Shown: one piece after another, positions 1 to 52,157 of the stretch | Position numbering within the stretch: the first letter of the stretch is position 1 | How the letters are laid out: each line of letters opens with the position of its first letter | IMG/VR virus record: IMGVR_UViG_3300027740_000010 | Span: 1-52,157 of that record | Length of the DNA stretch: 52,157 nt | Direction: 5' to 3' (one strand) | From: a virus | Taxonomy: Duplodnaviria > Caudoviricetes | Position numbers and translations under genes: made by a program | Notes under the pieces: model-generated | Told to the model about the DNA's origin: nothing | The model's input: only the letters and a program-made list of their open reading frames with translations | Database searches by the model: none

Positions 1-1
1 C

Positions 2-496
2 CTCAGCAGTGCAAACCTGCGCAGTGCAAACCTGAGTAGTGCAAATCTGCGTAGTGCAAACCTGAGCCGTGCAGACCTGAGCGGTGCAAACCTGAGTAGT
101 GCAAATCTGCGTAGTGCAAACCTGAGAGATGCAGACCTGAGAGCTGCAAAGGGTGCAGACCTAGTAATAGCACAGCGCAAAATAGTGCCAGATGGCACGT
201 TGATTGTGTACAAGAGACTTGCAGCTGGTATTATTGCAACGCTTGAGATACCGGTTGACGCCCAACGCTGCAACGCACTTGACTCTCGTAAGTGCCGAGC
301 TTCAAAAGCGATTGTGCTGGCACTAGAAACTCGGGACAACACCCCGATTGCTAGTGCTGTTGACGTCCACACAGGCAGGCTTGTTTATTCTGTAGGCCAA
401 GAGGTTGTGCCAGACAGCTATGACCCTAACATATACGTCGAATGTAGCCACGGTATTCATTTTTTCTTGACACGTATCGAAGCTGAAAACTATTAG
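2..496 (+). CDS. Pentapeptide-repeat protein with C-terminal DUF5758-like domain (5' truncated by window)
   Basis: Frame open from base 2: LSSANLRSANLSSANLRSANLSRADLSGANL..., i.e. A(N/D)Lxx repeats in frame with ORF 185..496 (KCRASKA...CSHGIHFFLTRIEAENY). Confidence 0.85.
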   Translation, partial: LSSANLRSANLSSANLRSANLSRADLSGANLSSANLRSANLRDADLRAAKGADLVIAQRKIVPDGTLIVYKRLAAGIIATLEIPVDAQRCNALDSRKCRASKAIVLALETRDNTPIASAVDVHTGRLVYSVGQEVVPDSYDPNIYVECSHGIHFFLTRIEAENY

Positions 497-527
497 ATAA
501 AAATGGAGAATGAAACTAAAACTAGGG

Positions 528-555
528 TTGACTGAAAATCAGATAGTGCTAATAT
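528..555 (+). promoter_or_regulatory. Sigma70-like promoter
   Basis: TTGACT-16 nt-TAATAT with a TG extended -10, upstream of the RBS AAGGAGG of ORF 578. Confidence 0.6.
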
Positions 556-577
556 AGAGTCATACAAGGAGGTAGAA

Positions 578-769
578 ATGACTCGACAAACACAGGTGTG
601 TAGATGTAAAGCTCATAGCTTTCCGCATCGCAAAGGTTGTAAACAGTGTCAAGAGCTTAGTGACGCGGTACAACAACGCGATACGAGTGAGTCACACACA
701 GACAGCCTTGATTCCTTAGCGGTGAGGGGTCTATTTGCGCCGCTTAATGATATTCCTTTGAGGTATTAG
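578..769 (+). CDS. Hypothetical Cys/His-rich protein
   Basis: ORF with strong RBS AAGGAGG. Confidence 0.65.
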   Translation: MTRQTQVCRCKAHSFPHRKGCKQCQELSDAVQQRDTSESHTDSLDSLAVRGLFAPLNDIPLRY

Positions 770-780
770 GAGTACTTAAG

Positions 781-960
781 ATGAGAAATTGGTATGAGAA
801 AGTCGTGGATGTTATATTTATTGTGCTGCTGGTACTGCTCTTGTTTGTGTCATGGAAAGGAGCAAAAGCCAATTACGATGAGCAAGCGGCGTGTACTGCG
901 AACGGAGGCACTTACATCAGTGCTTATGACGGGTACAGATGCGTTAAATTACCTGATTAG
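781..960 (+). CDS. Small single-TM protein with CxxxGGxY...C motif (59 aa; not in ORF track)
   Basis: AGGAG RBS; MRNWYEKVVDVIFIVLLVLLLFVSWKG...ACTANGGTYISAYDGYRCVKLPD. Confidence 0.65.
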   Translation: MRNWYEKVVDVIFIVLLVLLLFVSWKGAKANYDEQAACTANGGTYISAYDGYRCVKLPD

Positions 961-1022
961 TAATACTTGTAACGGGACAGCCTGACCTCTACAAGTCTAT
1001 TCTTAGGCACAAGGAGAACGAC

Positions 1023-1376
1023 ATGAAGTACAAAAGCATTTACCTAGTATTAGGTTTAGCACTCAGTAGTTATTCATGCATGACACTCGCTGACCCTCTC
1101 AAGACTGCACCACTACCAGACCACCTTGAAATGAAAACTGATGTGGGCAAAGTAGTCATTGAGATTGCGGAATGCCCACTTAAAAACATTAAGGGTTTTG
1201 TGTACAAAGCTTATGCAACTGACAATAGTCAGGTTACACATCTTGGGCACGATACTGTGCATGATGGCTGCTGGAAAAAAGTGGGCAACGTTGTACATAT
1301 CTGGTTTTACAACGAGTCTGAGCCTGTTGTTGCCTCATATAAAGAACACCACTTTAAACCAGAAACTACTCACTGA
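1023..1376 (+). CDS. Hypothetical exported protein
   Basis: AAGGAG RBS; N-terminal signal-peptide-like segment. Confidence 0.7.
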   Translation: MKYKSIYLVLGLALSSYSCMTLADPLKTAPLPDHLEMKTDVGKVVIEIAECPLKNIKGFVYKAYATDNSQVTHLGHDTVHDGCWKKVGNVVHIWFYNESEPVVASYKEHHFKPETTH

Positions 1377-1407
1377 GTAGTTCGCCAATAAAAACAGGAG
1401 ATACACC

Positions 1408-1662
1408 ATGCAAGTAAATCCATTCCACCACTCACGTAGTTTTGCATTACTTGTAGAACAATGCTTCGCGCTGCCAGTACACATGCAAGCAGAAGCATTC
1501 GCATCCATTGGTGAGTACGTGTCACGCGGTCACGGCAGAAATGTGCGCGTTGCTAGGAATAAAGTTAACTCTAGTACTGACTGGGCACTTAAGTTAGGTG
1601 GTCAGACTTGTGGCAAGCGTGAGTGTGCGCGTCGCGTCAATCAGATGCAGAAAGCAGGATAG
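1408..1662 (+). CDS. Hypothetical protein
   Basis: AGGAG RBS; ORF in a tightly packed + strand cluster. Confidence 0.7.
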   Translation: MQVNPFHHSRSFALLVEQCFALPVHMQAEAFASIGEYVSRGHGRNVRVARNKVNSSTDWALKLGGQTCGKRECARRVNQMQKAG

Positions 1663-1666
1663 TAGT

Positions 1667-1993
1667 ATGACAGACCTTAACGTACACTTGCTCAAACCAG
1701 ATGAGCTGGTTAAGTACTGCACTCCGATAACGGAGCTTGAAACAGCGTTGTACGAAGGTGTCAAAGGGCTGGTCGAAGCGCAAAAATTCAGTGCTGAGGA
1801 GTCTTACAATACCGAGTTGCGTCTAGATCAAAAAACAGTTGAAGCAGCCCGCTACACACTGTTTTTTGATAGGGTCGTGGAGCATCTGGAAGAAGTTACA
1901 GGGCAAGCATGGAATAACCCTCACCCTGACGATTCCATCCTGCTTGATATTGTTATGTATCACATGTCAGGCAAACCTGACGAGGAGAAATAA
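1667..1993 (+). CDS. Hypothetical protein
   Basis: ATG at 1667 after AGGA; packed with neighbours. Confidence 0.65.
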   Translation: MTDLNVHLLKPDELVKYCTPITELETALYEGVKGLVEAQKFSAEESYNTELRLDQKTVEAARYTLFFDRVVEHLEEVTGQAWNNPHPDDSILLDIVMYHMSGKPDEEK

Positions 1994-1994
1994 A

Positions 1995-2261
1995 ATGCGT
2001 ATCACCCTTTTAGACGGTCTGGAAATAACAAGATCGTTTTCACCAGATGGTTGTGCTGGATACAGCGCACACAAAATAGTGATTGAAAAAGCAGATGTTG
2101 TCAGAATGCGTGTCATGGCAAGCATGACACCTGATGTGTTTAATACAACACTGATTCAGTTAGAAAACCGTTTTGCGTACCCGTCAGTCCGACAAGTAGT
2201 GTTAGATACATCACCACCACAACCACTAAGCGACCGATTTGAACACGACTGCAATGACTGA
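1995..2261 (+). CDS. Hypothetical protein
   Basis: GAGGAG RBS; ATG at 1995. Confidence 0.6.
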   Translation: MRITLLDGLEITRSFSPDGCAGYSAHKIVIEKADVVRMRVMASMTPDVFNTTLIQLENRFAYPSVRQVVLDTSPPQPLSDRFEHDCND

Positions 2262-2271
2262 GGAGAAATAA

Positions 2272-2508
2272 ATGGCAAAAGGAATCCAACCAAAGGAAAT
2301 ACATCCAGACGTTGTGGAAGCGCTTGACCTCATTGACGCGGCTGTTTTTTCAGGTGACACATTCATGACTGTCGATAATCGCAACGAGTTTCAGCAACAT
2401 GTTCAGCGCTGGACACGATGGTTAGAAGGTACGTGTTATTATGAGCGTGACGGTACTTTGATGAATCCTGACGGAACACGAAGTATTTTTGATGATGTAG
2501 ATGAATAG
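2272..2508 (+). CDS. Hypothetical protein
   Basis: GAGGAG RBS; ends DGTRSIFDDVDE. Confidence 0.7.
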   Translation: MAKGIQPKEIHPDVVEALDLIDAAVFSGDTFMTVDNRNEFQQHVQRWTRWLEGTCYYERDGTLMNPDGTRSIFDDVDE

Positions 2509-2517
2509 GAGAAATAA

Positions 2518-2778
2518 GTGCAAAACGAACCACAAACAGTAGTACCAACAAAAGACGATGTAATCCATGCCCTAGGTAGCGCAGTGTCAAACTTTTTAGA
2601 GTTCGCACACACATCAGGCTTAGAGCGCGTACTCGCCGATGACCAAAAACCGCTTGCTGCAATCCCTGAGTATGCAGCACTGACAGCAGCACTGATGGTC
2701 GCATGTGAGTACAAACTGGCAGAGCTGAGGGCTAATGGTTTTGATGTAAATGAAGGGGCTGCAAATGACCTTATCTGA
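2518..2778 (+). CDS. Hypothetical protein
   Basis: AGGAG RBS with GTG start. Confidence 0.6.
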   Translation: MQNEPQTVVPTKDDVIHALGSAVSNFLEFAHTSGLERVLADDQKPLAAIPEYAALTAALMVACEYKLAELRANGFDVNEGAANDLI

Positions 2779-3001
2779 GTTAATAGCTGCACGGTTACGT
2801 GAAGTCCGAAATTATCACGGGTTCACGCTCAAAGACATGAGCGAACGAACAGGTATCGTTGCCTCGTCAATTGGTAAGTACGAACGTGGCGAGCTGCGCA
2901 TTACGGTTGAGTACCTTGAAGCCTTCTGCCGAGTGACAAACCACCCGGTGGAGTCATTGTTCAGAGATGCAACGGAGCTGACAAAACCACGTAAGGGGTA
3001 G
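2765..3001 (+). CDS. XRE/Cro-CI family HTH transcriptional regulator
   Basis: RLREVRNYHGFTLKDMSERTGIVASSIGKYERGE...VEYL fits the HTH_3 pattern. Confidence 0.9.
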   Translation: MTLSELIAARLREVRNYHGFTLKDMSERTGIVASSIGKYERGELRITVEYLEAFCRVTNHPVESLFRDATELTKPRKG

Positions 3002-3004
3002 TTT

Positions 3005-3226
3005 ATGGCAGGCATTATTAGATTCAATAACGACCTTATGTCATGGGCGCGTTGGGGTAAAGGGAGTCTTGACCTGAAAGTTCGGGCAGCCGCAGAGGCC
3101 GTGATGAGTTTCTGCGTGCTGCATGCGTGGGACAAAATGGTACATGTGCCTGACCGCTTGGAGCCGTTCGTTGACTTGTTAGAGCACGCTTGGTCAGACC
3201 GCAATGTTGGCAAAGCAGCCCAGTAA
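3005..3226 (+). CDS. Hypothetical protein
   Basis: AAGGGG RBS; packed ORF. Confidence 0.55.
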   Translation: MAGIIRFNNDLMSWARWGKGSLDLKVRAAAEAVMSFCVLHAWDKMVHVPDRLEPFVDLLEHAWSDRNVGKAAQ

Positions 3227-3272
3227 ATATTTAGTTCTACGAAATAGGACTTAAAAAGAAAGGTGGTAATGT

Positions 3273-3740
3273 ATGAGCTTAAACTATGACATTACAGGTA
3301 TTGAAAACGTGGACGAACTCAAGACGTTCGGTGTGTTTAGTGGGGATTCGTTCATGCCGAAACAAGACGGTGACTCGTTTGTACTCACACCGCAGTTGGA
3401 GTGCCTAATCTGGTTGTCGTTACTAACAGGCATTTCTAAGATCACAGAGCATAATTGGCAAGAGACATACATCCGTGTACATGCCATAGAAACAGTTGCC
3501 GGGGCGTATCGCAGGACATCTACTGGAGAGTCGGTGTACTACACCCCCGCAGAAGTAAAGCGCTGTATCGGGCTTAAAACTAACACTGAGATCCTAACTG
3601 CGGCTGCCTTTAACCACAGACTTGCCAGCATGGTGCGTAGACCTGCGTATGACCTGTTGTCAGCGTTTGACCAACTTGAGGAAAATAAAAATGACCAAGA
3701 TCAGGATGCCGTCGAGACAGAAACCAAAAGAACTGCCTGA
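3273..3740 (+). CDS. Hypothetical protein
   Basis: AAGGTGG RBS; 155 aa ORF. Confidence 0.7.
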   Translation: MSLNYDITGIENVDELKTFGVFSGDSFMPKQDGDSFVLTPQLECLIWLSLLTGISKITEHNWQETYIRVHAIETVAGAYRRTSTGESVYYTPAEVKRCIGLKTNTEILTAAAFNHRLASMVRRPAYDLLSAFDQLEENKNDQDQDAVETETKRTA

Positions 3741-3891
3741 CTGCACACGCTTCGTGCGTCACGAGTGGGAGTATGTAGGTGAGCGCAGCGGGGTGCTACA
3801 AGGCAAACCGTACCATAAAGGGTTGTATAAATGTGCGTGCGGGGTAGCTAAAGAGGGACTGCCGATGTGGAACCATAGGAGCTATAAATGA
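3691..3891 (+). CDS. Hypothetical small Cys/His protein
   Basis: GAGG RBS, ATG at 3691; stop overlaps the next ATG (ATGA). Confidence 0.55.
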   Translation: MTKIRMPSRQKPKELPDCTRFVRHEWEYVGERSGVLQGKPYHKGLYKCACGVAKEGLPMWNHRSYK

Positions 3892-4772
3892 AAGAACAGT
3901 ACAAGGAAATAAACTTTAAAGGCGACTCGTTGTTGCTGATTGATGTAACGAACAGGATAGTAGATGAGTATGTGGGACAAGGCTACCGCCTCACAGTGCG
4001 CCAGCTGTATTACCAGCTAGTAGCGAGAGCTGTTATCGAAAACACTGAGCGCAGTTACAAGCGCATCACTGGACTCGTCAATGACGCTCGCATGGCAGGT
4101 CTTGTAGACTGGGACGCTATTGAAGACCGTACCCGCGAGTTCATTCGCAAAGGACGATGGGAGTCAGGCGCACAGATTCTGCGTACTTGTGTCAACTCGT
4201 TTCACATGGACATGTGGGAAAATCAACAGACTCGTGTGTTCTGTATTGTAGAAAAAGAAGCCTTAGCCGGTGTGCTTGAGTCCGTGTGCGATAACCTAGA
4301 CATTCCGTTACTGGCTGCGCGTGGATACCCAAGCAGCACGGTGCTACGCGAGTTTGTGGAACGCGACATTGTGCCGTTACATGGACAACAGGACATCCAT
4401 ATACTTCATCTAGGCGACCATGACCCTAGCGGTATTGACATGACACGCGACCTCACGGAGCGCATTGAGCTATTCGCTGGTGTGGCGTCTAATGTGACAC
4501 TGCAACGCATTGCTCTAACAATGGAACAGATTGACGAGCAGAAGCCCCCACCAAACCCTGCTAAATCCACGGACTCTCGCTTCTTGGATTACCGTAAAAA
4601 GTTTGGTAGCCAGAGTTGGGAGCTTGATGCGCTTCAGCCGAGGTATTTGGCAGAGCTGGTCAGGCGCAACGCTGAAGTATTCATTGACTTTGACGCATGG
4701 GATGATCGTGTAGCTCAGATCGAAGAAATCAAAGTCCGTATTGCCGATTTAGCCAAGGAGCTATAAATGAAA
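3877..4772 (+). repeat. 17-bp direct repeat AGGAGCTATAAATGAAA at 3877-3893 and 4756-4772
   Basis: Two exact copies read directly; they bracket the TOPRIM gene. Confidence 0.85.
3888..4766 (+). CDS. TOPRIM-domain protein (Topo VI-A/Spo11-like)
   Basis: LTVRQLYYQLV; IVEKEAL; RGYPS; LHLGDHDPSG (TOPRIM DxD); WELDAL. Confidence 0.75.
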   Translation: MKEQYKEINFKGDSLLLIDVTNRIVDEYVGQGYRLTVRQLYYQLVARAVIENTERSYKRITGLVNDARMAGLVDWDAIEDRTREFIRKGRWESGAQILRTCVNSFHMDMWENQQTRVFCIVEKEALAGVLESVCDNLDIPLLAARGYPSSTVLREFVERDIVPLHGQQDIHILHLGDHDPSGIDMTRDLTERIELFAGVASNVTLQRIALTMEQIDEQKPPPNPAKSTDSRFLDYRKKFGSQSWELDALQPRYLAELVRRNAEVFIDFDAWDDRVAQIEEIKVRIADLAKEL

Positions 4773-4949
4773 CTACCCAGATTTGGATGGGCATTAGGGT
4801 TTGAAGCTGGAGAGTTGAACGATTTTTCAAAGCTGTCACCCCCAGACCCTGATTTGGTAACCCGTAATGCTGAGCGTCTTGCATCTGTCAAAGCTACGAT
4901 GGGTGACAAATACTTACTTGCAAAACCGATTGAAAGGAAACAGTCATGA
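4767..4949 (+). CDS. Hypothetical protein
   Basis: AAGGAG RBS; abuts the previous stop. Confidence 0.6.
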   Translation: MKLPRFGWALGFEAGELNDFSKLSPPDPDLVTRNAERLASVKATMGDKYLLAKPIERKQS

Positions 4950-5455
4950 GCCCAGAAAACAAACGCCAGTACCTCTGCACGCTGTTTGAGCTAGGTGATG
5001 GCACGACATGCAAACTAACATCCGACGGACTTGAGTTTCAAAAGAACGGCAGAGTGCTTGTAATAGATGCAGCTAAAGTGTTTGACAAGTTGTGGTACGC
5101 TGACGGTGGCAGGGCAGATGTCACAGACTCCCTTTTTAAACCTACACTGTTGAGAGTATTGACAGAGGCAGCGCAGGCGGAGGTGTTGCAGTACAATACT
5201 AGACCCCTAGACATGTCTAGTCCGTGGAAGCCTGCTAATGTAGAGCTGCTGGTATTACTGGGCACAAACATCCCTTTCTCGTGTTTCCGTATTGCCGGTA
5301 TCGCACGCACACCACCCGTAGCAGCGACGCACGAGACCCGCTGGTTATGGGCATCAGAGACAGCGGGTGTTTCTTGCTACATGTACACGGAATCCAAGCG
5401 ACCAATGGATTACCCGATTAAACTAGCGTGGTCAGCCACAGAGTTCCCGGTGTAA
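4946..5455 (+). CDS. Hypothetical protein
   Basis: AAGGA RBS; ATGA overlap. Confidence 0.65.
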   Translation: MSPENKRQYLCTLFELGDGTTCKLTSDGLEFQKNGRVLVIDAAKVFDKLWYADGGRADVTDSLFKPTLLRVLTEAAQAEVLQYNTRPLDMSSPWKPANVELLVLLGTNIPFSCFRIAGIARTPPVAATHETRWLWASETAGVSCYMYTESKRPMDYPIKLAWSATEFPV

Positions 5456-5471
5456 GAGATTCGTTTCAGTA

Positions 5472-5570
5472 ATGGCGCAGGGAATAAGGCAGCGGGTGTC
5501 GTGAGACATTTATTTCAGCTCCTTGACCCAGTGGGAGTTTGCCGAAATATATTGGGCGCGCCATCTTTTT
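5472..5570 (+). ncRNA. Candidate structured RNA or terminator-ended element
   Basis: Closing stem ATGGCGC/GCGCCAT followed by CTTTTT; internal GGGTGTC-GTGA-GACATTT GNRA hairpin; CTCCT/GGGAG stem. Confidence 0.35.
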
Positions 5571-5611
5571 AAAACTACTCAGTGAGTAGTTATTACAGGA
5601 GGATAGTAGTT

Positions 5612-5842
5612 ATGTCTGGAGACGCACTAGAGGTATGTACCAAACGTATTTTGCAGTTGGAGCAGCGGTTGAAGGAGAGTGAGACTAAATACAACAAGGC
5701 AATCGCGGTGATAAAAATACTCTCAACGCAGCCTGAAGAGGTTGTACACCCCTTTGTAAGCGGGGCGCTGAGAACCTTTGTTGCGGTTGTCGATGTAGCT
5801 GTACCCAATAGCAGTACAGCTACAGATTCTTTAGTTCACTAG
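5612..5842 (+). CDS. Hypothetical coiled-coil protein
   Basis: AGGAGG RBS; ATG at 5612. Confidence 0.6.
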   Translation: MSGDALEVCTKRILQLEQRLKESETKYNKAIAVIKILSTQPEEVVHPFVSGALRTFVAVVDVAVPNSSTATDSLVH

Positions 5843-5854
5843 GAGCCTTGCAGC

Positions 5855-6049
5855 ATGAGTAATTACACCCAAGAAACACTGGTAACATTTATGAGTGCGT
5901 ATGACTACGGAGAGCCAGCATCAACCGAGTGGCATGCCAGTATGCGAGAAGGTGCAGCAGACTTCATCGAAGCTTACGGGCTGGTACCCTCCGAGGCTAA
6001 AATCAGGCTCCTTGTAAACGATTACATAAAAGAAACGGACCAATCATGA
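5855..6049 (+). CDS. Hypothetical protein
   Basis: AGGAG RBS. Confidence 0.6.
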   Translation: MSNYTQETLVTFMSAYDYGEPASTEWHASMREGAADFIEAYGLVPSEAKIRLLVNDYIKETDQS

Positions 6050-6228
6050 AAACAATATTTAAGATTGTAGCAGGCATTATCGGCGGCGCTTTTTTCGGCA
6101 TCGGTTATATTTTTGGGCTGTTGTTAGTACCATTTATTGAGGGTGCGGAAACAGGTATTGACCACGCTGATGAGTTGATCGACTATTTGTTCGACATCGA
6201 GTACGAAGACGACGAGACTACAAAATAA
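6046..6228 (+). CDS. Small membrane protein
   Basis: N-terminal hydrophobic helix, acidic tail; ATGA overlap. Confidence 0.6.
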   Translation: MKTIFKIVAGIIGGAFFGIGYIFGLLLVPFIEGAETGIDHADELIDYLFDIEYEDDETTK

Positions 6229-6273
6229 TACTTCTTTCAAGATTAAAAGAGAACACAACTACAGGGTAAAAAC

Positions 6274-6519
6274 ATGGACTATTCAGACGTTAAAAACGTA
6301 ACCGCGCGGAAGCAACACAAATGCATGAATTGTGGTGAAAAAATACTCATGGGTGAAGCTTACAACAAATGGACAACGTTTAATTGTGGCGATGTTGGAA
6401 TAAATAAAATGCACATTGAGTGCTATGAAGATTTGAGCGGCGACGGCGAGTTTGAATACTCTTTATATGATGGTGAAAGACCATCGAAGCGCAGCCTTGG
6501 AGACGAACATGGAACGTAA
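6274..6519 (+). CDS. Zn-ribbon-like hypothetical protein
   Basis: ARKQHKCMNCGEKI...MHIEC. Confidence 0.65.
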   Translation: MDYSDVKNVTARKQHKCMNCGEKILMGEAYNKWTTFNCGDVGINKMHIECYEDLSGDGEFEYSLYDGERPSKRSLGDEHGT

Positions 6520-6835
6520 ACTGCTGTATATTGTTGTGAAGTACAAGGACATGCTCAAGTACATGACAGAAGACGAGCAGGTCCGGTTTATCGAACTGGT
6601 TAAAAAAGCTGACGCCGGAAGGGATGCAGACGGATGCTACGACGACGACGAACTGCTTGCCGAGTGCATGAGCGTGCTGGAGTACGCGACGTACCACGAC
6701 GGGCGCTACAGACAAGACCAGAACTATGAGGAGTTCCAGCAGCCAGCGCAGAGGTTGGTGGGGCGACTGGCAAAGCGATTGCAGCGCAAGGCATACGATG
6801 GCTTGGAGATATTAAATGCTAACTGCACTAGATGA
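6509..6835 (+). CDS. Hypothetical protein
   Basis: GGAG RBS; ATG at 6509. Confidence 0.55.
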   Translation: MERKLLYIVVKYKDMLKYMTEDEQVRFIELVKKADAGRDADGCYDDDELLAECMSVLEYATYHDGRYRQDQNYEEFQQPAQRLVGRLAKRLQRKAYDGLEILNANCTR

Positions 6836-7259
6836 AGCAACTTACGGCAACGAACAGGCAGAACGGGAACTGCGGAATATGCGCGGGTTGCTGTTGTGGG
6901 CGCTATACCATCACCAAGGAAGATCATCCACTATTGGGCAGCCAATCCGAAAAGCGCTTGGAATCGGTGAATATGCGGCTATGACACCTGTACAGATAAA
7001 GGAAGCGCAAATTGCAGGCGCTGACTTCAACAAAGGAGAAAACGATGGCATACACGGAAAAGAACAACGGGCCCTTCAAGCCAAACATCCGCGCGACAAC
7101 CCGCAGGCGCTGGCACGGCTGCGCCTGCGGAATAACCCGGACAACAAGCCAACCGGCGCATTCACTGGACGCTGCCCACACTGCGGTAGCGACAACCTAT
7201 GGGACGACAACCTGATATACGGCTGCAATAGCTGCGGCGCGATGCTGGGCGGGAACTAG
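6816..7259 (+). CDS. Hypothetical protein with C-terminal CxxC...CxxC Zn finger (possible fusion of two genes)
   Basis: GGAG RBS; CPHCGSDNLW...CNSCG; internal out-of-frame RBS plus ATG at 7045. Confidence 0.55.
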   Translation: MLTALDEATYGNEQAERELRNMRGLLLWALYHHQGRSSTIGQPIRKALGIGEYAAMTPVQIKEAQIAGADFNKGENDGIHGKEQRALQAKHPRDNPQALARLRLRNNPDNKPTGAFTGRCPHCGSDNLWDDNLIYGCNSCGAMLGGN

Positions 7260-7261
7260 GC

Positions 7262-7284
7262 GCCGAACGTTTGACGTAAGGCGC
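7262..7284 (-). mobile_element. Truncated attC-like remnant (L'-spacer-R')
   Basis: - strand GCGCCTTACG-TCAAAC-GTTCGGC; the R''/L'' half is absent. Confidence 0.4.
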
Positions 7285-7301
7285 AACCAAAGGAGATGAA
7301 C

Positions 7302-7421
7302 ATGCAAGGCTATGACCCAAGAATGAAGTGCCTAACGCCTGAGTTAAGCCGCGCCGGTAGGCGTCGGCTGGAAGCGATAGTTAGAAGCCTGCGGTCGACC
7401 GGAGAAAAACAGGAAAAATGA
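7302..7421 (+). CDS. 39-aa peptide read through the attC site, coupled to the MTase start
   Basis: AAGGAG RBS; MQGYDPRMKCLTPELSRAGRRRLEAIVRSLRSTGEKQEK; TGA overlaps the MTase ATG (ATGA). Confidence 0.5.
   Translation: MQGYDPRMKCLTPELSRAGRRRLEAIVRSLRSTGEKQEK
7330..7386 (-). mobile_element. Integron attC recombination site (attC-1)
   Basis: - strand TTCTAAC-TATCG-CTTCCAGC-CGACGCCTACCGGCGCG-GCTTAAC-TCAGGC-GTTAGGC: R''/5 nt/L''/loop/L'/6 nt/R' architecture, very like aadA-type attC sites as recalled. Confidence 0.8.
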
Positions 7422-8113
7422 AGACGACAACGATAAAGAACTGCACGCTGTACCTCGCCGATTATCGCGACGTGCTGCCGATGCTCGGGAAGATTACCGC
7501 CGTGGTGGCTGACCCGCCATACGGCAACGACTACCGGCAGAAGCGCAGCCGCGACAAGCTGGTGCGGCCCGACATGGAACACGCGCCGATTGTGGGCAAC
7601 GCCGAACCATTTGACCCGGCCGCACTACTGACGCTGGCGCCTACCGTGGTGCTGTGGGGCGCGAACTACTACGCCGACAAGCTGCCGGCAAACGGCAAGT
7701 GGCTGGTGTGGGACAAGCGCGAAAACACGACGCCCGACGATGGCGCGGACGTGGAGCTGGCCTGGACGAACCTGCGCGGCGTGCCGCGCATGCACAGGCA
7801 GTTGTGGCGCGGCATTTGCCGGCGCGGCGAAGAAAACATAAGCCGTGGCCAGCGGAAGCTGCACCCGAACCAGAAGCCGGCGGCACTGATGGACTGGTGC
7901 CTGCAACAAGCCGGACTTACCGAGGCCGACACCGTGCTTGATACGCACATGGGCAGCGGAACCACGGGCCTTGTGTGCCTGCGGCGCGGGATACCGTTCG
8001 TGGGGTGCGAGATTGACCCGGTGCATTACGCGACAGCGGTTGAGCGGCTGCAGCAAGAGGCTTCTAACGATGTAATTCAGGGGGCTGAGCCGCTTTTGGC
8101 GAAGCTCCCCTGA
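7418..8113 (+). CDS. DNA N6-adenine/N4-cytosine methyltransferase, beta class
   Basis: VADPPYG (motif IV) precedes HPNQKP and VLDTHMGSGTTG (motif I variant), then GCEID; visibly GC-rich. Confidence 0.92.
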   Translation: MKTTTIKNCTLYLADYRDVLPMLGKITAVVADPPYGNDYRQKRSRDKLVRPDMEHAPIVGNAEPFDPAALLTLAPTVVLWGANYYADKLPANGKWLVWDKRENTTPDDGADVELAWTNLRGVPRMHRQLWRGICRRGEENISRGQRKLHPNQKPAALMDWCLQQAGLTEADTVLDTHMGSGTTGLVCLRRGIPFVGCEIDPVHYATAVERLQQEASNDVIQGAEPLLAKLP

Positions 8114-8128
8114 AATGATGGGTTCGGC
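8062..8128 (-). mobile_element. Integron attC recombination site (attC-2)
   Basis: - strand GCCGAAC-CCATC-ATTTCAGG-...-CCTGAAT-TACATC-GTTAGAA; imperfect palindrome with canonical 5/6-nt spacers; overlaps the MTase 3' end. Confidence 0.78.
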
Positions 8129-8181
8129 GGCAACCATTAAGCATTATTTAACAGTTGGAGGATTTTGAAAGGAACATTAAA

Positions 8182-8433
8182 ATGCAAGAAGTTCTATATA
8201 TGATTTGGATACTCGAAGTACAACTAATCGGGCTGTTTGTTTTGTTATGGATACTTGGGATTGTATGGGAGTGGGTGGATAATAAGTGGAACCCTTACCT
8301 CCCGTTTTGTGACATAGACCCGCGATGTCATATAGCATTTGTGTGGGACAAGGATGGGAACGGCTGGATAGGCGACCATCTGGTATTACCTAACGTTGGG
8401 CAAAACAAATGGCTTGAGATTAGAGGAGACTAG
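8182..8433 (+). CDS. Small membrane protein
   Basis: AAGGA RBS; N-terminal TM helix. Confidence 0.55.
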   Translation: MQEVLYMIWILEVQLIGLFVLLWILGIVWEWVDNKWNPYLPFCDIDPRCHIAFVWDKDGNGWIGDHLVLPNVGQNKWLEIRGD

Positions 8434-8434
8434 T

Positions 8435-8686
8435 ATGAGCATTGAAGAAGAAGCAAAAGCGCAATTACACACATACGAAAAAGTATCTAAGACGGTGGCT
8501 AATATGCTAATAGACGAAATCACATCGATACGTCAGCAACTCGCACTGGCTGTTGCCGCGCTTGACCACATAGGTAACAAAGATGACAAAGATGACAGGT
8601 TTGCACGGGTTATCGCAAACGAAACTCGGATGCAGATTGCGTTGTTAGAGGTGGAAGCTTCGAGTGAGACTGCCAAATGCGTTTAG
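8435..8686 (+). CDS. Hypothetical coiled-coil protein
   Basis: GAGGAG RBS; ATG at 8435. Confidence 0.6.
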   Translation: MSIEEEAKAQLHTYEKVSKTVANMLIDEITSIRQQLALAVAALDHIGNKDDKDDRFARVIANETRMQIALLEVEASSETAKCV

Positions 8687-9729
8687 TAGCGATGGATTTA
8701 GAAACGCCGCAGGATGTACCAGAGTATGGGCTACAACCGTGGCGAGCAAAGACTGGCGAGGCTACTATTAAGTCGGTAGCGCTCTGGTCAGCAGACGGTG
8801 TGTTTAAGAGCGCAAAAGCTATGCCGTCTAAAAAGTATTTTGCAGAGGTGCTTGCTATCTGTGCCGAGCAGAAGTACGTTATATGTGGCTGGAACTTGCT
8901 GTTCGACATCGCATGGTTGATGGCAATAGGGCTAGAGCAAGAAGTAAAAGCCTGTACTTGGATTGACGGCATGCTAGTATTGAAACGTGTAGATGGCTGG
9001 CGCGACAAAGAGTATGGTGGCATAGGCTTTGGCCTGAAAGAAACAGTTGCTGACGTTTGGCCTGAGCTAGAAGAGTGGAGCCTAGGCGAAGATGTGACTA
9101 AAGTACCTCAAACTGAAGAGGAGTGGGGACGATTACTAACGTACAATTTGCTGGACTCGCAATACACTTGCCAGCTGACTGAGTTTTTCTGGAACCAACT
9201 AAGTCCTGAAGAACGCAAGGGTGCAAAAATTGAGATGTTGTGTTTGCCTGACATTGCGCTGTCATACATCAATGGCATAACGATTAACGTGGCTGCGCTG
9301 GATGAGTTGCAAGCATCAGTTACTGAGTCGCTTGCAGAGAACAGTGTCATCTTTGGCGCAGACCCCAAGATAGTAGCTTCGCCTGCCAAGTTAGGGCAGT
9401 TGTTGTTTGAAGAGTGGGGTTTCACACCAATCAAGAAGACACCAGCAGGTAAGCCTGCCACGGATAAAGAGACGTTGTTGAAGCTGGCGATTCAGCACCC
9501 TGACGACCCTCGCTTTGGTGCGTTGATGGCACTGCGTAAATGTAAAACACGCCAGTCAAAATTTATTGATGGGGTGCGTAAGTCGTTGGCGTACCATGGT
9601 GGGGACGTTACATACCCCAAGCCTGCAATTGCAGGCACGTACACCGGCCGGCTAACATATTCATCCAAGCAGAATGTTAAAGTCCCTCGCAAGGGCAAAA
9701 AGGAGACGGTAGATGAAAGCGACGAGTAA
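8677..9729 (+). CDS. polA: DNA polymerase family A, N-terminal part (3'-5' exonuclease + thumb)
   Basis: ExoI AMDLET, ExoII GWNLLFD, ExoIII YNLLD; SPAKLGQLLF; KKTPAGKPATDKETL; ends just after GTYTGRLTYSS. Confidence 0.9.
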   Translation: MRLVAMDLETPQDVPEYGLQPWRAKTGEATIKSVALWSADGVFKSAKAMPSKKYFAEVLAICAEQKYVICGWNLLFDIAWLMAIGLEQEVKACTWIDGMLVLKRVDGWRDKEYGGIGFGLKETVADVWPELEEWSLGEDVTKVPQTEEEWGRLLTYNLLDSQYTCQLTEFFWNQLSPEERKGAKIEMLCLPDIALSYINGITINVAALDELQASVTESLAENSVIFGADPKIVASPAKLGQLLFEEWGFTPIKKTPAGKPATDKETLLKLAIQHPDDPRFGALMALRKCKTRQSKFIDGVRKSLAYHGGDVTYPKPAIAGTYTGRLTYSSKQNVKVPRKGKKETVDESDE

Positions 9730-9775
9730 TAATGGCTACAACGTAAAACATTAAACTTAGTACAGGAGACATAAA

Positions 9776-9976
9776 ATGACACAGATTCTAACAGCTGGAC
9801 TTAGAGAAGCTTTACGTGCTGCGGCAGAGTTAGACCAAGAAGTTAAACAACGCGGATCATCAGAAGTTCGCACTGCGGCAATTGACTCGGTGATTGCGCG
9901 TGCCCACAAGTTGCATCCGAAGTCTTTTTACAGTGATGTATTCGACGCTAAAGGTAGATGGGTAGGTAAGCAGTAA
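9776..9976 (+). CDS. Hypothetical protein (between polA halves)
   Basis: AGGAG RBS. Confidence 0.65.
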   Translation: MTQILTAGLREALRAAAELDQEVKQRGSSEVRTAAIDSVIARAHKLHPKSFYSDVFDAKGRWVGKQ

Positions 9977-10248
9977 TGGGCGATGTTGTTAGTATTGCAC
10001 CTGTGCAGTCCACGGCTACAGGCGAGGCAGTGTGTATGCACTGCAAGCACGAGTGGGTGGCTGTTGCACCTACCGGCACGGCATGGCTGGACTGTCCAGA
10101 GTGCGGTACACAGAAAGGCGGGTTTAAATTCCCGTTTGGTGTAGCAGTCGGAGACATGCTGCTTGTTTGTGATTGTGGAAACGATATACTTTTTGTCACG
10201 CCAGCAGGGTGTTTGTGCCCTAACTGTGGCGAACTCTGGGAGGATTGA
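9976..10248 (+). CDS. Cys-rich Zn-finger protein (between polA halves)
   Basis: CMHC, CPECG, CDCG and CPNCG motifs; TAATG coupling. Confidence 0.75.
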   Translation: MGDVVSIAPVQSTATGEAVCMHCKHEWVAVAPTGTAWLDCPECGTQKGGFKFPFGVAVGDMLLVCDCGNDILFVTPAGCLCPNCGELWED

Positions 10249-10249
10249 T

Positions 10250-10438
10250 ATGCAACTTGAAAAAATGGAATATTTGGGTGATGGTGTTTATTGTGGGCAC
10301 GATGGCTATCAGGTATGGCTAACAACAGGCAGCCATGAAAACGAACCATTGGTGGCACTTGAGCCTTCAGTTATGAAAAAGCTGGTGTCTTATGCTGTGT
10401 CAGTATTCGGAGACAGTGTTGTGAAAGGCGTCCAATGA
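10250..10438 (+). CDS. Hypothetical protein (between polA halves)
   Basis: GGAGG RBS; MQLEKMEYLGDGVYCGHDGYQVWLTT. Confidence 0.7.
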   Translation: MQLEKMEYLGDGVYCGHDGYQVWLTTGSHENEPLVALEPSVMKKLVSYAVSVFGDSVVKGVQ

Positions 10439-10713
10439 TTGAAAAGAGCTGGAAAACTATTGTTTTGCTGGGCAAGTACGATATGGTATATGAGTGTCCT
10501 GTGTGTCAATGCAGGTATTTAGAGCAGGCAGACGGGTATCTGCCAAATATTCATGACCACACCTGTAACTGCGGTTTTCATGAGGTACTTGAAGTCGCAT
10601 ACCAACGACTCACCTCTGAAGGTGACTGGGTTGCCGTGAACCCTGAAGACATTCCACACTACAAATCTCGCGGACAGCTTATCCGTAACCTTTATGCAGG
10701 GGAGCCTTACTGA
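10435..10713 (+). CDS. Hypothetical Cys-containing protein (between polA halves)
   Basis: ATGA overlap upstream; TGATG overlap with polA-C downstream. Confidence 0.6.
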   Translation: MIEKSWKTIVLLGKYDMVYECPVCQCRYLEQADGYLPNIHDHTCNCGFHEVLEVAYQRLTSEGDWVAVNPEDIPHYKSRGQLIRNLYAGEPY

Positions 10714-12518
10714 TGGAACTACCTACAGGAATCGCTTTGCACCAATGGGAGCGTGGCAAGGCGGCACGTAACATCTTGACGGCACCTGACGGTTATTTGC
10801 TTGCAGAGTTCGATGCTAGCGGTCAGGAAATGCGCTTGATGGCTGACATCTCGCAGGACTCTACAATGCTTTCACTGTTCGAGCAAGGCATTGACGCTCA
10901 CGCTTACATGGGCGCGTCAATTGAACGACTTGACTGGCACTGGGTGCATGACGAACAGGATAATGACCCCAAGGCGAAAGCTGCTCGGTATCTAGGGAAA
11001 TTCTGCATTGCAGAAGGAGAGCTTGTATTGACTGACAGGGGACTTGTACCTATCGAGCAAGTTCTGCTTGCAGATAGAGTATGGGATGGGATAGAATGGG
11101 TGACACATACAGGGGCAGTGTACCAAGGAGAAAAACATGTCATCACCTATCAAGGACTTACCGCCACAGAAGACCATCGAGTGTATTTGGAAGACGGAAC
11201 AAACTGCTGGTTTTCAGAAGCCTCCGAAAAGAACTATTGTCTCGCTAAAACAGGAGATGGTAGGACTGCGATTCGGGTGGTGGGAGATCGCTGGTATAGC
11301 GGTAACTATAAAGAACACAGAGACGTATCTGGACTGTGTATGCATGAAATGTCAGCGTCCGTACCAAGTAGCCAAGATGAATTTGTTGTCAGGGAAAAGT
11401 GTCCAGTGCAAGAGCTGTGCAATGAAACAACGTCACGAAAAACAGGGTCACGCACTCATTGCAAACCACACCGAATACTTGGTACAAAAAAGATGCAACG
11501 CAATGGCTCAACGCTGCCAAAACAAAACAGACAAATCGTTCAAAAATTATGGTGCGCGAGGAGTCCAATTCAATTTCGAGTCAGTGGCGGAAGCTATTGC
11601 GTATGTTCTGGAGACACTGCCACATGCGACGTATCAAGGACTGGACATAGACCGAATAGACAACAACGGTCATTACGAGGCAGGCAACTTAAGATTAGTA
11701 TCTCGAAAGGACAATCTAAACAACACGCGGCGAAACACGTTCATAGAGTGGCAAGAGCACTTTATTCCAAGAGTACATGTGTACCATGTACTAAGATCGT
11801 TATATCCAGAAGTGCTTTACACGGAATTAACGGTTCAAAGCCTTGTTTCCAAGGGGCTAGGACTGGAGGAAATTCGAGACAGATACCACAGCCTACGGAG
11901 TTGCAAACCAAAAGGGTGTGGGACATTACCAATGCCGGACCGAGGCATTGCTATACTGTATCTGGATTCTTAGTTTTCAATAGCAATCTTAGTCTCCAGT
12001 ATAGAATTGGCGTAGAGACCATGATGGTGCGTGCGTTAACTGGATATGACTTGCAGCTGACACAGCCGCGTGCTGCCCACATAAAGCACACGTACCTATC
12101 GACATATCCCGGCATTCCAGTATACTGGAATACAGCTATACAGAAAGCAAGAGCGCTAGGCTATGCCGAAACAAAAGGTCATCGCCGCTTAGCCACTCCG
12201 AACATGTCAGACTGGAAGCAGCAACAAACTGCGATCAACCTACCGGTGCAAGGGACGGGAGCTGACATGAAAGAACTTGCTATTGCCGTGTGCAGACCGT
12301 TGTTCGACAACAGCTGTATTTACGCATGGGATTTGCATGACGCGCTGTTCATCTATATCAAGGACGACGCGAAAGCAAAAGGTAAAGTGCTACTGATTCA
12401 AGACGTACTTAACAACCTGCCATATCAAAAGGCATGGGGCTGGACACCATCAGTAGGGTTACCGTGGGATTGTAAATTTGGCAAAACATGGGGAACATTA
12501 AAAGGAGTAGAGAAATGA
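10713..12518 (+). CDS. polA: DNA polymerase family A, C-terminal part (palm/fingers), intein-containing
   Basis: GGGGAG RBS; motif A LAEFDASGQEMR; motif B RYLGKF|SNLSLQY interrupted by the intein; NLPVQGTGAD; motif C LHDAL. Confidence 0.92.
   Translation: MELPTGIALHQWERGKAARNILTAPDGYLLAEFDASGQEMRLMADISQDSTMLSLFEQGIDAHAYMGASIERLDWHWVHDEQDNDPKAKAARYLGKFCIAEGELVLTDRGLVPIEQVLLADRVWDGIEWVTHTGAVYQGEKHVITYQGLTATEDHRVYLEDGTNCWFSEASEKNYCLAKTGDGRTAIRVVGDRWYSGNYKEHRDVSGLCMHEMSASVPSSQDEFVVREKCPVQELCNETTSRKTGSRTHCKPHRILGTKKMQRNGSTLPKQNRQIVQKLWCARSPIQFRVSGGSYCVCSGDTATCDVSRTGHRPNRQQRSLRGRQLKISISKGQSKQHAAKHVHRVARALYSKSTCVPCTKIVISRSALHGINGSKPCFQGARTGGNSRQIPQPTELQTKRVWDITNAGPRHCYTVSGFLVFNSNLSLQYRIGVETMMVRALTGYDLQLTQPRAAHIKHTYLSTYPGIPVYWNTAIQKARALGYAETKGHRRLATPNMSDWKQQQTAINLPVQGTGADMKELAIAVCRPLFDNSCIYAWDLHDALFIYIKDDAKAKGKVLLIQDVLNNLPYQKAWGWTPSVGLPWDCKFGKTWGTLKGVEK
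11004..11981 (+). mobile_element. Intein (326 aa) in PolA motif B
   Basis: Begins CIAEGELVLTDRGLVPIEQV; block B TATEDHRV; ends RVWDITNAGPRHCYTVSGFLVFN; +1 Ser; removing it restores RYLGKFSNLSLQY. Confidence 0.92.
11137..11973 (+). CDS. HNH-family homing endonuclease nested in the +1 frame inside the intein
   Basis: AAGGAG 6 nt upstream of ATG 11137; GLRFGWW..CVCMKC..LLSGKSVQCKSC; MAQRCQN..YGARGV; DIDRIDNNGHYEAGNLRLVSRKDNLNNTRRN. Confidence 0.88.
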   Translation: MSSPIKDLPPQKTIECIWKTEQTAGFQKPPKRTIVSLKQEMVGLRFGWWEIAGIAVTIKNTETYLDCVCMKCQRPYQVAKMNLLSGKSVQCKSCAMKQRHEKQGHALIANHTEYLVQKRCNAMAQRCQNKTDKSFKNYGARGVQFNFESVAEAIAYVLETLPHATYQGLDIDRIDNNGHYEAGNLRLVSRKDNLNNTRRNTFIEWQEHFIPRVHVYHVLRSLYPEVLYTELTVQSLVSKGLGLEEIRDRYHSLRSCKPKGCGTLPMPDRGIAILYLDS

Positions 12519-12703
12519 GCCATTTATGTATTGTAGATCGTATTGAGCCTACTGGCACTGAAGGAATGTTTAAAGCGTACTTAGGTGTTCGCAGCAAGCC
12601 TACTGACGGGTTTCACGGTCTTGCAATAGAAGTAACCGGTAAGAACTTGACAGAGTGTGTACAGCGTACTCACGTTGTTCTAATGGCGTTTAACAAGGAG
12701 TAG
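12515..12703 (+). CDS. Hypothetical protein
   Basis: AAGGAG RBS; ATGA overlap with the polA-C stop. Confidence 0.65.
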   Translation: MSHLCIVDRIEPTGTEGMFKAYLGVRSKPTDGFHGLAIEVTGKNLTECVQRTHVVLMAFNKE

Positions 12704-12707
12704 CAAC

Positions 12708-12884
12708 ATGAAAACCGATCTCGAAGATTTTGGGGCCTATATTATAATCATTGCCGTGTTAGCTGCACTTACAGGCACCGTCACTCACTGTATTAGAGAG
12801 CACGAGCGTGTCGCACAGTGTGAAAAAGATGGTGGTGTTTACAAACGAATACAGCACGAAACCGTCTGTATCAAAGCATCTTAG
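12708..12884 (+). CDS. Small single-TM protein with CxxxGGxY...C motif (58 aa; not in ORF track)
   Basis: AAGGAG RBS; MKTDLEDFGAYIIIIAVLAAL...QCEKDGGVYKRIQHETVCIKAS. Confidence 0.65.
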   Translation: MKTDLEDFGAYIIIIAVLAALTGTVTHCIREHERVAQCEKDGGVYKRIQHETVCIKAS

Positions 12885-12893
12885 GAGATTGAA

Positions 12894-12995
12894 ATGAGTG
12901 AGGATTTTTGTAAAGGCGTGGTCGTTGGATACGTTATCGGGGTAACTGCTATAAGTATTGTAGCAGCTATCGGGATTGTCGTATCATGGCTTTAA
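12894..12995 (+). CDS. 33-aa hydrophobic peptide
   Basis: AGGAG RBS; MSEDFCKGVVVGYVIGVTAISIVAAIGIVVSWL. Confidence 0.5.
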   Translation: MSEDFCKGVVVGYVIGVTAISIVAAIGIVVSWL

Positions 12996-13669
12996 AAGGC
13001 TGGAGTTACAGCAGTCTCACATCATTCGAAAACTGCCCGCTTCAGTTCTACAAGACGCGAGTATCAAAAGATGTGATCGACAATGGCTCTGAAGCCACGC
13101 GTGAAGGCACACGAGTTCACAGAGCGCTAGAGTTACGCATTCGTGATGGCGAAGCCTTGCCCCCTGACATGAATAACCTAGCAGGGCTTGCAGACTCTGT
13201 CGCCATGTTCGACGGCGACATCTATACAGAACGCCCGTTCGCAGTGAACGCCAATCTTGAGCCTGTGTTCGTACCAGTCGTGAACGATAAACCGCAGTGG
13301 CCCGACGACGCATGGTGCAAGTGCGTGACTGACTTGTTAGCGGTCAAGAATACCAGAGCTGCAGCAATGGACTGGAAGAACGGCAAGGTGCGCCCAGACA
13401 GCAAGCAGTTAATGTTAAACGCGGTACTTATCTTTGCAACGATTCCAGAGATCATGGTGATTGACACCTCGTTCGTATGGCTAAAGTACAATCAGACAAC
13501 AGATGATCAGTTCAAACGCGAAGACCAAAAGTTTATATGGGCCACGTTCTTGCCACGAGTTGCCCGGCTAGAAAAGGCTTACGAGAAAAACGTGTGGCCT
13601 GCCAAGCCTAGTGGCTTGTGTGGCTGGTGTCCATGTACCAAAAAAGATTGTCAGTTCGCTAAAAAATAA
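12986..13669 (+). CDS. PD-(D/E)XK RecB/Cas4-like exonuclease
   Basis: WSYSSLTSFENCP; GTRVHRALE; D..MDWKNGK; QLMLNA; C-terminal LCGWCPC...C. Confidence 0.85.
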   Translation: MALKGWSYSSLTSFENCPLQFYKTRVSKDVIDNGSEATREGTRVHRALELRIRDGEALPPDMNNLAGLADSVAMFDGDIYTERPFAVNANLEPVFVPVVNDKPQWPDDAWCKCVTDLLAVKNTRAAAMDWKNGKVRPDSKQLMLNAVLIFATIPEIMVIDTSFVWLKYNQTTDDQFKREDQKFIWATFLPRVARLEKAYEKNVWPAKPSGLCGWCPCTKKDCQFAKK

Positions 13670-13680
13670 AGGAGACTTAA

Positions 13681-13959
13681 ATGCCGATGATGGCTAGTGA
13701 AAAACAGCGAAGGCGTACCGTTTTAATTAGACAACTTTGCCCTAAACCGGAGGACATCAAGGACGAAGCTCTGTGGCTTGTGCGTCAAAAACGACCAGAA
13801 CTACATAGAATGGATGTAGGGTACGTTGCATACCATGCATTCAAAGCTTATTGCAAAGAAACAGCAGAACTTTTCTGGAGTAAAGGTAAACAAGTTCACG
13901 CATTATATTTTAGAACACGCATGAGTCACTTCATTGATGAGCAATTGAAGGGTTATTAA
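13681..13959 (+). CDS. Hypothetical protein
   Basis: AAGGAG RBS. Confidence 0.6.
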   Translation: MPMMASEKQRRRTVLIRQLCPKPEDIKDEALWLVRQKRPELHRMDVGYVAYHAFKAYCKETAELFWSKGKQVHALYFRTRMSHFIDEQLKGY

Positions 13960-13996
13960 ATGACAGTGATAAAATCGAGACAACAAGGGGTAACAG

Positions 13997-14137
13997 ATGC
14001 AGATATACCTTAACTATTTTCTGCTTGTCCAGTTCGCAGTGCTTGCCATCGCTTGGTTTTCTAGCGGTGAAAAGATGCAAGGGCTTTACTGGGCAGGTGC
14101 TTTTCTCTGTACCTGCGGTGTTACGTTTGGACAATAA
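13997..14137 (+). CDS. 46-aa two-TM membrane peptide (not in ORF track)
   Basis: AAGGGG RBS; MQIYLNYFLLVQFAVLAIAWFSSGEKMQGLYWAGAFLCTCGVTFGQ. Confidence 0.55.
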   Translation: MQIYLNYFLLVQFAVLAIAWFSSGEKMQGLYWAGAFLCTCGVTFGQ

Positions 14138-14147
14138 GGAGTATTAA

Positions 14148-14666
14148 ATGGATGTAATGAGCGATTTAGAAACATTAGGTACGAACAGTAATGCCGTGAT
14201 TTTATCGGTCGGTTCGATAGAGTTCGACATTAAGAACGACAAGCTAGGGCGCAAGTTCTACGTTAACATAGACCCACAAAGCTGTATTGACGCAGGTCTA
14301 GTCATGGACGTATCTACCATCATGTGGTGGATGGCGCAGTCCGATGAAGCGCGTGCTGCGTTCAAGGCGCAGTCATACCCTCTTAAAGACTGCCTCGCTG
14401 CATTCTCTGAATGGTATCCAAAAGGTGCTCAGTTATGGGGCAACGGCGCGACGTTCGACAACGTGATCTTGGCTAACGCGTACAAAGCAGTCGGCATGAA
14501 ACAACCGTGGCTATACACCGCTGATCGCTGCTACCGTACGTTGAGAGCAGTACACTGCGACGTGGAAGCGGACGCGACAAACGGTGTAAAACATAACGCC
14601 CTTGCTGATGCTAAGTACCAAGCACTGCATGCTCTTAAAATCTACAAAGCGAAAGGACTGTTATGA
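14148..14666 (+). CDS. DEDDh 3'-5' exonuclease (Rv2179c/ExoVIII N-terminal-like)
   Basis: MSDLETLG; WGNGATFDNVIL; RCYRTL; HNALADA. Confidence 0.9.
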   Translation: MDVMSDLETLGTNSNAVILSVGSIEFDIKNDKLGRKFYVNIDPQSCIDAGLVMDVSTIMWWMAQSDEARAAFKAQSYPLKDCLAAFSEWYPKGAQLWGNGATFDNVILANAYKAVGMKQPWLYTADRCYRTLRAVHCDVEADATNGVKHNALADAKYQALHALKIYKAKGLL

Positions 14667-14851
14667 TTGGCGCAGACCACCCTACTTACAACACAAAAGT
14701 AGAGCTTGAACGTGACAAGGCGTGCCGTGGAGAGTTATGTTTGAAGTGTCACGGAACCAATATAAAATGTGTTAGTTCCAATCCAGACGGCATAGCGATG
14801 AATTATTGTTATGAGTGTTTAGAGTGCAATAATAAATGGGAAGGGTACTGA
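14663..14851 (+). CDS. Zn-ribbon protein
   Basis: CLKC...YECLECNNKW. Confidence 0.6.
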   Translation: MIGADHPTYNTKVELERDKACRGELCLKCHGTNIKCVSSNPDGIAMNYCYECLECNNKWEGY

Positions 14852-14852
14852 T

Positions 14853-15143
14853 ATGAGCAAAGGACCAGAGGCGAAGGTGAAGGATACCGTAAGAAAGCTG
14901 CTAATTAAGTACGAGGTTTATTATCACATGCCGGTCCTCAATGGAATGGGAAGACAGACGCTTGACTTTGTGTGTTGCCACGATGGTCACTTCTTTGCCA
15001 TTGAAACCAAGGCGGCAGGCAAGCACCTTACACTGCGCCAAGAAAATACGAAGTCAGACATTGAATTTGCGCATGGAAAAGTGTTTGTTGTTGAAGGCGA
15101 AAAGGGTATGATTGAGTTAGAAGACTGGCTGCGGGGAGACTGA
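14853..15143 (+). CDS. VRR-NUC domain nuclease
   Basis: PEAKVKDTV; LDFVCC; FFAIETKA; LTLRQ. Confidence 0.88.
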   Translation: MSKGPEAKVKDTVRKLLIKYEVYYHMPVLNGMGRQTLDFVCCHDGHFFAIETKAAGKHLTLRQENTKSDIEFAHGKVFVVEGEKGMIELEDWLRGD

Positions 15144-15144
15144 C

Positions 15145-15405
15145 ATGGCTTACGATCGAGATTACGACACAGAGTATGCAAACTCTAAAAAGAACGGTAA
15201 CTACAAAAAGAAACTTTTGCGCGATCAAGCACGCCGCAAAATGGTTAAACTGGGCAGAGCGAAAAAAGGTGACGGCAAGGACATAGACCATAAGGTTCCA
15301 CTTGACCACGGTGGTAGTGCGTTGGGGTTGCATAACCTAAGAGCAGTTTCTGTTCACGCAAACAGGTCTTTTGAGCGTACTAAAACAGGTGGGGTAAAGC
15401 GCTAG
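15145..15405 (+). CDS. Small HNH endonuclease
   Basis: GDGKDIDHKVPLDHGGS...NLRAVSVHANRS. Confidence 0.85.
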   Translation: MAYDRDYDTEYANSKKNGNYKKKLLRDQARRKMVKLGRAKKGDGKDIDHKVPLDHGGSALGLHNLRAVSVHANRSFERTKTGGVKR

Positions 15406-16961
15406 TGCTGGTAATACAAGAGAGCAAAGCCCTTGTCCTGAAGTTAAAGTTTCCTGCCAGAGTAACAACAATCATACCAACCTCAAGAGTATTCGAGCAT
15501 GAGGGGGAGCAGTTAGTAGTGGTAAAGCACGGCATTGAAGAGTGTGTCGTGCTTCGTAACCTTGGAATGAAGGTTACATCACCAATACTGTACGACTACG
15601 AGTGGCCTAGAAACCCTAACATCACCAGCCCGTTCAAGTCGCAGATTGCAACCGCAGCTTTCTTGACACTTAACCCTAAGGCATTTGTGTTGTCGTCAAT
15701 GGGTCTAGGCAAGACGCTAGCCTCCTTGTGGGCGGCAGATTACTTGATGCGCCAAGGGCTTGTACACAAGTGCCTAGTCATATCAACACTGTCAACGCTA
15801 ACAAGAGTGTGGGCAGATGAGCTTATGGAGAACATACCAGATCGCAATTCTGTAGTGCTTCACAACACCCGAGAAAAACGACTGGCACTGTTAGCGCAGG
15901 ACGTGGACTTTTACATTATCAACCACGATGGTATAGGTATCATTGAACAGGCGCTCGCAAAGAGACCTGACATAGACCTGATAATTATTGATGAAATTGC
16001 AGAGTTTCGCAACGCAAATACAAAAGGCTGGAAGACATTAAACAGGATAGTTAGTCCTAGAAAGCGCGTGTGGGGACTGACAGGCACTCCCACACCACAG
16101 GCTCCTAGTGACGCTTTTGGGCAAGTAAAACTTATTGCGCCGCAGAACGTGCCTAAATACTTCAGCTCGTTCAAAGACTTGGTTATGCGCCAAGTCGGTC
16201 CATTTAGGTGGGTTGCGAGAGATACTGCCACGGATGTGGTACTAGCCGCTATGCAGCCTGCTATCAGGTTTGAACGCAAGGACGAGCTGGACTTGCCAGA
16301 GTGCATGTACGAGACACGTGAGGCCGTATTCACCGCAGAACAGACTCGCATGTACAAAGCAATGGTAAAAGAACTGGTTACGATGTATGCAGATAGTCAG
16401 ATAACTGCTGCCAACGATGCTGTTGCGGCATCAAAATTATTACAGATCGCATGCGGTGTGGCCTATGGAAAAGAGAAGGTAAGAATAGCAATTCCTTGTG
16501 AGCCTAGAATTGCGTTAGTGAGAGAACTTATCTCACAAGCAGAAGCTAAGGTACTAATATTTTGCCCGTTCAAGTCCGTGGCTGAGATGCTACGTGATGA
16601 GTTAAGTAAAGACTTAAAAGTCGCCATGATTCATGGCGAGGTTAAGCAGTCGGAGCGTAACGAGATTTTCTACCAGTTCCAGAAGACGGACATGTTAGAC
16701 GTGATTGTAGCGCACCCAGAAACAATGAGTCACGGACTGACTCTGGTGGCGGCTAACATGATTATTTGGTACGCTCCAACATACAGCAACAATATTTACG
16801 AGCAAGCCAACGCACGGATTACACGTCCGGGGCAGAAGAACAAGCAGTTCATCGTTCACATTGAAGGTTGTGAGTTTGAGCGCCGTGTATATAAAAAGCT
16901 TCGTGACCGTAAAGCAGCACAGGGCACGTTGCTGGATTTAGTGAAGCACAACAGCACTTGA
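15405..16961 (+). CDS. SNF2-like superfamily 2 helicase
   Basis: MGLGKT; IIIDE; LTGTP; HGLTL; EQANARITRPGQ. Confidence 0.92.
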   Translation: MLVIQESKALVLKLKFPARVTTIIPTSRVFEHEGEQLVVVKHGIEECVVLRNLGMKVTSPILYDYEWPRNPNITSPFKSQIATAAFLTLNPKAFVLSSMGLGKTLASLWAADYLMRQGLVHKCLVISTLSTLTRVWADELMENIPDRNSVVLHNTREKRLALLAQDVDFYIINHDGIGIIEQALAKRPDIDLIIIDEIAEFRNANTKGWKTLNRIVSPRKRVWGLTGTPTPQAPSDAFGQVKLIAPQNVPKYFSSFKDLVMRQVGPFRWVARDTATDVVLAAMQPAIRFERKDELDLPECMYETREAVFTAEQTRMYKAMVKELVTMYADSQITAANDAVAASKLLQIACGVAYGKEKVRIAIPCEPRIALVRELISQAEAKVLIFCPFKSVAEMLRDELSKDLKVAMIHGEVKQSERNEIFYQFQKTDMLDVIVAHPETMSHGLTLVAANMIIWYAPTYSNNIYEQANARITRPGQKNKQFIVHIEGCEFERRVYKKLRDRKAAQGTLLDLVKHNST

Positions 16962-16985
16962 CAGTCGGGGTAAAAAGAGTAGTAT
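16958..16985 (+). promoter_or_regulatory. Sigma70-like promoter
   Basis: TTGACA-16 nt-TAGTAT upstream of ORF 17020. Confidence 0.6.
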
Positions 16986-17019
16986 GACTTTTCAAACAAC
17001 GCAATAACCGGGGAACAAC

Positions 17020-17409
17020 ATGGCAATTAAAATTGATAAGGTAGTAACCGCGTATATTCAACTACGCGACAAAAAAGCAGTAATGAAAAAAGAGTACGAC
17101 GAGGCAAAAGCTGAGATTGATTCACAGTTGACGGACCTTGAAAACTTCATCATGGAACAAACTAATCTGTTAGGTGTAGACAGCTTCAAGACCGAAGCAG
17201 GTACAGCGTATCGCCATGAAGTTATATCTGCCACAGTGGGTGACTGGGACAAGACACTCCAGTTCATCCAAAATAACGATGCTTGGAATTTGCTAGAGCA
17301 TCGTGTCTCTAAAAAAGCTGTGGAGGAGTACAAAGAAGCGCATGGTGAAGTACCGCCGGGTGTCAATTTCAATAGCATGTACGCCATTGGCGTTCGTCGC
17401 AGTTCTTAA
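17020..17409 (+). CDS. Conserved phage replication-module protein
   Basis: N-terminal coiled coil; SFKTEAGT; DWD; VPPGVN; typical position between helicase and SSB. Confidence 0.75.
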   Translation: MAIKIDKVVTAYIQLRDKKAVMKKEYDEAKAEIDSQLTDLENFIMEQTNLLGVDSFKTEAGTAYRHEVISATVGDWDKTLQFIQNNDAWNLLEHRVSKKAVEEYKEAHGEVPPGVNFNSMYAIGVRRSS

Positions 17410-17435
17410 CGGTTTTAATCACAAGGAGTATTAAC

Positions 17436-18509
17436 ATGGCTTCAAACGTAATTCCATTCAAAGAGTCCAACGTTCCCGCCCACATTGCTGCAATGTTTGG
17501 CGAAGTTCAAAACACCGCTTACGAGTCACAAAGTTTAGCGGTGCCGTCAGTTTCATTCCGTGGCAAGGTATGGCGTATCGTCGTTGACGGCGAAGAAACT
17601 GTACTAGCCAATCCAGAGACAGGCGACCCAGTTGCCTCGATGGAAGTGGTACTGGTTAAGGGCAACCCCAATCGCAGCAAGGCATACTACGGCGAAAAGA
17701 AATTTGTCGAGGGTGAAAACGCTGAGCCTGTCTGCGCGTCGCGTGACGGTGTTGCACCTGACATTGGCACAGCTACGCCTCAATGCTCGACTTGTGCCGC
17801 TTGCCCACAGAATGTATGGGGCAGCCGTATCTCTGAAGCTGGCAAGAAAGTAAAAGCTTGTGCTGATAGCAAACGTATCGCTGTTGTGCCCGCTGGTGAC
17901 TTATCGTTCCAACCGTTATTGTTGCGCGTGCCTGCTACATCATTGACAGATAACGACAACAAAGAAAACGAAGCACGTGGCTGGTATGCGCTATCTGAGT
18001 ACGCCAAAATGCTAGGTAAACGTGGTGTGCCTGTGGAAGCAGTCGTGACCAGAATCGGCTTTGACTCTCGCCCTGCTCATCCTAAATTGTTGTTCAAGGC
18101 AATGGGCTACCTCGGCGAAGAAGACGCTGAAAAAGTGATCGAGTTACAAGCATCTGAAGCTGTTGAAGCTATTGTTGGTGCGGCCGTTGAGGGTGCGTCA
18201 CATGCAGCTCCAGCGGTTGACACTGAAGAGTTTGCGCCAGCGCCTGTTAAACCCAAGGCTGAGCCAGCTAAACCAGCGCCTAAGAAAGCTAAAGCTGTGC
18301 CACCACCTGATGACGATGATGCTCCAGAACCTGTTAAACCCAAGGCTGAGCCACCACCTGACGACGATGATGAGCCAGCTGGTATGCCAAGCAAGCCAGT
18401 AACCAAAGCGGCAAAACCTGCTGAGACTGGTGGTGATGCTTCAGCGTTAAAAAGCAAAGTGGCAAGTATCCTCGGGTCTCTTGACATTGACGACGACGAT
18501 GACGACTAA
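17436..18509 (+). CDS. Putative ssDNA-binding/annealing protein
   Basis: AAGGAG RBS; CSTCAACPQN..GS..KAC motif; Pro/Lys linker; very acidic C-terminus. Confidence 0.65.
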   Translation: MASNVIPFKESNVPAHIAAMFGEVQNTAYESQSLAVPSVSFRGKVWRIVVDGEETVLANPETGDPVASMEVVLVKGNPNRSKAYYGEKKFVEGENAEPVCASRDGVAPDIGTATPQCSTCAACPQNVWGSRISEAGKKVKACADSKRIAVVPAGDLSFQPLLLRVPATSLTDNDNKENEARGWYALSEYAKMLGKRGVPVEAVVTRIGFDSRPAHPKLLFKAMGYLGEEDAEKVIELQASEAVEAIVGAAVEGASHAAPAVDTEEFAPAPVKPKAEPAKPAPKKAKAVPPPDDDDAPEPVKPKAEPPPDDDDEPAGMPSKPVTKAAKPAETGGDASALKSKVASILGSLDIDDDDDD

Positions 18510-18524
18510 ATAGTTTTTAGTACA

Positions 18525-18573
18525 GGAGGTGTGTCACCCTTAACTAGAGCTGACGACTCTGGCCTCCTCTTTT
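18525..18573 (+). terminator. Hairpin plus U-tract upstream of the primase gene
   Basis: GGAGG...GTCA...TGAC...CCTCC followed by TCTTTT. Confidence 0.4.
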
Positions 18574-18585
18574 CATCACATCGCA

Positions 18586-21432
18586 ATGATTGGGGATTCT
18601 TTGGACACAGCAGCTTTTTTAGAAAAAATACTGCCCAGTACGGGAGTCTATTTTTTAGCCACGCCAATGGCAGCGCCATATACTGGTTTAAAACACCATG
18701 TGTATCACGATATAAAATCAATGGCGCAAGGCGTAAAAATTTTAGACGCTCAAGGACTGACGGTATATCATGCTTGTGCCTCCTACCTCCACTCTTATGT
18801 TGAAGTCGCGGATGCAAGCGGCAAGACAAAGAAACAATACCGTAAACATGATAACGTAGCGCTCGTAAAGGCGTTCTGGTTCGACATCGACTGTGGTGAG
18901 GGTAAGCCCTACACTGACCAAGTTGAGGGTTTTAACGCACTTAAAAAATTCCTTAAAGATACCGGTATCCCTAAGCCGTCAATCATCGTGCTGTCAGGCA
19001 ACGGCTTGCATGTGTACTGGACATTGACTGAAGCGCTAGTACCAACGTACTGGAAAAAGTGCGCTGTGCTGTTAAAAGACGTGGCGCACCTGTACAAACT
19101 CAAGACTGATGACTCACGGACAAGTGATCAATCAAGTATTTTAAGACCAGTAGGCTCTACACACCGTAAAGGTGAGCCTATCCCTGTGGAAGTCCACACG
19201 TTAAAAGATGATGTGGAGTACGGCTGTTTTTATGACGCACTTATGACAGCAGCCTTGGCTAAGGGTTATAAAGAGCCAGAGCGTAAAGCGCCTGTCATGA
19301 ACAGCGAGTACACGACTACTTACGAAAACAATGAGCCTGTGCAGGCAGAGCTTGTTGCTAGTTATTGCCAACAGATCGCCATGATGCGCGACACGCTAGG
19401 CGTTATCCCGGAGCCACAGTGGTACGATGCCATCGGGGTTCTACGGTTCTGCGTTAACGGCATCGAGGTTATACAGGAATGGTCATCAGGACACAGCACG
19501 TACTCACCTGACGGTACTGGCAAAAAGATTCAGCAGCATAAAGACGGCGGGTTTGGACCGACAACATGTGCGAAGTTCAATAGTGACAATCCCGGCATCT
19601 GTGAGCGCTGTCCTAAGTGGGGCAGAATCACTAGCCCGATTGTACTAGGGCGCGACAACGTTGAGAAAAAAGTCATCGAGATAGTAGTGGATGATGAAGT
19701 GGTTGAGGTGATACCGCCGCCGTTCCCTTACGTGCGCTTGAAAGACGGAACAATCGGCAAGGACCTGGGTGAGGGTGAAGTAGTACCGTTTATCCCATAC
19801 GACATCGTACCAATCAAACGAATTTATGATGTCGATGCCAAGCAAGCCGTGGTAAGATTTAGAGTGACGTATCCGGGAGACTCACCACGAGAGTTCGAGG
19901 TGTTGGCTTCAGCCGTATCAGGACGTGACCTAGGCGGTATTCTAGGCAGCAAAGAGATTTATTTAGGGGACACTACCATGAAAGCAGCGCAAGGCTATAT
20001 GCTGGCATACCTGCGAGACGTGCAGAAACTTTCAGCCTCTGAAAAGATGTACTCACAGATGGGCTGGAAAGAAGATTTTACCAAGTTCATTGTTGGCGCA
20101 ACCACGTACAACAGCGACGGCACTGTAGCAAAGACCAAAGGTATCCGTGACCGTGGCGTGACTGACTGGTTCTCACAAAAGGGTGATCTTGATACATGGA
20201 TTGAGGTCACTAACGCATACAACCGTCAAAACTATGAGGCGTACCAGTTTGGGCTTCTCACAGGCTTCGCAGCTCCACTGATGGCGTTGTCAGAATACAA
20301 AGGCACTGTCATCAGCCTAGTATCACCTCGTGGCGGTCAAGGTAAGACCACGATTCAGGAGGGAGCTGCAAGCGTGTGGGGGGACCCTCAGAAGAGTATG
20401 CTGCAAGCCAGTGATAAATATCTTGCAGTGATGCAGCGTATCGGTAAATACTGCCATTTGCCAGTGTGCATGGACGAGCTGACCACGATGGACCAGAACG
20501 AGCTGAGCGCGTTCGCCTACCAGTTATCACAAGGACGTGAGCGTATCCGGCTTAACTCTAACTCAACAGAGAAAGAAAGTGATTCGTTCTGGGCGACGTT
20601 CGTGGTTTCATCCAGTAACTCCAGTCTGTTACATAAAGTGGCTGGTATACGCGCCAATTCTGAAGCGGAGTCACTTCGTATTTTTGAGTACAGTGTGATT
20701 AACCCCGGCACGATTAGTAAGCAGACTGCTGATGTGTTGTTCCATAAATGGCGTGAGAACTACGGTGTGGCTGGTGACGTGTACGCACGGTATCTAGTGA
20801 CCCATGTGGGTGAAGTACGTGAGCTTATCGCAGCTATCCGTGTAAAAGTAGACAAACTGACAGGCGCAGTGACCAACGAACGCTTTTGGAACAACGCCAT
20901 TGTGTTGCATGTAGCTGCGTGTACAATTACCAATGCGCTAGGACTTACTAGCTACAACGCCAAGAGCTTGTTACTCTGGGCAGTTGCCAGAGTGTTTGAG
21001 ATGCGCGGTACAGTGAGCGATAACTTGAGCACAAACATCAGCCTAGTGGCTAGATTCTTGATGGAGAATATCGGTAAACGCTTGGTAGCCAACCATGACG
21101 GCACAGGCAGCAAACCGTCTACCATCACTTATGCACCACAAAATTCATTGGTATACCGCGTTGAGACAGAGAGCTTGTCCATTGTAATTCCGCACCAGAT
21201 ACTGAAGTCGTTTCTTAATCTTAACAATGGCGATATGAATGAGCTGAAGCGTGAGCTGACGGAGCTAGGTGCGCTGGTATCAGGCTCAAGCAAACGCAAC
21301 CTGAGTGCTGGCTCTAACATTGAGTCCATGCGTACAGACTGTATCATTTTTAATTATGAAAAGGCTGGTATCGGCATGCAGCTTCACGAGACTGAAGGCA
21401 ATGCAGTGGCTGGCGTTAGGAGTGTGAAATGA
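18586..21432 (+). CDS. Primase-helicase (RepB/AEP-like primase, PriCT, DUF927 helicase)
   Basis: FWFDIDCG; SGNGLHVYW; ILRPVGS; EPQWY; GPTTC..C..C; QMGW; Walker A GGQGKTT; CMDELT. Confidence 0.88.
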   Translation: MIGDSLDTAAFLEKILPSTGVYFLATPMAAPYTGLKHHVYHDIKSMAQGVKILDAQGLTVYHACASYLHSYVEVADASGKTKKQYRKHDNVALVKAFWFDIDCGEGKPYTDQVEGFNALKKFLKDTGIPKPSIIVLSGNGLHVYWTLTEALVPTYWKKCAVLLKDVAHLYKLKTDDSRTSDQSSILRPVGSTHRKGEPIPVEVHTLKDDVEYGCFYDALMTAALAKGYKEPERKAPVMNSEYTTTYENNEPVQAELVASYCQQIAMMRDTLGVIPEPQWYDAIGVLRFCVNGIEVIQEWSSGHSTYSPDGTGKKIQQHKDGGFGPTTCAKFNSDNPGICERCPKWGRITSPIVLGRDNVEKKVIEIVVDDEVVEVIPPPFPYVRLKDGTIGKDLGEGEVVPFIPYDIVPIKRIYDVDAKQAVVRFRVTYPGDSPREFEVLASAVSGRDLGGILGSKEIYLGDTTMKAAQGYMLAYLRDVQKLSASEKMYSQMGWKEDFTKFIVGATTYNSDGTVAKTKGIRDRGVTDWFSQKGDLDTWIEVTNAYNRQNYEAYQFGLLTGFAAPLMALSEYKGTVISLVSPRGGQGKTTIQEGAASVWGDPQKSMLQASDKYLAVMQRIGKYCHLPVCMDELTTMDQNELSAFAYQLSQGRERIRLNSNSTEKESDSFWATFVVSSSNSSLLHKVAGIRANSEAESLRIFEYSVINPGTISKQTADVLFHKWRENYGVAGDVYARYLVTHVGEVRELIAAIRVKVDKLTGAVTNERFWNNAIVLHVAACTITNALGLTSYNAKSLLLWAVARVFEMRGTVSDNLSTNISLVARFLMENIGKRLVANHDGTGSKPSTITYAPQNSLVYRVETESLSIVIPHQILKSFLNLNNGDMNELKRELTELGALVSGSSKRNLSAGSNIESMRTDCIIFNYEKAGIGMQLHETEGNAVAGVRSVK

Positions 21433-21887
21433 TTGCAGTATTTGACCTAGACAATTGCTTAGCAGACGACCTCTGGCGGCATGGCATGATCGACAATACT
21501 AAAGAGGTCCCGTTTGAGCGCTTTAAAGACTATGCCTCCAATAGTGATTTAGACGCTGCTCGTAACGTCGAGCAGGTGCTTAACTATAAAAAACAGGGTG
21601 ACAGGATTGTGATTTTAACGTCTCGCTCAGAACATTACAGGCGAATCACTGAGCGCTGGTTAGCCGCAAACAATATCCCATGGGATTTACTTTTAATGCG
21701 CCCACATGGTAACACAAAGCCCACCACTGAGTACAAAGTAAGTGTGTTGCTAGAGCACTTTATATTTCCAGAGAACGTGGCTTGTGCGTATGACGACAGG
21801 CCAGATATTGTGGCTGCATACACAGCCGCCGGGTTCTTAGCACAAAGACTTTTTGTACACGATATTGACTACAGTGTACACGGATAA
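21429..21887 (+). CDS. HAD-family phosphatase (PNKP 3'-phosphatase-like)
   Basis: VFDLDNCLAD; LTSRSE; LLMRP; K; AYDDR. Confidence 0.85.
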   Translation: MIAVFDLDNCLADDLWRHGMIDNTKEVPFERFKDYASNSDLDAARNVEQVLNYKKQGDRIVILTSRSEHYRRITERWLAANNIPWDLLLMRPHGNTKPTTEYKVSVLLEHFIFPENVACAYDDRPDIVAAYTAAGFLAQRLFVHDIDYSVHG

Positions 21888-21898
21888 AGGAGTTTTAT

Positions 21899-22084
21899 AT
21901 GTCACCAATATTGTGTCGTCACTGTAAACAGCTATGTGACCCATTGCAGTTATGTGACTGCCCTGATGCAATGGCTGATTTTATAGCTGAGCGCGGTGTA
22001 CCTCAAAGGCGAGAACTGCTAGTAAAAACACTTCGTGATGCAGGCATCGTTGTAGAAAGCTTGAAAAAGAGGTTGTTGAGTTAA
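21899..22084 (+). CDS. Hypothetical protein
   Basis: AAGGAG RBS. Confidence 0.55.
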   Translation: MSPILCRHCKQLCDPLQLCDCPDAMADFIAERGVPQRRELLVKTLRDAGIVVESLKKRLLS

Positions 22085-22211
22085 GACAAAAGATCACTGC
22101 TAAGACTAGGAGTGAATCATCTATCGCTCGCGACTTCCTTCAAATGACAATTGATGAGTGGGTTAGAACGTATGGTGATGTCGGATTAGAAGTCGCGCTA
22201 AGGAGATCGAG

Positions 22212-22385
22212 ATGACTGAAGCAGAAGAGTTTGCAGCAAAGGTTCAAATGAAAGAACACTTTAAAAACAGTCCGTTACAAGAAACATTCGTGGCCAGTAT
22301 TCATTTTATCGCTGGTTTCGAGCGTGGACTACAACAAGGAAAACAGGAGGCACAAAATGATACTGATTCTCGCACCAAACTCTAA
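22212..22385 (+). CDS. Hypothetical protein (57 aa; not in ORF track)
   Basis: AAGGAG RBS; MTEAEEFAAKVQMKEHF. Confidence 0.5.
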   Translation: MTEAEEFAAKVQMKEHFKNSPLQETFVASIHFIAGFERGLQQGKQEAQNDTDSRTKL

Positions 22386-22599
22386 AGAGGCTACCAAGTT
22401 CGCCATTTCCCACGGGTTACGTCAAGGCTCATGGCACTACATCATTGGTGCCGATACGCTACGGGGTCTTGTACGCCCTACCATCTGTCGTGTAGGTGAG
22501 TATTGGAAACGGCTAGATATTGAAGCTGTGGAGAGGGAAGTCAGCCTGCGCGACGCTAGGTGTGTGACAGCGCTTGACATACTTAACAAACAAGTCTAA
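22357..22599 (+). CDS. Hypothetical protein
   Basis: AGGAGG RBS; ATG at 22357. Confidence 0.6.
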   Translation: MILILAPNSKEATKFAISHGLRQGSWHYIIGADTLRGLVRPTICRVGEYWKRLDIEAVEREVSLRDARCVTALDILNKQV

Positions 22600-22602
22600 T
22601 AT
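22574..22602 (+). promoter_or_regulatory. Near-consensus sigma70 promoter
   Basis: TTGACA-17 nt-TAATAT. Confidence 0.75.
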
Positions 22603-22607
22603 CCAGT

Positions 22608-22676
22608 CACTTGTTCCCCAAACGAGTGCTTTAGAGGTGTCAGTTTCTCCAAAGGGTTGACACCTCCCTTTTTATT
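22608..22676 (+). ncRNA. Candidate two-hairpin small RNA or attenuated leader
   Basis: CACTTGTT/AACGAGTG stem, GAGGTGTCAG/TTGACACCTC stem, then CCTTTTTATT, directly after the promoter. Confidence 0.5.
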
Positions 22677-22688
22677 GAGGAGAGCATC

Positions 22689-22847
22689 ATGGCTGAAAAA
22701 CTAGGCTCAGGAGCGCGTTTTAAAAAGCTGGCTGAAAAAGCCAAGGCTTCAGGGGCAGAGAACCCAGAGGCTGTAGCTGCCAAGATTGGCATTAAGAAGT
22801 ACGGCAAAGAACGCATGATGAAAATGGCGCAAGCTGGCAAGAAATAA
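22689..22847 (+). CDS. Small basic protein (52 aa; not in ORF track)
   Basis: GAGGAG RBS; MAEKLGSGARFKKLAEK...NPEAVAAKIGIKKYGKERMMKMAQAGKK. Confidence 0.7.
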   Translation: MAEKLGSGARFKKLAEKAKASGAENPEAVAAKIGIKKYGKERMMKMAQAGKK

Positions 22848-22970
22848 ACATGCTCTACTTACTCTACGACTTTACTTACTGTAACTGGAAAGAGTTAACG
22901 TATGAACAGTTTGAGTACCATGCTAGAAACGGAGACCGAGTGATCGCCGTTGTTGTGTATTTAAGTACCC

Positions 22971-23126
22971 CTACTTCTTAGGGGGTGTCGCGGGTTTTAT
23001 AAAGTCACGCAACTTCCGCTGTTTGCGTAACAGTTCGTCTGCAAGGGACGACCCTGTTGTCTCCTCTTTATCCTCTTTCTTTTCGTCTTTTTTATCTGGT
23101 TTTAAATAATCAAATAGGCTCGCCAT
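22971..23126 (-). CDS. Small charged protein (51 aa; not in ORF track)
   Basis: AAGGA RBS; MASLFDYLKPDKKDEKKED. Confidence 0.55.
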   Translation of the reverse strand: MASLFDYLKPDKKDEKKEDKEETTGSSLADELLRKQRKLRDFIKPATPPKK

Positions 23127-23135
23127 AATATATCC

Positions 23136-23342
23136 TTAGTGTAAGTCAGTTAATACAGATGGGTAGTACACCAGTCGGAGGGTTCTGCCATGAAGCTCAA
23201 AACTGCCATTGTCCATGCGTACCTCTATTGCTCCAGTGTCGTCATTGAACACCACGTCGGTAATCATGCGCCCTACCAGATTGTCATGTATATACGCGTG
23301 TCTGTCGTCTATTTGTACCGGCTCAAGAAAGCTATGTTCCAT
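23136..23342 (-). CDS. Hypothetical protein
   Basis: GGAGG RBS; start MEHSFLE. Confidence 0.55.
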   Translation of the reverse strand: MEHSFLEPVQIDDRHAYIHDNLVGRMITDVVFNDDTGAIEVRMDNGSFELHGRTLRLVYYPSVLTDLH

Positions 23343-23724
23343 AATGACTACCCCCTCCGACGCGCACACCTGCATATACAAGGCGTCGTTGTATCCACGG
23401 TACTTGGGTGACTTCCATCGCTTCCAGTAGCACCTTGTCGGCAATTTTACGTGTAAACTCGGCAGTGGAGTATAGGTAATCATGAATGACTGCTGCCATC
23501 TGTGCTTTGTTACCCAGCGAGACATACACAAGCGGCATGCGTGGAATGGACGTAAGGTCAGTCACAAACCCTTCAGGCACAATAATAGTCGAGTTGGTGG
23601 TATCACTCATATAGCCTAGAGGGGTCAAGACTTCCCAAAGCTGTTCGCCACTACGATTCATCATCGGTATGCCTTCGTCGTCTACCATTAAGCGGAGGTC
23701 TAGTTGGCATAAAAAGCGGCTCAT
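23332..23724 (-). CDS. DUF1353 family protein
   Basis: VPEGFVTDLTSIPR; AAVIHDYLY; RKIADKVLLEAM; VYAGVRVGG. Confidence 0.88.
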   Translation of the reverse strand: MSRFLCQLDLRLMVDDEGIPMMNRSGEQLWEVLTPLGYMSDTTNSTIIVPEGFVTDLTSIPRMPLVYVSLGNKAQMAAVIHDYLYSTAEFTRKIADKVLLEAMEVTQVPWIQRRLVYAGVRVGGGSHYGT

Positions 23725-24140
23725 TCTGTTATCCTGTCCACAGCTATCACACCTACTGCTCCGGCGGCTGCTGCACCGATACCGGGCTGTGCAAGTGCGG
23801 CTCCTGCTAATGGCACCAAAGCTGGCAGTAATGGGGCTATGGCAGCCATAGCTGCGGCTTTCGCCACACTCTCAATCGCTTCGCGTGCTGCGCCTGAAAC
23901 AATGCGTTGACCTTCAAACGCCAATACGTTCTGTTCTTCAAGGTCAACAGTATACTTATCGCCGTCCTTTTCAATGTGTGCTTTTAGCATACCGATTTCT
24001 TTGCCATTGTGTACGGTAACAGCGCAGCATACAGCATCACCGTTTGGTGTAATGACAGGCGATACAGTGTACGAAGCGCTCCCCGCGTACTGCAACGAGG
24101 AGCATCCAGTCAATAACAGCAATAGAATGGATGCTCTCAT
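23721..24140 (-). CDS. Lipoprotein, candidate unimolecular spanin
   Basis: MRASILLLLLTG|CSS lipobox; hydrophobic C-terminal segment; lies in the lysis cluster. Confidence 0.6.
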   Translation of the reverse strand: MRASILLLLLTGCSSLQYAGSASYTVSPVITPNGDAVCCAVTVHNGKEIGMLKAHIEKDGDKYTVDLEEQNVLAFEGQRIVSGAAREAIESVAKAAAMAAIAPLLPALVPLAGAALAQPGIGAAAAGAVGVIAVDRITE

Positions 24141-24141
24141 A

Positions 24142-24306
24142 TCATTTCCCAAGCTGTGTCACGCCAATACCACCAAGTGCTGCAGTGATGGCTAGTTCAA
24201 ACGAGTGAATGTCGATGTCAGCCCAATAATGCTTGGCAACAATCGCTCCTGCCCATGCGCAAAACAACAGTATTGTTGATACAAACTTGATAATTTCGCT
24301 CCGCAT
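24142..24306 (-). CDS. Two-TM protein, candidate holin (54 aa; not in ORF track)
   Basis: GAGG RBS; MRSEIIKFVSTILLFCAWAGAIVAKHYW...LAITAALGGIGVTQLGK. Confidence 0.55.
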   Translation of the reverse strand: MRSEIIKFVSTILLFCAWAGAIVAKHYWADIDIHSFELAITAALGGIGVTQLGK

Positions 24307-24320
24307 GGTATGCCTCTGCT

Positions 24321-24488
24321 CTATCTGTAGCGTGGTAGCTGTGCTGCTGTTAATGTCTGCATCTGAGCTGCCGCTTGTAGTATAAGTGTGTCGTATGGGG
24401 GTGTCTCGGCATACGCCCGTGTTAGTGCAACGGCTAATATAGTCGATACAGCCAACAAAAAAAGCGTCTCCTTAGTAGTGTGCCTCAT
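24321..24488 (-). CDS. Small exported or TM protein
   Basis: MRHTTKETLFLLAVSTILAVALTRAYA, signal-peptide-like. Confidence 0.5.
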   Translation of the reverse strand: MRHTTKETLFLLAVSTILAVALTRAYAETPPYDTLILQAAAQMQTLTAAQLPRYR

Positions 24489-24957
24489 AATGTTCCCTCG
24501 CTTTATTATAGATCGCAACCAATTCTCGCATATCCGCCTCACGTTGACCGTAGCCAGCGCCGGGGAAAGATGCCCAGATATTGCTGCATTTTAAAATAGC
24601 GTCACATATTCGCCCGGCTCTCACGAGCTTGTAAGCGCCCTGCTCTCTAATCATTTGAATCGCAATTAAGTCTTGACTGCGTGGTGAGAAATCGTGTAAG
24701 TGCAACAGTTTGCTGTACGCTAGAAAGTAACGGTAAAGCAACTGGTATCTACCAGCGGCGGTTGACCAGACTCTGTAGTGTGTAAACCACACTCTTGTTT
24801 TAGGGTGTGTGCTATAGTCAGTGAACTGAGCGCCACCCACAATGGCCTGGTAGCCTTCGCATGGGTATCTGTCTGTACCTTCAGCATGGGCAATCATGTC
24901 CAAGAACGCGCACATGTTAGGTCCTATTTCTTTTGGTCCTACACCTCTATCACTCAT
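24472..24957 (-). CDS. Endolysin, lambda R-like lytic transglycosylase (GH104)
   Basis: AFLDMIAHAEGT; FTDYSTHP; STAAGRYQLL; DFSPRSQD; IWASFPGAGYGQ. Confidence 0.93.
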   Translation of the reverse strand: MSDRGVGPKEIGPNMCAFLDMIAHAEGTDRYPCEGYQAIVGGAQFTDYSTHPKTRVWFTHYRVWSTAAGRYQLLYRYFLAYSKLLHLHDFSPRSQDLIAIQMIREQGAYKLVRAGRICDAILKCSNIWASFPGAGYGQREADMRELVAIYNKAREHYEAHY

Positions 24958-25252
24958 TTTTGCCTCCATGCTTCTGTGTGCGTAGCTCGCGAAGCTCGTA
25001 ACGAATATCTTTTAGCGTGTCGTTAGTCGTTGTAAGTTGCTGTTCCTGTCGTGCAAGCCGCTCAGGGAGTCCTTTTAGCACACCTTGCTGATTCTCCAGC
25101 ACGGTCAGTCGTTGGTCGGCTTTAGCTGTATATGTGCCAACCCACCACACGATGGCGAACATCTGCATTACGATAACCCACATCAAACCCGTGTTTATTC
25201 GGTACGTGATCGTGGGTTCTTCCGGCTTGGCACCTGAAAGTCTGTTCGCCAT
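24950..25252 (-). CDS. Single-TM plus coiled-coil protein (holin/antiholin-like)
   Basis: TM LMWVIVMQMFAIVWWVG then coiled coil; immediately upstream of the endolysin. Confidence 0.6.
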   Translation of the reverse strand: MANRLSGAKPEEPTITYRINTGLMWVIVMQMFAIVWWVGTYTAKADQRLTVLENQQGVLKGLPERLARQEQQLTTTNDTLKDIRYELRELRTQKHGGKNE

Positions 25253-25310
25253 GATATTCGCCTTTCGTTATTCCGATGTTGTTTTTATTGCCGTGCTATG
25301 CCAATCAGTG

Positions 25311-27446
25311 TTATTTTTTAGAACTGTACCATACAGTATTTAGTTGTTGCAATGGTTTATTTATTGTGGTAGCCCGAACAGGTGAGTGCCACTCTAGCCC
25401 TCGTGGTTCCGCGTTCCACCAAGCTGTCCCTGTTGTGTCGTAACTACTTGACCCGGCTGCAAAAACAAGGCTTCCAGCTGGCACCTCGATGAGTGCTTCT
25501 CCAGAACTTGATTCTACAGGAACTCTACCTGTGATGGTGATTGCGCCTGCATCCACACCAATAACATAATCGTAGCGCAAGGTTACGATTTCACCTGACA
25601 GAGCAAGGCTACCAACGCTGGGGCTGAAGGCGTAGCCAAAACTTATGGTAGGCGAGTCACTTGCAGCAACAAGACTGCCTGCCCCCACTGGGATAATAAA
25701 CCCTTCGGTAGTTGAAGTGACAGGACTTAATCCGGCAGTGATGACATTGCCTGCATTTACAGGAATTACATAAGAAAAGCCCAAGAAAGGGCTTGCGCTG
25801 TCGATAGCGAGGTTTCCAGCTTCTGGTAATACAACCATATCAAGCTTGACGTTTGGTGCAGCCACAGCCATTGCCAGTGAGCCGTTTGGTGTCTGGAGAG
25901 TAGTGCCAAAACTAATATCTGGAGTTTGACCGCTAATCTCAAGTGACGCTGTACCAACTGCCAATGTGTATGAGATGTTAACGCTAGGGGCTAGACCTGT
26001 TAGTGTCAGTGCTCCAACGTCAGGACTAACCGCCTGTGTAGTCTGAATCGTAGGCGCGGCACCAGAGATGACAAGCGCTCCAGCGCTAGGTGCCAACGTG
26101 TAATCCACGTCAAGTGTTGAACTCGCACCAGTGAGCGTTAGTGCGCCCACATCAACACCAATAATTATGGCTTCTAGTAACGACGGGGCTAGACCGTTAA
26201 AGGTTAGGCTACTAGCAGGTGTAGCGATTGTGATGTGCTCAACAACAGAAACACTAGGTGCTAGTCCAGAGAGTATAAGCGCTCCTGCTGAGGTGGTTAT
26301 ATCCTTGTTATCAGTTGCTGCTAGTGAGGGAGCCAGTCCAGAAAGCGTCAGCGTACCATTTGCTGGAGTCGCTGTGATGTTTGTAGCTGTCGATACTGTT
26401 TCATTGATAAAGACACCGCCGACAAAAGCTTGCCGCGTACCCGTCTCGTTGACCAGCGTGGCACTGTTAATCCCTCCGACTGTAACCTCTCTAGTAGTGA
26501 TAGATGCAGGAGAACCAACAGCCACTGTAGGGGCTAACCCTGTCGCTGTTATAGTGCCTGAGGCTACTGCGATGCTGACGTTGTCGGACACAGCCACTGT
26601 AGGGGCTAACCCTGTCGCTGTTATAGTGCCTGAGGCTACTGCGATGCTGACGTTGTCGGACACAGCCACTGTAGGGGCTAACCCTGTCGCTGTTATAGTG
26701 CCTGAGGCTACTGCGATGCTGACGTTATCGGACACAGCCACTGTAGGGGCTAACCCTGTCGCTGTTATAGTGCCTGAGGCTACTGCGATGCTGACGTTGT
26801 CGGACACAGCTGATGTATCAAGCTCATAAGCAATAATCGCTATGGCACGGTTACCGGTTGTGCCCCAAGTCAATGTCGTGTCTGTTCTTCCTGAATTGAC
26901 ATAGCAAGCTTCTGTGCCTGAAGTTGGAGTCGAATGTCCTGCGTCAAATAACTCCGAGAATCCAGTGGGTGGAGAATATGCTGGAGAAGTCGCCTGTGTC
27001 GAGACAAATCCTCCAGCGGCGTTTGCTGTATTTATTGCAGCGTCTAGCGTTATTGTTGGTGTTGTTGTGATTGCATTTGAAACTATTTTTGTCTGTAATA
27101 TTGCAGCAGAACCCTTTTTAGCCATACCTGCTATCGCGTAAACGAGAATAATAGCTCCTGTAGCTGCATCCCCTGTGCAATCAAATGTCGCTGTCTGAGA
27201 AGTGTTTGCTGCAAAATCATCTGCAACAAACAAATAGCATTTATAGCCTGATGAGACATAAACTGCCGTTGTAACTAATGTGAATGTCAATCCAGCAGAA
27301 GTGGTAAATGAACCAGCAGCAGTGGTGTCAGAAGCATTAACAAAAGCAAGCAACAAGTCTCCTGCTGCTGGTGTAAAGGCAGAAGCACTATACGACGTTC
27401 CATCGGTGGTTGAATTTAACGATTGAGCTAAAGACGTGGTTGCCAT
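25311..27446 (-). CDS. Ser/Thr/Ala-rich virion fibre-like protein with ~24-aa repeats
   Basis: Repeated GxLxxxGLAP units; tail-module context. Confidence 0.7.
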   Translation of the reverse strand: MATTSLAQSLNSTTDGTSYSASAFTPAAGDLLLAFVNASDTTAAGSFTTSAGLTFTLVTTAVYVSSGYKCYLFVADDFAANTSQTATFDCTGDAATGAIILVYAIAGMAKKGSAAILQTKIVSNAITTTPTITLDAAINTANAAGGFVSTQATSPAYSPPTGFSELFDAGHSTPTSGTEACYVNSGRTDTTLTWGTTGNRAIAIIAYELDTSAVSDNVSIAVASGTITATGLAPTVAVSDNVSIAVASGTITATGLAPTVAVSDNVSIAVASGTITATGLAPTVAVSDNVSIAVASGTITATGLAPTVAVGSPASITTREVTVGGINSATLVNETGTRQAFVGGVFINETVSTATNITATPANGTLTLSGLAPSLAATDNKDITTSAGALILSGLAPSVSVVEHITIATPASSLTFNGLAPSLLEAIIIGVDVGALTLTGASSTLDVDYTLAPSAGALVISGAAPTIQTTQAVSPDVGALTLTGLAPSVNISYTLAVGTASLEISGQTPDISFGTTLQTPNGSLAMAVAAPNVKLDMVVLPEAGNLAIDSASPFLGFSYVIPVNAGNVITAGLSPVTSTTEGFIIPVGAGSLVAASDSPTISFGYAFSPSVGSLALSGEIVTLRYDYVIGVDAGAITITGRVPVESSSGEALIEVPAGSLVFAAGSSSYDTTGTAWWNAEPRGLEWHSPVRATTINKPLQQLNTVWYSSKK
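26518..26810. repeat. Four tandem 72-bp repeats (SDNVSIAVASGTITATGLAPTVAV)
   Basis: GCCACTGTAG recurs at 26521, 26593, 26665 and 26737; only one substitution seen. Confidence 0.92.
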
Positions 27447-27457
27447 GATTCGCTACC

Positions 27458-28984
27458 TTATGCCAGTGTTACTTTAGGGTCAATGTAAAAGGTCGATGAT
27501 ACTTTTGCAGCTTTAGGATACAAGTACATATACCCTGCTGCTTGAGGTTGAGGGCTTGTTGCAGTCACGGCAAGTTTAAATCGCATGCCTGCTCTAAAGA
27601 CTGCTGTGTTGTCTGTCACAGAACCTCCATCTACAGCTGAAGCGTAACCAGCTGGTTCTGAGCCTGCTGATGTTCCAGCTGTTGTACAGAAGAAAATACG
27701 CCCCGAATTAGAGGCTACCTTACGGACATCTCCTAGTGCATAGACTGTAGAGTTTGCACGCGCCGTTACAAGGCTATCCCATGCTTCAGTACTTGCCGTG
27801 AGCGCCGCACCTGTTGAAAGATTAGTGGCTTTTGAGCTTGTTTTAAACGTCGCTTGGGGACTAGAAGCGCTCCCCATGTAGCCCAAATCAAACCAAATAT
27901 CGTCATTGTTAGGCAGTGCCGCTGCATTCCACACACCCTCAAGCGTAGCGGTTACATCGCTAGCCGTGATGCCATTCCAAATAGCAATCGGAATGGCATC
28001 AAAAGGCATAATCCATTTATTAGCTGCTGAGGTAGTTATTTTATAAGCAACTGATGTCGTTCCGTCAGAAGCGCCTCCAGTTCTAACAACAACAGTTTCG
28101 CTTGTCTGTACTCCACATGACGTGTACCGTTCGTTGCGGTAGTTTGTGCCAGCGCTGTCTGAGTTTTGCACTGTTGTCCTAGGGTAGTGATACTGTGCGG
28201 ACGTAGCAGCGACAGTCACGGATGCACCTAACTTACAATTCTTTAGCGTGTAATCTCTAGTCACCGCGTGTGCTTCAACAATTGTTTTTCCTGCCCCCAT
28301 ATTAGATAGATCAACGCCCTCAAGTCGTGTGTACCCCCCACTTCCAGAAGTGCTGAAAAGGGCAGTCGGCGCTGACCCGCTAATAGCACCTCCCTTCCAA
28401 ATAACATCTCCACCAGCTATATTAACAAATTGACCGACCGCCCCAAATGACATGTTTGTATTTATAAGCTCTGTGCGGTTTGGTCTTACTGAAACAGATG
28501 ATGATGATGCATACCCTAGGGCTATATTACTTGAGGCAGAAGTACTTAGAATGTTCAAATTACAGCTCTCTAGTATAATGACCGCTAGTGTGCCTCCAAT
28601 ACTCAAAGCAACGGCACCAGCCCCCGTGCCAGAGTTGAAGTTTATCCCATATACGTAGGTAGACCCAACCGATGCACTCGTGCCGTTAAGCGTAATTGAG
28701 AATGTGCCTGTTGTTGTAATCGAAGCGGTTGTTCTCAAGTCAGCCGCAACTGGAGGAACTGAGCCTGTGTGATCTACGCAGTAAACATAGCAAGGAGATG
28801 TAGATGTACCGGGAGAACTTATGGTTTTTGCAGAAGCGGCTGTTTCAGCATGGTCAGCTGCCACATAGAAAATATCGCCTGCCGCCTTACCAGAAAGTGC
28901 GGTCACCAACGTGGTATAGGCATCTGTCCAGCTTGTTCCATTGGCTGCGCCAGTGGCAGCGCTTCTAACATAGTAACTTGCCAT
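27458..28984 (-). CDS. Putative tail spike/fibre protein
   Basis: YYVRSAATGAANGTSWTDA N-terminus; beta-helix-like body; ARANSTVYALGD...CTTAGTS carbohydrate-binding-like motif. Confidence 0.65.
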   Translation of the reverse strand: MASYYVRSAATGAANGTSWTDAYTTLVTALSGKAAGDIFYVAADHAETAASAKTISSPGTSTSPCYVYCVDHTGSVPPVAADLRTTASITTTGTFSITLNGTSASVGSTYVYGINFNSGTGAGAVALSIGGTLAVIILESCNLNILSTSASSNIALGYASSSSVSVRPNRTELINTNMSFGAVGQFVNIAGGDVIWKGGAISGSAPTALFSTSGSGGYTRLEGVDLSNMGAGKTIVEAHAVTRDYTLKNCKLGASVTVAATSAQYHYPRTTVQNSDSAGTNYRNERYTSCGVQTSETVVVRTGGASDGTTSVAYKITTSAANKWIMPFDAIPIAIWNGITASDVTATLEGVWNAAALPNNDDIWFDLGYMGSASSPQATFKTSSKATNLSTGAALTASTEAWDSLVTARANSTVYALGDVRKVASNSGRIFFCTTAGTSAGSEPAGYASAVDGGSVTDNTAVFRAGMRFKLAVTATSPQPQAAGYMYLYPKAAKVSSTFYIDPKVTLA

Positions 28985-28985
28985 T

Positions 28986-29231
28986 TTAAACTCCTAGATG
29001 TGCAAAAAGGAGCGCACGGCTCCTTAAAATGGATGTACCACTCCCACGGGTTGATTTTTGTCGTCCAGTAAATGTATACAGCGATTGCACCTTCGAGAGC
29101 ATAGAGGCAGCTACCAAAGGCTCACAAAGGTGCGGCACTTCAATCATGGCGATCTGCGCAGGCAGCGCAACCCCTTCAGCTTTTGAGACTGAGAGTGTTG
29201 CGCTAGGCACTGAAATGCAGACGTTTGCCAC
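28986..29231 (-). CDS. Hypothetical protein
   Basis: Packed in the operon between virion genes. Confidence 0.45.
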   Translation of the reverse strand: MANVCISVPSATLSVSKAEGVALPAQIAMIEVPHLCEPLVAASMLSKVQSLYTFTGRQKSTRGSGTSILRSRALLFAHLGV

Positions 29232-29233
29232 GA

Positions 29234-29668
29234 TTACACCAATGTGAACAAACCGCTCGCGTTAATTTGCACAGTTAGCGTGTTTGCAGATGTCAGTGTA
29301 AACTGTGCTGTTGTCAGACGTGACCAGCAAATTGCCTGACCAGCTGAGTTCTTAATCACAGCAAACTTAATGTCTGCAATATTGCCACCTGTCGCAGTCC
29401 ACACAGGGTCAGCGCAGTCTAACTTGTACTGCTTGGCAGACGCACCCACTGTCCATACTACTGACGCTAGAGTTGCCCCGCCTGTAGTATAGCCGCTTCC
29501 CGATGCAACTTCACCTGTCACTGAAGCTGCGGTAGATAGTGTGAATGTCGAAGCGTTAGATGCGGATGTGTGTAGCTGCATCTTCAGCGTGTTAACGCCA
29601 AGCTGAATCGTGCCGTTTCCGATTTTCTTTTTAGCTAAATTGTATATACTCCAAGCGGTAGCTGCCAT
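29234..29668 (-). CDS. Virion structural protein
   Basis: AGGAG RBS; EVASGSGYTTGG..L; DCADPVWTA. Confidence 0.75.
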   Translation of the reverse strand: MAATAWSIYNLAKKKIGNGTIQLGVNTLKMQLHTSASNASTFTLSTAASVTGEVASGSGYTTGGATLASVVWTVGASAKQYKLDCADPVWTATGGNIADIKFAVIKNSAGQAICWSRLTTAQFTLTSANTLTVQINASGLFTLV

Positions 29669-29679
29669 GATATTTCTCC

Positions 29680-31152
29680 TTAACTTGCTTCAGGGGGTAC
29701 TTCGTTAATGAACGCTGAGGCACCTTCTTTGATTATACTACTAATCAGTCCGGTACCTGCAACATCTAATTCTACTTCATCACCAATTACATGAATCAAA
29801 TCCATGAACTCCTGAGCTTGACTAGCCTGCCAAGAGGTACATGAAAATACTTCACTGCCACAAGTGACCTTGACCAGACGAGCTGGATTGGAGTCACCGT
29901 CGTTCTCTTCTTGTGTGTATGCATGATGCTTATCGCCTTGCATACAGCTGTCGAAACCATAAATCTCAAACTTGTAATATCCTAGCATGCGTAACAGAGG
30001 CAAGGCGCGTAGCATCACGGTTGACCCGCCAATTGACGGATACCATGCTTCGCCTTTTGCACTGTAGTGCTCATCTAATTCTTTTGATACTTCAGGCTCA
30101 ATTGCGCTGTGCCACAACAGTGTCTGCTCTGGAGGCAGTGCGTCAAACACCGCTGGATGACACTGCGACGCGATCATGTACTTACACCCTGATACCAGCG
30201 GTGCCACGAAGCGCTTGTTGTGCTCTTGGGCATCCACAATGATTTGAGCTGACGGAAACAGTCCGTTCTCAATCGCCCAGTTGTACGCGCCGTTAACTGT
30301 TACCAGCACTGTACCTGCTAGGCGCTTGGCGATAATCTCGTCTTTGAACTCATCAAGACTTGGACCACCTGCAAGAACCATGACAGTCGTGTCTTGCTTG
30401 TCGTAAGGGCGTAGTGTCATCAATTCACGTTTAATACTGGAGCGAATGTTGTCACGTATAAGCTCGTTGCCTACGTTAATCACCCCGTTCTTAACCAGCT
30501 CAGAGGCATCGTTCCACGCACTCACGTAGAACATTGCGGTACTTCCGTCATCGGAACTCCAGTGAACAACGGCACCTAACGCTACGAATTTGTTCAACCA
30601 CCACTGATACGGCTGTACGGTTAAGTGTAGCTTCTCACCAATGTGTGCGCCAAAGTGATCGTCTACCAGACATATTTGAAAGAACACATGCTGTGCTGCC
30701 TTCATCACGTTAATCAGTGTAGCGTCTACATCAGCAGGTGGGATGTGTTCCATCACGTCTGTACAGTACCCATATTTGGCATTAACTGGGATACTACGTC
30801 GCAAATCTGCTTGTACAAAGTTCAATCGTGTGTGCTGTGTACGCAGAGCACTACGCACATCGTCGTCCAAACAGTTTACTGCGAAGTCCACCATTGTTAC
30901 CTTGGCACGTCCAAACAGTGCGAGCATCAACGCCCCGCGCCCTGTACCTGTACCAAAATCAATAACTTCATCGTCAGGCTGAATATTCGCCTGCTTTAAA
31001 AATATCTGCGCTACTTTTTCTCCGGGGGAGTAGTTGCGATACCACTTGATCTTCCACATCTTTTCGTACTTAAGTTGCTCATAGTCTGGCTGTACTGGCT
31101 GTACCAGCACTGTTGGTGCGTGTCCCCCTACCGCTGCTTTTACTGTACTCAT
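29680..31152 (-). CDS. SAM-dependent methyltransferase fused to a DUF115/Maf-like (glycosyltransferase-like) domain
   Basis: VIDFGTGTGRG; CTDVMEHIP; then VLAGGPSL..VTVNGAY..IIVD; GGSTV..LGYYKFEIYGFDSC. Confidence 0.8.
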   Translation of the reverse strand: MSTVKAAVGGHAPTVLVQPVQPDYEQLKYEKMWKIKWYRNYSPGEKVAQIFLKQANIQPDDEVIDFGTGTGRGALMLALFGRAKVTMVDFAVNCLDDDVRSALRTQHTRLNFVQADLRRSIPVNAKYGYCTDVMEHIPPADVDATLINVMKAAQHVFFQICLVDDHFGAHIGEKLHLTVQPYQWWLNKFVALGAVVHWSSDDGSTAMFYVSAWNDASELVKNGVINVGNELIRDNIRSSIKRELMTLRPYDKQDTTVMVLAGGPSLDEFKDEIIAKRLAGTVLVTVNGAYNWAIENGLFPSAQIIVDAQEHNKRFVAPLVSGCKYMIASQCHPAVFDALPPEQTLLWHSAIEPEVSKELDEHYSAKGEAWYPSIGGSTVMLRALPLLRMLGYYKFEIYGFDSCMQGDKHHAYTQEENDGDSNPARLVKVTCGSEVFSCTSWQASQAQEFMDLIHVIGDEVELDVAGTGLISSIIKEGASAFINEVPPEAS

Positions 31153-31161
31153 TTGCTTCTC

Positions 31162-31443
31162 CTAAGTGTTTTCAATTTTCAGGTAGCCCTCAGCTTCAAG
31201 GGTATTCCCTGCACTTGTAACGACTACGAAGGTTACTTTGTAGAGTACATCCACTGTACCCCCACTGATACGAGCCTGTGCGCTTCTAGTGCCCACGACA
31301 GGTGTTCCAATCGTCAGCCCGGAAATGTTAGCTGTAACAGACGAAATAGAGTCAATCGTCTCTGAAGCAGCCAAATTAGCACTAAAGTCCATCGTGTAAA
31401 GTCTGGACTCACTAGGCTGTTTTACAAGGGTATCAATGCTCAT
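31162..31443 (-). CDS. Small virion adaptor-like protein
   Basis: KQPSESRLYTMDFSANL...ISGG...YKVT..TSAG. Confidence 0.7.
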   Translation of the reverse strand: MSIDTLVKQPSESRLYTMDFSANLAASETIDSISSVTANISGLTIGTPVVGTRSAQARISGGTVDVLYKVTFVVVTSAGNTLEAEGYLKIENT

Positions 31444-31482
31444 TTTTCACCTCTCATAGAAGCTTTAGTATATACCACACAA

Positions 31483-34400
31483 CTATTCATTTAGCAAGTC
31501 CTCTACAGCTTCGCCACGCCACGCTTTTTTGATTTTCATAAACTCACGCTGCCCGGCTGGCATGTTACGAGTCATCAGCTCACGTCTAAGCGACGCCGGA
31601 TTTATTTTGTAGGGGTATGACGGGTTCTCTTCGTTCCATTGCCGTACTGTCTCAAAGCTATTGCGTACTTCGTCGTAGTCACCCTTTTGAATCGCGTCAG
31701 CTACGTGGTCAAACATCGTGGCTGTTGTCTCTCTCACATAAGCAAGTTCTTGGTTAACAGTGTAGTTCTTGCCTGACTGCCAGTTACTGCGTGACAGTGT
31801 AAATCCTGCACCTAAAAGTCCTAGCTCTGACATCGTTAAGTCGTCGGCAAGGATATTACCGTTCTTGTCTACCAGTCTGTTATCAGTAACACCATCCGTG
31901 AATCGAACGATGCCTCGAACTGCTGTAGGTGCCGCCGCTGCGAGCGCTTCTTTCGTGTTGCCCTGTACCAGCTGACCTGCACCTACCGTAAGTCCTTTTA
32001 GCTCGGCACCAATAACACCACTCAAGTCCAGCATTCCATCAGCGAGCGAGTAGCCTGCCACACCAAGTCTGGAGGCTGGAATGATGTTGCTCAGCGACAC
32101 GCGAGAGCCAATGCTTGCGCCTGTCAGTACGTCTAATGGACCAGTCATTGCCAAGCGAGATAGATCTGTGCCTATAATTGCTTCAGAGGCGGTTTTGAAG
32201 TAGTTATGCAGTACACGGTTCGTGTTAAGAGGTACGCCAAACAGTTTTTGTCCGATGGTGTCTAGGATGTCTACAAGGTCTTCTTTGAACGGAATGCCGT
32301 TAACCCCACTCATCAAGAGCATCGTACCTAGCATAATGGTGCGCTGCTTGGCTGGTAAACGAGATAGTAGTTCGATGGTCATGATTGGGAATGCGCGGAA
32401 GGTCATCAGTGCAAAACCGACAGGGTTCTGTGCGATACCCATGCGGTTAATCGGACCGTAAATGAACTGTGTCTGGTCAACTGCTCTACGTGCGAACTGA
32501 TACGCCTCTTCGGCACCAAGTATTTTACCGTCCATCTTATTGGTCTGTGCGATGTCATACGCTGTCAGAAATGACGTGACGCGGTTTGTCATTTCTGACA
32601 CGCGAAACGGAGCCATCCATGCGGCTTGGGCACGTTGCCCTAACACTGTACCAATCTGCACTCCGTGCTTGGCAGCTGCAAAATACTCGAACACCTGTGT
32701 ATCTGACACAACCTCTTCGCGGAATGCGCGCAATAACGCTGTCGCTTGGTCACGAGACAAGCCATCCGGTAACTTGCCTTCAGGGGTCAGTGCCTGTTCT
32801 AACTCTGCCGTGTTGTTTTTGAAAATCGTGTTACGCAACAACGGGTTTGACAGTGAATATCCGAACCAGTGCATTGTTTTAGTGTACGCTGACATGCCAC
32901 CGTACTGGTGCATGTAGGGCATAAAATTAAGGGGTAGGGATGACATGTTGACCACCATCGCTGACAAGGAGCCTCCCAAGAAGTTAATCGCTGCGAAACG
33001 GCGTAAGTTGGCAAACGCCTCACTCTTAGGGTTGTTCAAAAACTCTACGTGCTGTGCGATCTTGTCATGGTAGAACCCTGCTTGTGGGTCAGGCGTCGAT
33101 AACTGGTCAAACCGCGCTATCTCAGCACCTACCAGTGTGCTGTTACGTGCCAACAAGTCGTAATACTCCGCCACCTCTTGTGGGCTGTTAATGTCCACAC
33201 TGGTACGCCATGCCAAGAAGCCGTTTGACTCCAGCTCTCGCATTGTATTAAACCGTGACAACATACCAACTTCGTCTGCAAGCGAGCCTCCAACCTCACT
33301 CACTTGGTCATGTATCGCGTCCCGTACTTGTTGCTCACTTTTACCTTCAACCCACTGGAACTCGCCTTGCAACAAAGCTAATGTACTCACCTCTTCAGGA
33401 GACAGTGGACGTGTAATGTTCATCGCCTGAGAAATACGTGGAGCCATGCGGTCTGAAGCTACTTTATTTGATATGTGCGTAATGAACTCCGACATTGACC
33501 GAACAATGTCTTTCGTGCCGCCCGGAATGTTCTTGCGCCGCTGTATACGGTTTTGGTACATAGAGTCAGCGTTAATCATTAACTTGGCTAGGCGTTGCTG
33601 CTCGGTTGCGCTGACTGGTACGTTAGCCCTTTTAGCTATTTCTAGGAACTGGCGAAAGCTCACAGTTGAATATGAATACTGACTTGATTTGGCTTTAGGG
33701 ATGTACTGCGGTCTGTCATTTGTAAAGTCACTATCAAGCTTAACGGTAGGTGTGTCTCTGTACTGCTCTTTGACATCCCGTATAAAGTCGCGCGCTTCAG
33801 CTTCGGACTGAAAGTACCACTTACCCATCAATCCCAAGTCTCCGGTAGGAAACCCTGATGTAGTGCGTTGTGCCGTGTCGTACATCGCTACAGAGTAGTC
33901 TCCATACCGACGAATAGGTGTATAGCCCGTATCTTTACGATGATCGCTAACCGCCTTGGCTTCTAATATCCACGCATTGAACTCTACGTCATCCAGAATT
34001 ACGCTACGCATGTCTTCGGCGTTCTGCATAAACTGTGCCTCTAGTACGTGGTCAATCGCCTGACGCGCCTCGTCAACACGCTGGAACCATGACTGTGACG
34101 CGGCCATATCGCCGTATTTGGCAATGGTTCCAGCGTGTTGCAAAAACTCTGCGCGTGGCAGCCCTGACACGTTCCACTCCTGTAAAAACGCTTCGGCTCT
34201 GCGAAGGTCTTGGAACGTTGTATTTTCAATCCCTGTAGCGAACTGAAGTACACGCGCACTCGTCACATCCATGCCTTTTACCCATGATTGCTCTAGCGGT
34301 GCAAACGCCTTGTTCAAGATATAACCTGCGTTTGCTGGAATTTGACGTACTCGGTCCCATGTCAACGAAAACCCCTTGCTCTTAGATGCAAGGTGTAATG

Positions 34401-37400
34401 GCGACTGGATGTTTTTCTCTAACAACCTCTGTGCCTTACCTAGGTTACTTGAAGTAGTGCCCTGTACGCCCCCTGTCAAAAACGCTTTGATGTTAGTTGC
34501 CAGTGTCGGGTTTTTACGTGCGAGGTTATCCAGTTGTTGCCCTATTTCAGTGTCAGCAGTGATGTAGCCTTCAGCGTTAAAACCTTCAATCAAGCTGCTG
34601 TCTTGGTAGAGTTTAAGCCCATGCATCTGTGCCACGCGGTCAAGTGCCTCTGTGTCAGTGCGCAACAGTTCATCTGTCACACGCAGAATTTCAGACAGCG
34701 CAGAGTCTTTGGTAGCGCTAAGGCCTAACAACTCCCGAATGGATGCAACAAAACGATTCCACAACGTCTGTGTGGAGGTGTAAGGCACTGAGTCCATCAG
34801 TGCCTGCATGTCCCTGTCGGTCATCGTCCACGCTACAAGTTCGTGGAGGTCATGGAACGCATTGTTTTCTGATCGTGCCCAACTTTGCTCAATGCGTGTT
34901 AGCGTAGATGTGTCACCGTTAGCGTAAGCCGCATTAACTCTGGTGTTAATATGTTTCGCCACGGTTGCAAATACATCTGACAAGTCCTGTACACTCTGAT
35001 ACTCTTTTGATGTTACAGGTGCCCTGCGACCTAGCTCAATTGCCGTCTGCGTCGCTGCGTGTACAAGCTCGTGAAGCAATACAAGGTCATTCAAGCCAGA
35101 CTTGGCATTTCCAACACCCCCTACCCATATCTCTGTCTTTGAACCTGTTTTGGTAAGCGCAAAACGACTTAGCCCTGAAGCTCCGGGTACAAGCGGGGAC
35201 GGTATACCGGGGACCGCTATGTTAAACGAAAACTGCATCCCTTGCTTTTCAAGCGCGTTTAGCCGCTGCTCTACTCTATGCGCAATCGCAACATACGCCG
35301 CATTTGGTGTAGTGTTGGCGATATGGCGAGCCACTTGCTGTACAGTCTTGCCTTCTAACTCCGTCTGCCGTGCATACGCCTTGGCGACGTATGCTTCCAC
35401 TTCAGCACGAGTCGTGTTTGAGTCAAGTTTGAACTTGCCACTAAGGTCCACTGTTCTACTTGCTTTTCTAACCTGCTGCGGTGTAGGCGCTACTTCTTGT
35501 TTTTGCGTTTTGGCTTGTGTTTCTGTTGCGGCTTGGCTGGCGGCTGGTGTAACATTTTGCTCTCCTTTAACAACATCGTTTAATGAAACCCCTGTAACTG
35601 CGGTATGTAGCTTATCCAATGTCTCGAAACTTGTCTGGGTTTTAGGGTTTTCGGCTTTTGCTACAAGCATGTCACTCACTGCCTGCGTGTCTGTAACATC
35701 AATGTTCTTGGTCATCGTGCGCACCAAGGCAGCAGCCACTTTGTCAGTTTTGCCAATCTCGGAGTACACTTTTGCCATCTTAGCTGCGTTGTCCTCCACT
35801 GGTGCAACCACTGGAGTTACCGGCACCGGTGCTACGACTTCAGCCGCTGTCACAGGCGCAGCTCGTGCGACACGCTCTGCCGCAATCTGGCTAAACGCTT
35901 GATCTAGTGGGCTAACAGGGGGAGGTACTACTGGCTCCGTAACTGGCGCAGTTGGCAACCCGACACGTTGTAATTCTTGCCCAAGTGCTGTTGTTGGCTC
36001 TGCTGTCACGGGCGCAGGGGCTGTGAATGTACGTGCTGGCGCACCCTCTTGGAGCAGGTCTAGCTGCGCTTCTTTGCTACGCGCTACCTGTGCTGTGGCT
36101 TGTTCAAACTCGGCACCTCGGCTCGCTGCTGCTTCTCTGGCGTCCGCTGCTTCAAACAAATCTCGCGTCAGCGTGTCACGGGCAGCCGGATTGCTCTCAA
36201 GTTCTTTCTCGTACTTGAGGTCTTGGAAATACGCCATATCACCACGAACTTGGTGAAGCTTGTCCAGCACCTTTTGACGCTGTACATCCAGTGCTTTGGT
36301 CTGTGATGTTTGCTCTTTGGCACTGAGTGGCTGCAACGCCTCGCTTAGTTTTGCTTTATTGGCGGCAAGCGCGTCCAGTTCGAGTTTAAACTTCGCTGGA
36401 GTATCCACTTCCAGTTTCTGTTTTGCCTTAGCCAGTTTTGTTGTTTCGGCTTTAACACGCGCCTGTACTACAGGGTCTGTAGGCGCTGCGGCTAACCGTA
36501 GCATCGCTACATCAACACGCCCTTGCTGTGACTCTACATGCGCCTGCTCTTTTTGTACTGTGTCTGCCATTTTGGTATTAACGGTAGCAATCAGCTCATC
36601 CACAGCTTTTATCTGAGGCATTACTTTAAGAGCTGATACTGGCGCACCGTCTTCAAGCACTTTAATCGCGTCGTTAACCTCTGCAAATGAAGCTGTAGGC
36701 TGCACTGCACCTGTAACTCCATAGCGGGCAACACGTTTATCTCCTACAGTCTCTGCATTCTCACTAGCCCACCTAACATACTCTTGAGCTTGTTGAGGGT
36801 TTGTGCCTTCAATAGTTTTCTGTGTGCCTTCTGGCAACGCCTTAAACTCGTCGCTAGTCTTAAGCTTGGCAAGCTCGGCGTTAACTGCCTTGTTTTCAGC
36901 TGATTGCCGTCCACCACCTGCCACAGCACCGAACAGCAATGAGCCTGCAAAGGCACTGGCTGCGTTGTCGATGTCTTCCTGCAAGGACTCTTTGTTTAAA
37001 ATGTCCTGATTTGCTGCCCAACGACTGACTTCGTTCTGCGGTACTTCTTCAAGCGCTTCAGCCGCAGCAATACTAACGGCTTTCTTGGCATATCCAGCTA
37101 TCGTCTTCATAACGGTAGGCGCTACATTCTTAACTGTTTCACCTGCGGCGGCTGCTACAGCTCTGTCAGCTGCATACTTAGCCACGACTTCTTTTCCAAC
37201 TGCGGCGGCTGTTTGCTCTGCCGCGCCACTCAGCACTTTTCTGATCGCCCCTTGAACACCGAACTGCTCAATCGCTGCGTTTACCAGCCCACCTGCTACC
37301 TGTTTAAGGGGGTCTTTGACACCCTCGGCTTCTTGCCGTAAACCAACTTCACCTATCGTAGCTGGAGCCACAGCTGCTGCACCGCCAAGATACGCCCCAA

Positions 37401-37854
37401 TTGCGACAGCTGTTTTAGGGGCTAGACCTACAGCTGTACCCGCTGGACCTGCGAGGTATGTACCAGCGACTGCGCCTGCAATTGACGTACCGATGTTAGC
37501 AAGTTGTTCACCCGTGCGCTCAACAATAGCCGTCATAGGGTTATCTATCAGCCCTTGCAGTGTTGCTGGTGTTGCAGCAGGGTTTTCTGCCACAAGCTCT
37601 TTCCCGTACTCAGACAGTCCCTTTGTGCCCAGTCCTACTAACGCACCCGTGTTAGCAATAGCTTCAGCATACTGCCCTACACCTCGTTTAACAGCTGGAA
37701 TAAAGCCACCCACCTCTTTAGGTTGTACAGGTCTGATGCTGTCAAGGATTGATTGCTCTTCAGGGGTAGGCACTAAACCGGGAGCTTTTGCACCTCCTTG
37801 TTTGTACACCCCGTCAATAATCGCTTGCTCTTCTGCGGTAGCGGTCAATGCCAT
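31483..37854 (-). CDS. Large polyvalent internal virion (ejection) protein with HExxH and PLxRFG-like motifs
   Basis: About 2120 aa; LLHELVHAAT; GYTPIRRYGDY; C-terminal helical region (RRAVDQTQFIY). Confidence 0.75.
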   Translation of the reverse strand: MALTATAEEQAIIDGVYKQGGAKAPGLVPTPEEQSILDSIRPVQPKEVGGFIPAVKRGVGQYAEAIANTGALVGLGTKGLSEYGKELVAENPAATPATLQGLIDNPMTAIVERTGEQLANIGTSIAGAVAGTYLAGPAGTAVGLAPKTAVAIGAYLGGAAAVAPATIGEVGLRQEAEGVKDPLKQVAGGLVNAAIEQFGVQGAIRKVLSGAAEQTAAAVGKEVVAKYAADRAVAAAAGETVKNVAPTVMKTIAGYAKKAVSIAAAEALEEVPQNEVSRWAANQDILNKESLQEDIDNAASAFAGSLLFGAVAGGGRQSAENKAVNAELAKLKTSDEFKALPEGTQKTIEGTNPQQAQEYVRWASENAETVGDKRVARYGVTGAVQPTASFAEVNDAIKVLEDGAPVSALKVMPQIKAVDELIATVNTKMADTVQKEQAHVESQQGRVDVAMLRLAAAPTDPVVQARVKAETTKLAKAKQKLEVDTPAKFKLELDALAANKAKLSEALQPLSAKEQTSQTKALDVQRQKVLDKLHQVRGDMAYFQDLKYEKELESNPAARDTLTRDLFEAADAREAAASRGAEFEQATAQVARSKEAQLDLLQEGAPARTFTAPAPVTAEPTTALGQELQRVGLPTAPVTEPVVPPPVSPLDQAFSQIAAERVARAAPVTAAEVVAPVPVTPVVAPVEDNAAKMAKVYSEIGKTDKVAAALVRTMTKNIDVTDTQAVSDMLVAKAENPKTQTSFETLDKLHTAVTGVSLNDVVKGEQNVTPAASQAATETQAKTQKQEVAPTPQQVRKASRTVDLSGKFKLDSNTTRAEVEAYVAKAYARQTELEGKTVQQVARHIANTTPNAAYVAIAHRVEQRLNALEKQGMQFSFNIAVPGIPSPLVPGASGLSRFALTKTGSKTEIWVGGVGNAKSGLNDLVLLHELVHAATQTAIELGRRAPVTSKEYQSVQDLSDVFATVAKHINTRVNAAYANGDTSTLTRIEQSWARSENNAFHDLHELVAWTMTDRDMQALMDSVPYTSTQTLWNRFVASIRELLGLSATKDSALSEILRVTDELLRTDTEALDRVAQMHGLKLYQDSSLIEGFNAEGYITADTEIGQQLDNLARKNPTLATNIKAFLTGGVQGTTSSNLGKAQRLLEKNIQSPLHLASKSKGFSLTWDRVRQIPANAGYILNKAFAPLEQSWVKGMDVTSARVLQFATGIENTTFQDLRRAEAFLQEWNVSGLPRAEFLQHAGTIAKYGDMAASQSWFQRVDEARQAIDHVLEAQFMQNAEDMRSVILDDVEFNAWILEAKAVSDHRKDTGYTPIRRYGDYSVAMYDTAQRTTSGFPTGDLGLMGKWYFQSEAEARDFIRDVKEQYRDTPTVKLDSDFTNDRPQYIPKAKSSQYSYSTVSFRQFLEIAKRANVPVSATEQQRLAKLMINADSMYQNRIQRRKNIPGGTKDIVRSMSEFITHISNKVASDRMAPRISQAMNITRPLSPEEVSTLALLQGEFQWVEGKSEQQVRDAIHDQVSEVGGSLADEVGMLSRFNTMRELESNGFLAWRTSVDINSPQEVAEYYDLLARNSTLVGAEIARFDQLSTPDPQAGFYHDKIAQHVEFLNNPKSEAFANLRRFAAINFLGGSLSAMVVNMSSLPLNFMPYMHQYGGMSAYTKTMHWFGYSLSNPLLRNTIFKNNTAELEQALTPEGKLPDGLSRDQATALLRAFREEVVSDTQVFEYFAAAKHGVQIGTVLGQRAQAAWMAPFRVSEMTNRVTSFLTAYDIAQTNKMDGKILGAEEAYQFARRAVDQTQFIYGPINRMGIAQNPVGFALMTFRAFPIMTIELLSRLPAKQRTIMLGTMLLMSGVNGIPFKEDLVDILDTIGQKLFGVPLNTNRVLHNYFKTASEAIIGTDLSRLAMTGPLDVLTGASIGSRVSLSNIIPASRLGVAGYSLADGMLDLSGVIGAELKGLTVGAGQLVQGNTKEALAAAAPTAVRGIVRFTDGVTDNRLVDKNGNILADDLTMSELGLLGAGFTLSRSNWQSGKNYTVNQELAYVRETTATMFDHVADAIQKGDYDEVRNSFETVRQWNEENPSYPYKINPASLRRELMTRNMPAGQREFMKIKKAWRGEAVEDLLNE

Positions 37855-37855
37855 T

Positions 37856-39106
37856 TTATTTGCTTCCACCTTTTGATAATGCGAACGCTCTAGCTGCTGG
37901 AGTGCCTGCCGCTATCAGTGCTGCAAAAGCCTGCTGCTCTTTAGGGTCATACAGCTGATCTGCAAAAATCTTGACGTTAGGGTCCGCTGCTGTTGATGAC
38001 GCCTTGCCCAAGTACGACTGAAGCTTTGCCGCTCTCGCAGCAGGGTCAGTCGTGGCATTGATGTCCTGTACCGCTGCTTCATACAACGGGTTTTTACCGC
38101 CAGCTGCTGAAATCTCTGCACCTTTTATCTGTGCACCTGCCTGTATACCTGCAACAGTCACGTCGCCACGCTCTTGCATGGCACGGTCCGCTACTTTCAA
38201 AGCTTCAGCCTCTCCCAAAGATAACTGTGCACCAACAGGCTTCTCTACAGCGCTCAAGTAGTCACGTTGCAGCTGTTGTGTTTGCTGCTCACCAAACAAG
38301 TAATTACGAAGCGCCGGGGCTGTTGCGCCCGGTGTAAAGGTTTCAAACGTTGTCTTGTCGCCACGAACAACCTCCACAATGTTAGGTGTGGCTGCCTGAC
38401 GTACTTGATCTGCCTGCCCTTCAGGTGATGCCAAGTACGCTTGAAATGCAGCAGTACGCTTGTCGTACAGTTCTTGACCTGCCGGGGAAGCACTGTACGC
38501 TGTCACTGGAGTAGCTGCTTGACGCTCGTCAAAAGTCAATGGGGCCAGGTCCTCTGACGGAAGCGCAGCCCCTCCAATCCTACGACCTGTCGCGTCCGTA
38601 ATCTCCAAGGGGGCACGAGGGGTTTCAGTGATGCCTGTGCGTGCCATGTATGCTGCAATGTTTGCTGTTGGCTCTGCTAGTGCTGCTGGTGCTTGCGCCG
38701 CTACTTGTCGTGTCGCGGGCTGTGTTGCTGCGGCACGACGAACTCCACCTACACGAGGTGTCTGGAACTCAACATCGAAACTCTTTAGTCCGCTCCTGTC
38801 TGCATCAGCCTGAATTGCTTGTTGCTCTGCTGGTGAAAACTTTGACAGTGCACCAAGGTCACTCGTAACAGCTCCTGTAACTGCTGGCTCACGTTGATTT
38901 TCCAAAGCAAACTCTCCAAGGCTCGGTCCTCTTGGAGTAGTAACTTGGGGTTGTATGAAATCCTGTGCGGTTCGCTGAAACGGAAACGGCTTCTGCTGCG
39001 GCTGCCGTGGCAGACTACCTAGAGGATTTAACTTTTTAAGGATGTCGGAGTCTTGCTGCTCTTTAGCCACGAGCGAGTTTTTCAATAATTCAGTGAGCGT
39101 AGCCAT
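37856..39106 (-). CDS. Putative internal virion protein
   Basis: AAGGAG RBS; Ala/Gln-rich; adjacent to the large ejection protein. Confidence 0.6.
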   Translation of the reverse strand: MATLTELLKNSLVAKEQQDSDILKKLNPLGSLPRQPQQKPFPFQRTAQDFIQPQVTTPRGPSLGEFALENQREPAVTGAVTSDLGALSKFSPAEQQAIQADADRSGLKSFDVEFQTPRVGGVRRAAATQPATRQVAAQAPAALAEPTANIAAYMARTGITETPRAPLEITDATGRRIGGAALPSEDLAPLTFDERQAATPVTAYSASPAGQELYDKRTAAFQAYLASPEGQADQVRQAATPNIVEVVRGDKTTFETFTPGATAPALRNYLFGEQQTQQLQRDYLSAVEKPVGAQLSLGEAEALKVADRAMQERGDVTVAGIQAGAQIKGAEISAAGGKNPLYEAAVQDINATTDPAARAAKLQSYLGKASSTAADPNVKIFADQLYDPKEQQAFAALIAAGTPAARAFALSKGGSK

Positions 39107-39107
39107 T

Positions 39108-41039
39108 TTAAAGCTCCTTGTAATAATGTATTTCTTGCTCTTCAGTTACATTCTGTGCTGTAGCGTTCATTGTACCGTTAACACTGACTGACGCACTTGC
39201 AGAGTCTGAGATACTACCGCTCAAGTTGACCGCTGACAACGCAGACGCTGCAATTTGCGCAGACACCTGTGCTCCGCCTTTAATCGCTTCAATCATTGCA
39301 GTTGCTGCGGTAAGTGTTGCCTGTAATTTTGCCTTTGCTGCCTCCACTCCAAGCGTAGCCTCTGACACTAGCGCGTTTATTTCTGCCACAAACACTTTTG
39401 TCTCCGATTCCACGCGTCCTGATTCTCCTGCTACTTCAGCGGTGAACAACTGAGTCTTGGCTGAAAACACATCGGAGAGGGATTTCAAGCGTGTACCTTC
39501 CGCAGTCACCTGTGCTGTGTACGCGCCCAGTAAGCCTTTGTAAATCTCTAACGGCATTTTCTGGTTTACGTCAAGTTCTAACTCAGCCACAGTCTTTTTG
39601 GCTTCAGTTGTTGCAATAAAACCTTTCACCACACTTTCGTATGCGTTGGCTTGAGAAGTGTAGACCTCTACTTTTGACAGTTCAGCCTTGATTTGATTAG
39701 CGTACATGTCAAACTCTGATGCTTTGGCACGAACCTGAGAGTCGTAAGCTCCTACCAGCACCCTAAAAACCTCAATCTGTCTTGCGTCGATTTCAACAAG
39801 AGTCCGCACAGCGTTCAAGCGTTCACGGTACACAGCTACTGATGTATTCACCGCCTCTAGTTGCCCTTTATAAATTTCAGTAAGCTGTACGTTTAACTGT
39901 CCAATCAAGCGCTGACCTTCAAGCTCTGTCTTGTAAATCTCCAGAGTGGCTAGCGCTGCCTGTACTCTGTCTCTATATACGCTGCCTTCCGCTACATACG
40001 CCTGCACGGTTGCGTTGAACACTTGCACTTTAGCATTAAACAGCGAGATGCTTGCTTCAACCAAGAATTTGGACGCATCAAAAGCTCGTTGCGCCACGCG
40101 GTTAGCATACTCAATCAATGTGGTGTCGTAACGAACCCCTTGCTCAATAGCGAAGTGTATATTGGCTTGTTCTAGGTCCGCTTGTTTCACCATGATGTCG
40201 CGTGACAGTGAACTGCTCTTGTCATGCTCTTCTTGCTGTGCGCGTTGCATGTTAGTCACCAACACGCCTGCTGGCAAGTCGAAGCCTCTAGCCCCGAACT
40301 CACGCACTGCATTATCCACAGCACGTTCGGCATTCATTATCTCACGGGCACGAGCGCGTTCATAAATAGCTTGTTCTACGGCAGGCGCTAATCCTGTAGC
40401 TGTGCCTGCAATCCATGCACCTAACTTTGTTTCAATTGCATCTTTCAACACACTCACATAAGCAGGTTCTGTGAACGAAAACACCACGTCAGGCGCAACA
40501 GGCTCATCACCAAGTGTCGCACTAAACAATGGCAAGTCAATAACAGGCGGCACCGGGAGATTAAGAGAGTACATTGTCGGTACGTCAGGCAAGGTAACAC
40601 TCAAGTCATCCGGCAAAGCTATTGGATTTAGTGTAGGTGCTGATGGGACTACCGCACTCAGGGGAGCTGGTGCATCAATATCCGTGTTTATCGCAGGCAT
40701 CACACCATCAAAAACAGGGGCTTCACCAAACACTGGTAGTGTTACTACCCCTAGTACAGGGCTGGCGGGAGGAACTGGAAATGATGCTGATAGGTCATTC
40801 GGTACCGGCGCTACTGGTGAAACGTAAGGACCTATAATTGTAGTAGCAGGTCCAATATCAAAAGGGATGTCTCCAAGGTTAGCAAGACCCGCCGCTGCGT
40901 TCTGAAGTTCATCTAAAAAATTAAGTGAGTGGTTAAACGCGGTGCTCGCATAAGTCTGCGCAGAGTTCCACCCCGCAGTTACCAATGTCTGAGCACCGTT
41001 GTCCGGGTCTAGTACAAAAATTGCTGGTAAAGATGCCAT
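39108..41039 (-). CDS. Putative virion protein (Pro-rich N-terminus, long coiled coil)
   Basis: AGGAG RBS; 643 aa. Confidence 0.65.
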   Translation of the reverse strand: MASLPAIFVLDPDNGAQTLVTAGWNSAQTYASTAFNHSLNFLDELQNAAAGLANLGDIPFDIGPATTIIGPYVSPVAPVPNDLSASFPVPPASPVLGVVTLPVFGEAPVFDGVMPAINTDIDAPAPLSAVVPSAPTLNPIALPDDLSVTLPDVPTMYSLNLPVPPVIDLPLFSATLGDEPVAPDVVFSFTEPAYVSVLKDAIETKLGAWIAGTATGLAPAVEQAIYERARAREIMNAERAVDNAVREFGARGFDLPAGVLVTNMQRAQQEEHDKSSSLSRDIMVKQADLEQANIHFAIEQGVRYDTTLIEYANRVAQRAFDASKFLVEASISLFNAKVQVFNATVQAYVAEGSVYRDRVQAALATLEIYKTELEGQRLIGQLNVQLTEIYKGQLEAVNTSVAVYRERLNAVRTLVEIDARQIEVFRVLVGAYDSQVRAKASEFDMYANQIKAELSKVEVYTSQANAYESVVKGFIATTEAKKTVAELELDVNQKMPLEIYKGLLGAYTAQVTAEGTRLKSLSDVFSAKTQLFTAEVAGESGRVESETKVFVAEINALVSEATLGVEAAKAKLQATLTAATAMIEAIKGGAQVSAQIAASALSAVNLSGSISDSASASVSVNGTMNATAQNVTEEQEIHYYKEL

Positions 41040-41052
41040 TTTAAACTCCTGC

Positions 41053-42204
41053 TTAAATACGACGACCTAACTTCTTGGCTAGCGGCTCAATAGCACTGAT
41101 ACTGAAGTCCGCCCCTCCCACGTTTGTGAGATTTGCCTGCCAGTATATAGCCTTTTCACCTTTTACAGTATCTATTCTTCTTGACACCATTCCACGCTGT
41201 CCATTTACAGCCATTTCGTACACATACTCGTACCCGTTCGCATTAAGTCCGAAGCGCATATCATCGCTCACGTCCGCACTCACATAAGCTCCGATCACCC
41301 TCGACATCCTTGAATCCCCAAAGTTGTCATTTTTAAACACCATTGTTGCATCAATCGCAGTGCCGTTGTCGTCGTCTCCTGTCAGCTCAAAAATACCGCT
41401 TGCTGACGCTGCAAAGTACCTACCATCGACGTTTGCAAAACTATTATAGTTATAGCCTTGGTACTCGGTCAGTGCGGCTGTCTCTGTGTTAATTGCCCAT
41501 GCTTTGAACACCTCTGCAAAGGCGCTGAACCCCTCTGCGCGGACCACAAATAGCGGTATACGAACATCCGCAGTTCCTGTTACAGCCGCATATATTGCAC
41601 TAACCACCTCAAATAATGAGAGTGTCAAATCTGCGGTGCCAACTACACCAATAACCCCTGTAGCCACTACATCGAACATCGGAATACTAATAGCACCATT
41701 ACCTAAACTACCTGTTACGAGTACACTCTCTACACTAAACAGTGGCATCGTAATAACACCTGCACTTAACGTATGCTGCCCTTCAGCGTACACCTCAAAC
41801 AATGGCATTGTGGCACTTGCCGTACCTACCACACCCAGAACTCCGGTGGCTTCTACTACGAACATTGGCAGAGTAATGACGGCTTGGGTGCCGTTAGACG
41901 CATACACCTCAAACAGTGGTATTGTGATGTTAGACGTTATTGCGGTGCCAGCAGTGATAGTGGCGGCTACTGTATAGAACGGCAACGCTAGGGGTGTCTG
42001 GAATACATTAGTAGTCGCCCCTGCTAAGATCGTGGCTTCTACCTCATAAAACGGTAATGTCAGTCCTTGGTCAATCGCCGCTTCCAGCACAAAAAGCGGC
42101 ATGACGACAGTACCGCGCACGACGTTAGCAGATGCAAATAGCACTGGCGTCTCACCCGTTAAGGTTAGCGCCCCCGCTCCTACAGCGATTGGAAAATCAG
42201 CCAT
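41053..42204 (-). CDS. Virion/tail protein with degenerate xPLFxVxA repeats
   Basis: AAGGAG RBS; C-terminal TEYQGYNYNSFA...GDDDNG domain. Confidence 0.7.
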   Translation of the reverse strand: MADFPIAVGAGALTLTGETPVLFASANVVRGTVVMPLFVLEAAIDQGLTLPFYEVEATILAGATTNVFQTPLALPFYTVAATITAGTAITSNITIPLFEVYASNGTQAVITLPMFVVEATGVLGVVGTASATMPLFEVYAEGQHTLSAGVITMPLFSVESVLVTGSLGNGAISIPMFDVVATGVIGVVGTADLTLSLFEVVSAIYAAVTGTADVRIPLFVVRAEGFSAFAEVFKAWAINTETAALTEYQGYNYNSFANVDGRYFAASASGIFELTGDDDNGTAIDATMVFKNDNFGDSRMSRVIGAYVSADVSDDMRFGLNANGYEYVYEMAVNGQRGMVSRRIDTVKGEKAIYWQANLTNVGGADFSISAIEPLAKKLGRRI

Positions 42205-42214
42205 TTAAGGCTCC

Positions 42215-42991
42215 TTAAGCTTGTGGCTGTGTTACTTGGAACGCTGATACTGTCTGTGTCGCGCCTGTTACGAACGCGGTACTTGTCAGGTTAAACTGCG
42301 CACCCGATGTCGCACATGAGCCATCAAGACGAATTTTAGATGCTGTTGCATCCGCTGTACCGGCATCGGCTGAAGAGGCAACAAATCGTGCCCACCCTGC
42401 TGTGCCTGTTGCCACTGCTACACCTGTCCATAACTGCGACGCGGTTTTAGCTACCACGCCTGCCGATACATTACCAAGAGTTAGACCATTTACATACGCT
42501 ACACCCCCTGACATGTTGGCGTATGATGCAGTGATTGTTGTCAGTGTTGCTGTAACAACATAGGTATTTGGACCTGCCCCTGTACCACGGGCTGCTGTAA
42601 TCGTAACTACAGCGCCACTGGCTTCAGCACGATACTCTGGGGATGATTGATCGGTGTTAATCGCATCTGCCAAATCTGAAGCTGTTTGGTTCAACGAGGT
42701 GTTAAACGCCACAGCGCCGCCGGGGATGACGTTCACAGAGTTGACTGTCACAGTATCGACTGAGCCAGAAGCGCCGCCTGTAAGTGTTACACTACCTGTC
42801 GCTAAAACTTCGGCTGTGTGCGCACCACTCGAGGCTGTAAATGTGCATAAAAGGGTGCCTGTCACAGCAGCATCAGCTGTTGTCGGTTGTGTCCCTGAGT
42901 ACACTTCAATCTTACCGCCTTGAAGTGCGTTTTTTAAAGAGCCGTGTTGTAGAACATGATTAGCTAGTGCTGTGCTGAGTCGTAATGCCAT
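42215..42991 (-). CDS. Virion structural protein
   Basis: MALRLSTAL..YSGTQPTTADAAVTGTLL..GTAGWARF..RLDGSC. Confidence 0.75.
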   Translation of the reverse strand: MALRLSTALANHVLQHGSLKNALQGGKIEVYSGTQPTTADAAVTGTLLCTFTASSGAHTAEVLATGSVTLTGGASGSVDTVTVNSVNVIPGGAVAFNTSLNQTASDLADAINTDQSSPEYRAEASGAVVTITAARGTGAGPNTYVVTATLTTITASYANMSGGVAYVNGLTLGNVSAGVVAKTASQLWTGVAVATGTAGWARFVASSADAGTADATASKIRLDGSCATSGAQFNLTSTAFVTGATQTVSAFQVTQPQA

Positions 42992-43004
42992 GATGTTTTC
43001 TCCT

Positions 43005-44222
43005 CTATCCTTGAAGTACCGAAATGTACTGGTTTAATCCAGATGACTGTTTAAAAATGCTTGCACCTACTGGAGCATCGGCATATACGTATTTAGACCT
43101 TGTAATATTTTTCAGTTCGCCTCCGTCAGTTCCAATTACCATGCCCTGCGTTGATTGCCACATCGGAACAATACCATAGTTTTCGTGTTCGATGTAGGCT
43201 AACGTGCCAAAAATACCGCCGTAACTAGCACGATTCAAACGTACAAAGTTCTCAGGACCATCGCCTCGTAAGAACCATGTGTTTGTCTCTGTTGCAACAA
43301 AAACACCGCTCTCTACTGGCGCGATGATCTTGCCTGCACTTTCAAGCATAATGAAATTATTAGGGTTCATCAGCTCGTAATTCATCTGTTCTGTATATTT
43401 CAACACGCCAAACTGTAGCCCGTAAATCCTGCCGTGCCACAGTGCTAACTCCTGCATGGCAGTCGGTCTATCCATAAACTGTGTTCTAAGCACGTTTCCT
43501 AACACTAACACCGAACCTACAAAGTCATACGCTGTTGTCCCATTAGTCACACTAGCGGCATAAAACAAAACATCGCCATTCTGAGCCGTTAAGTACAACC
43601 TGACATTAGCCACAGTACTGTTTGAGGATACTGGAATGCTTGTAAAACTAATGCCTTGGTCATCAGCTAATTCAATCACACCTGCAATGCCAGTGCCTGA
43701 CTCTCGTAGGTCTGCTGCCTCGAAAGTAACGGCGTACTGGTATGTGCCTGCTGGCAGCATACCGGGAATCGCTGTAGCTTGTGGCTGTGTAACAGGGGCT
43801 TTAATTCCCCACTGACGCACTCTACCATTGGTATACGCACCTTGTTCCGCGCCATTCGCATGGTACACGACACCATTCACCTCAACATACCGCATACGCA
43901 GTCCTTGAGACAAGCCGGCTGCAAGCACGGTTGATGTGTAATCAGTATTAAAGCGGTTTAACGTCGTGTTGCTGATGTACAAGGTATCGGTGCCATTAGA
44001 CCACAGGCTGTGTGCGTCTACAGCGGCTCGCTGTGTGCTTCCTGCACGTCTTTTAAGTGTTCCGGAGCTGTCAAGGTCTACGTTAATCGCTGTCACCATC
44101 TCTGTCGGCTTCAGATGCTCTGCGGAAACCGTGTTTCTTAAACCAGTAAACCCTGTGTATGTAACAACAGGGTCGTTGGTGTCGACGGCTTCACGTCCTC
44201 TATAGCGCGGAATTTCAGCCAT
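43005..44222 (-). CDS. Tail tubular/nozzle-like protein
   Basis: FTGLRN..AINVDLDSSGTLKRRAG; beta-rich; follows the adaptor gene. Confidence 0.7.
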   Translation of the reverse strand: MAEIPRYRGREAVDTNDPVVTYTGFTGLRNTVSAEHLKPTEMVTAINVDLDSSGTLKRRAGSTQRAAVDAHSLWSNGTDTLYISNTTLNRFNTDYTSTVLAAGLSQGLRMRYVEVNGVVYHANGAEQGAYTNGRVRQWGIKAPVTQPQATAIPGMLPAGTYQYAVTFEAADLRESGTGIAGVIELADDQGISFTSIPVSSNSTVANVRLYLTAQNGDVLFYAASVTNGTTAYDFVGSVLVLGNVLRTQFMDRPTAMQELALWHGRIYGLQFGVLKYTEQMNYELMNPNNFIMLESAGKIIAPVESGVFVATETNTWFLRGDGPENFVRLNRASYGGIFGTLAYIEHENYGIVPMWQSTQGMVIGTDGGELKNITRSKYVYADAPVGASIFKQSSGLNQYISVLQG

Positions 44223-44913
44223 TACCCCATCCTCCGAATGTTACCATCCCCGGCGGCTGGTACAGCCGTTTGTAGTCTGCTCTCGCGTCCTTGATAGAAC
44301 TCATGAACTCTGCTCTAAAATTCATTGCTTCTTTGCGATTGCTGCCATCTACATCCTGTGTAGTCAGTGCGCGATACGCTACCCAGTCACACAAACTAAG
44401 ATGGTGCTCCACTGGAATTTGAGGTTCTGCTGTCAAGGCTGACAACGTAAGCGCCACAGACGGCATCCGGATAACACGAATCTTCAGGGTATTAAGTGCT
44501 GCGGTAGCGTCAGGCACAGGGTATACCCGCAGTTTACGAACACCCTCATCTGTTGTCCACACCCACGGGTATCCGGGAGTTACAAGGGCACCTGTGTTAA
44601 CCGCCATACTGATTTTTTCGTGAGTAGCTCGCGTCATATCCACACCATTGTCACTCATGCGAACATTCAGCACCTGAAGAATTGAGCTGTCCAGTGCGTA
44701 CTCTGACGTTCCATCCACAAGGGTTATAGTACAAAACGCGGAACTGCTGTCAACAATACAGTATGTTTTACGAGCGAACATCTGCTCTGCTTGGTTAAAA
44801 TAGCGAACCGCTGCTGTATCCGACCACATTCGCTTGGCTGGTCCAGACACAATAGCGGCTCTGTCTTGCAGAACATCTGCCATTGAGTGCTCAAGAAGTT
44901 CTTTTAGTTGCAT
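44215..44913 (-). CDS. Head-tail adaptor / tail tubular protein A-like
   Basis: WSDTAAVRYFNQAEQ; LRVYPVPD; EPQIPVEHHLSLCDWVAYRA. Confidence 0.7.
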   Translation of the reverse strand: MQLKELLEHSMADVLQDRAAIVSGPAKRMWSDTAAVRYFNQAEQMFARKTYCIVDSSSAFCTITLVDGTSEYALDSSILQVLNVRMSDNGVDMTRATHEKISMAVNTGALVTPGYPWVWTTDEGVRKLRVYPVPDATAALNTLKIRVIRMPSVALTLSALTAEPQIPVEHHLSLCDWVAYRALTTQDVDGSNRKEAMNFRAEFMSSIKDARADYKRLYQPPGMVTFGGWGNG

Positions 44914-44914
44914 C

Positions 44915-45328
44915 TTAGCCTACTACACGGTACGGAAACCGCAACCCGTCACGGTCAACTGTACCGCCACCTTCTTTTGGGACTGATTTTGTCTGCACCA
45001 AATCGTTAAGGTATGCCAAGAATGCACGAGGCACCCACACAGGCTCACCGAAAGTAATCAAAAAGCCTTTGCCATTCATACCAAAGAATTGCTGGTTGCT
45101 AGGCGCGTTGTTTGGCTCGTCAATGACGATACGCACCCTATCAGGTAGTGCTTCTTTGACAGGTTCGCCCACAACAGCTTCAGCCTTTGGCGCTTGCTTT
45201 GCGACTGTCACTGCCTTGGCACGAGATGGGCGGGGTTTAGCCGCTGCTTTAACAGGCGCTCCAACCATATCTGCTGATGGTAGTGCAGGGGGTAAATCGT
45301 CTGCTGCGTTTGTGGTATTAGTCGTCAT
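44915..45328 (-). CDS. Conserved hypothetical virion-associated protein
   Basis: FFGMNGKGFLI..GEPVWVP..RFPYRV. Confidence 0.7.
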   Translation of the reverse strand: MTTNTTNAADDLPPALPSADMVGAPVKAAAKPRPSRAKAVTVAKQAPKAEAVVGEPVKEALPDRVRIVIDEPNNAPSNQQFFGMNGKGFLITFGEPVWVPRAFLAYLNDLVQTKSVPKEGGGTVDRDGLRFPYRVVG

Positions 45329-45575
45329 CTTTTGTCGCCTTTTCAAATGATTTGCTGTACTCTTCTTCCGCGTCATACGGAATCAGATTTGGCAGTTTTG
45401 TATCGATAAATTTTAGTACGTCACCAAGAGTATTTGCTACATAGACTTCAGTGTCTTTCCAAGGAGTGTACCCTGACTTGTCCTTTTTAGGAGCAGGTTC
45501 GCCTTTTTCTCTTCCGCACACTTTGAGGACGTACCCGTTTTCTGCCATGCTAACACTTAACAATTCGTTATTCAT
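45318..45575 (-). CDS. Hypothetical protein
   Basis: AGGAGG RBS; MNNELLSV. Confidence 0.65.
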   Translation of the reverse strand: MNNELLSVSMAENGYVLKVCGREKGEPAPKKDKSGYTPWKDTEVYVANTLGDVLKFIDTKLPNLIPYDAEEEYSKSFEKATKDDD

Positions 45576-45607
45576 ACTACCTCCTACTGGTGCTGGGATG
45601 TTCACAA

Positions 45608-46255
45608 TTAGTCATCGCCTAACAACGCACAAATAACAGTGATTGTCCCTGTAACAGTGATTGTTGAAGTGGCGTCAATTGTAGCTGCTGTACCTGACCA
45701 GTTAAGGTTCAAGTCCAACGCTGTCGCAGTTCCATCAATCGCTGCACGTGCGTAATCAAACGCTGTACCTGTACCTGTACCACCTGAGAGTGTTACTGAC
45801 ACCGCTTGCCCTACGTTTTCGTTTACAGCATTACCCAGTGTACCGTCTGCCGCAGCTGCAATAGCTGTTGTACCGACACCGATTTCAAACACAGCATCAC
45901 CTGCCGCACCTGTCAACGCCGCACCTTCTGCAAACGCTGTGTAGTTCTGGCGACACCCTAAGAAGGCTACACCACCTGCTACAAAATCGAACAGTTTAAG
46001 CGAGCCGTGTGAGCCTGAAGCGGCTGCATCCGTAACGGTAATCTGCGCAGCAGTTAGCGTAAAGGTAAGTGTTACGATTGAACCTGCTCGTACTACATCG
46101 ACTGCTGTAGTGCCTGCTGCTGGTGCGTTAACAGCTCCAACGTTGGCAGTGTTAGTAGACTGGTCCAATCCGGCGTCTTCTAAAAACTCAACTAGCAAGT
46201 CTTTAGTCGTCAGGTCCAGATTTGCTGCCTTTAATTTTGCAATATCGTATGACAT
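45608..46255 (-). CDS. Putative capsid decoration/fibre protein
   Basis: AGGAG RBS; Ala/Thr/Gly-rich; downstream of the capsid gene. Confidence 0.65.
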   Translation of the reverse strand: MSYDIAKLKAANLDLTTKDLLVEFLEDAGLDQSTNTANVGAVNAPAAGTTAVDVVRAGSIVTLTFTLTAAQITVTDAAASGSHGSLKLFDFVAGGVAFLGCRQNYTAFAEGAALTGAAGDAVFEIGVGTTAIAAAADGTLGNAVNENVGQAVSVTLSGGTGTGTAFDYARAAIDGTATALDLNLNWSGTAATIDATSTITVTGTITVICALLGDD

Positions 46256-46277
46256 GTTATTCTCCTAATGAGTAGAC

Positions 46278-46300
46278 AAAAAGCCCCGATACTCTGGGGC
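46278..46300 (-). terminator. Rho-independent terminator
   Basis: GCCCC-AGAGTATC-GGGGC-TTTTT. Confidence 0.65.
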
Positions 46301-46312
46301 GGTACTGCTGTC

Positions 46313-46639
46313 TTAGCCCTCGGCTTCCCAGTAGAAGACCTTGCTGGCTACCATAGTAGTCGCGGTTAATGTGAAGGTATTGCCCGAAACGGCTACACCG
46401 TTAGTTGTTTCCAGCGTAACTGTACCCGCAGCAACAGTATGGATTGACTCGGCAGATGCCATGCCCTCATACCATTCATCTTGGATACGGTCAGTCGCGT
46501 TAACGAACTTGACGTGCAAAGGTGCAAAACCTAATGTAAGAGTGTGTGCGGCAGCAGATGCTGAAGTGGTCACTACTTTACCACGAGCTTTGCGTACTAC
46601 GCCGTCCACGTTAGTTTGTGAGTCTGTTGATACTGGCAT
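46313..46639 (-). CDS. Putative capsid decoration protein
   Basis: AGGAG RBS; LGFAPLHVKFVNATDR..EWYEGM. Confidence 0.7.
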   Translation of the reverse strand: MPVSTDSQTNVDGVVRKARGKVVTTSASAAAHTLTLGFAPLHVKFVNATDRIQDEWYEGMASAESIHTVAAGTVTLETTNGVAVSGNTFTLTATTMVASKVFYWEAEG

Positions 46640-46668
46640 GATTCTCTCCTAAATAATTCAAATGACTT

Positions 46669-46687
46669 AAGAGGCCGAAGCCTCTTT
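46669..46687 (-). terminator. cUUCGg hairpin after the capsid gene
   Basis: AAGAGGC-TTCG-GCCTCTT; weak U-tract. Confidence 0.55.
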
Positions 46688-46691
46688 GTCG

Positions 46692-47675
46692 TTATGCTGT
46701 AACAGCTACCTCGGCAACAGCCATCCATGCATCGTTTAAGATCAAGGTTGTCTGCATTGTTTTCCAGCCTACAGTACCGCGTTGACCTAATGGGTCGCCA
46801 TTTGCAGGTTTAGGGTTGACCACCATTGGAGTCAACGCATTTTGCCCGCGCAATGGTACGATGCCGTAAGCATCTTTAGCGATGTAGATTACTGGATACA
46901 CATCTGCTGAAGTACCGGTTGTTGAAAGCATTGCGCCTTTTGCACCGCCTCCGTCTTCGTATGGGGTGAATAATGTTGAACGCAAGTAGCGTACATTTTC
47001 CACAGCACCGATTTCGTTTTCGTAAGGGGTGACTGTGCCGTACTGTTTAGTGTTGATGTAGCCCGCCATGCTGCGAATGTCGTTTTCAACATCACTGTGG
47101 CACAACGCGATAAATGCCGCTTCAACAGGCTCTGTACGGTAGTCTGGTGTAGGACGTAACGCTGTAGTAATCAGCTTAGCGTTTTGTCCTAACAACGCGC
47201 GAGTTACTTTGCGTTGCAATGCTGTTGTTAACGGAGTATTTACATCTGTACGAGCTGTACCGTTAGACCAGAACTTGTTAGTACCGGCTTTGATTACGTT
47301 GTAACGTAATGTCTCAACAGTTTGAGCTGCTTGCTCGCCCAAAATTTCTGTGTGGATTGCCAACACCGGGTCTGTTGCTGTGTCCAAAATTACATCAGAT
47401 AATGTTACAAAATCACCGTACTGTACCAGCGTAGCTGTGTAATCGGTAACAGTCACTTTTTTGCCTGAAGGTGTTACGCCTTCAACCAAAGGTGTTGTTG
47501 CCAACGCCAACGCGTTGTAACGGCGGAATTTTGCAACCATTGTGCTGCCATTTGGAATCACATACACTTGACCGAATTTTTCGATACACATGCTTGGGAT
47601 GCCGCGTTTTAGCATTTGCACTGATGCCCATGCTGCTACTGCTGGTGAAATATCACCATAGGTGGTTACTGACAT
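46692..47675 (-). CDS. Major capsid protein, N4-gp56 family
   Basis: TTYGDISP; EKFGQ; KFRRY; PLVEGVTP; QYGDF; EIGAVENVRY; DPLGQRGTVGWK. Confidence 0.93.
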   Translation of the reverse strand: MSVTTYGDISPAVAAWASVQMLKRGIPSMCIEKFGQVYVIPNGSTMVAKFRRYNALALATTPLVEGVTPSGKKVTVTDYTATLVQYGDFVTLSDVILDTATDPVLAIHTEILGEQAAQTVETLRYNVIKAGTNKFWSNGTARTDVNTPLTTALQRKVTRALLGQNAKLITTALRPTPDYRTEPVEAAFIALCHSDVENDIRSMAGYINTKQYGTVTPYENEIGAVENVRYLRSTLFTPYEDGGGAKGAMLSTTGTSADVYPVIYIAKDAYGIVPLRGQNALTPMVVNPKPANGDPLGQRGTVGWKTMQTTLILNDAWMAVAEVAVTA

Positions 47676-47696
47676 GATAAATCTCCTTAAAAATAG

Positions 47697-48677
47697 TTAT
47701 TCTTGTGCCGCATTCGCCCAAGCACCACCAAAATCATTAGGGTCAGTGGCGCTTGTTACTGCCTGTCTGCGCCCTGCTGTTACTGGTGCCATTGCCTGTA
47801 CTGTTGCTGCATCTACCTTTTTGAGAAGGGGTTGGTCTGTCTTCACCTGTGGAGCGACTCTGCCTGTCTCCTGCTTAAATCTAGCGAACAAATCGTTCAC
47901 TTCTACTGCCGAACCTGAATCTAAAACCTCTGACATTGCCTTTTTCAAATACGCTGGTTGTTTTTCAATCCACCCGTCGATTTCTGCAACTACGGCAAGA
48001 TAATCTGGATGGGCAGCTTCAATAGTCGCATAGTGTTTCTGGTTTGCTGTTTGTTGTACGCTCTGTACAATCGGGTTTACAGTTCCCAACACGCCTTGCA
48101 GCGCAGTTGCAACTTCACGATAAATTCGGTCTTCCATCACAGCAATATCAACTTTTCGTTTCAACGCTTCGGCTTTCGATACATCAGGCCACTCATCATC
48201 GTAAGCCGTGACTACGCCCATCTCTTCATCCGTCAGCACAGACTTCGCTGTTGGAGGGTCAGGCATCTTGAAATCTTGTGCAGGCTCAGCAACAGGTTCT
48301 GGTTTAGGCTTAGGCGCTGTTTTCAACACCTCGTTTTCCACTTTCAACCGTTCAAACTCGGCTTTGTAGTCTACCGTGTCAGCTACTTGGTCAGCAGTAT
48401 CATCCTTGGCTGCGTCAGCGGCAACTTGGTCAGCGGCTGCGTCAGCGGCAACTTGGTCAGTCGCTGCATCATCACCAGCGTCGTCCTTGGCTGCGTCAGC
48501 GGCAGCTACAGCAGCTGCGTCAGCAGCAACTTGGTCAGCGACAACTTGGTCAGCGGCACTCGCAGGTTCCAACTGTTCATCAAACGCATTTGCAAACGCT
48601 TCAGCGTCTGATAAAACACCTACGGCGGCTGGAATGTCTTTTTCTTGAGCTGCTTGATCTGTAGTTTTTACGGCCAT
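47697..48677 (-). CDS. Scaffolding protein
   Basis: Acidic Ala/Asp-rich with ADQVAADAA repeats; between portal and capsid genes. Confidence 0.75.
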   Translation of the reverse strand: MAVKTTDQAAQEKDIPAAVGVLSDAEAFANAFDEQLEPASAADQVVADQVAADAAAVAAADAAKDDAGDDAATDQVAADAAADQVAADAAKDDTADQVADTVDYKAEFERLKVENEVLKTAPKPKPEPVAEPAQDFKMPDPPTAKSVLTDEEMGVVTAYDDEWPDVSKAEALKRKVDIAVMEDRIYREVATALQGVLGTVNPIVQSVQQTANQKHYATIEAAHPDYLAVVAEIDGWIEKQPAYLKKAMSEVLDSGSAVEVNDLFARFKQETGRVAPQVKTDQPLLKKVDAATVQAMAPVTAGRRQAVTSATDPNDFGGAWANAAQE

Positions 48678-48704
48678 TTTAAAACTCCTGTCGATTTGTT
48701 GAAC

Positions 48705-48733
48705 ACGCTACTTAAAGTTTTACCTCTTGTCAA
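48705..48733 (-). promoter_or_regulatory. Possible late promoter
   Basis: TTGACA-17 nt-TAGCGT upstream of the scaffold gene; -10 is weak. Confidence 0.4.
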
Positions 48734-48963
48734 GTTGTTTTTACTACAACATCTCGCTGTTTAAGTCTGGCTTGAAGCCGTCTCAGGCTTTTTACCTCCC
48801 CTTGCAACGTCTTAACCTCATCGCTTGGGCTTTCAACTAGCTTCTCCAAGGCTCTGACCTCATACAAATTTATAAGGTCTAGCACGTCTAGCATCAACGC
48901 ATCCCTAGTATATGGCTTGATACGCCGCAACAGTTCGTGCTCGTCATTGAGCGGTTTGGACAT
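48730..48963 (-). CDS. Small conserved protein downstream of portal
   Basis: AAGGAG RBS; LQGEVKSLRRL. Confidence 0.7.
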   Translation of the reverse strand: MSKPLNDEHELLRRIKPYTRDALMLDVLDLINLYEVRALEKLVESPSDEVKTLQGEVKSLRRLQARLKQRDVVVKTT

Positions 48964-50971
48964 TTTGCTCTCCTTGCTGTGTGGCTGCTTGACTTACAGT
49001 TGCCAATGACTCCATCGTATTGCGCAGCTCTCCGTGCGCGACTACTGTAGATTTAGACTCTTCAGCCTCCGCTTTTGCAGTATTGAGCAGCGCGCGTGTA
49101 AGGGTCTCTTTCGTCTTAGCGACAATCTCATCGGTCTGAAGTTGTTGTGTTTTCGTAGCCTGCTCTTGACGTGCCTGAATCTTCTGTGCGTGCTCGTCCT
49201 CTGAAAGCAGTAGTTTCTTAATCGGCAAATCCATCGCTAGGAATTTTTCTTTTAACAGCTCTTTTCCGTTAACCCAGTCTTTGTCCTCTTCGGATAAGGT
49301 GGTACTGATGTTGTTAAGTGCCTGTGACCGAACCTCCTTCGCAATCAAGCTAGTCGAGCCTTCAGCCTGTACTTGATAGTCTCCCTTGATTTCTTGGTCC
49401 TCGTTAAAAACCAAGTTCCAGTGGTAGAGCGAACCGATAACACTCTCTGTGAACTGGTCAAAATTTCGTACCACGTCACGGATTGGCAACGCTGCGGCTC
49501 CAAACAGCTGGCTAGTGTTCTGTGCAGTGCGGAACGGTTCTTTGCCTTGAGCGGTCATGTCGCCCTGCAATGAAGGTGGTAACAATGACTCGGTGTCAGC
49601 AAAACTCTTGAAAATATCAATAATTGTGGTCAGTTCTGCAATGTGTGCCTGTACCGGAATTTCTCTGACCGCCGGTATGCCTGCATCATTACCTGTGCCC
49701 TCACGCCCGAATACCTTAAACGCATGTATTTCAGTATTGGTGTTCGCATCAAGCACTTCGGTATTTACTTCAAACATGGGTCCGCACACTACTGACCCGT
49801 TGTCGAGCACCATTCTTGCTGCGGCACAAACCGCCAACTGAGACTCACGAATCACCTCTGGCATACCGTTACCTAACAACGTCGTGTCGTCTTCCTCGTA
49901 TACGAACAAGTGGTACATTTTAACCTCGGCAGGCAATGGGGCTAATGCGGCTTTGACCACGACACCATCAAGTATCCAAATGTTTGCAGACAAGTCATCA
50001 CTCATGTCTGCGTCGTTAACAGCCACACCTAGGTCATGCAACTCTTTGGCAGTGATAAATCCCCACCATTCAATAAGCTCGTATTTCTTACCGTTGCGAT
50101 TGATTGTGGCTTCAGTCGAATTTTTCTCTGCTCGTAGCTCTCCCTCGTACGTCTTTTCTTTGTAGTTCCCTTCGGGATGGTTTTTGATATATTCCAAAAT
50201 CGGAGTGTCAAAAAAGTCTGAGCGATCTGCTAACTTACGAAGCTCGTGACGGTTAAAAACATGCCGCTCAAAGGCACCGTCCATCTGGTCTCGTGTTTTG
50301 GCAGACAAGTCAGGGTAGAACCCCCACAGTGGCACAAACTCATAATACGGCTCAAGCACGTCTATTGTCGTTGCTTCATACTGCACGGTCACAGCATTTT
50401 TTACCCACTTGCGTTTTTGTGTCCTGCGTACCAATGGGCCTTTAAGAACACCGACCCCATAACACACAGCTGAGAATACTACTTTGCGTACCAGCGTGAT
50501 GTAGTCCAGTTTTGCATCAGCAAGCTGGTCTTCAATCGTTTTCTCCATGCGAGTACAGCGTCTAGTCGCAAACTCATCAATCGCTTTCTCAATCATTTCA
50601 TCGTCAAGCTGTCCGTTTTCTATCGCAGCTTGCAGCTCGTTAATCACAGTCTGCATATCCTGCTGGTCAATGTTAGGGAACGGTGTAGGCTTGATATTCC
50701 AGTTCTTCGCAGTCTGTGGAAACAGTAAATCCATCAGCCGTGCAACCATGCCGATGACTTTACTACGAGTTAGTTTTGGATATACTTGAGAGCGTAAAGG
50801 GTCTATCAGTTCTTTCACTGTAGCGTCATACTCCCCTCGAAACTGACGGCGGTTCTTCAGCCATTTAAGCTCAAGCTCTCTGCGATCTGTCTCATAAGAC
50901 GTGAACTTGGTTGCCATTACGCCACCCAAAACTTTTAGATGTCGCTCACTTATGTTTTCTGGAAGTGCCAT
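48944..50971 (-). CDS. Portal protein
   Basis: WLKNRRQFRGEYD; YPKLTRSK; YGVGVLKGP; FYPD; GNGMPE; AARMVLDN; follows terminase. Confidence 0.9.
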   Translation of the reverse strand: MALPENISERHLKVLGGVMATKFTSYETDRRELELKWLKNRRQFRGEYDATVKELIDPLRSQVYPKLTRSKVIGMVARLMDLLFPQTAKNWNIKPTPFPNIDQQDMQTVINELQAAIENGQLDDEMIEKAIDEFATRRCTRMEKTIEDQLADAKLDYITLVRKVVFSAVCYGVGVLKGPLVRRTQKRKWVKNAVTVQYEATTIDVLEPYYEFVPLWGFYPDLSAKTRDQMDGAFERHVFNRHELRKLADRSDFFDTPILEYIKNHPEGNYKEKTYEGELRAEKNSTEATINRNGKKYELIEWWGFITAKELHDLGVAVNDADMSDDLSANIWILDGVVVKAALAPLPAEVKMYHLFVYEEDDTTLLGNGMPEVIRESQLAVCAAARMVLDNGSVVCGPMFEVNTEVLDANTNTEIHAFKVFGREGTGNDAGIPAVREIPVQAHIAELTTIIDIFKSFADTESLLPPSLQGDMTAQGKEPFRTAQNTSQLFGAAALPIRDVVRNFDQFTESVIGSLYHWNLVFNEDQEIKGDYQVQAEGSTSLIAKEVRSQALNNISTTLSEEDKDWVNGKELLKEKFLAMDLPIKKLLLSEDEHAQKIQARQEQATKTQQLQTDEIVAKTKETLTRALLNTAKAEAEESKSTVVAHGELRNTMESLATVSQAATQQGEQNVQTAQ

Positions 50972-50985
50972 GATTGCGGTCCTTG

Positions 50986-52155
50986 TCAATAGCCTACATG
51001 GGACGCGGGCTTGTGATGGTACGAAACTTTAGCCTTTGCCTGTCTGCGGGAAATTCTATCATCATTTCTTTGGAAATAACAGCACAGGTATTGGAGTCCA
51101 TCACAGTTATGTGCCAGTACCCCTTCAGCGTAGAACACAGGACACCCTTCAACTGTCAGTGCGAACACTGGAACACGTTCGCTTACGACTCTCTTTGCTA
51201 CAATCTGAAGAGCATGTTTTTCGTTTTGCTCGCACTCTGCATTCTCCTCACTGACGCCTTCCAGCATATCAGAATGCAAAACACTGTCAATAGGTACAAA
51301 CCCTTTGCCTTTTACCATGACAGGGTGGTCTGGAGTACAAACAAGGCTTCTGCCGCTGCTCAAGGTATACTCACACACTTCTGCTGAAGCGCTTGACATC
51401 CACGCTCTAGTTACTTTGCGGTCTCCTTTTGGCGTAAGCACTGTGTCGCCTGCTCGCAGTTTTTCTATCTCTTGCTCTCCTTCAGGAGTTGCTACCTTCG
51501 TTCCTGCTACAAAACAAATATGTGAGTGCTTGTCTTTACACGGCTCAAGCGCGGTCACTCCGGCCTTAGTCACGTTGTATCTGTACCCGCCTGCAAGCGC
51601 ACGTATCATGTGTTTGCAGCTAGCGTTTATCAGGAGCGCTGCTTCCCCGTCTACGAGCCTGTTAAAATAAAAATCTACCGCTGAGATACGCGCATCAATC
51701 TTGTTGGTGTGTGCTGTCTGCACTTTGAACCCGCGCTTACGCAACGAGTTGGCTACCGTCATCTCGTCAATCTGAGTACGGTTATCTGCGGCAGGGTCGA
51801 TGCTAATAACCACGTCTGCACCCGGATATTTATTTTTCAGCAGCGGTTTCAAGTAGTCATCTACGAAACGCATGGCACCTACACCCTGACACACGATCTC
51901 GTCTAGGACAATCATGCGCCCAAACAAGTCCATTTGCCCGATTGCAGCGCCTGTACCACCAATCCCGGGGTCTAAACCGACTACTACCAACAATTGGTGA
52001 TTGTATAACAGCTCTTTTTTAGCGACATGTATGTGCTCTTTAAACGACCTGAATACAGGCAATCCTGACTGACTGAAGCCATATTTCACCCGTAAATACA
52101 CGTTTATCCAATCTGGAGGCTTACCCGCTACCAGATTGGTGTAATACGTCGGCGC
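50986..52155 (-). CDS. terL: Terminase large subunit, C-terminal nuclease domain, intein-containing (5' end outside window)
   Basis: Frame open to the window edge (APTYYTNLVAGKPPDWINVY); VGLDPG; IDPAA; KHSHI|CDGLQY. Confidence 0.9.
   Translation of the reverse strand, partial: APTYYTNLVAGKPPDWINVYLRVKYGFSQSGLPVFRSFKEHIHVAKKELLYNHQLLVVVGLDPGIGGTGAAIGQMDLFGRMIVLDEIVCQGVGAMRFVDDYLKPLLKNKYPGADVVISIDPAADNRTQIDEMTVANSLRKRGFKVQTAHTNKIDARISAVDFYFNRLVDGEAALLINASCKHMIRALAGGYRYNVTKAGVTALEPCKDKHSHICFVAGTKVATPEGEQEIEKLRAGDTVLTPKGDRKVTRAWMSSASAEVCEYTLSSGRSLVCTPDHPVMVKGKGFVPIDSVLHSDMLEGVSEENAECEQNEKHALQIVAKRVVSERVPVFALTVEGCPVFYAEGVLAHNCDGLQYLCCYFQRNDDRISRRQAKAKVSYHHKPASHVGY
51106..51516 (-). mobile_element. 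Mini-intein (137 aa) in terminase
   Basis: CFVAGTKVATPEG; CTPDHPV; VFALTVEGCPVFYAEGVLAHN; +1 Cys. Confidence 0.93.
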
Positions 52156-52157
52156 TA

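Follow-up and report, generated by a model that had tools for sequence, protein, structure and literature searches.

A probable integron-type gene cassette with an orphan DNA methyltransferase on the attC bottom strand in a phage genome record

The methyltransferase gene and its two attC sites

The window, which is the whole stretch of 52,157 nucleotides of phage DNA that was analysed, contains an orphan β-class DNA methyltransferase gene that lies between two attC sites and is co-oriented with the phage early genes (table 1). The encoded protein matches the Pfam family PF01555 (N6_N4_Mtase) with 59.8 bits against a gathering threshold of 26.7, and its translation contains the motif DPPY near the N-terminus and the SAM motif GSGTTG later in the sequence. 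The nearest solved relatives include DpnA, MboIIA and CcrM (E 1e-9 to 2e-6); the score against the CcrM equivalog model (NCBIfam NF050803) is 46.9 bits, the cut-off of that model being 830. The enzyme probably shields phage DNA from host restriction. Close homologues without attC are located in phage operons and in a Comamonas genome (Comamonas odontotermitis, the one close homologue in the genome collection), and therefore the cassette is not the sole form of this gene.

Table 1. Features of the methyltransferase locus, in positions of the window.
Feature	Position	Strand	Content or basis
147-aa ORF, C-terminal zinc ribbon	6816–7259	+	Inside the GC-rich island
CGCCGAAC	7261–7268		Perfect 8-bp complement of GTTCGGCG at 8122–8129 (R'' end of site 2)
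68-bp remnant of a neighbouring small cassette	7268–7335		attC stem-loop missing; direct reading
41-codon ORF, probably not a gene	7296–7421	+	Reads through site 1; overlaps the methyltransferase start (ATGA); absent in L002
attC site 1 (methyltransferase cassette's own)	7330–7386	-	R1 match and plasmid attC homology
Cassette unit	7336–8067		Own attC, 31-nt leader with ribosome-binding site, 650 nt of the methyltransferase gene
Extended R'' box	7380–7390		GTTAGAAGCCT on +; one arm of the 11-bp terminal complementarity
Orphan β-class N6-adenine/N4-cytosine DNA methyltransferase, 231 aa	7418–8113	+	Pfam PF01555
Extended R' box	8058–8068		AGGCTTCTAAC on +; other arm; encodes methyltransferase residues E-A-S-N
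attC site 2	8062–8128	-	R1 match, E 0.0028

A covariance model, termed R1, was derived from 10 clinical attC sites, taken from class 1 and class 3 integrons, and was run unfiltered over both strands of the whole 52-kb window, with E-values that are rough owing to a shortened calibration. The top two matches in the 52 kb are site 1 (34.5 bits, E 2.1e-6) and site 2 (22.1 bits, E 0.0028), both on the minus strand, and the third-best match reaches 14.6 bits (E 0.23). Each of the two sites aligns to all 71 positions of the model and forms the R''-L''-loop-L'-R' imperfect palindrome with AAC/GTT cores. Both also display the asymmetry that identifies the bottom strand: their spacers measure 5 and 6 nt, and on the top strand it is the L'' half that carries the extrahelical bases. 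A sequence-only reading of this DNA had proposed that two sites with full attC architecture flank the methyltransferase, and this is what the home-made model recovers in its scan of both strands. Among the controls, the held-out real attCs of orfF and dfrA12 scored 40 and 36 bits, the long attCs of GES-1 (25 bits) and aac(3)-Ib (21 bits) were each matched partially or with wrong bounds, and the 127-nt attC of IMP-1 was missed. Below approximately 21 bits, 85 kb of plasmid DNA yielded 10 reverse-strand echoes of true attCs (13–21 bits) and one non-attC place, which scored 14.3 bits. No match was obtained in Polaribacter phage P12002L and this, together with the missed IMP-1 site, means that R1 is blind to distant attC types. 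A search of the region against Rfam returned nothing relevant.

Site 1 reads, on the minus strand, R'' TTCTAAC, a 5-nt spacer, L'' and L' with two extrahelical bases, the 6-nt spacer TCAGGC and R' GTTAGGC; on the plus strand R1 finds only a partial match of 10.8 bits, versus the 34.5 bits on the minus strand. By blastn the site is found as an attC of the qacL/qacF/aadA type in at least 5000 plasmid records (best E 2e-7), and it aligns base for base (AGCCGAC..GGCGCGGCTTAACTCAGGCGTTAG) with the attCs that stand right after the class 1 cassette genes qacL and qacF. It shares with this 60-bp type R'' (TCTAAC), AGCCGAC, GGCGCGGCTTAAC and TCAGGCGTTAG, as well as the spacer lengths (5 and 6 nt) and the two extrahelical positions, whereas its length of 57 nt, its shorter loop and one mismatch in the L box set it apart. 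The z score of its single-stranded DNA fold is -2.3. Site 2, which folds as DNA with a z score of -3.0 to -3.6, reads on the minus strand R'' GCCGAAC, spacer CCATC, L'' ATT-T-CAGGGG, L' CCCCTGAAT, spacer TACATC and R' GTTAGAA, and its final six bases (TTAGAA, 8067–8062) are the first bases of the methyltransferase cassette. Its R1 score is modest (22 bits) and its plasmid match weak (E 1e-3), with no convincing plasmid homologue. The Shewanella plasmid sequence that matches site 2 is itself attC-like by R1 (41 bits) and lies in a context with no obvious integron.

Hairpins in such places could also be regulatory or processing elements of the phage, or short homology 'linkers' used by phage recombinases, in which case the likeness to attC would be incidental or secondary and no IntI would be involved. 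The two sites are intergenic or at gene ends, lie on the transcribed strand and fold stably, and phage early regions are notoriously mosaic, all of which agrees with such a role. However, neither site matches the intrinsic-terminator pattern on the plus strand, the similarity of site 1 to integron attCs is one of sequence and goes beyond shape, and the sites resemble an IntI substrate in their bulged bases, 5/6-nt spacers and AAC/GTT cores. Moreover, a homology-dependent recombinase would find no flanking homology to act on in two of the contigs that carry the same unit, L026 and L027. A purely regulatory or linker role is, on these grounds, highly improbable.

Boundaries, recurrence and covarying ends of the unit

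The motif AA|C on the plus strand, which is G|TT on the minus strand, bounds the unit at either end, and the computed crossover points (7335|7336 and 8067|8068) delimit 732 bp with a GC content of 0.635, versus 0.484 for the whole window. The last 15 codons of the methyltransferase ORF (codons 218–231 and the stop) are situated outside the unit, inside site 2. Since the gene is on the plus strand and the attC top strand is the minus strand, the gene lies on the attC bottom strand and the cassette is therefore inverted; its own attC is located upstream of the gene, in place of the usual co-directional order with attC downstream. These results coincide with the sequence-only reading, which had delimited a unit of 732 bp between G|TT crossovers (7336–8067) exactly as computed here and had described the gene as inverted relative to canonical cassettes and running with the early arm.

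An alternative layout was also considered, in which the plus strand would be the attC top strand, the cassette would extend over 7381–8122 and site 2, lying downstream of the gene, would be the attC belonging to it. The 11-bp terminal repeat and the GC island are equally compatible with that layout. It was rejected because L026 and L027 share the upstream attC and contain no downstream attC, and because the polarity given by the model is unambiguous.

The unit of 732/733 bp is present in four contexts, which are the window together with L025, L002, L026, and L027 together with L043, and across these contexts its homology ends at AA|C on both sides. The homology of the window to L002, L026 and L027 is confined to the stretch from 7329/7331 through 8069/8072. 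L026 and L027 are 99.865% identical over the unit (740 bp) and have nothing else in common; in both of them the unit is solitary, no attC is located downstream of the gene, and the flanks have G|TTA on the minus strand at the junction. Judging by these junctions, the solitary copies fit insertion into a secondary (GWT) site.

The inverted arrangement extends to related loci. Among the 27 contigs that contain a close homologue of the methyltransferase and extend 100 nt or more upstream of it, 18 have a minus-strand attC match just upstream of the gene, and across all methyltransferase loci the strand opposite the gene holds 84 of the 88 R1 matches. All 15 Pfam-identified genes of the cassette loci are on the plus strand (13 identified directly; the methyltransferase copies in L003 and L004 by homology only). 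For cassette ORFs of unknown type, a GC-phase strand test, which is unreliable, assigned 19 to the plus and 13 to the minus strand and was weak for 15. An open-frame test of 47 intervals found 12 open on the plus strand only, 2 on the minus strand only, 22 on both and 11 on neither; one of the two intervals open on the minus strand only carries a Pfam MT-A70 gene on the plus strand.

The ends of the unit are complementary over 11 bp, and this repeat extends to a 14-nt inverted repeat with 93% complementarity. Taken by itself, an 11-bp inverted repeat is unremarkable. There are 35 perfect 11-mer inverted pairs within 1 kb of each other in the window versus approximately 15 in first-order Markov simulations, and at least one such pair occurred in 12.5% of the simulations of the 7200–8200 region. 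This last figure is what speaks for regarding the repeat and the hairpins as a coincidence of GC-rich DNA. That explanation is nevertheless refuted: it is contradicted by the E-values obtained with R1, by sequence homology with genuine attCs, by the fact that the unit recurs with identical ends, and by the way these ends covary. Four co-varying end types were found: GTTAGAAGCCT/AGGCTTCTAAC, GTTGGGGGAC/GTCCCCCAAC, GTTAGCCGGCT/AGCCGGCTAAC and GTTGGAGGAC/GTCCTCTAAC. Pairing is 11/11 in the window and involves at least 9 of the 11 positions in 15 of the 17 loci that have both ends (window included); the exceptions are L036, where the model match is offset by 1 nt, and L040, where the gene end is not homologous. 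The perfectly complementary R''/R' ends noticed earlier from the letters of this one locus are as described, and their complementarity is kept through compensatory changes.

The phage record and local variation

The phage is lytic-looking. A search for an N4-like virion RNA polymerase led to a 2127-aa protein that matches phrog_2206 (E 5e-13) over 146 residues only and has no Pfam match. There is no near match to the phage in INPHARED, and a search with a polymerase N-fragment found no relative in IMG/VR. The only relatives found, L023 and L024, have 53–65% protein identity, no early genes in common with the window and no attC matches. In a comparison covering INPHARED, IMG/VR and these two relatives, no phage with an unoccupied site was found.

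Neither a tyrosine (PF00589) nor a serine (PF00239) recombinase was found in the record, as the sequence-only reading had suggested in seeing no integrase; the record is 84% complete, and a recombinase could therefore lie in the missing part. No integron integrase was detected in the phage record or in the other contigs examined, which for the metagenome contigs covers up to 6 kb on either side, and the integrase of L002 is not an integron integrase. With two attC sites 675 bp apart and no recombinase in the record, the locus is therefore a CALIN; a complete integron would have intI and attI next to the array, and the 84%-complete record contains no PF00589 match.

Adjacent to the unit, the remnant of a neighbouring cassette keeps only the fused R''-R' (GCCGAAC|GTTTGAC on the plus strand, 7262–7275), and at its position L025, which belongs to this phage lineage, carries a mini-cassette that is complete and has an attC of its own. 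Removing 7268–8067 at the two AA|C points would, as a reconstruction made after the fact, leave a closed attC site 2 abutting the upstream ORF. Contigs from other samples diverge after 7322, and the variants in L025 and in sequencing runs X3 and X4 break at this position, 14 nt outside the crossover; the relative in X3 differs throughout 7323–9352. The refuting outcomes named in the sequence-only reading did not occur in the checks made here, and the contigs with the same gene lose homology exactly at the AAC/GTT cores. Since the window's own junction at 7322 has no AAC/GTT core, ordinary deletion or mosaic exchange would seem to shape the locus as well, and part of the local variation looks like such events and not like an IntI crossover. 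The assembled contigs of four sequencing runs, in which rare forms are dropped, contain neither a 7335–8068 join nor a circle junction.

The GC-rich island (approximately 6600–8128, GC 0.59) is larger than the cassette; it has no attC at its left edge, and R1 finds none upstream of the 147-aa ORF inside it. Acquisition en bloc is possible for this reason. The whole block might have come by general or illegitimate recombination from another phage or from a bacterial array, bringing along the methyltransferase cassette and both attCs, which would now be idle and decaying. The 700 bp or so by which the island extends to the left of the cassette would agree with such a passive origin, as would the loss of the attC from the 68-bp neighbour and the variants that break at 7322 and not at AA|C, including the X3 relative. 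Off-target homologous or illegitimate recombination has also been proposed for some phage CALINs (Qi, Rajabal, Ghaly, Tetu & Gillings, Front Microbiol 2023, PMC9892861). However, attC crossover points coincide exactly with the two junctions of the window's methyltransferase unit, and the closed site 2 reconstructed above has a perfect 8-bp R stem, like that of a resident attC that received an insertion. In addition, the 14 nt common beyond the crossover could be a shared R' extension of sister cassettes, and the precise movement of the unit into two non-attC sites (L026 and L027) means that the cassette was recently active somewhere. We therefore regard a purely passive arrival as unlikely. 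The interpretation that we prefer with reasonable confidence is that 7336–8067 is an integron-type gene cassette, located beside a second attC in a recombinase-less phage and mobile through IntI-type recombination.

A possible route of transfer and its relation to known systems

The cassette consists of an aadA/qac-type attC and the orphan β-class methyltransferase, whose gene occupies the bottom strand of the attC, the recombinogenic one. After excision as a circle, the attC would lie between the 3' end of the gene and its 5' leader, with the ends paired as the 11-bp R''/R' stem. The circle would open at the R' box adjoining the 3' end of the gene, and because of this the linear form would have the attC upstream of the gene and an ORF across the junction, running over into whatever sequence follows. 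Transfer between genomes would rely on recombination of the IntI type at G|TT, with another attC as the target in the window and L002 and a non-attC G|TT site in L026 and L027, and in the present case the insertion may have occurred in this phage or in a predecessor. Because the phage record and the other contigs examined are without an integron integrase, we infer, as the sequence-only reading did, that the integrase of a host would be used and that this IntI would act during infection. The methyltransferase is presumably transcribed from phage promoters, since it is co-oriented with the early genes, and presumably methylates phage DNA against host restriction.

It has previously been shown that phages contain CALINs with methyltransferases, and that IntI1 recombined five of six attC sites from virulent phages (Qi et al. 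2023, PMC9892861). The present locus resembles those CALINs in having at least two attCs, a virulent-type phage, no integrase and an N6_N4_Mtase cargo, and in both cases phages are proposed to tap the cassette pool against host defence. Particular to the present case are the position of the gene on the attC bottom strand, the recurrence of one cassette in unrelated phage contigs, where its junctions are exact and its ends co-vary, the solitary non-attC insertions, and an attC close to the clinical aadA/qac type. The sites of the two studies are not close relatives, because R1 finds nothing in P12002L, the Polaribacter phage of the published work. Site 1 also differs from class 1 cassettes in its position upstream of the gene and its opposite polarity, and intI1, attI and the 3' conserved segment are absent.

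The copies in L026 and L027, each alone between non-attC flanks with G|TT at the junction, are comparable to attG insertions (Loot et al., bioRxiv 10.1101/2022.09.11.507474), matching the GWT consensus and the single-cassette product described there. Those insertions were obtained experimentally in E. coli chromosomes, whereas the contigs here are phage-like and the event is deduced from sequence. As a solitary gene of a phage early region with no restriction partner, the methyltransferase resembles the orphan phage methyltransferases of Murphy et al. (2013, 2014; as cited in Qi et al. 2023), and differs in being packed as an attC-bounded mobile unit. The non-cassette homologues L006–L008, L010 and L021 represent the ordinary form of the orphan phage methyltransferase. 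Many own-promoter cassettes of sedentary chromosomal integrons, such as those with toxin–antitoxin genes, are inverted. Like the own-promoter toxin–antitoxin cassettes of such integrons (Richard et al., Sci Adv 2024, PMC13108822), the present cassette would be independent of the integron promoter Pc, and unlike them it has a methyltransferase/counter-defence cargo, a phage setting and whole arrays that are apparently inverted. A literature search that covered listings and the papers named here found no description of inverted phage cassettes. What appears to be new in this locus and its relatives is that the inversion is systematic, that one cassette has moved between phages, and that methyltransferase, Tad2-like and DHH cassettes form arrays.

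It is conceivable, if short of probable, that phages of GC-rich soil and sediment bacteria keep their own reverse-polarity pool of attC cassettes with counter-defence genes, swapped by host IntI between unrelated phages. The cargo of such a pool would comprise runs of as many as four DNA methyltransferases, an anti-Thoeris protein resembling Tad2, DHH phosphoesterases and numerous small uncharacterized proteins, and the swaps would occur into attC arrays and bare G|TT sites alike. If this is true, the recombinogenic strand would, through the reversed polarity, coincide with the non-template strand of early operons that are highly transcribed, and the pool would be a mirror image of the bacterial integrons that store anti-phage defence cassettes.

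The locus provides an unusually clean test case, with a 732-bp unit, defined junctions, sister copies in unrelated genomes and co-varying ends, and its canonical aadA-like attC is predicted to be accepted by IntI1. That the genes are consistently inverted is relevant to how, away from an integron platform, the strand is chosen and the cassette oriented, and the related methyltransferase genes with and without attC may bear on the origin of cassettes. Integrons are gene-capture devices of bacteria, and recent work has shown that anti-phage defence systems are stored in their cassettes. If phage counter-defence cassettes ride the host recombinase, the integron machinery would serve both sides of the arms race, and phages would in that case also be vehicles for cassette traffic.

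attC sites and the limits of the cassette

The two 11-mers on which the sequence-only reading was partly built are present at the positions claimed (listed in the table). Taken by itself such an inverted repeat is unremarkable, since one is present in 12.5% of simulated 1-kb regions. Rfam offers no usable attC test for this region. R1, a home-made covariance model that includes the R''/R' and L''/L' pairs, was built from ten aligned attC sites of annotated plasmid integrons of classes 1 and 3 and run unfiltered over the entire window on both strands. The two attC sites proposed earlier are its two best matches, both on the minus strand, and the third-ranked match has an E-value of 0.23. In 85 kb of plasmid DNA used as a control, R1 gave 40 and 36 bits to the held-out attCs of orfF and dfrA12, found the long sites of GES-1 and aac(3)-Ib at 25 and 21 bits, either partial or mis-bounded, and did not detect the 127-nt IMP-1 attC; control matches below about 21 bits were 10 reverse-strand echoes of genuine attCs (13-21 bits) and one place that is not an attC (14.3 bits). 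Independently of the model, blastn aligns the minus strand of site 1 to at least 5000 plasmid records, at the attC 3' of a qacL, qacF or aadA gene and with the orientation of that gene; for site 2 blastn found no convincing plasmid homologue. Both sites fold as ssDNA better than shuffled sequences, and neither fits an intrinsic-terminator pattern on the plus strand.

Features of the window, with R1 scores where available
Feature	Position	Strand	Sequence or remark
11-mer arm (direct reading, inverted-repeat search)	7380-7390		GTTAGAAGCCT
11-mer arm (direct reading, inverted-repeat search)	8058-8068		AGGCTTCTAAC
Site 1 (top R1 match)	7330-7386	-	34.5 bits, E 2.1e-6
Site 2 (second R1 match)	8062-8128	-	22.1 bits, E 0.0028
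Methyltransferase ORF	7418-8113	+
Cassette unit, site 1 as own attC	7336-8067		732 bp
Alternative unit, site 2 as own attC	7381-8122		ruled out
Remnant	7335 down to 7268	-	68 bp
GC-rich island, part left of the cassette	about 6600-7330
ORF	6452-6835		no PHROG match
Zinc-ribbon ORF	6816-7259		no PHROG match
AAC|GTT palindrome resembling an R box	8389-8401		CCTAACGTTGGGC; inside ORF 8155-8433; R1 8.5 bits, R boxes only
DNA polymerase, first part	8677-9729	+	family A
Small ORFs between polymerase parts	9776-10248
DNA polymerase, second part	10713-12518	+	family A
Weak attC-like R1 match	34877-34951	+	14.6 bits, E 0.23

Because attCs are near-palindromic, two layouts suit the 11-bp repeat equally. 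In the first, which is that of the sequence-only reading, site 1 is the attC that belongs to the unit and the gene is inverted; in the second, the attC of the unit is site 2, downstream of the gene. Close homologues of the methyltransferase were found in nine contigs of viral origin, one bacterial genome and about 25 contigs from metagenomes. The homology of contigs L002, L026 and L027 to the window is limited to 7329/7331-8069/8072. L026 and L027 have 740 bp in common at 99.865% identity and are otherwise unrelated; this match is made up of a unit of 733 bp and a small number of consensus bases, and both its ends break at AA|C. Both contigs carry an attC upstream of the methyltransferase gene and no attC match after it, which rules out the second layout and indicates that the unit bears its attC upstream of its own gene. 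Therefore, the earlier limits of the unit hold, as does the inversion of the gene, which lies on the plus strand with its sites on the minus strand.

If circularised, the unit would have its attC between the 3' end of the gene and the leader, and the methyltransferase ORF would stop two codons past the junction (AAC GCC TGA). In the linear form, the ORF reads on into the flanking DNA: 15 extra codons, inside site 2, are added in the window, 7 codons past the cassette end in L002 and about 90 in L027 (6001-6927, 308 aa in total), where the cassette looks as if it had landed in or before another reading frame.

Covariation of the cassette ends and the array in the window

In 17 loci for which both ends are available, among them the window, the extended R'' beside the leader was set against the 11 nt at the corresponding end of the gene. 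The end pairs form four sequence types (AGAAGCC/GGCTTCT, GGGGGAC/GTCCCCC, AGCCGGC/GCCGGCT and GGAGGAC/GTCCTCT), and in 15 of these loci 9 or more of the 11 positions are complementary; the two exceptions are an R1 match offset by 1 nt and a 66%-identical homologue with a non-aligning end. The partner of R'' is formed by the last methyltransferase codons, whose residues vary in step (EASN, ESPN, EPAN, ESSN). The complementarity of the unit ends first noticed in the window is thus kept across co-varying types. These ends come together only in the excised circle, and their covariation is the strongest sequence evidence for the unit working as a cassette, now or in the recent past.

On the minus strand, the order in the window is site 2, the methyltransferase cassette with site 1, and the remnant, which terminates in a fused R''-R' (GTCAAAC|GTTCGGC) as if it had lost its attC hairpin; folded attCs are prone to deletion via replication slippage (Loot et al., bioRxiv 10.1101/2022.09.11.507474). 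Beyond the remnant, TTCGGCG (minus strand), spotted post hoc, is a perfect 8-bp complement of site 2 R'', so that excising 7268-8067 at both AA|C points would yield a closed attC immediately behind the stop codon of the GC-rich zinc-ribbon ORF. We read this arrangement as cassettes that were probably inserted into a resident attC, in the window phage or a predecessor. The GC-rich island begins about 700 bp left of the cassette, and its left part spans the zinc-ribbon ORF and the 3' end of the ORF before it; the R1 scan found no bounding attC at its left edge.

Variation of the locus and the phage record

Contig L025 is 99.56% identical to window 7322-9371, and left of 7322 it carries a complete mini-cassette that differs from the window sequence and has an attC of its own and a different ORF. 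Contigs from run X1, the likely source sample, break within site 1 (7339-7368), with an alternative continuation on one short contig. In X3, from another study, one contig follows the left flank of the window to 7322 and then diverges, and another links the L025-type flank to site 1; one contig of X4 has 431 extra letters at 7322. These variants mark the locus as a hot spot. The break at 7322 is displaced outward from the crossover by 14 nt, and the window junction there is without an AAC/GTT core; either a 14-nt R' extension is common to sister cassettes or ordinary deletion is at work. The 7335-8068 joint was absent from all assembled contigs of the sequencing runs searched.

The 52,157-bp IMG/VR virus record encodes, among others, a split family-A DNA polymerase, a helicase, a primase/helicase, a major head protein, a head-tail adaptor and a protein of 2127 aa that matches N4-type virion RNA polymerase over a short stretch. 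A profile search of this record, whose completeness is estimated at 84%, found neither a tyrosine recombinase (PF00589) nor a serine recombinase (PF00239). No near relative of the phage was found in INPHARED, and its only IMG/VR relatives are distant and do not have the early region in common. The weak attC-like match inside the gene of the 2127-aa protein is probably a chance match. In the second part of the polymerase, the relatives L023 and L024 match residues 2-98 and 424-600 only; as these stretches are contiguous in both relatives, the window protein carries some 325 additional aa (residues about 99-423), within which residues 122-163 match phrog_26005. This insertion may represent an intein or the domain of a homing endonuclease.

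Polarity and cargo of related cassettes

With duplicates L030 and L033 excluded, 27 contigs carry a close homologue and extend 100 nt or more upstream of it; a minus-strand attC match lies immediately upstream of the gene in 18 of them and is absent in nine. The operon context was inspected by eye in four of these nine (L006, L007, L008 and L010), and in these, as in the Comamonas locus, the gene is translationally coupled within ordinary phage operons. Over all methyltransferase loci, 84 of 88 R1 matches are opposite to the methyltransferase strand, and arrays are common (L046 has 7 attCs within 3 kb, L028 has 7 and L034 has 8). All 15 nameable genes of these loci lie on the methyltransferase strand: the methyltransferase in 6 contigs (the L003 and L004 copies assigned by homology only, without a Pfam scan), 5 other N6_N4 or MT-A70 methyltransferases, 2 DHH phosphoesterases, and one Tad2-like and one FGE-sulfatase-like gene; of these genes, the second methyltransferase of L002 and the FGE-like ORF are outside the outermost attC match of their array.

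In viral contig L009 (486-2087), three minus-strand attC matches delimit two cassette intervals, the first with a second N6_N4 methyltransferase, the second with a Tad2-like protein of 84 aa (Thoeris anti-defence; Pfam 80.7 bits) as well as an unnamed ORF of 91 aa; a copy of the window methyltransferase is directly upstream of the first match, and every gene is opposite to the attC top strand. The array of at least 7 attC matches in L028, a 36-kb metagenome contig (1763-6573), holds four successive DNA methyltransferase genes (one of the window family, one MT-A70 and finally two N6_N4 genes, which share one interval), with a DHH/DHHA1 phosphoesterase directly upstream and the FGE-sulfatase-like ORF farther upstream. 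L005 has a lambda-type portal gene. The temperate-looking L002 encodes a phage integrase (not an integron integrase) and an excisionase-like protein; immediately upstream of its attC array is a direct duplication (3178-4906, copies about 1.1 kb apart), whose ORFs 3244-3804 and 4121-4906 have a long identical C-terminal sequence in common. On the conjugative Shewanella decolorationis plasmid NZ_CP076856.1 (L017), an intergenic site akin to site 2 (5997-6063, R1 41 bits) is 200 bp from a gene for a 443-aa 'site-specific integrase', and may represent either a lone attC or an atypical integron.

How might such a unit move, and what would it do for the phage? IntI recombines folded attC bottom strands at G|TT, and excision increases when the bottom strand is on the lagging-strand template. 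IntI is able to insert cassettes at genomic GWT sites (Loot et al.), and IntI1 accepts attCs of virulent phages (Qi et al. 2023, PMC9892861). A host IntI may have moved the cassette on phage DNA; the methyltransferase gene would be expressed along with the early operon, and its product would guard phage DNA from restriction.

Phage CALINs (clusters of attC sites lacking integrase) with a methyltransferase are already a known kind: Qi et al. 2023 reported 17 CALINs in phages, listed five methyltransferases in the cargo of phage cassettes, N6_N4_Mtase among them, and proposed an anti-restriction role. Compared with the CALINs as described there, the genes here are consistently on the attC bottom strand, one cassette is followed through unrelated phage contigs, solitary insertions included, the two cassette ends co-vary, and methyltransferases and further candidate counter-defence genes predominate in the arrays; no description of these features was found in the literature listings searched or in the papers cited here. 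The cassette of the sequence-only reading is real and was soundly interpreted, and its main interest lies in the inverted, phage-borne pool of counter-defence cassettes to which it points.

What the first reader, a model, noticed from the sequence alone, without database searches (positions are those of the whole stretch)
11004..11981. Intein whose homing endonuclease is a separately translated gene overprinted in the +1 frame
Seen: the PolA intein has normal splicing blocks at both ends, but its in-frame middle is nonsense-like Cys/Arg/Ser-rich sequence. The same DNA read in +1 gives a 278-aa HNH endonuclease (11137-11973) lying wholly inside the intein. It has an AAGGAG RBS 6 nt upstream, encoded within the intein codons YQGEKHV, and its stop falls in the intein C-terminal block. 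Both frames stay open for 279 codons; at a naive 3/64 stop rate about 13 stops would be expected in a non-coding frame. Known: homing inteins normally carry the endonuclease in frame as part of the excised protein. Inferred: this is a dual-coding mobile element in which the nuclease is made independently of host-gene translation and splicing, while the intein tolerates a long unstructured insert.
Basis: partly seen in the sequence, partly recalled or inferred. Interest (0 to 1): 0.93.

Follow-up and report, generated by a model that had tools for sequence, protein, structure and literature searches.

The report
Intein with out-of-frame HNH nuclease gene
A self-splicing protein insert (intein) in a phage DNA polymerase gene carries its homing nuclease not as part of the intein protein but as a separate gene written in a shifted reading frame over the same DNA, an arrangement described in print only recently and shown here to be the rule for a large family of phage inteins.

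Summary

**The window.** Window 11004-11981 is a class-1 intein in motif B of the C-terminal piece of a split family-A DNA polymerase. The +1 frame holds a 278-aa HNH-type endonuclease ORF (11137-11973). It has AAGGAG six bases before its ATG.

**Both frames are kept open.**
- Synonymous shuffles of the HNH codons predict 12.6 stops in the intein frame. None is seen, and 0 of 20,000 shuffles had none.

**Relatives.**
- In 111 of 111 complete relatives from phage, IMG/VR and GTDB records, the intein frame has no stop.
- The HNH lies at +1 in 110 of these and at +2 in 1. It is never in frame.
- Substitutions fall on third positions of the intein frame at the two ends. In the middle they fall on third positions of the HNH frame.

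**Folds.**
- The HNH-frame protein folds with confidence (pLDDT 91).
- The in-frame middle is predicted disordered (pLDDT about 40) between two Hint lobes that match mini-inteins.

**Mobility.** Independent metagenome contigs hold precise intein-less alleles.

**Novelty.** Endonucleases in another frame or strand of an intein were published in 2025, but for other nuclease types. I found no report of this HNH/PolA family or of start signals written into Hint codons. Verdict: a new variant of a known kind. Splicing, translation and cleavage are untested.

The parts
8677..9729 (+). N-terminal piece of the split family-A DNA polymerase (exonuclease plus the start of the polymerase domain)
   Evidence: Pfam DNA_pol_A E 1.1e-9. 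PHROG 17 DNA polymerase E 4.6e-19. Collinear with the unsplit 611-aa polymerase of L006.
10713..11003 (+). N-extein of the polymerase C-terminal piece. It ends ...RYLGKF, inside motif B.
   Evidence: Intein-less relatives read GKF|ANLSLQYRIG (L006, L005).
11004..11981 (+). Class-1 intein, 326 aa, in the polymerase frame (Cys1 ... Asn326, then Ser+1)
   Evidence: AF2 and Foldseek match mini-inteins.
11004..11261 (+). Hint N-lobe (intein residues 1-86, with block A Cys1 and block B T55xxH58)
   Evidence: pLDDT 95-97. Retained in mini-inteins of 118-140 aa. Substitutions fall on frame-0 third positions in codons 1-60.
11125..11130 (+). Shine-Dalgarno AAGGAG for the +1 ORF, written in the intein codons Q-G-E
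   Evidence: Duplex energy with the anti-SD is -8.5 kcal/mol. The same CAA GGA GA... + nAT GTC solution recurs in L009, L010, L016, L024, L025 and L033.
11137..11973 (+). HNH-type homing endonuclease gene in the +1 frame (278 aa). Zn-ribbon cysteines C69, C72, C91, C94. Predicted beta-beta-alpha core at residues 169-195 with D172, R173, N184, N196.
   Evidence: PHROG 374. Alignment A3 invariants. AF2 pLDDT 91. BFVD matches. Weak profile matches to PacI and I-HmuI.
11262..11903 (+). In-frame linker of the intein (residues 87-300): basic, Ser/Arg/Cys-rich, kept free of stops but not conserved as protein
   Evidence: pLDDT below 50 over 87-292 with no secondary structure. Composition. Absent from mini-inteins. 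Substitutions fall on frame-0 first positions, which are HNH third positions.
11904..11981 (+). Hint C-lobe (residues 301-326: ...VWDITNAGPRHCYTVSGFLVFN), overlapped by the last codons and the stop of the HNH ORF
   Evidence: pLDDT 96-97. Conserved in all relatives.
11982..12518 (+). C-extein (SNLSLQYRIG... to the end of the polymerase)
   Evidence: The intein-less contigs of X3 and X4 join 10996 to 11981.

Best explanation
This is a two-gene mobile element written on one stretch of DNA.

**Intein frame.** Ribosomes that start at 10713 read the polymerase frame through the insert. The product is N-extein, then a 326-aa intein, then C-extein. The intein consists of a Hint N-lobe (about 86 aa), a basic disordered linker of about 214 aa, and a Hint C-lobe (26 aa). 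The two lobes fold together. Using Cys1, Thr55/His58, Asp307, Asn326 and Ser+1 they splice the linker out and restore motif B (..RYLGKF-SNLSLQYR..) of the polymerase C-piece.

**HNH frame.** Independently, ribosomes start at an internal Shine-Dalgarno (AAGGAG, 11125-11130) and ATG 11137 in the +1 frame. They make a free 278-aa endonuclease of the HNH / His-Me-finger type, built like free-standing phage homing endonucleases: a Zn ribbon, helical DNA-binding parts and a beta-beta-alpha core. This enzyme is expected to cut intein-less polA alleles near the motif-B codons in a co-infecting relative. Repair from the intein-bearing copy then copies the whole element in (homing).

**Why both frames stay open.** The polymerase is essential, so any stop in the intein frame is lethal. 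For a +1 overlap such stops are avoided simply by not ending an HNH codon in T before AA, AG or GA. That costs the nuclease nothing at the protein level.

**Shown:** both frames are kept open; protein-level selection lies in the +1 frame in the middle and in the polymerase frame at the ends; SD and ATG are conserved; the Hint and HNH-like folds are predicted; presence/absence polymorphism exists.

**Inferred:** splicing, internal initiation, nuclease activity and target.
For: **1. Openness.**
- 0 of 20,000 synonymous shuffles leave the intein frame open in the window.
- For 68 representatives clustered at 80% DNA identity, the mean expectation is 10.3 stops and 0 are observed in 68 of 68. The third frame carries 910 stops over the same stretches.

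**2. Family-wide arrangement.**
- Of 164 loci (the window, 3 phage records, 80 IMG/VR, 80 GTDB), 111 are complete inteins with an HNH homologue of at least 150 aa.
- The offset is +1 in 110 and +2 in 1, never 0. Intein-frame stops are 0 in 111 of 111.
- A further 19 partial loci have the HNH at +1.
- Of 41 metagenome loci, 25 have the HNH at +1, 5 at +2, none at 0, and 11 have no HNH hit. In 13 of 13 checked among those not scored as complete inteins with an HNH hit of 150 aa or more (12 lacked a recognised C block), the intein frame is open across the HNH.

**3. Codon-position switch.**
- In 23 distinct 309-aa inteins the most variable position is frame-0 position 3 in codons 1-60 and 301-309. 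In codons 61-300 it is frame-0 position 1, which is HNH position 3.
- The window against its nearest DNA relative L201 shows the same: differences at positions 1, 2, 3 are 9/5/27, then 148/94/71, then 4/2/9.
- The +2 Jerseyvirus type switches to frame-0 position 2, which is its HNH position 3.

**4. Start signals.**
- 58 of 68 representatives have ATG at intein offset 133 or 145.
- 47 of 58 have SD duplex energy of -7.0 or lower, against 5.7% of the 5,677 other ATG triplets in the same loci.
- In 34 of 58 the +1 frame is closed by a stop only 1-2 codons upstream.

**5. Folds.**
- HNH-frame protein: pLDDT 91.0.
- Intein frame: residues 1-86 and 300-326 at 95-97, residues 87-292 below 50.
- Top PDB matches are NpuDnaE, SspDnaB and gp41-1 mini-inteins, probability 1.00.

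**6. Natural deletion series.** 33 of 164 loci are mini-inteins of 118-184 aa that lack the middle.

**7. Mobility.**
- Run X4 has a contig identical to the window over 10713-10996 that joins precisely to 11981.
- Run X3 holds both intein pieces identical to the window and an intein-less contig.
- L006 and L005 are intein-less at this site.
Against: - No expression or activity data exist. No RNA run holds the stretch, and splicing and cleavage are untested.
- The first His of the HNH motif is Asp-Arg here (D172-R173, nearly invariant in the family). No Pfam or NCBIfam HNH model matches. Foldseek against PDB found nothing at E <= 0.001 for the whole model. Catalytic competence is therefore inferred from a PacI-like motif only (E 0.06).
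- The window's intein has Phe, not His, before the terminal Asn. 53 of 68 representatives have His.
- The HNH frame has a premature stop in 3 of 111 complete relatives: L088, L115, L133.
- Three copies break the pattern:
  - L201, the closest DNA relative, has both frames and the extein broken.
  - The SS3e record has two one-base insertions in homopolymer runs that close the intein frame.
  - Protein P0237 runs from the intein frame into the HNH frame and ends at the HNH stop.
  - I read these three as errors or decayed copies, but that is inference.
Confidence: 0.87

Rival explanations
1. The +1 ORF is an unexpressed relic of a free-standing HNH gene that once invaded a mini-intein. The element now behaves as a mini-intein with a long tolerated linker and is inherited vertically.
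For: 3 of 111 relatives have a premature stop in the HNH frame. 33 of 164 loci are mini-inteins, some with HNH scraps, so loss does happen. No expression data exist.
Against: Codon-position periodicity shows ongoing purifying selection in the HNH frame across sequences that are only 60-67% identical in DNA. The ORF is intact in 108 of 111. SD and ATG are conserved through synonymous choices in Hint codons. Intein-plus and intein-minus alleles coexist in near-identical phage DNA.
Confidence: 0.06
2. The nuclease is made as a fusion by programmed ribosomal frameshifting from the intein frame into +1 (N-extein, Hint N-lobe, HNH), not by internal initiation.
For: In the window the +1 frame is open for 11 codons upstream of the ATG (from 11104). 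P0237 shows that such a fused reading can exist as a called protein.
Against: In 34 of 58 representatives a +1-frame stop lies 1-2 codons before the conserved ATG, so there is no room for a shift site. A strong SD at the right spacing is conserved. I did not search for a conserved slippery motif, and none stood out in the aligned start region.
Confidence: 0.03
3. The arrangement is a sequencing or assembly artefact: two compensating indels hide an ordinary in-frame HNH intein.
For: Single records with indels do exist in this family (SS3e, L201).
Against: The same offset occurs in 110 independent complete loci from three collections. Two contig assemblies, from two runs of a single sample that may be the window's own source, match the window with no indel. 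The N and C Hint blocks are in one frame in 111 of 111. No in-frame relative was found among longer proteins apart from the truncated P0237.
Confidence: 0.01
4. The insert is removed at the RNA level or bypassed by the ribosome rather than spliced as protein, and the Hint-like ends are incidental.
For: Phage polymerase genes do host group I introns that carry HNH genes (PMC3428280, abstract seen only in the search listing).
Against: An intron would not need the host frame kept open, yet it is open in 111 of 111. The Hint catalytic residues are invariant. The Hint fold is predicted with pLDDT 95-97 and matches solved mini-inteins. I did not run Rfam on the stretch.
Confidence: 0.02

Closest known systems
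[quoted passage not shown]
   Same: The Hint splicing blocks are in the host frame. The region where an in-frame nuclease would sit gives no recognisable structure. A nuclease of a free-standing type is encoded in another frame. The proposed origin is invasion of an intein by a free-standing homing endonuclease gene.
   Different: - That paper reports HNH only in frame. Its out-of-frame nuclease is endonuclease VII-like, in frame 3, with the catalytic match at residues 1-67.
[quoted passage not shown] The passages I searched contain no mention of a start codon or ribosome-binding site.
- Here the nuclease is a PacI/I-HmuI-like HNH in frame +1. It starts inside the Hint N-lobe at a conserved SD and ATG and ends in the C-lobe.
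- The host gene here is family-A polymerase motif B.
- The family is spread over prophages of Bacillota, Actinomycetota and others, Jerseyvirus, and soil and water phages.
ShiLan domain: out-of-frame HNH endonuclease inside an in-frame insertion of mycobacteriophage DNA methylases (PMC11855218; I read the abstract, section 4.3 and passages)
   Same: An HNH gene is hidden in another frame of an insertion that gives no stops in the host frame. The in-frame product is predicted to be a loop. A PacI structure was used there as a comparator.
   Different: The ShiLan insertion has no intein splicing blocks and is not thought to splice. No ribosome-binding site was found and leaderless GTG initiation was proposed. 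Here the insertion is a bona fide Hint domain and the start has a strong SD.
Fractured genes: split inteins with a free-standing endonuclease gene between the halves (Dassa et al. 2009, PMC2677866; seen as search listing and abstract, and as discussed in the 2025 preprint)
   Same: A mini-intein scaffold is associated with a nuclease gene of a free-standing type that is translated on its own.
   Different: There the host gene and intein are broken into two ORFs and splice in trans. Here the intein frame runs through the nuclease gene uninterrupted (0 stops), so splicing would be in cis.
Canonical bifunctional inteins, including those with an in-frame HNH domain (Dalgaard et al. 1997, as cited in the 2025 preprint; not read)
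   Same: Class-1 splicing residues, insertion in a conserved catalytic motif of a replication protein, and homing by a nuclease encoded between the Hint lobes.
   Different: There the nuclease is a domain of the excised intein protein. Here it is a separate polypeptide, and the excised intein carries a disordered linker instead.
Intron-encoded HNH nicking endonucleases in phage DNA polymerase genes (I-HmuI, PDB 1u3e; I-PfoP3I, PMC3428280, abstract seen in listing only)
   Same: HNH-type homing endonuclease that targets a phage polymerase gene. The A3 profile gives a weak match to I-HmuI (E 0.17). Several BFVD fold matches carry a name string that I recall to be the descriptors of the I-HmuI PDB entry (the link is recall, not a call).
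   Different: The carrier there is a group I intron spliced from RNA, so no host-frame constraint exists. That I-HmuI's host gene is the SPO1 polymerase gene is recalled, not from a call.

Membership tests
Class-1 intein (Hint domain) | Cys/Ser at position 1 and Cys/Ser/Thr at +1 | tested here: met
   Cys at 11004-11006 and Ser at 11982-11984. First residue is Cys in 68 of 68 representatives. The +1 residue is Cys in 65, Ser in 2, and 1 locus ends at the contig edge.
Class-1 intein (Hint domain) | Block B TxxH and block F Asp | tested here: met
   T55, H58 and D307 are invariant in the 44-sequence alignment A4.
Class-1 intein (Hint domain) | C-terminal Asn, usually preceded by His | tested here: inconclusive
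   Asn326 is present and is nearly invariant (90% or more of the 44 rows) in A4. The penultimate residue is Phe in the window. Representatives end in HN 53, SN 10, AN 3, FN 1, LN 1 of 68. That inteins without the penultimate His can splice is recalled, not from a call.
Class-1 intein (Hint domain) | Hint fold formed by the N and C parts | tested here: met
   AF2 pLDDT is 95-97 for residues 1-86 and 300-326. Foldseek PDB top hits are NpuDnaE 4kl5 (probability 1.00, rmsd 2.8 A over 98 columns), SspDnaB and gp41-1. No Pfam intein model matched.
Class-1 intein (Hint domain) | In frame with the host gene, in a conserved host motif, with intein-less alleles existing | tested here: met
   The 601-aa ORF is open. 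Intein-less alleles read GKF|ANLSLQYRIG in L006 and L005 and GKF|S in the contigs of X3 and X4.
Class-1 intein (Hint domain) | Protein splicing demonstrated | not testable with these tools
   This needs expression and detection of ligated exteins.
HNH / His-Me finger endonuclease | Match to curated HNH family models | tested here: inconclusive
   Pfam gives no HNH family even at E <= 10. NCBIfam gives none at E <= 1. PHROG 374, 3377 and 2081 'HNH endonuclease' match at E 4.9e-25, 1.7e-20 and 2.6e-10.
HNH / His-Me finger endonuclease | Beta-beta-alpha metal-binding core with a conserved Asn | tested here: met
   The AF2 model has strands 169-173 and 185-189 and helix 190-195. N184 is invariant and N196 nearly invariant in 71 sequences. 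This is a prediction only.
HNH / His-Me finger endonuclease | General-base His at the end of the first strand | tested here: not met
   The position reads D172-R173, invariant in A3. The profile aligns this stretch with the matching motif of restriction enzyme PacI (3ldy, whole-sequence E 0.06; the motif stretch alone is not significant). That PacI lacks the canonical His is recalled.
HNH / His-Me finger endonuclease | Zn-binding CxxC pairs | tested here: met
   C69, C72, C91 and C94 are nearly invariant.
Intein with nuclease in another reading frame (non-canonical inteins, 2025 preprint) | Hint blocks in the host frame, a nuclease ORF in a different frame between or over them, and no stops in the host frame | tested here: met
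Intein with nuclease in another reading frame (non-canonical inteins, 2025 preprint) | Nuclease type and frame as described there (endonuclease VII-like in frame 3, or antisense LAGLIDADG / VSR-like) | tested here: not met
   Here it is HNH-type in frame +1. PHROG 1035 'endonuclease VII' is only a weak secondary hit, E 1.8e-5. Hence a variant, not a member of the described subtypes.
Fractured gene / split intein with free-standing nuclease gene | Host gene and intein split into two ORFs flanking the nuclease gene | tested here: not met
   The intein frame is continuous across the nuclease gene. The window's polymerase is split elsewhere (9729 / 10713), with no intein blocks at that break.

The most novel reading that the evidence does not exclude
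A whole, old and widespread clade of phage and prophage inteins never carries its nuclease in frame. The clade sits in family-A polymerase motif B, with offshoots in helicases. A mini-intein and an HNH gene of a free-standing type form a stable overlapped two-gene unit. The nuclease's Shine-Dalgarno and ATG are written into conserved Hint codons (K/R-E-V plus Y-D/E, or Q-G-E plus H/D/N-V). The overlap has been reached in both alternative frames: +1 here, +2 in Jerseyvirus and some metagenome loci. This would be the long-sought living intermediate between free-standing homing endonuclease genes, split inteins and bifunctional inteins. It would also mean that many 'endonuclease-less' inteins in curated phage annotations are in fact mobile.
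Probability: 0.6. Interest if true: 0.78.

Novelty: new variant of a known kind. Interest (0 to 1): 0.68.

Why it matters
**Decoupled splicing and homing.** The splicing and homing functions of an intein can be made by two separate translation products from the same DNA. This bears directly on the 'splicing first, nuclease invaded later' model of intein origin and on how split inteins arise.

**A clean natural case of overprinting.** One frame needs only to stay open. Selection achieves this purely through synonymous choices in the other frame, and the result is measurable (a mean of about 10 expected stops removed per copy across 68 representatives; 12.6 in the window).

**Practical consequences.**
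- Annotation pipelines and curated records miss the nuclease. The Jerseyvirus Ent3 record labels this polymerase intein as 'encoding splicing domains' only. Others call the region one long polymerase.
- Homing activity in widely used Salmonella and E. coli phages and in prophages of gut and vaginal bacteria therefore goes unrecognised.
- The family offers compact Hint scaffolds that tolerate a disordered insert of 200 aa or more, and a set of nucleases aimed at a polymerase motif.

Tried and rejected
- **Family libraries.** Pfam and NCBIfam gave no family for either the intein or the +1 protein.
- **PDB profile search.** It gave only weak matches: PacI E 0.06, I-HmuI E 0.17.
- **Alternative start at ATG 11257** (the M of ..QEMVG.., conserved in L001 and L002). 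The AGGAG there abuts the ATG with no spacer, and its duplex score was about +1.5 to +2.4 in the relatives. I prefer 11137. Both starts would give the whole homologous domain.
- **In-frame versions.** The 'longer' protein search found one protein, P0237 (1 of 1,177 candidates). It is a polymerase ORF that slips into the HNH frame and stops at the HNH stop without C-lobe or C-extein, so it is not an in-frame intein. The tool warns that a blank in that search is weak evidence.
- **RNA evidence.** No RNA holder was listed.
- **Read coverage.** Parts of the stretch are without cover in X3 and X4. Nothing is concluded from the holes.
- **L201**, the closest DNA relative. Its N and C blocks are out of frame and the extein is also broken. 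I used it only for the codon-position count and did not count it among complete inteins.
- **SS3e** (L177, and probably the same phage as L175). Two one-base insertions in homopolymer runs break the intein frame. The record is annotated polymerase / HNH endonuclease / polymerase. I did not translate the other 161 Jerseyvirus-type records, only L003, L167-L172, L174 and L176 (9 of 9 open).
- **Mini-inteins as a control for the SD/ATG.** This was not informative: several still carry the signals and look like recent deletions.
- **Small ORFs between the polymerase pieces.** No PHROG hit.
- **Not run.** I did not run Rfam, complex prediction or a phylogeny.
- **Literature searches.** Searches found no paper that describes an out-of-frame HNH inside a polymerase intein. 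The 2026 dnaX-intein preprint was seen only as a listing.


Full report
**What is in the window.**
- The window is a whole IMG/VR virus record of 52,157 bases. Contigs of soil-metagenome runs hold the stretch.
- ORF 10713-12518 (+, 601 aa) is the C-terminal piece of a family-A DNA polymerase (Pfam DNA_pol_A, E 2.1e-27). The N-terminal piece is 8677-9729.
- A 326-aa insert runs from Cys at 11004 to Asn at 11979-11981 and is followed by Ser.
- The +1 frame holds ORF 11137-11973, 278 aa.
- AAGGAG lies at 11125-11130, six bases before the ATG. The TAG ends 8 nt before the end of the insert.

**Is the double openness more than chance?**
- I shuffled synonymous codons of the +1 ORF among positions with the same residue. 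This keeps the protein and the codon counts.
- The intein frame then acquires 12.6 stops on average. 0 of 20,000 shuffles left it open. The third frame has 18 stops.

**The insert is an intein.**
- Cys1, Thr55, His58 and Asp307 are invariant in a 44-sequence alignment of relatives, and Asn326 is nearly invariant.
- AlphaFold2 with that alignment gives pLDDT 95-97 for residues 1-86 and 300-326. Residues 87-292 fall below 50, without secondary structure.
- The structured part matches solved mini-inteins: NpuDnaE 4kl5, SspDnaB and gp41-1, at probability 1.00.
- Relatives include mini-inteins of 118-184 aa (33 of 164 loci). They keep exactly these two parts and lack the middle.
- Intein-less polymerases read GKF|ANLSLQYRIG at the site (L006 and L005). 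The insert therefore sits in motif B.
- The window has Phe rather than His before the terminal Asn. 53 of 68 representatives have His.

**The +1 ORF is a real protein-coding gene of the HNH type.**
- It matches PHROG 374 'HNH endonuclease' at E 4.9e-25, plus three further HNH or restriction-endonuclease PHROGs.
- tblastn finds 630 phage records, many annotated HNH endonuclease and free-standing.
- With a 71-sequence alignment it folds at pLDDT 91.0. A beta-beta-alpha unit lies at residues 169-195.
- 83 BFVD models match at E <= 0.001. Many are named HNH or homing endonuclease.
- Four cysteines (69, 72, 91, 94) and the motif around D172-R173 ... N184 ... N196 are invariant or nearly so.
- Curated libraries do not recognise it.
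- The usual first His is replaced by Asp-Arg. The nearest solved sequences are PacI and I-HmuI, at weak E-values. Activity is therefore inferred.

**The arrangement is the rule for the family.**
- The first sign was that Streptococcus phage Javan255, Gardnerella phage vB_Gva_AB1 and Salmonella Jerseyvirus Psm147 carry related polymerase inteins. Their HNH homologue is at +1, +1 and +2, and the annotated polymerase CDS runs through it.
- Scans with intein alignments gave 189 relatives in IMG/VR (80 kept) and 98 in GTDB genomes (80 kept). The GTDB hits are prophages of many Bacillota, Gardnerella, Corynebacterium, Synergistota, Spirochaetota and others.
- A metagenome scan with the window's own intein protein gave 41 further relatives.
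- Of the 164 loci of the first three sets, 111 are complete inteins with an HNH homologue of at least 150 aa:
  - The offset is +1 in 110 and +2 in 1.
  - The N and C blocks share a frame in 111 of 111.
  - Intein-frame stops are 0 in 111 of 111.
  - They comprise 96 distinct sequences and 68 clusters at 80% DNA identity.
- 19 further partial loci have the HNH at +1.
- In the metagenome set, 25 loci have it at +1, 5 at +2, none at 0, and 11 have no HNH hit. In 13 of 13 checked among those not scored as complete inteins with an HNH hit of 150 aa or more (12 lacked a recognised C block), the intein frame is open across the HNH.
- A protein search finds 1,186 proteins at E <= 1e-5. Most of the 120 listed are DNA_pol_A proteins and three are SF2 helicases. 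Many match the whole 326-aa in-frame translation.

**Which frame is selected.**
- Among 23 distinct 309-aa inteins (DNA identity 60-100%, median 67%), per-site diversity peaks at the third position of the intein frame in codons 1-60 and 301-309.
- In codons 61-300 it peaks at the first position of the intein frame, which is the third position of the HNH frame. The intein frame's own third positions are there the most conserved or nearly so.
- The window against its nearest DNA relative shows the same switch. Differences at positions 1, 2, 3 are 9/5/27, then 148/94/71, then 4/2/9, with position-3 excess in both exteins.
- In the Jerseyvirus type the switch goes to intein-frame position 2, which is its HNH third position.
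- Codons 61-100 and 281-300 are conserved in both frames and look truly dual-coding.
- Over the 68 representatives, the HNH frame has 1 stop in its core, the intein frame 0, and the third frame 910. Synonymous shuffles predict 10.3 intein-frame stops per representative.

**Start signals.**
- Two solutions recur.
  - Most relatives start at intein offset 145. The ATG comes from a Tyr codon TAT followed by G. The SD comes from the codons of K/R-E-V (..AG GAG GT..).
  - The window and six others start at offset 133. The ATG comes from nAT GTC (H/D/N-V). The SD comes from CAA GGA GA (Q-G-E).
- 58 of 68 representatives have one of these ATGs.
- 47 of 58 have SD duplex energy of -7.0 kcal/mol or lower, and 19 of 58 have -9.8 or lower. 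Among 5,677 other ATG triplets in the same loci the shares are 5.7% and 1.4%.
- In 34 of 58 a stop in the +1 frame lies only 1-2 codons upstream. This argues for initiation, not frameshifting.

**Mobility.**
- The window's stretch lies whole, without differences or indels, in contigs of two runs of one sample, which may be its source.
- A run of another study (X3) holds pieces identical to the window across the N junction and inside the nuclease gene. It also holds a contig that joins 10996 to 11981 with six letters between, which reads GGC AAG TTT | AGC, that is GKF|S.
- A third study (X4) holds an intein-less contig with 0 differences over 10713-10996 and 5 over 11981-12098.
- Near-identical phage DNA therefore exists with and without the element.

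**Exceptions, told in full.**
- L088, L115 and L133 have one premature stop in the HNH frame while the intein frame is open.
- L201 has the N and C blocks out of frame and a broken extein.
- The SS3e record has two one-base insertions in homopolymer runs that close the intein frame. It is annotated as polymerase / HNH endonuclease / polymerase.
- P0237 runs from the intein frame into the HNH frame and ends there.
- I take the last three for errors or decayed copies. That is inference.

**What is known.**
- A 2025 preprint on actinobacteriophage inteins reports 63 non-canonical inteins. They include an endonuclease VII-like gene in frame 3 and antisense LAGLIDADG or VSR-like genes. HNH is reported only in frame, and the passages I searched do not discuss start signals.
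- A 2025 paper describes an out-of-frame HNH in a methylase insertion that lacks splicing blocks and an RBS.
- A 2026 preprint on the cyanobacterial dnaX intein was seen only as a listing.
- Five searches found no report of this family.
- In GenBank, the curated Ent3 record labels the polymerase intein 'encoding splicing domains'. It labels the neighbouring helicase intein as also having a LAGLIDADG endonuclease. Among the 60 records listed, a few name the stretch HNH endonuclease, endonuclease or hypothetical protein.
- The kind is thus known. The nuclease family, the frame, the host site, the embedded start signals and the breadth are, as far as I could search, new.

**Verdict.** It is best filed as a new variant of the recently described inteins with a separately encoded nuclease. 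Splicing, translation of the +1 frame and cleavage remain to be shown.

Noticed in passing
window 8677-10713: The polymerase gene is split. The N piece ends at 9729 and the C piece starts at 10713. Four small ORFs lie between them (9776-9976, 9976-10248, 10163-10438, 10435-10713), none with a PHROG hit. The Cys-rich 9976-10248 ORF has a homologue directly upstream of the unsplit polymerase gene of L006 (L006:1696-1977). Relative P0118 begins at the same split point. No intein blocks flank the break.
   Followed up: partly
L005:1063-3813: This relative lacks the motif-B intein. It carries a different intein in the same polymerase, at GTY|C...N|SGRF, about ten residues before the point where the window's gene is split.
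   Followed up: no
L003:2720-3616; L167-L176; 163 phage records: Jerseyvirus-type polymerase inteins (Salmonella, Escherichia and Shigella phages) carry a homologous HNH gene in the +2 frame, with the same codon-position switch. The curated Ent3 record calls this intein 'encoding splicing domains' only.
   Followed up: partly
L177 (Salmonella phage SS3e, NC_006940.2): Two single-base insertions in homopolymer runs, relative to other Jerseyvirus copies, close the intein frame 14 codons in. The record is annotated as polymerase, HNH endonuclease, polymerase. This is likely a sequence error in an old record, but it is unproven.
   Followed up: partly
P0127, P0166, P0224; L018, L044, L065: The same intein family, with the full in-frame read-through, also sits in proteins with SF2 helicase Pfam domains and at non-polymerase junction sequences. 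This suggests jumps between host genes.
   Followed up: no
L088, L115, L133: These copies have one premature stop in the HNH frame while the intein frame stays open. They are candidates for nuclease decay on the way to mini-inteins. L037, L066, L074 and L086 are short inteins that still carry HNH remnants in the +1 frame.
   Followed up: partly
L002 and 22 other representatives: In 25 of the 67 representatives of the +1 type (of 68 in all), the HNH ORF ends 4-61 nt beyond the intein. Its last codons therefore overlap C-extein codons of the polymerase.
   Followed up: no
window 10995-11003 against the X3 and X4 contigs: The intein-less allele differs from the intein-bearing one by synonymous changes in the three codons just before the insertion site (GGG AAA TTC against GGC AAG TTT). 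This could be a co-conversion tract or a target-site difference.
   Followed up: no
window 7418-8113: A DNA methyltransferase-like ORF (231 aa, with DPPY and related motifs visible in the translation) lies upstream of the replication genes. I did not examine it.
   Followed up: no
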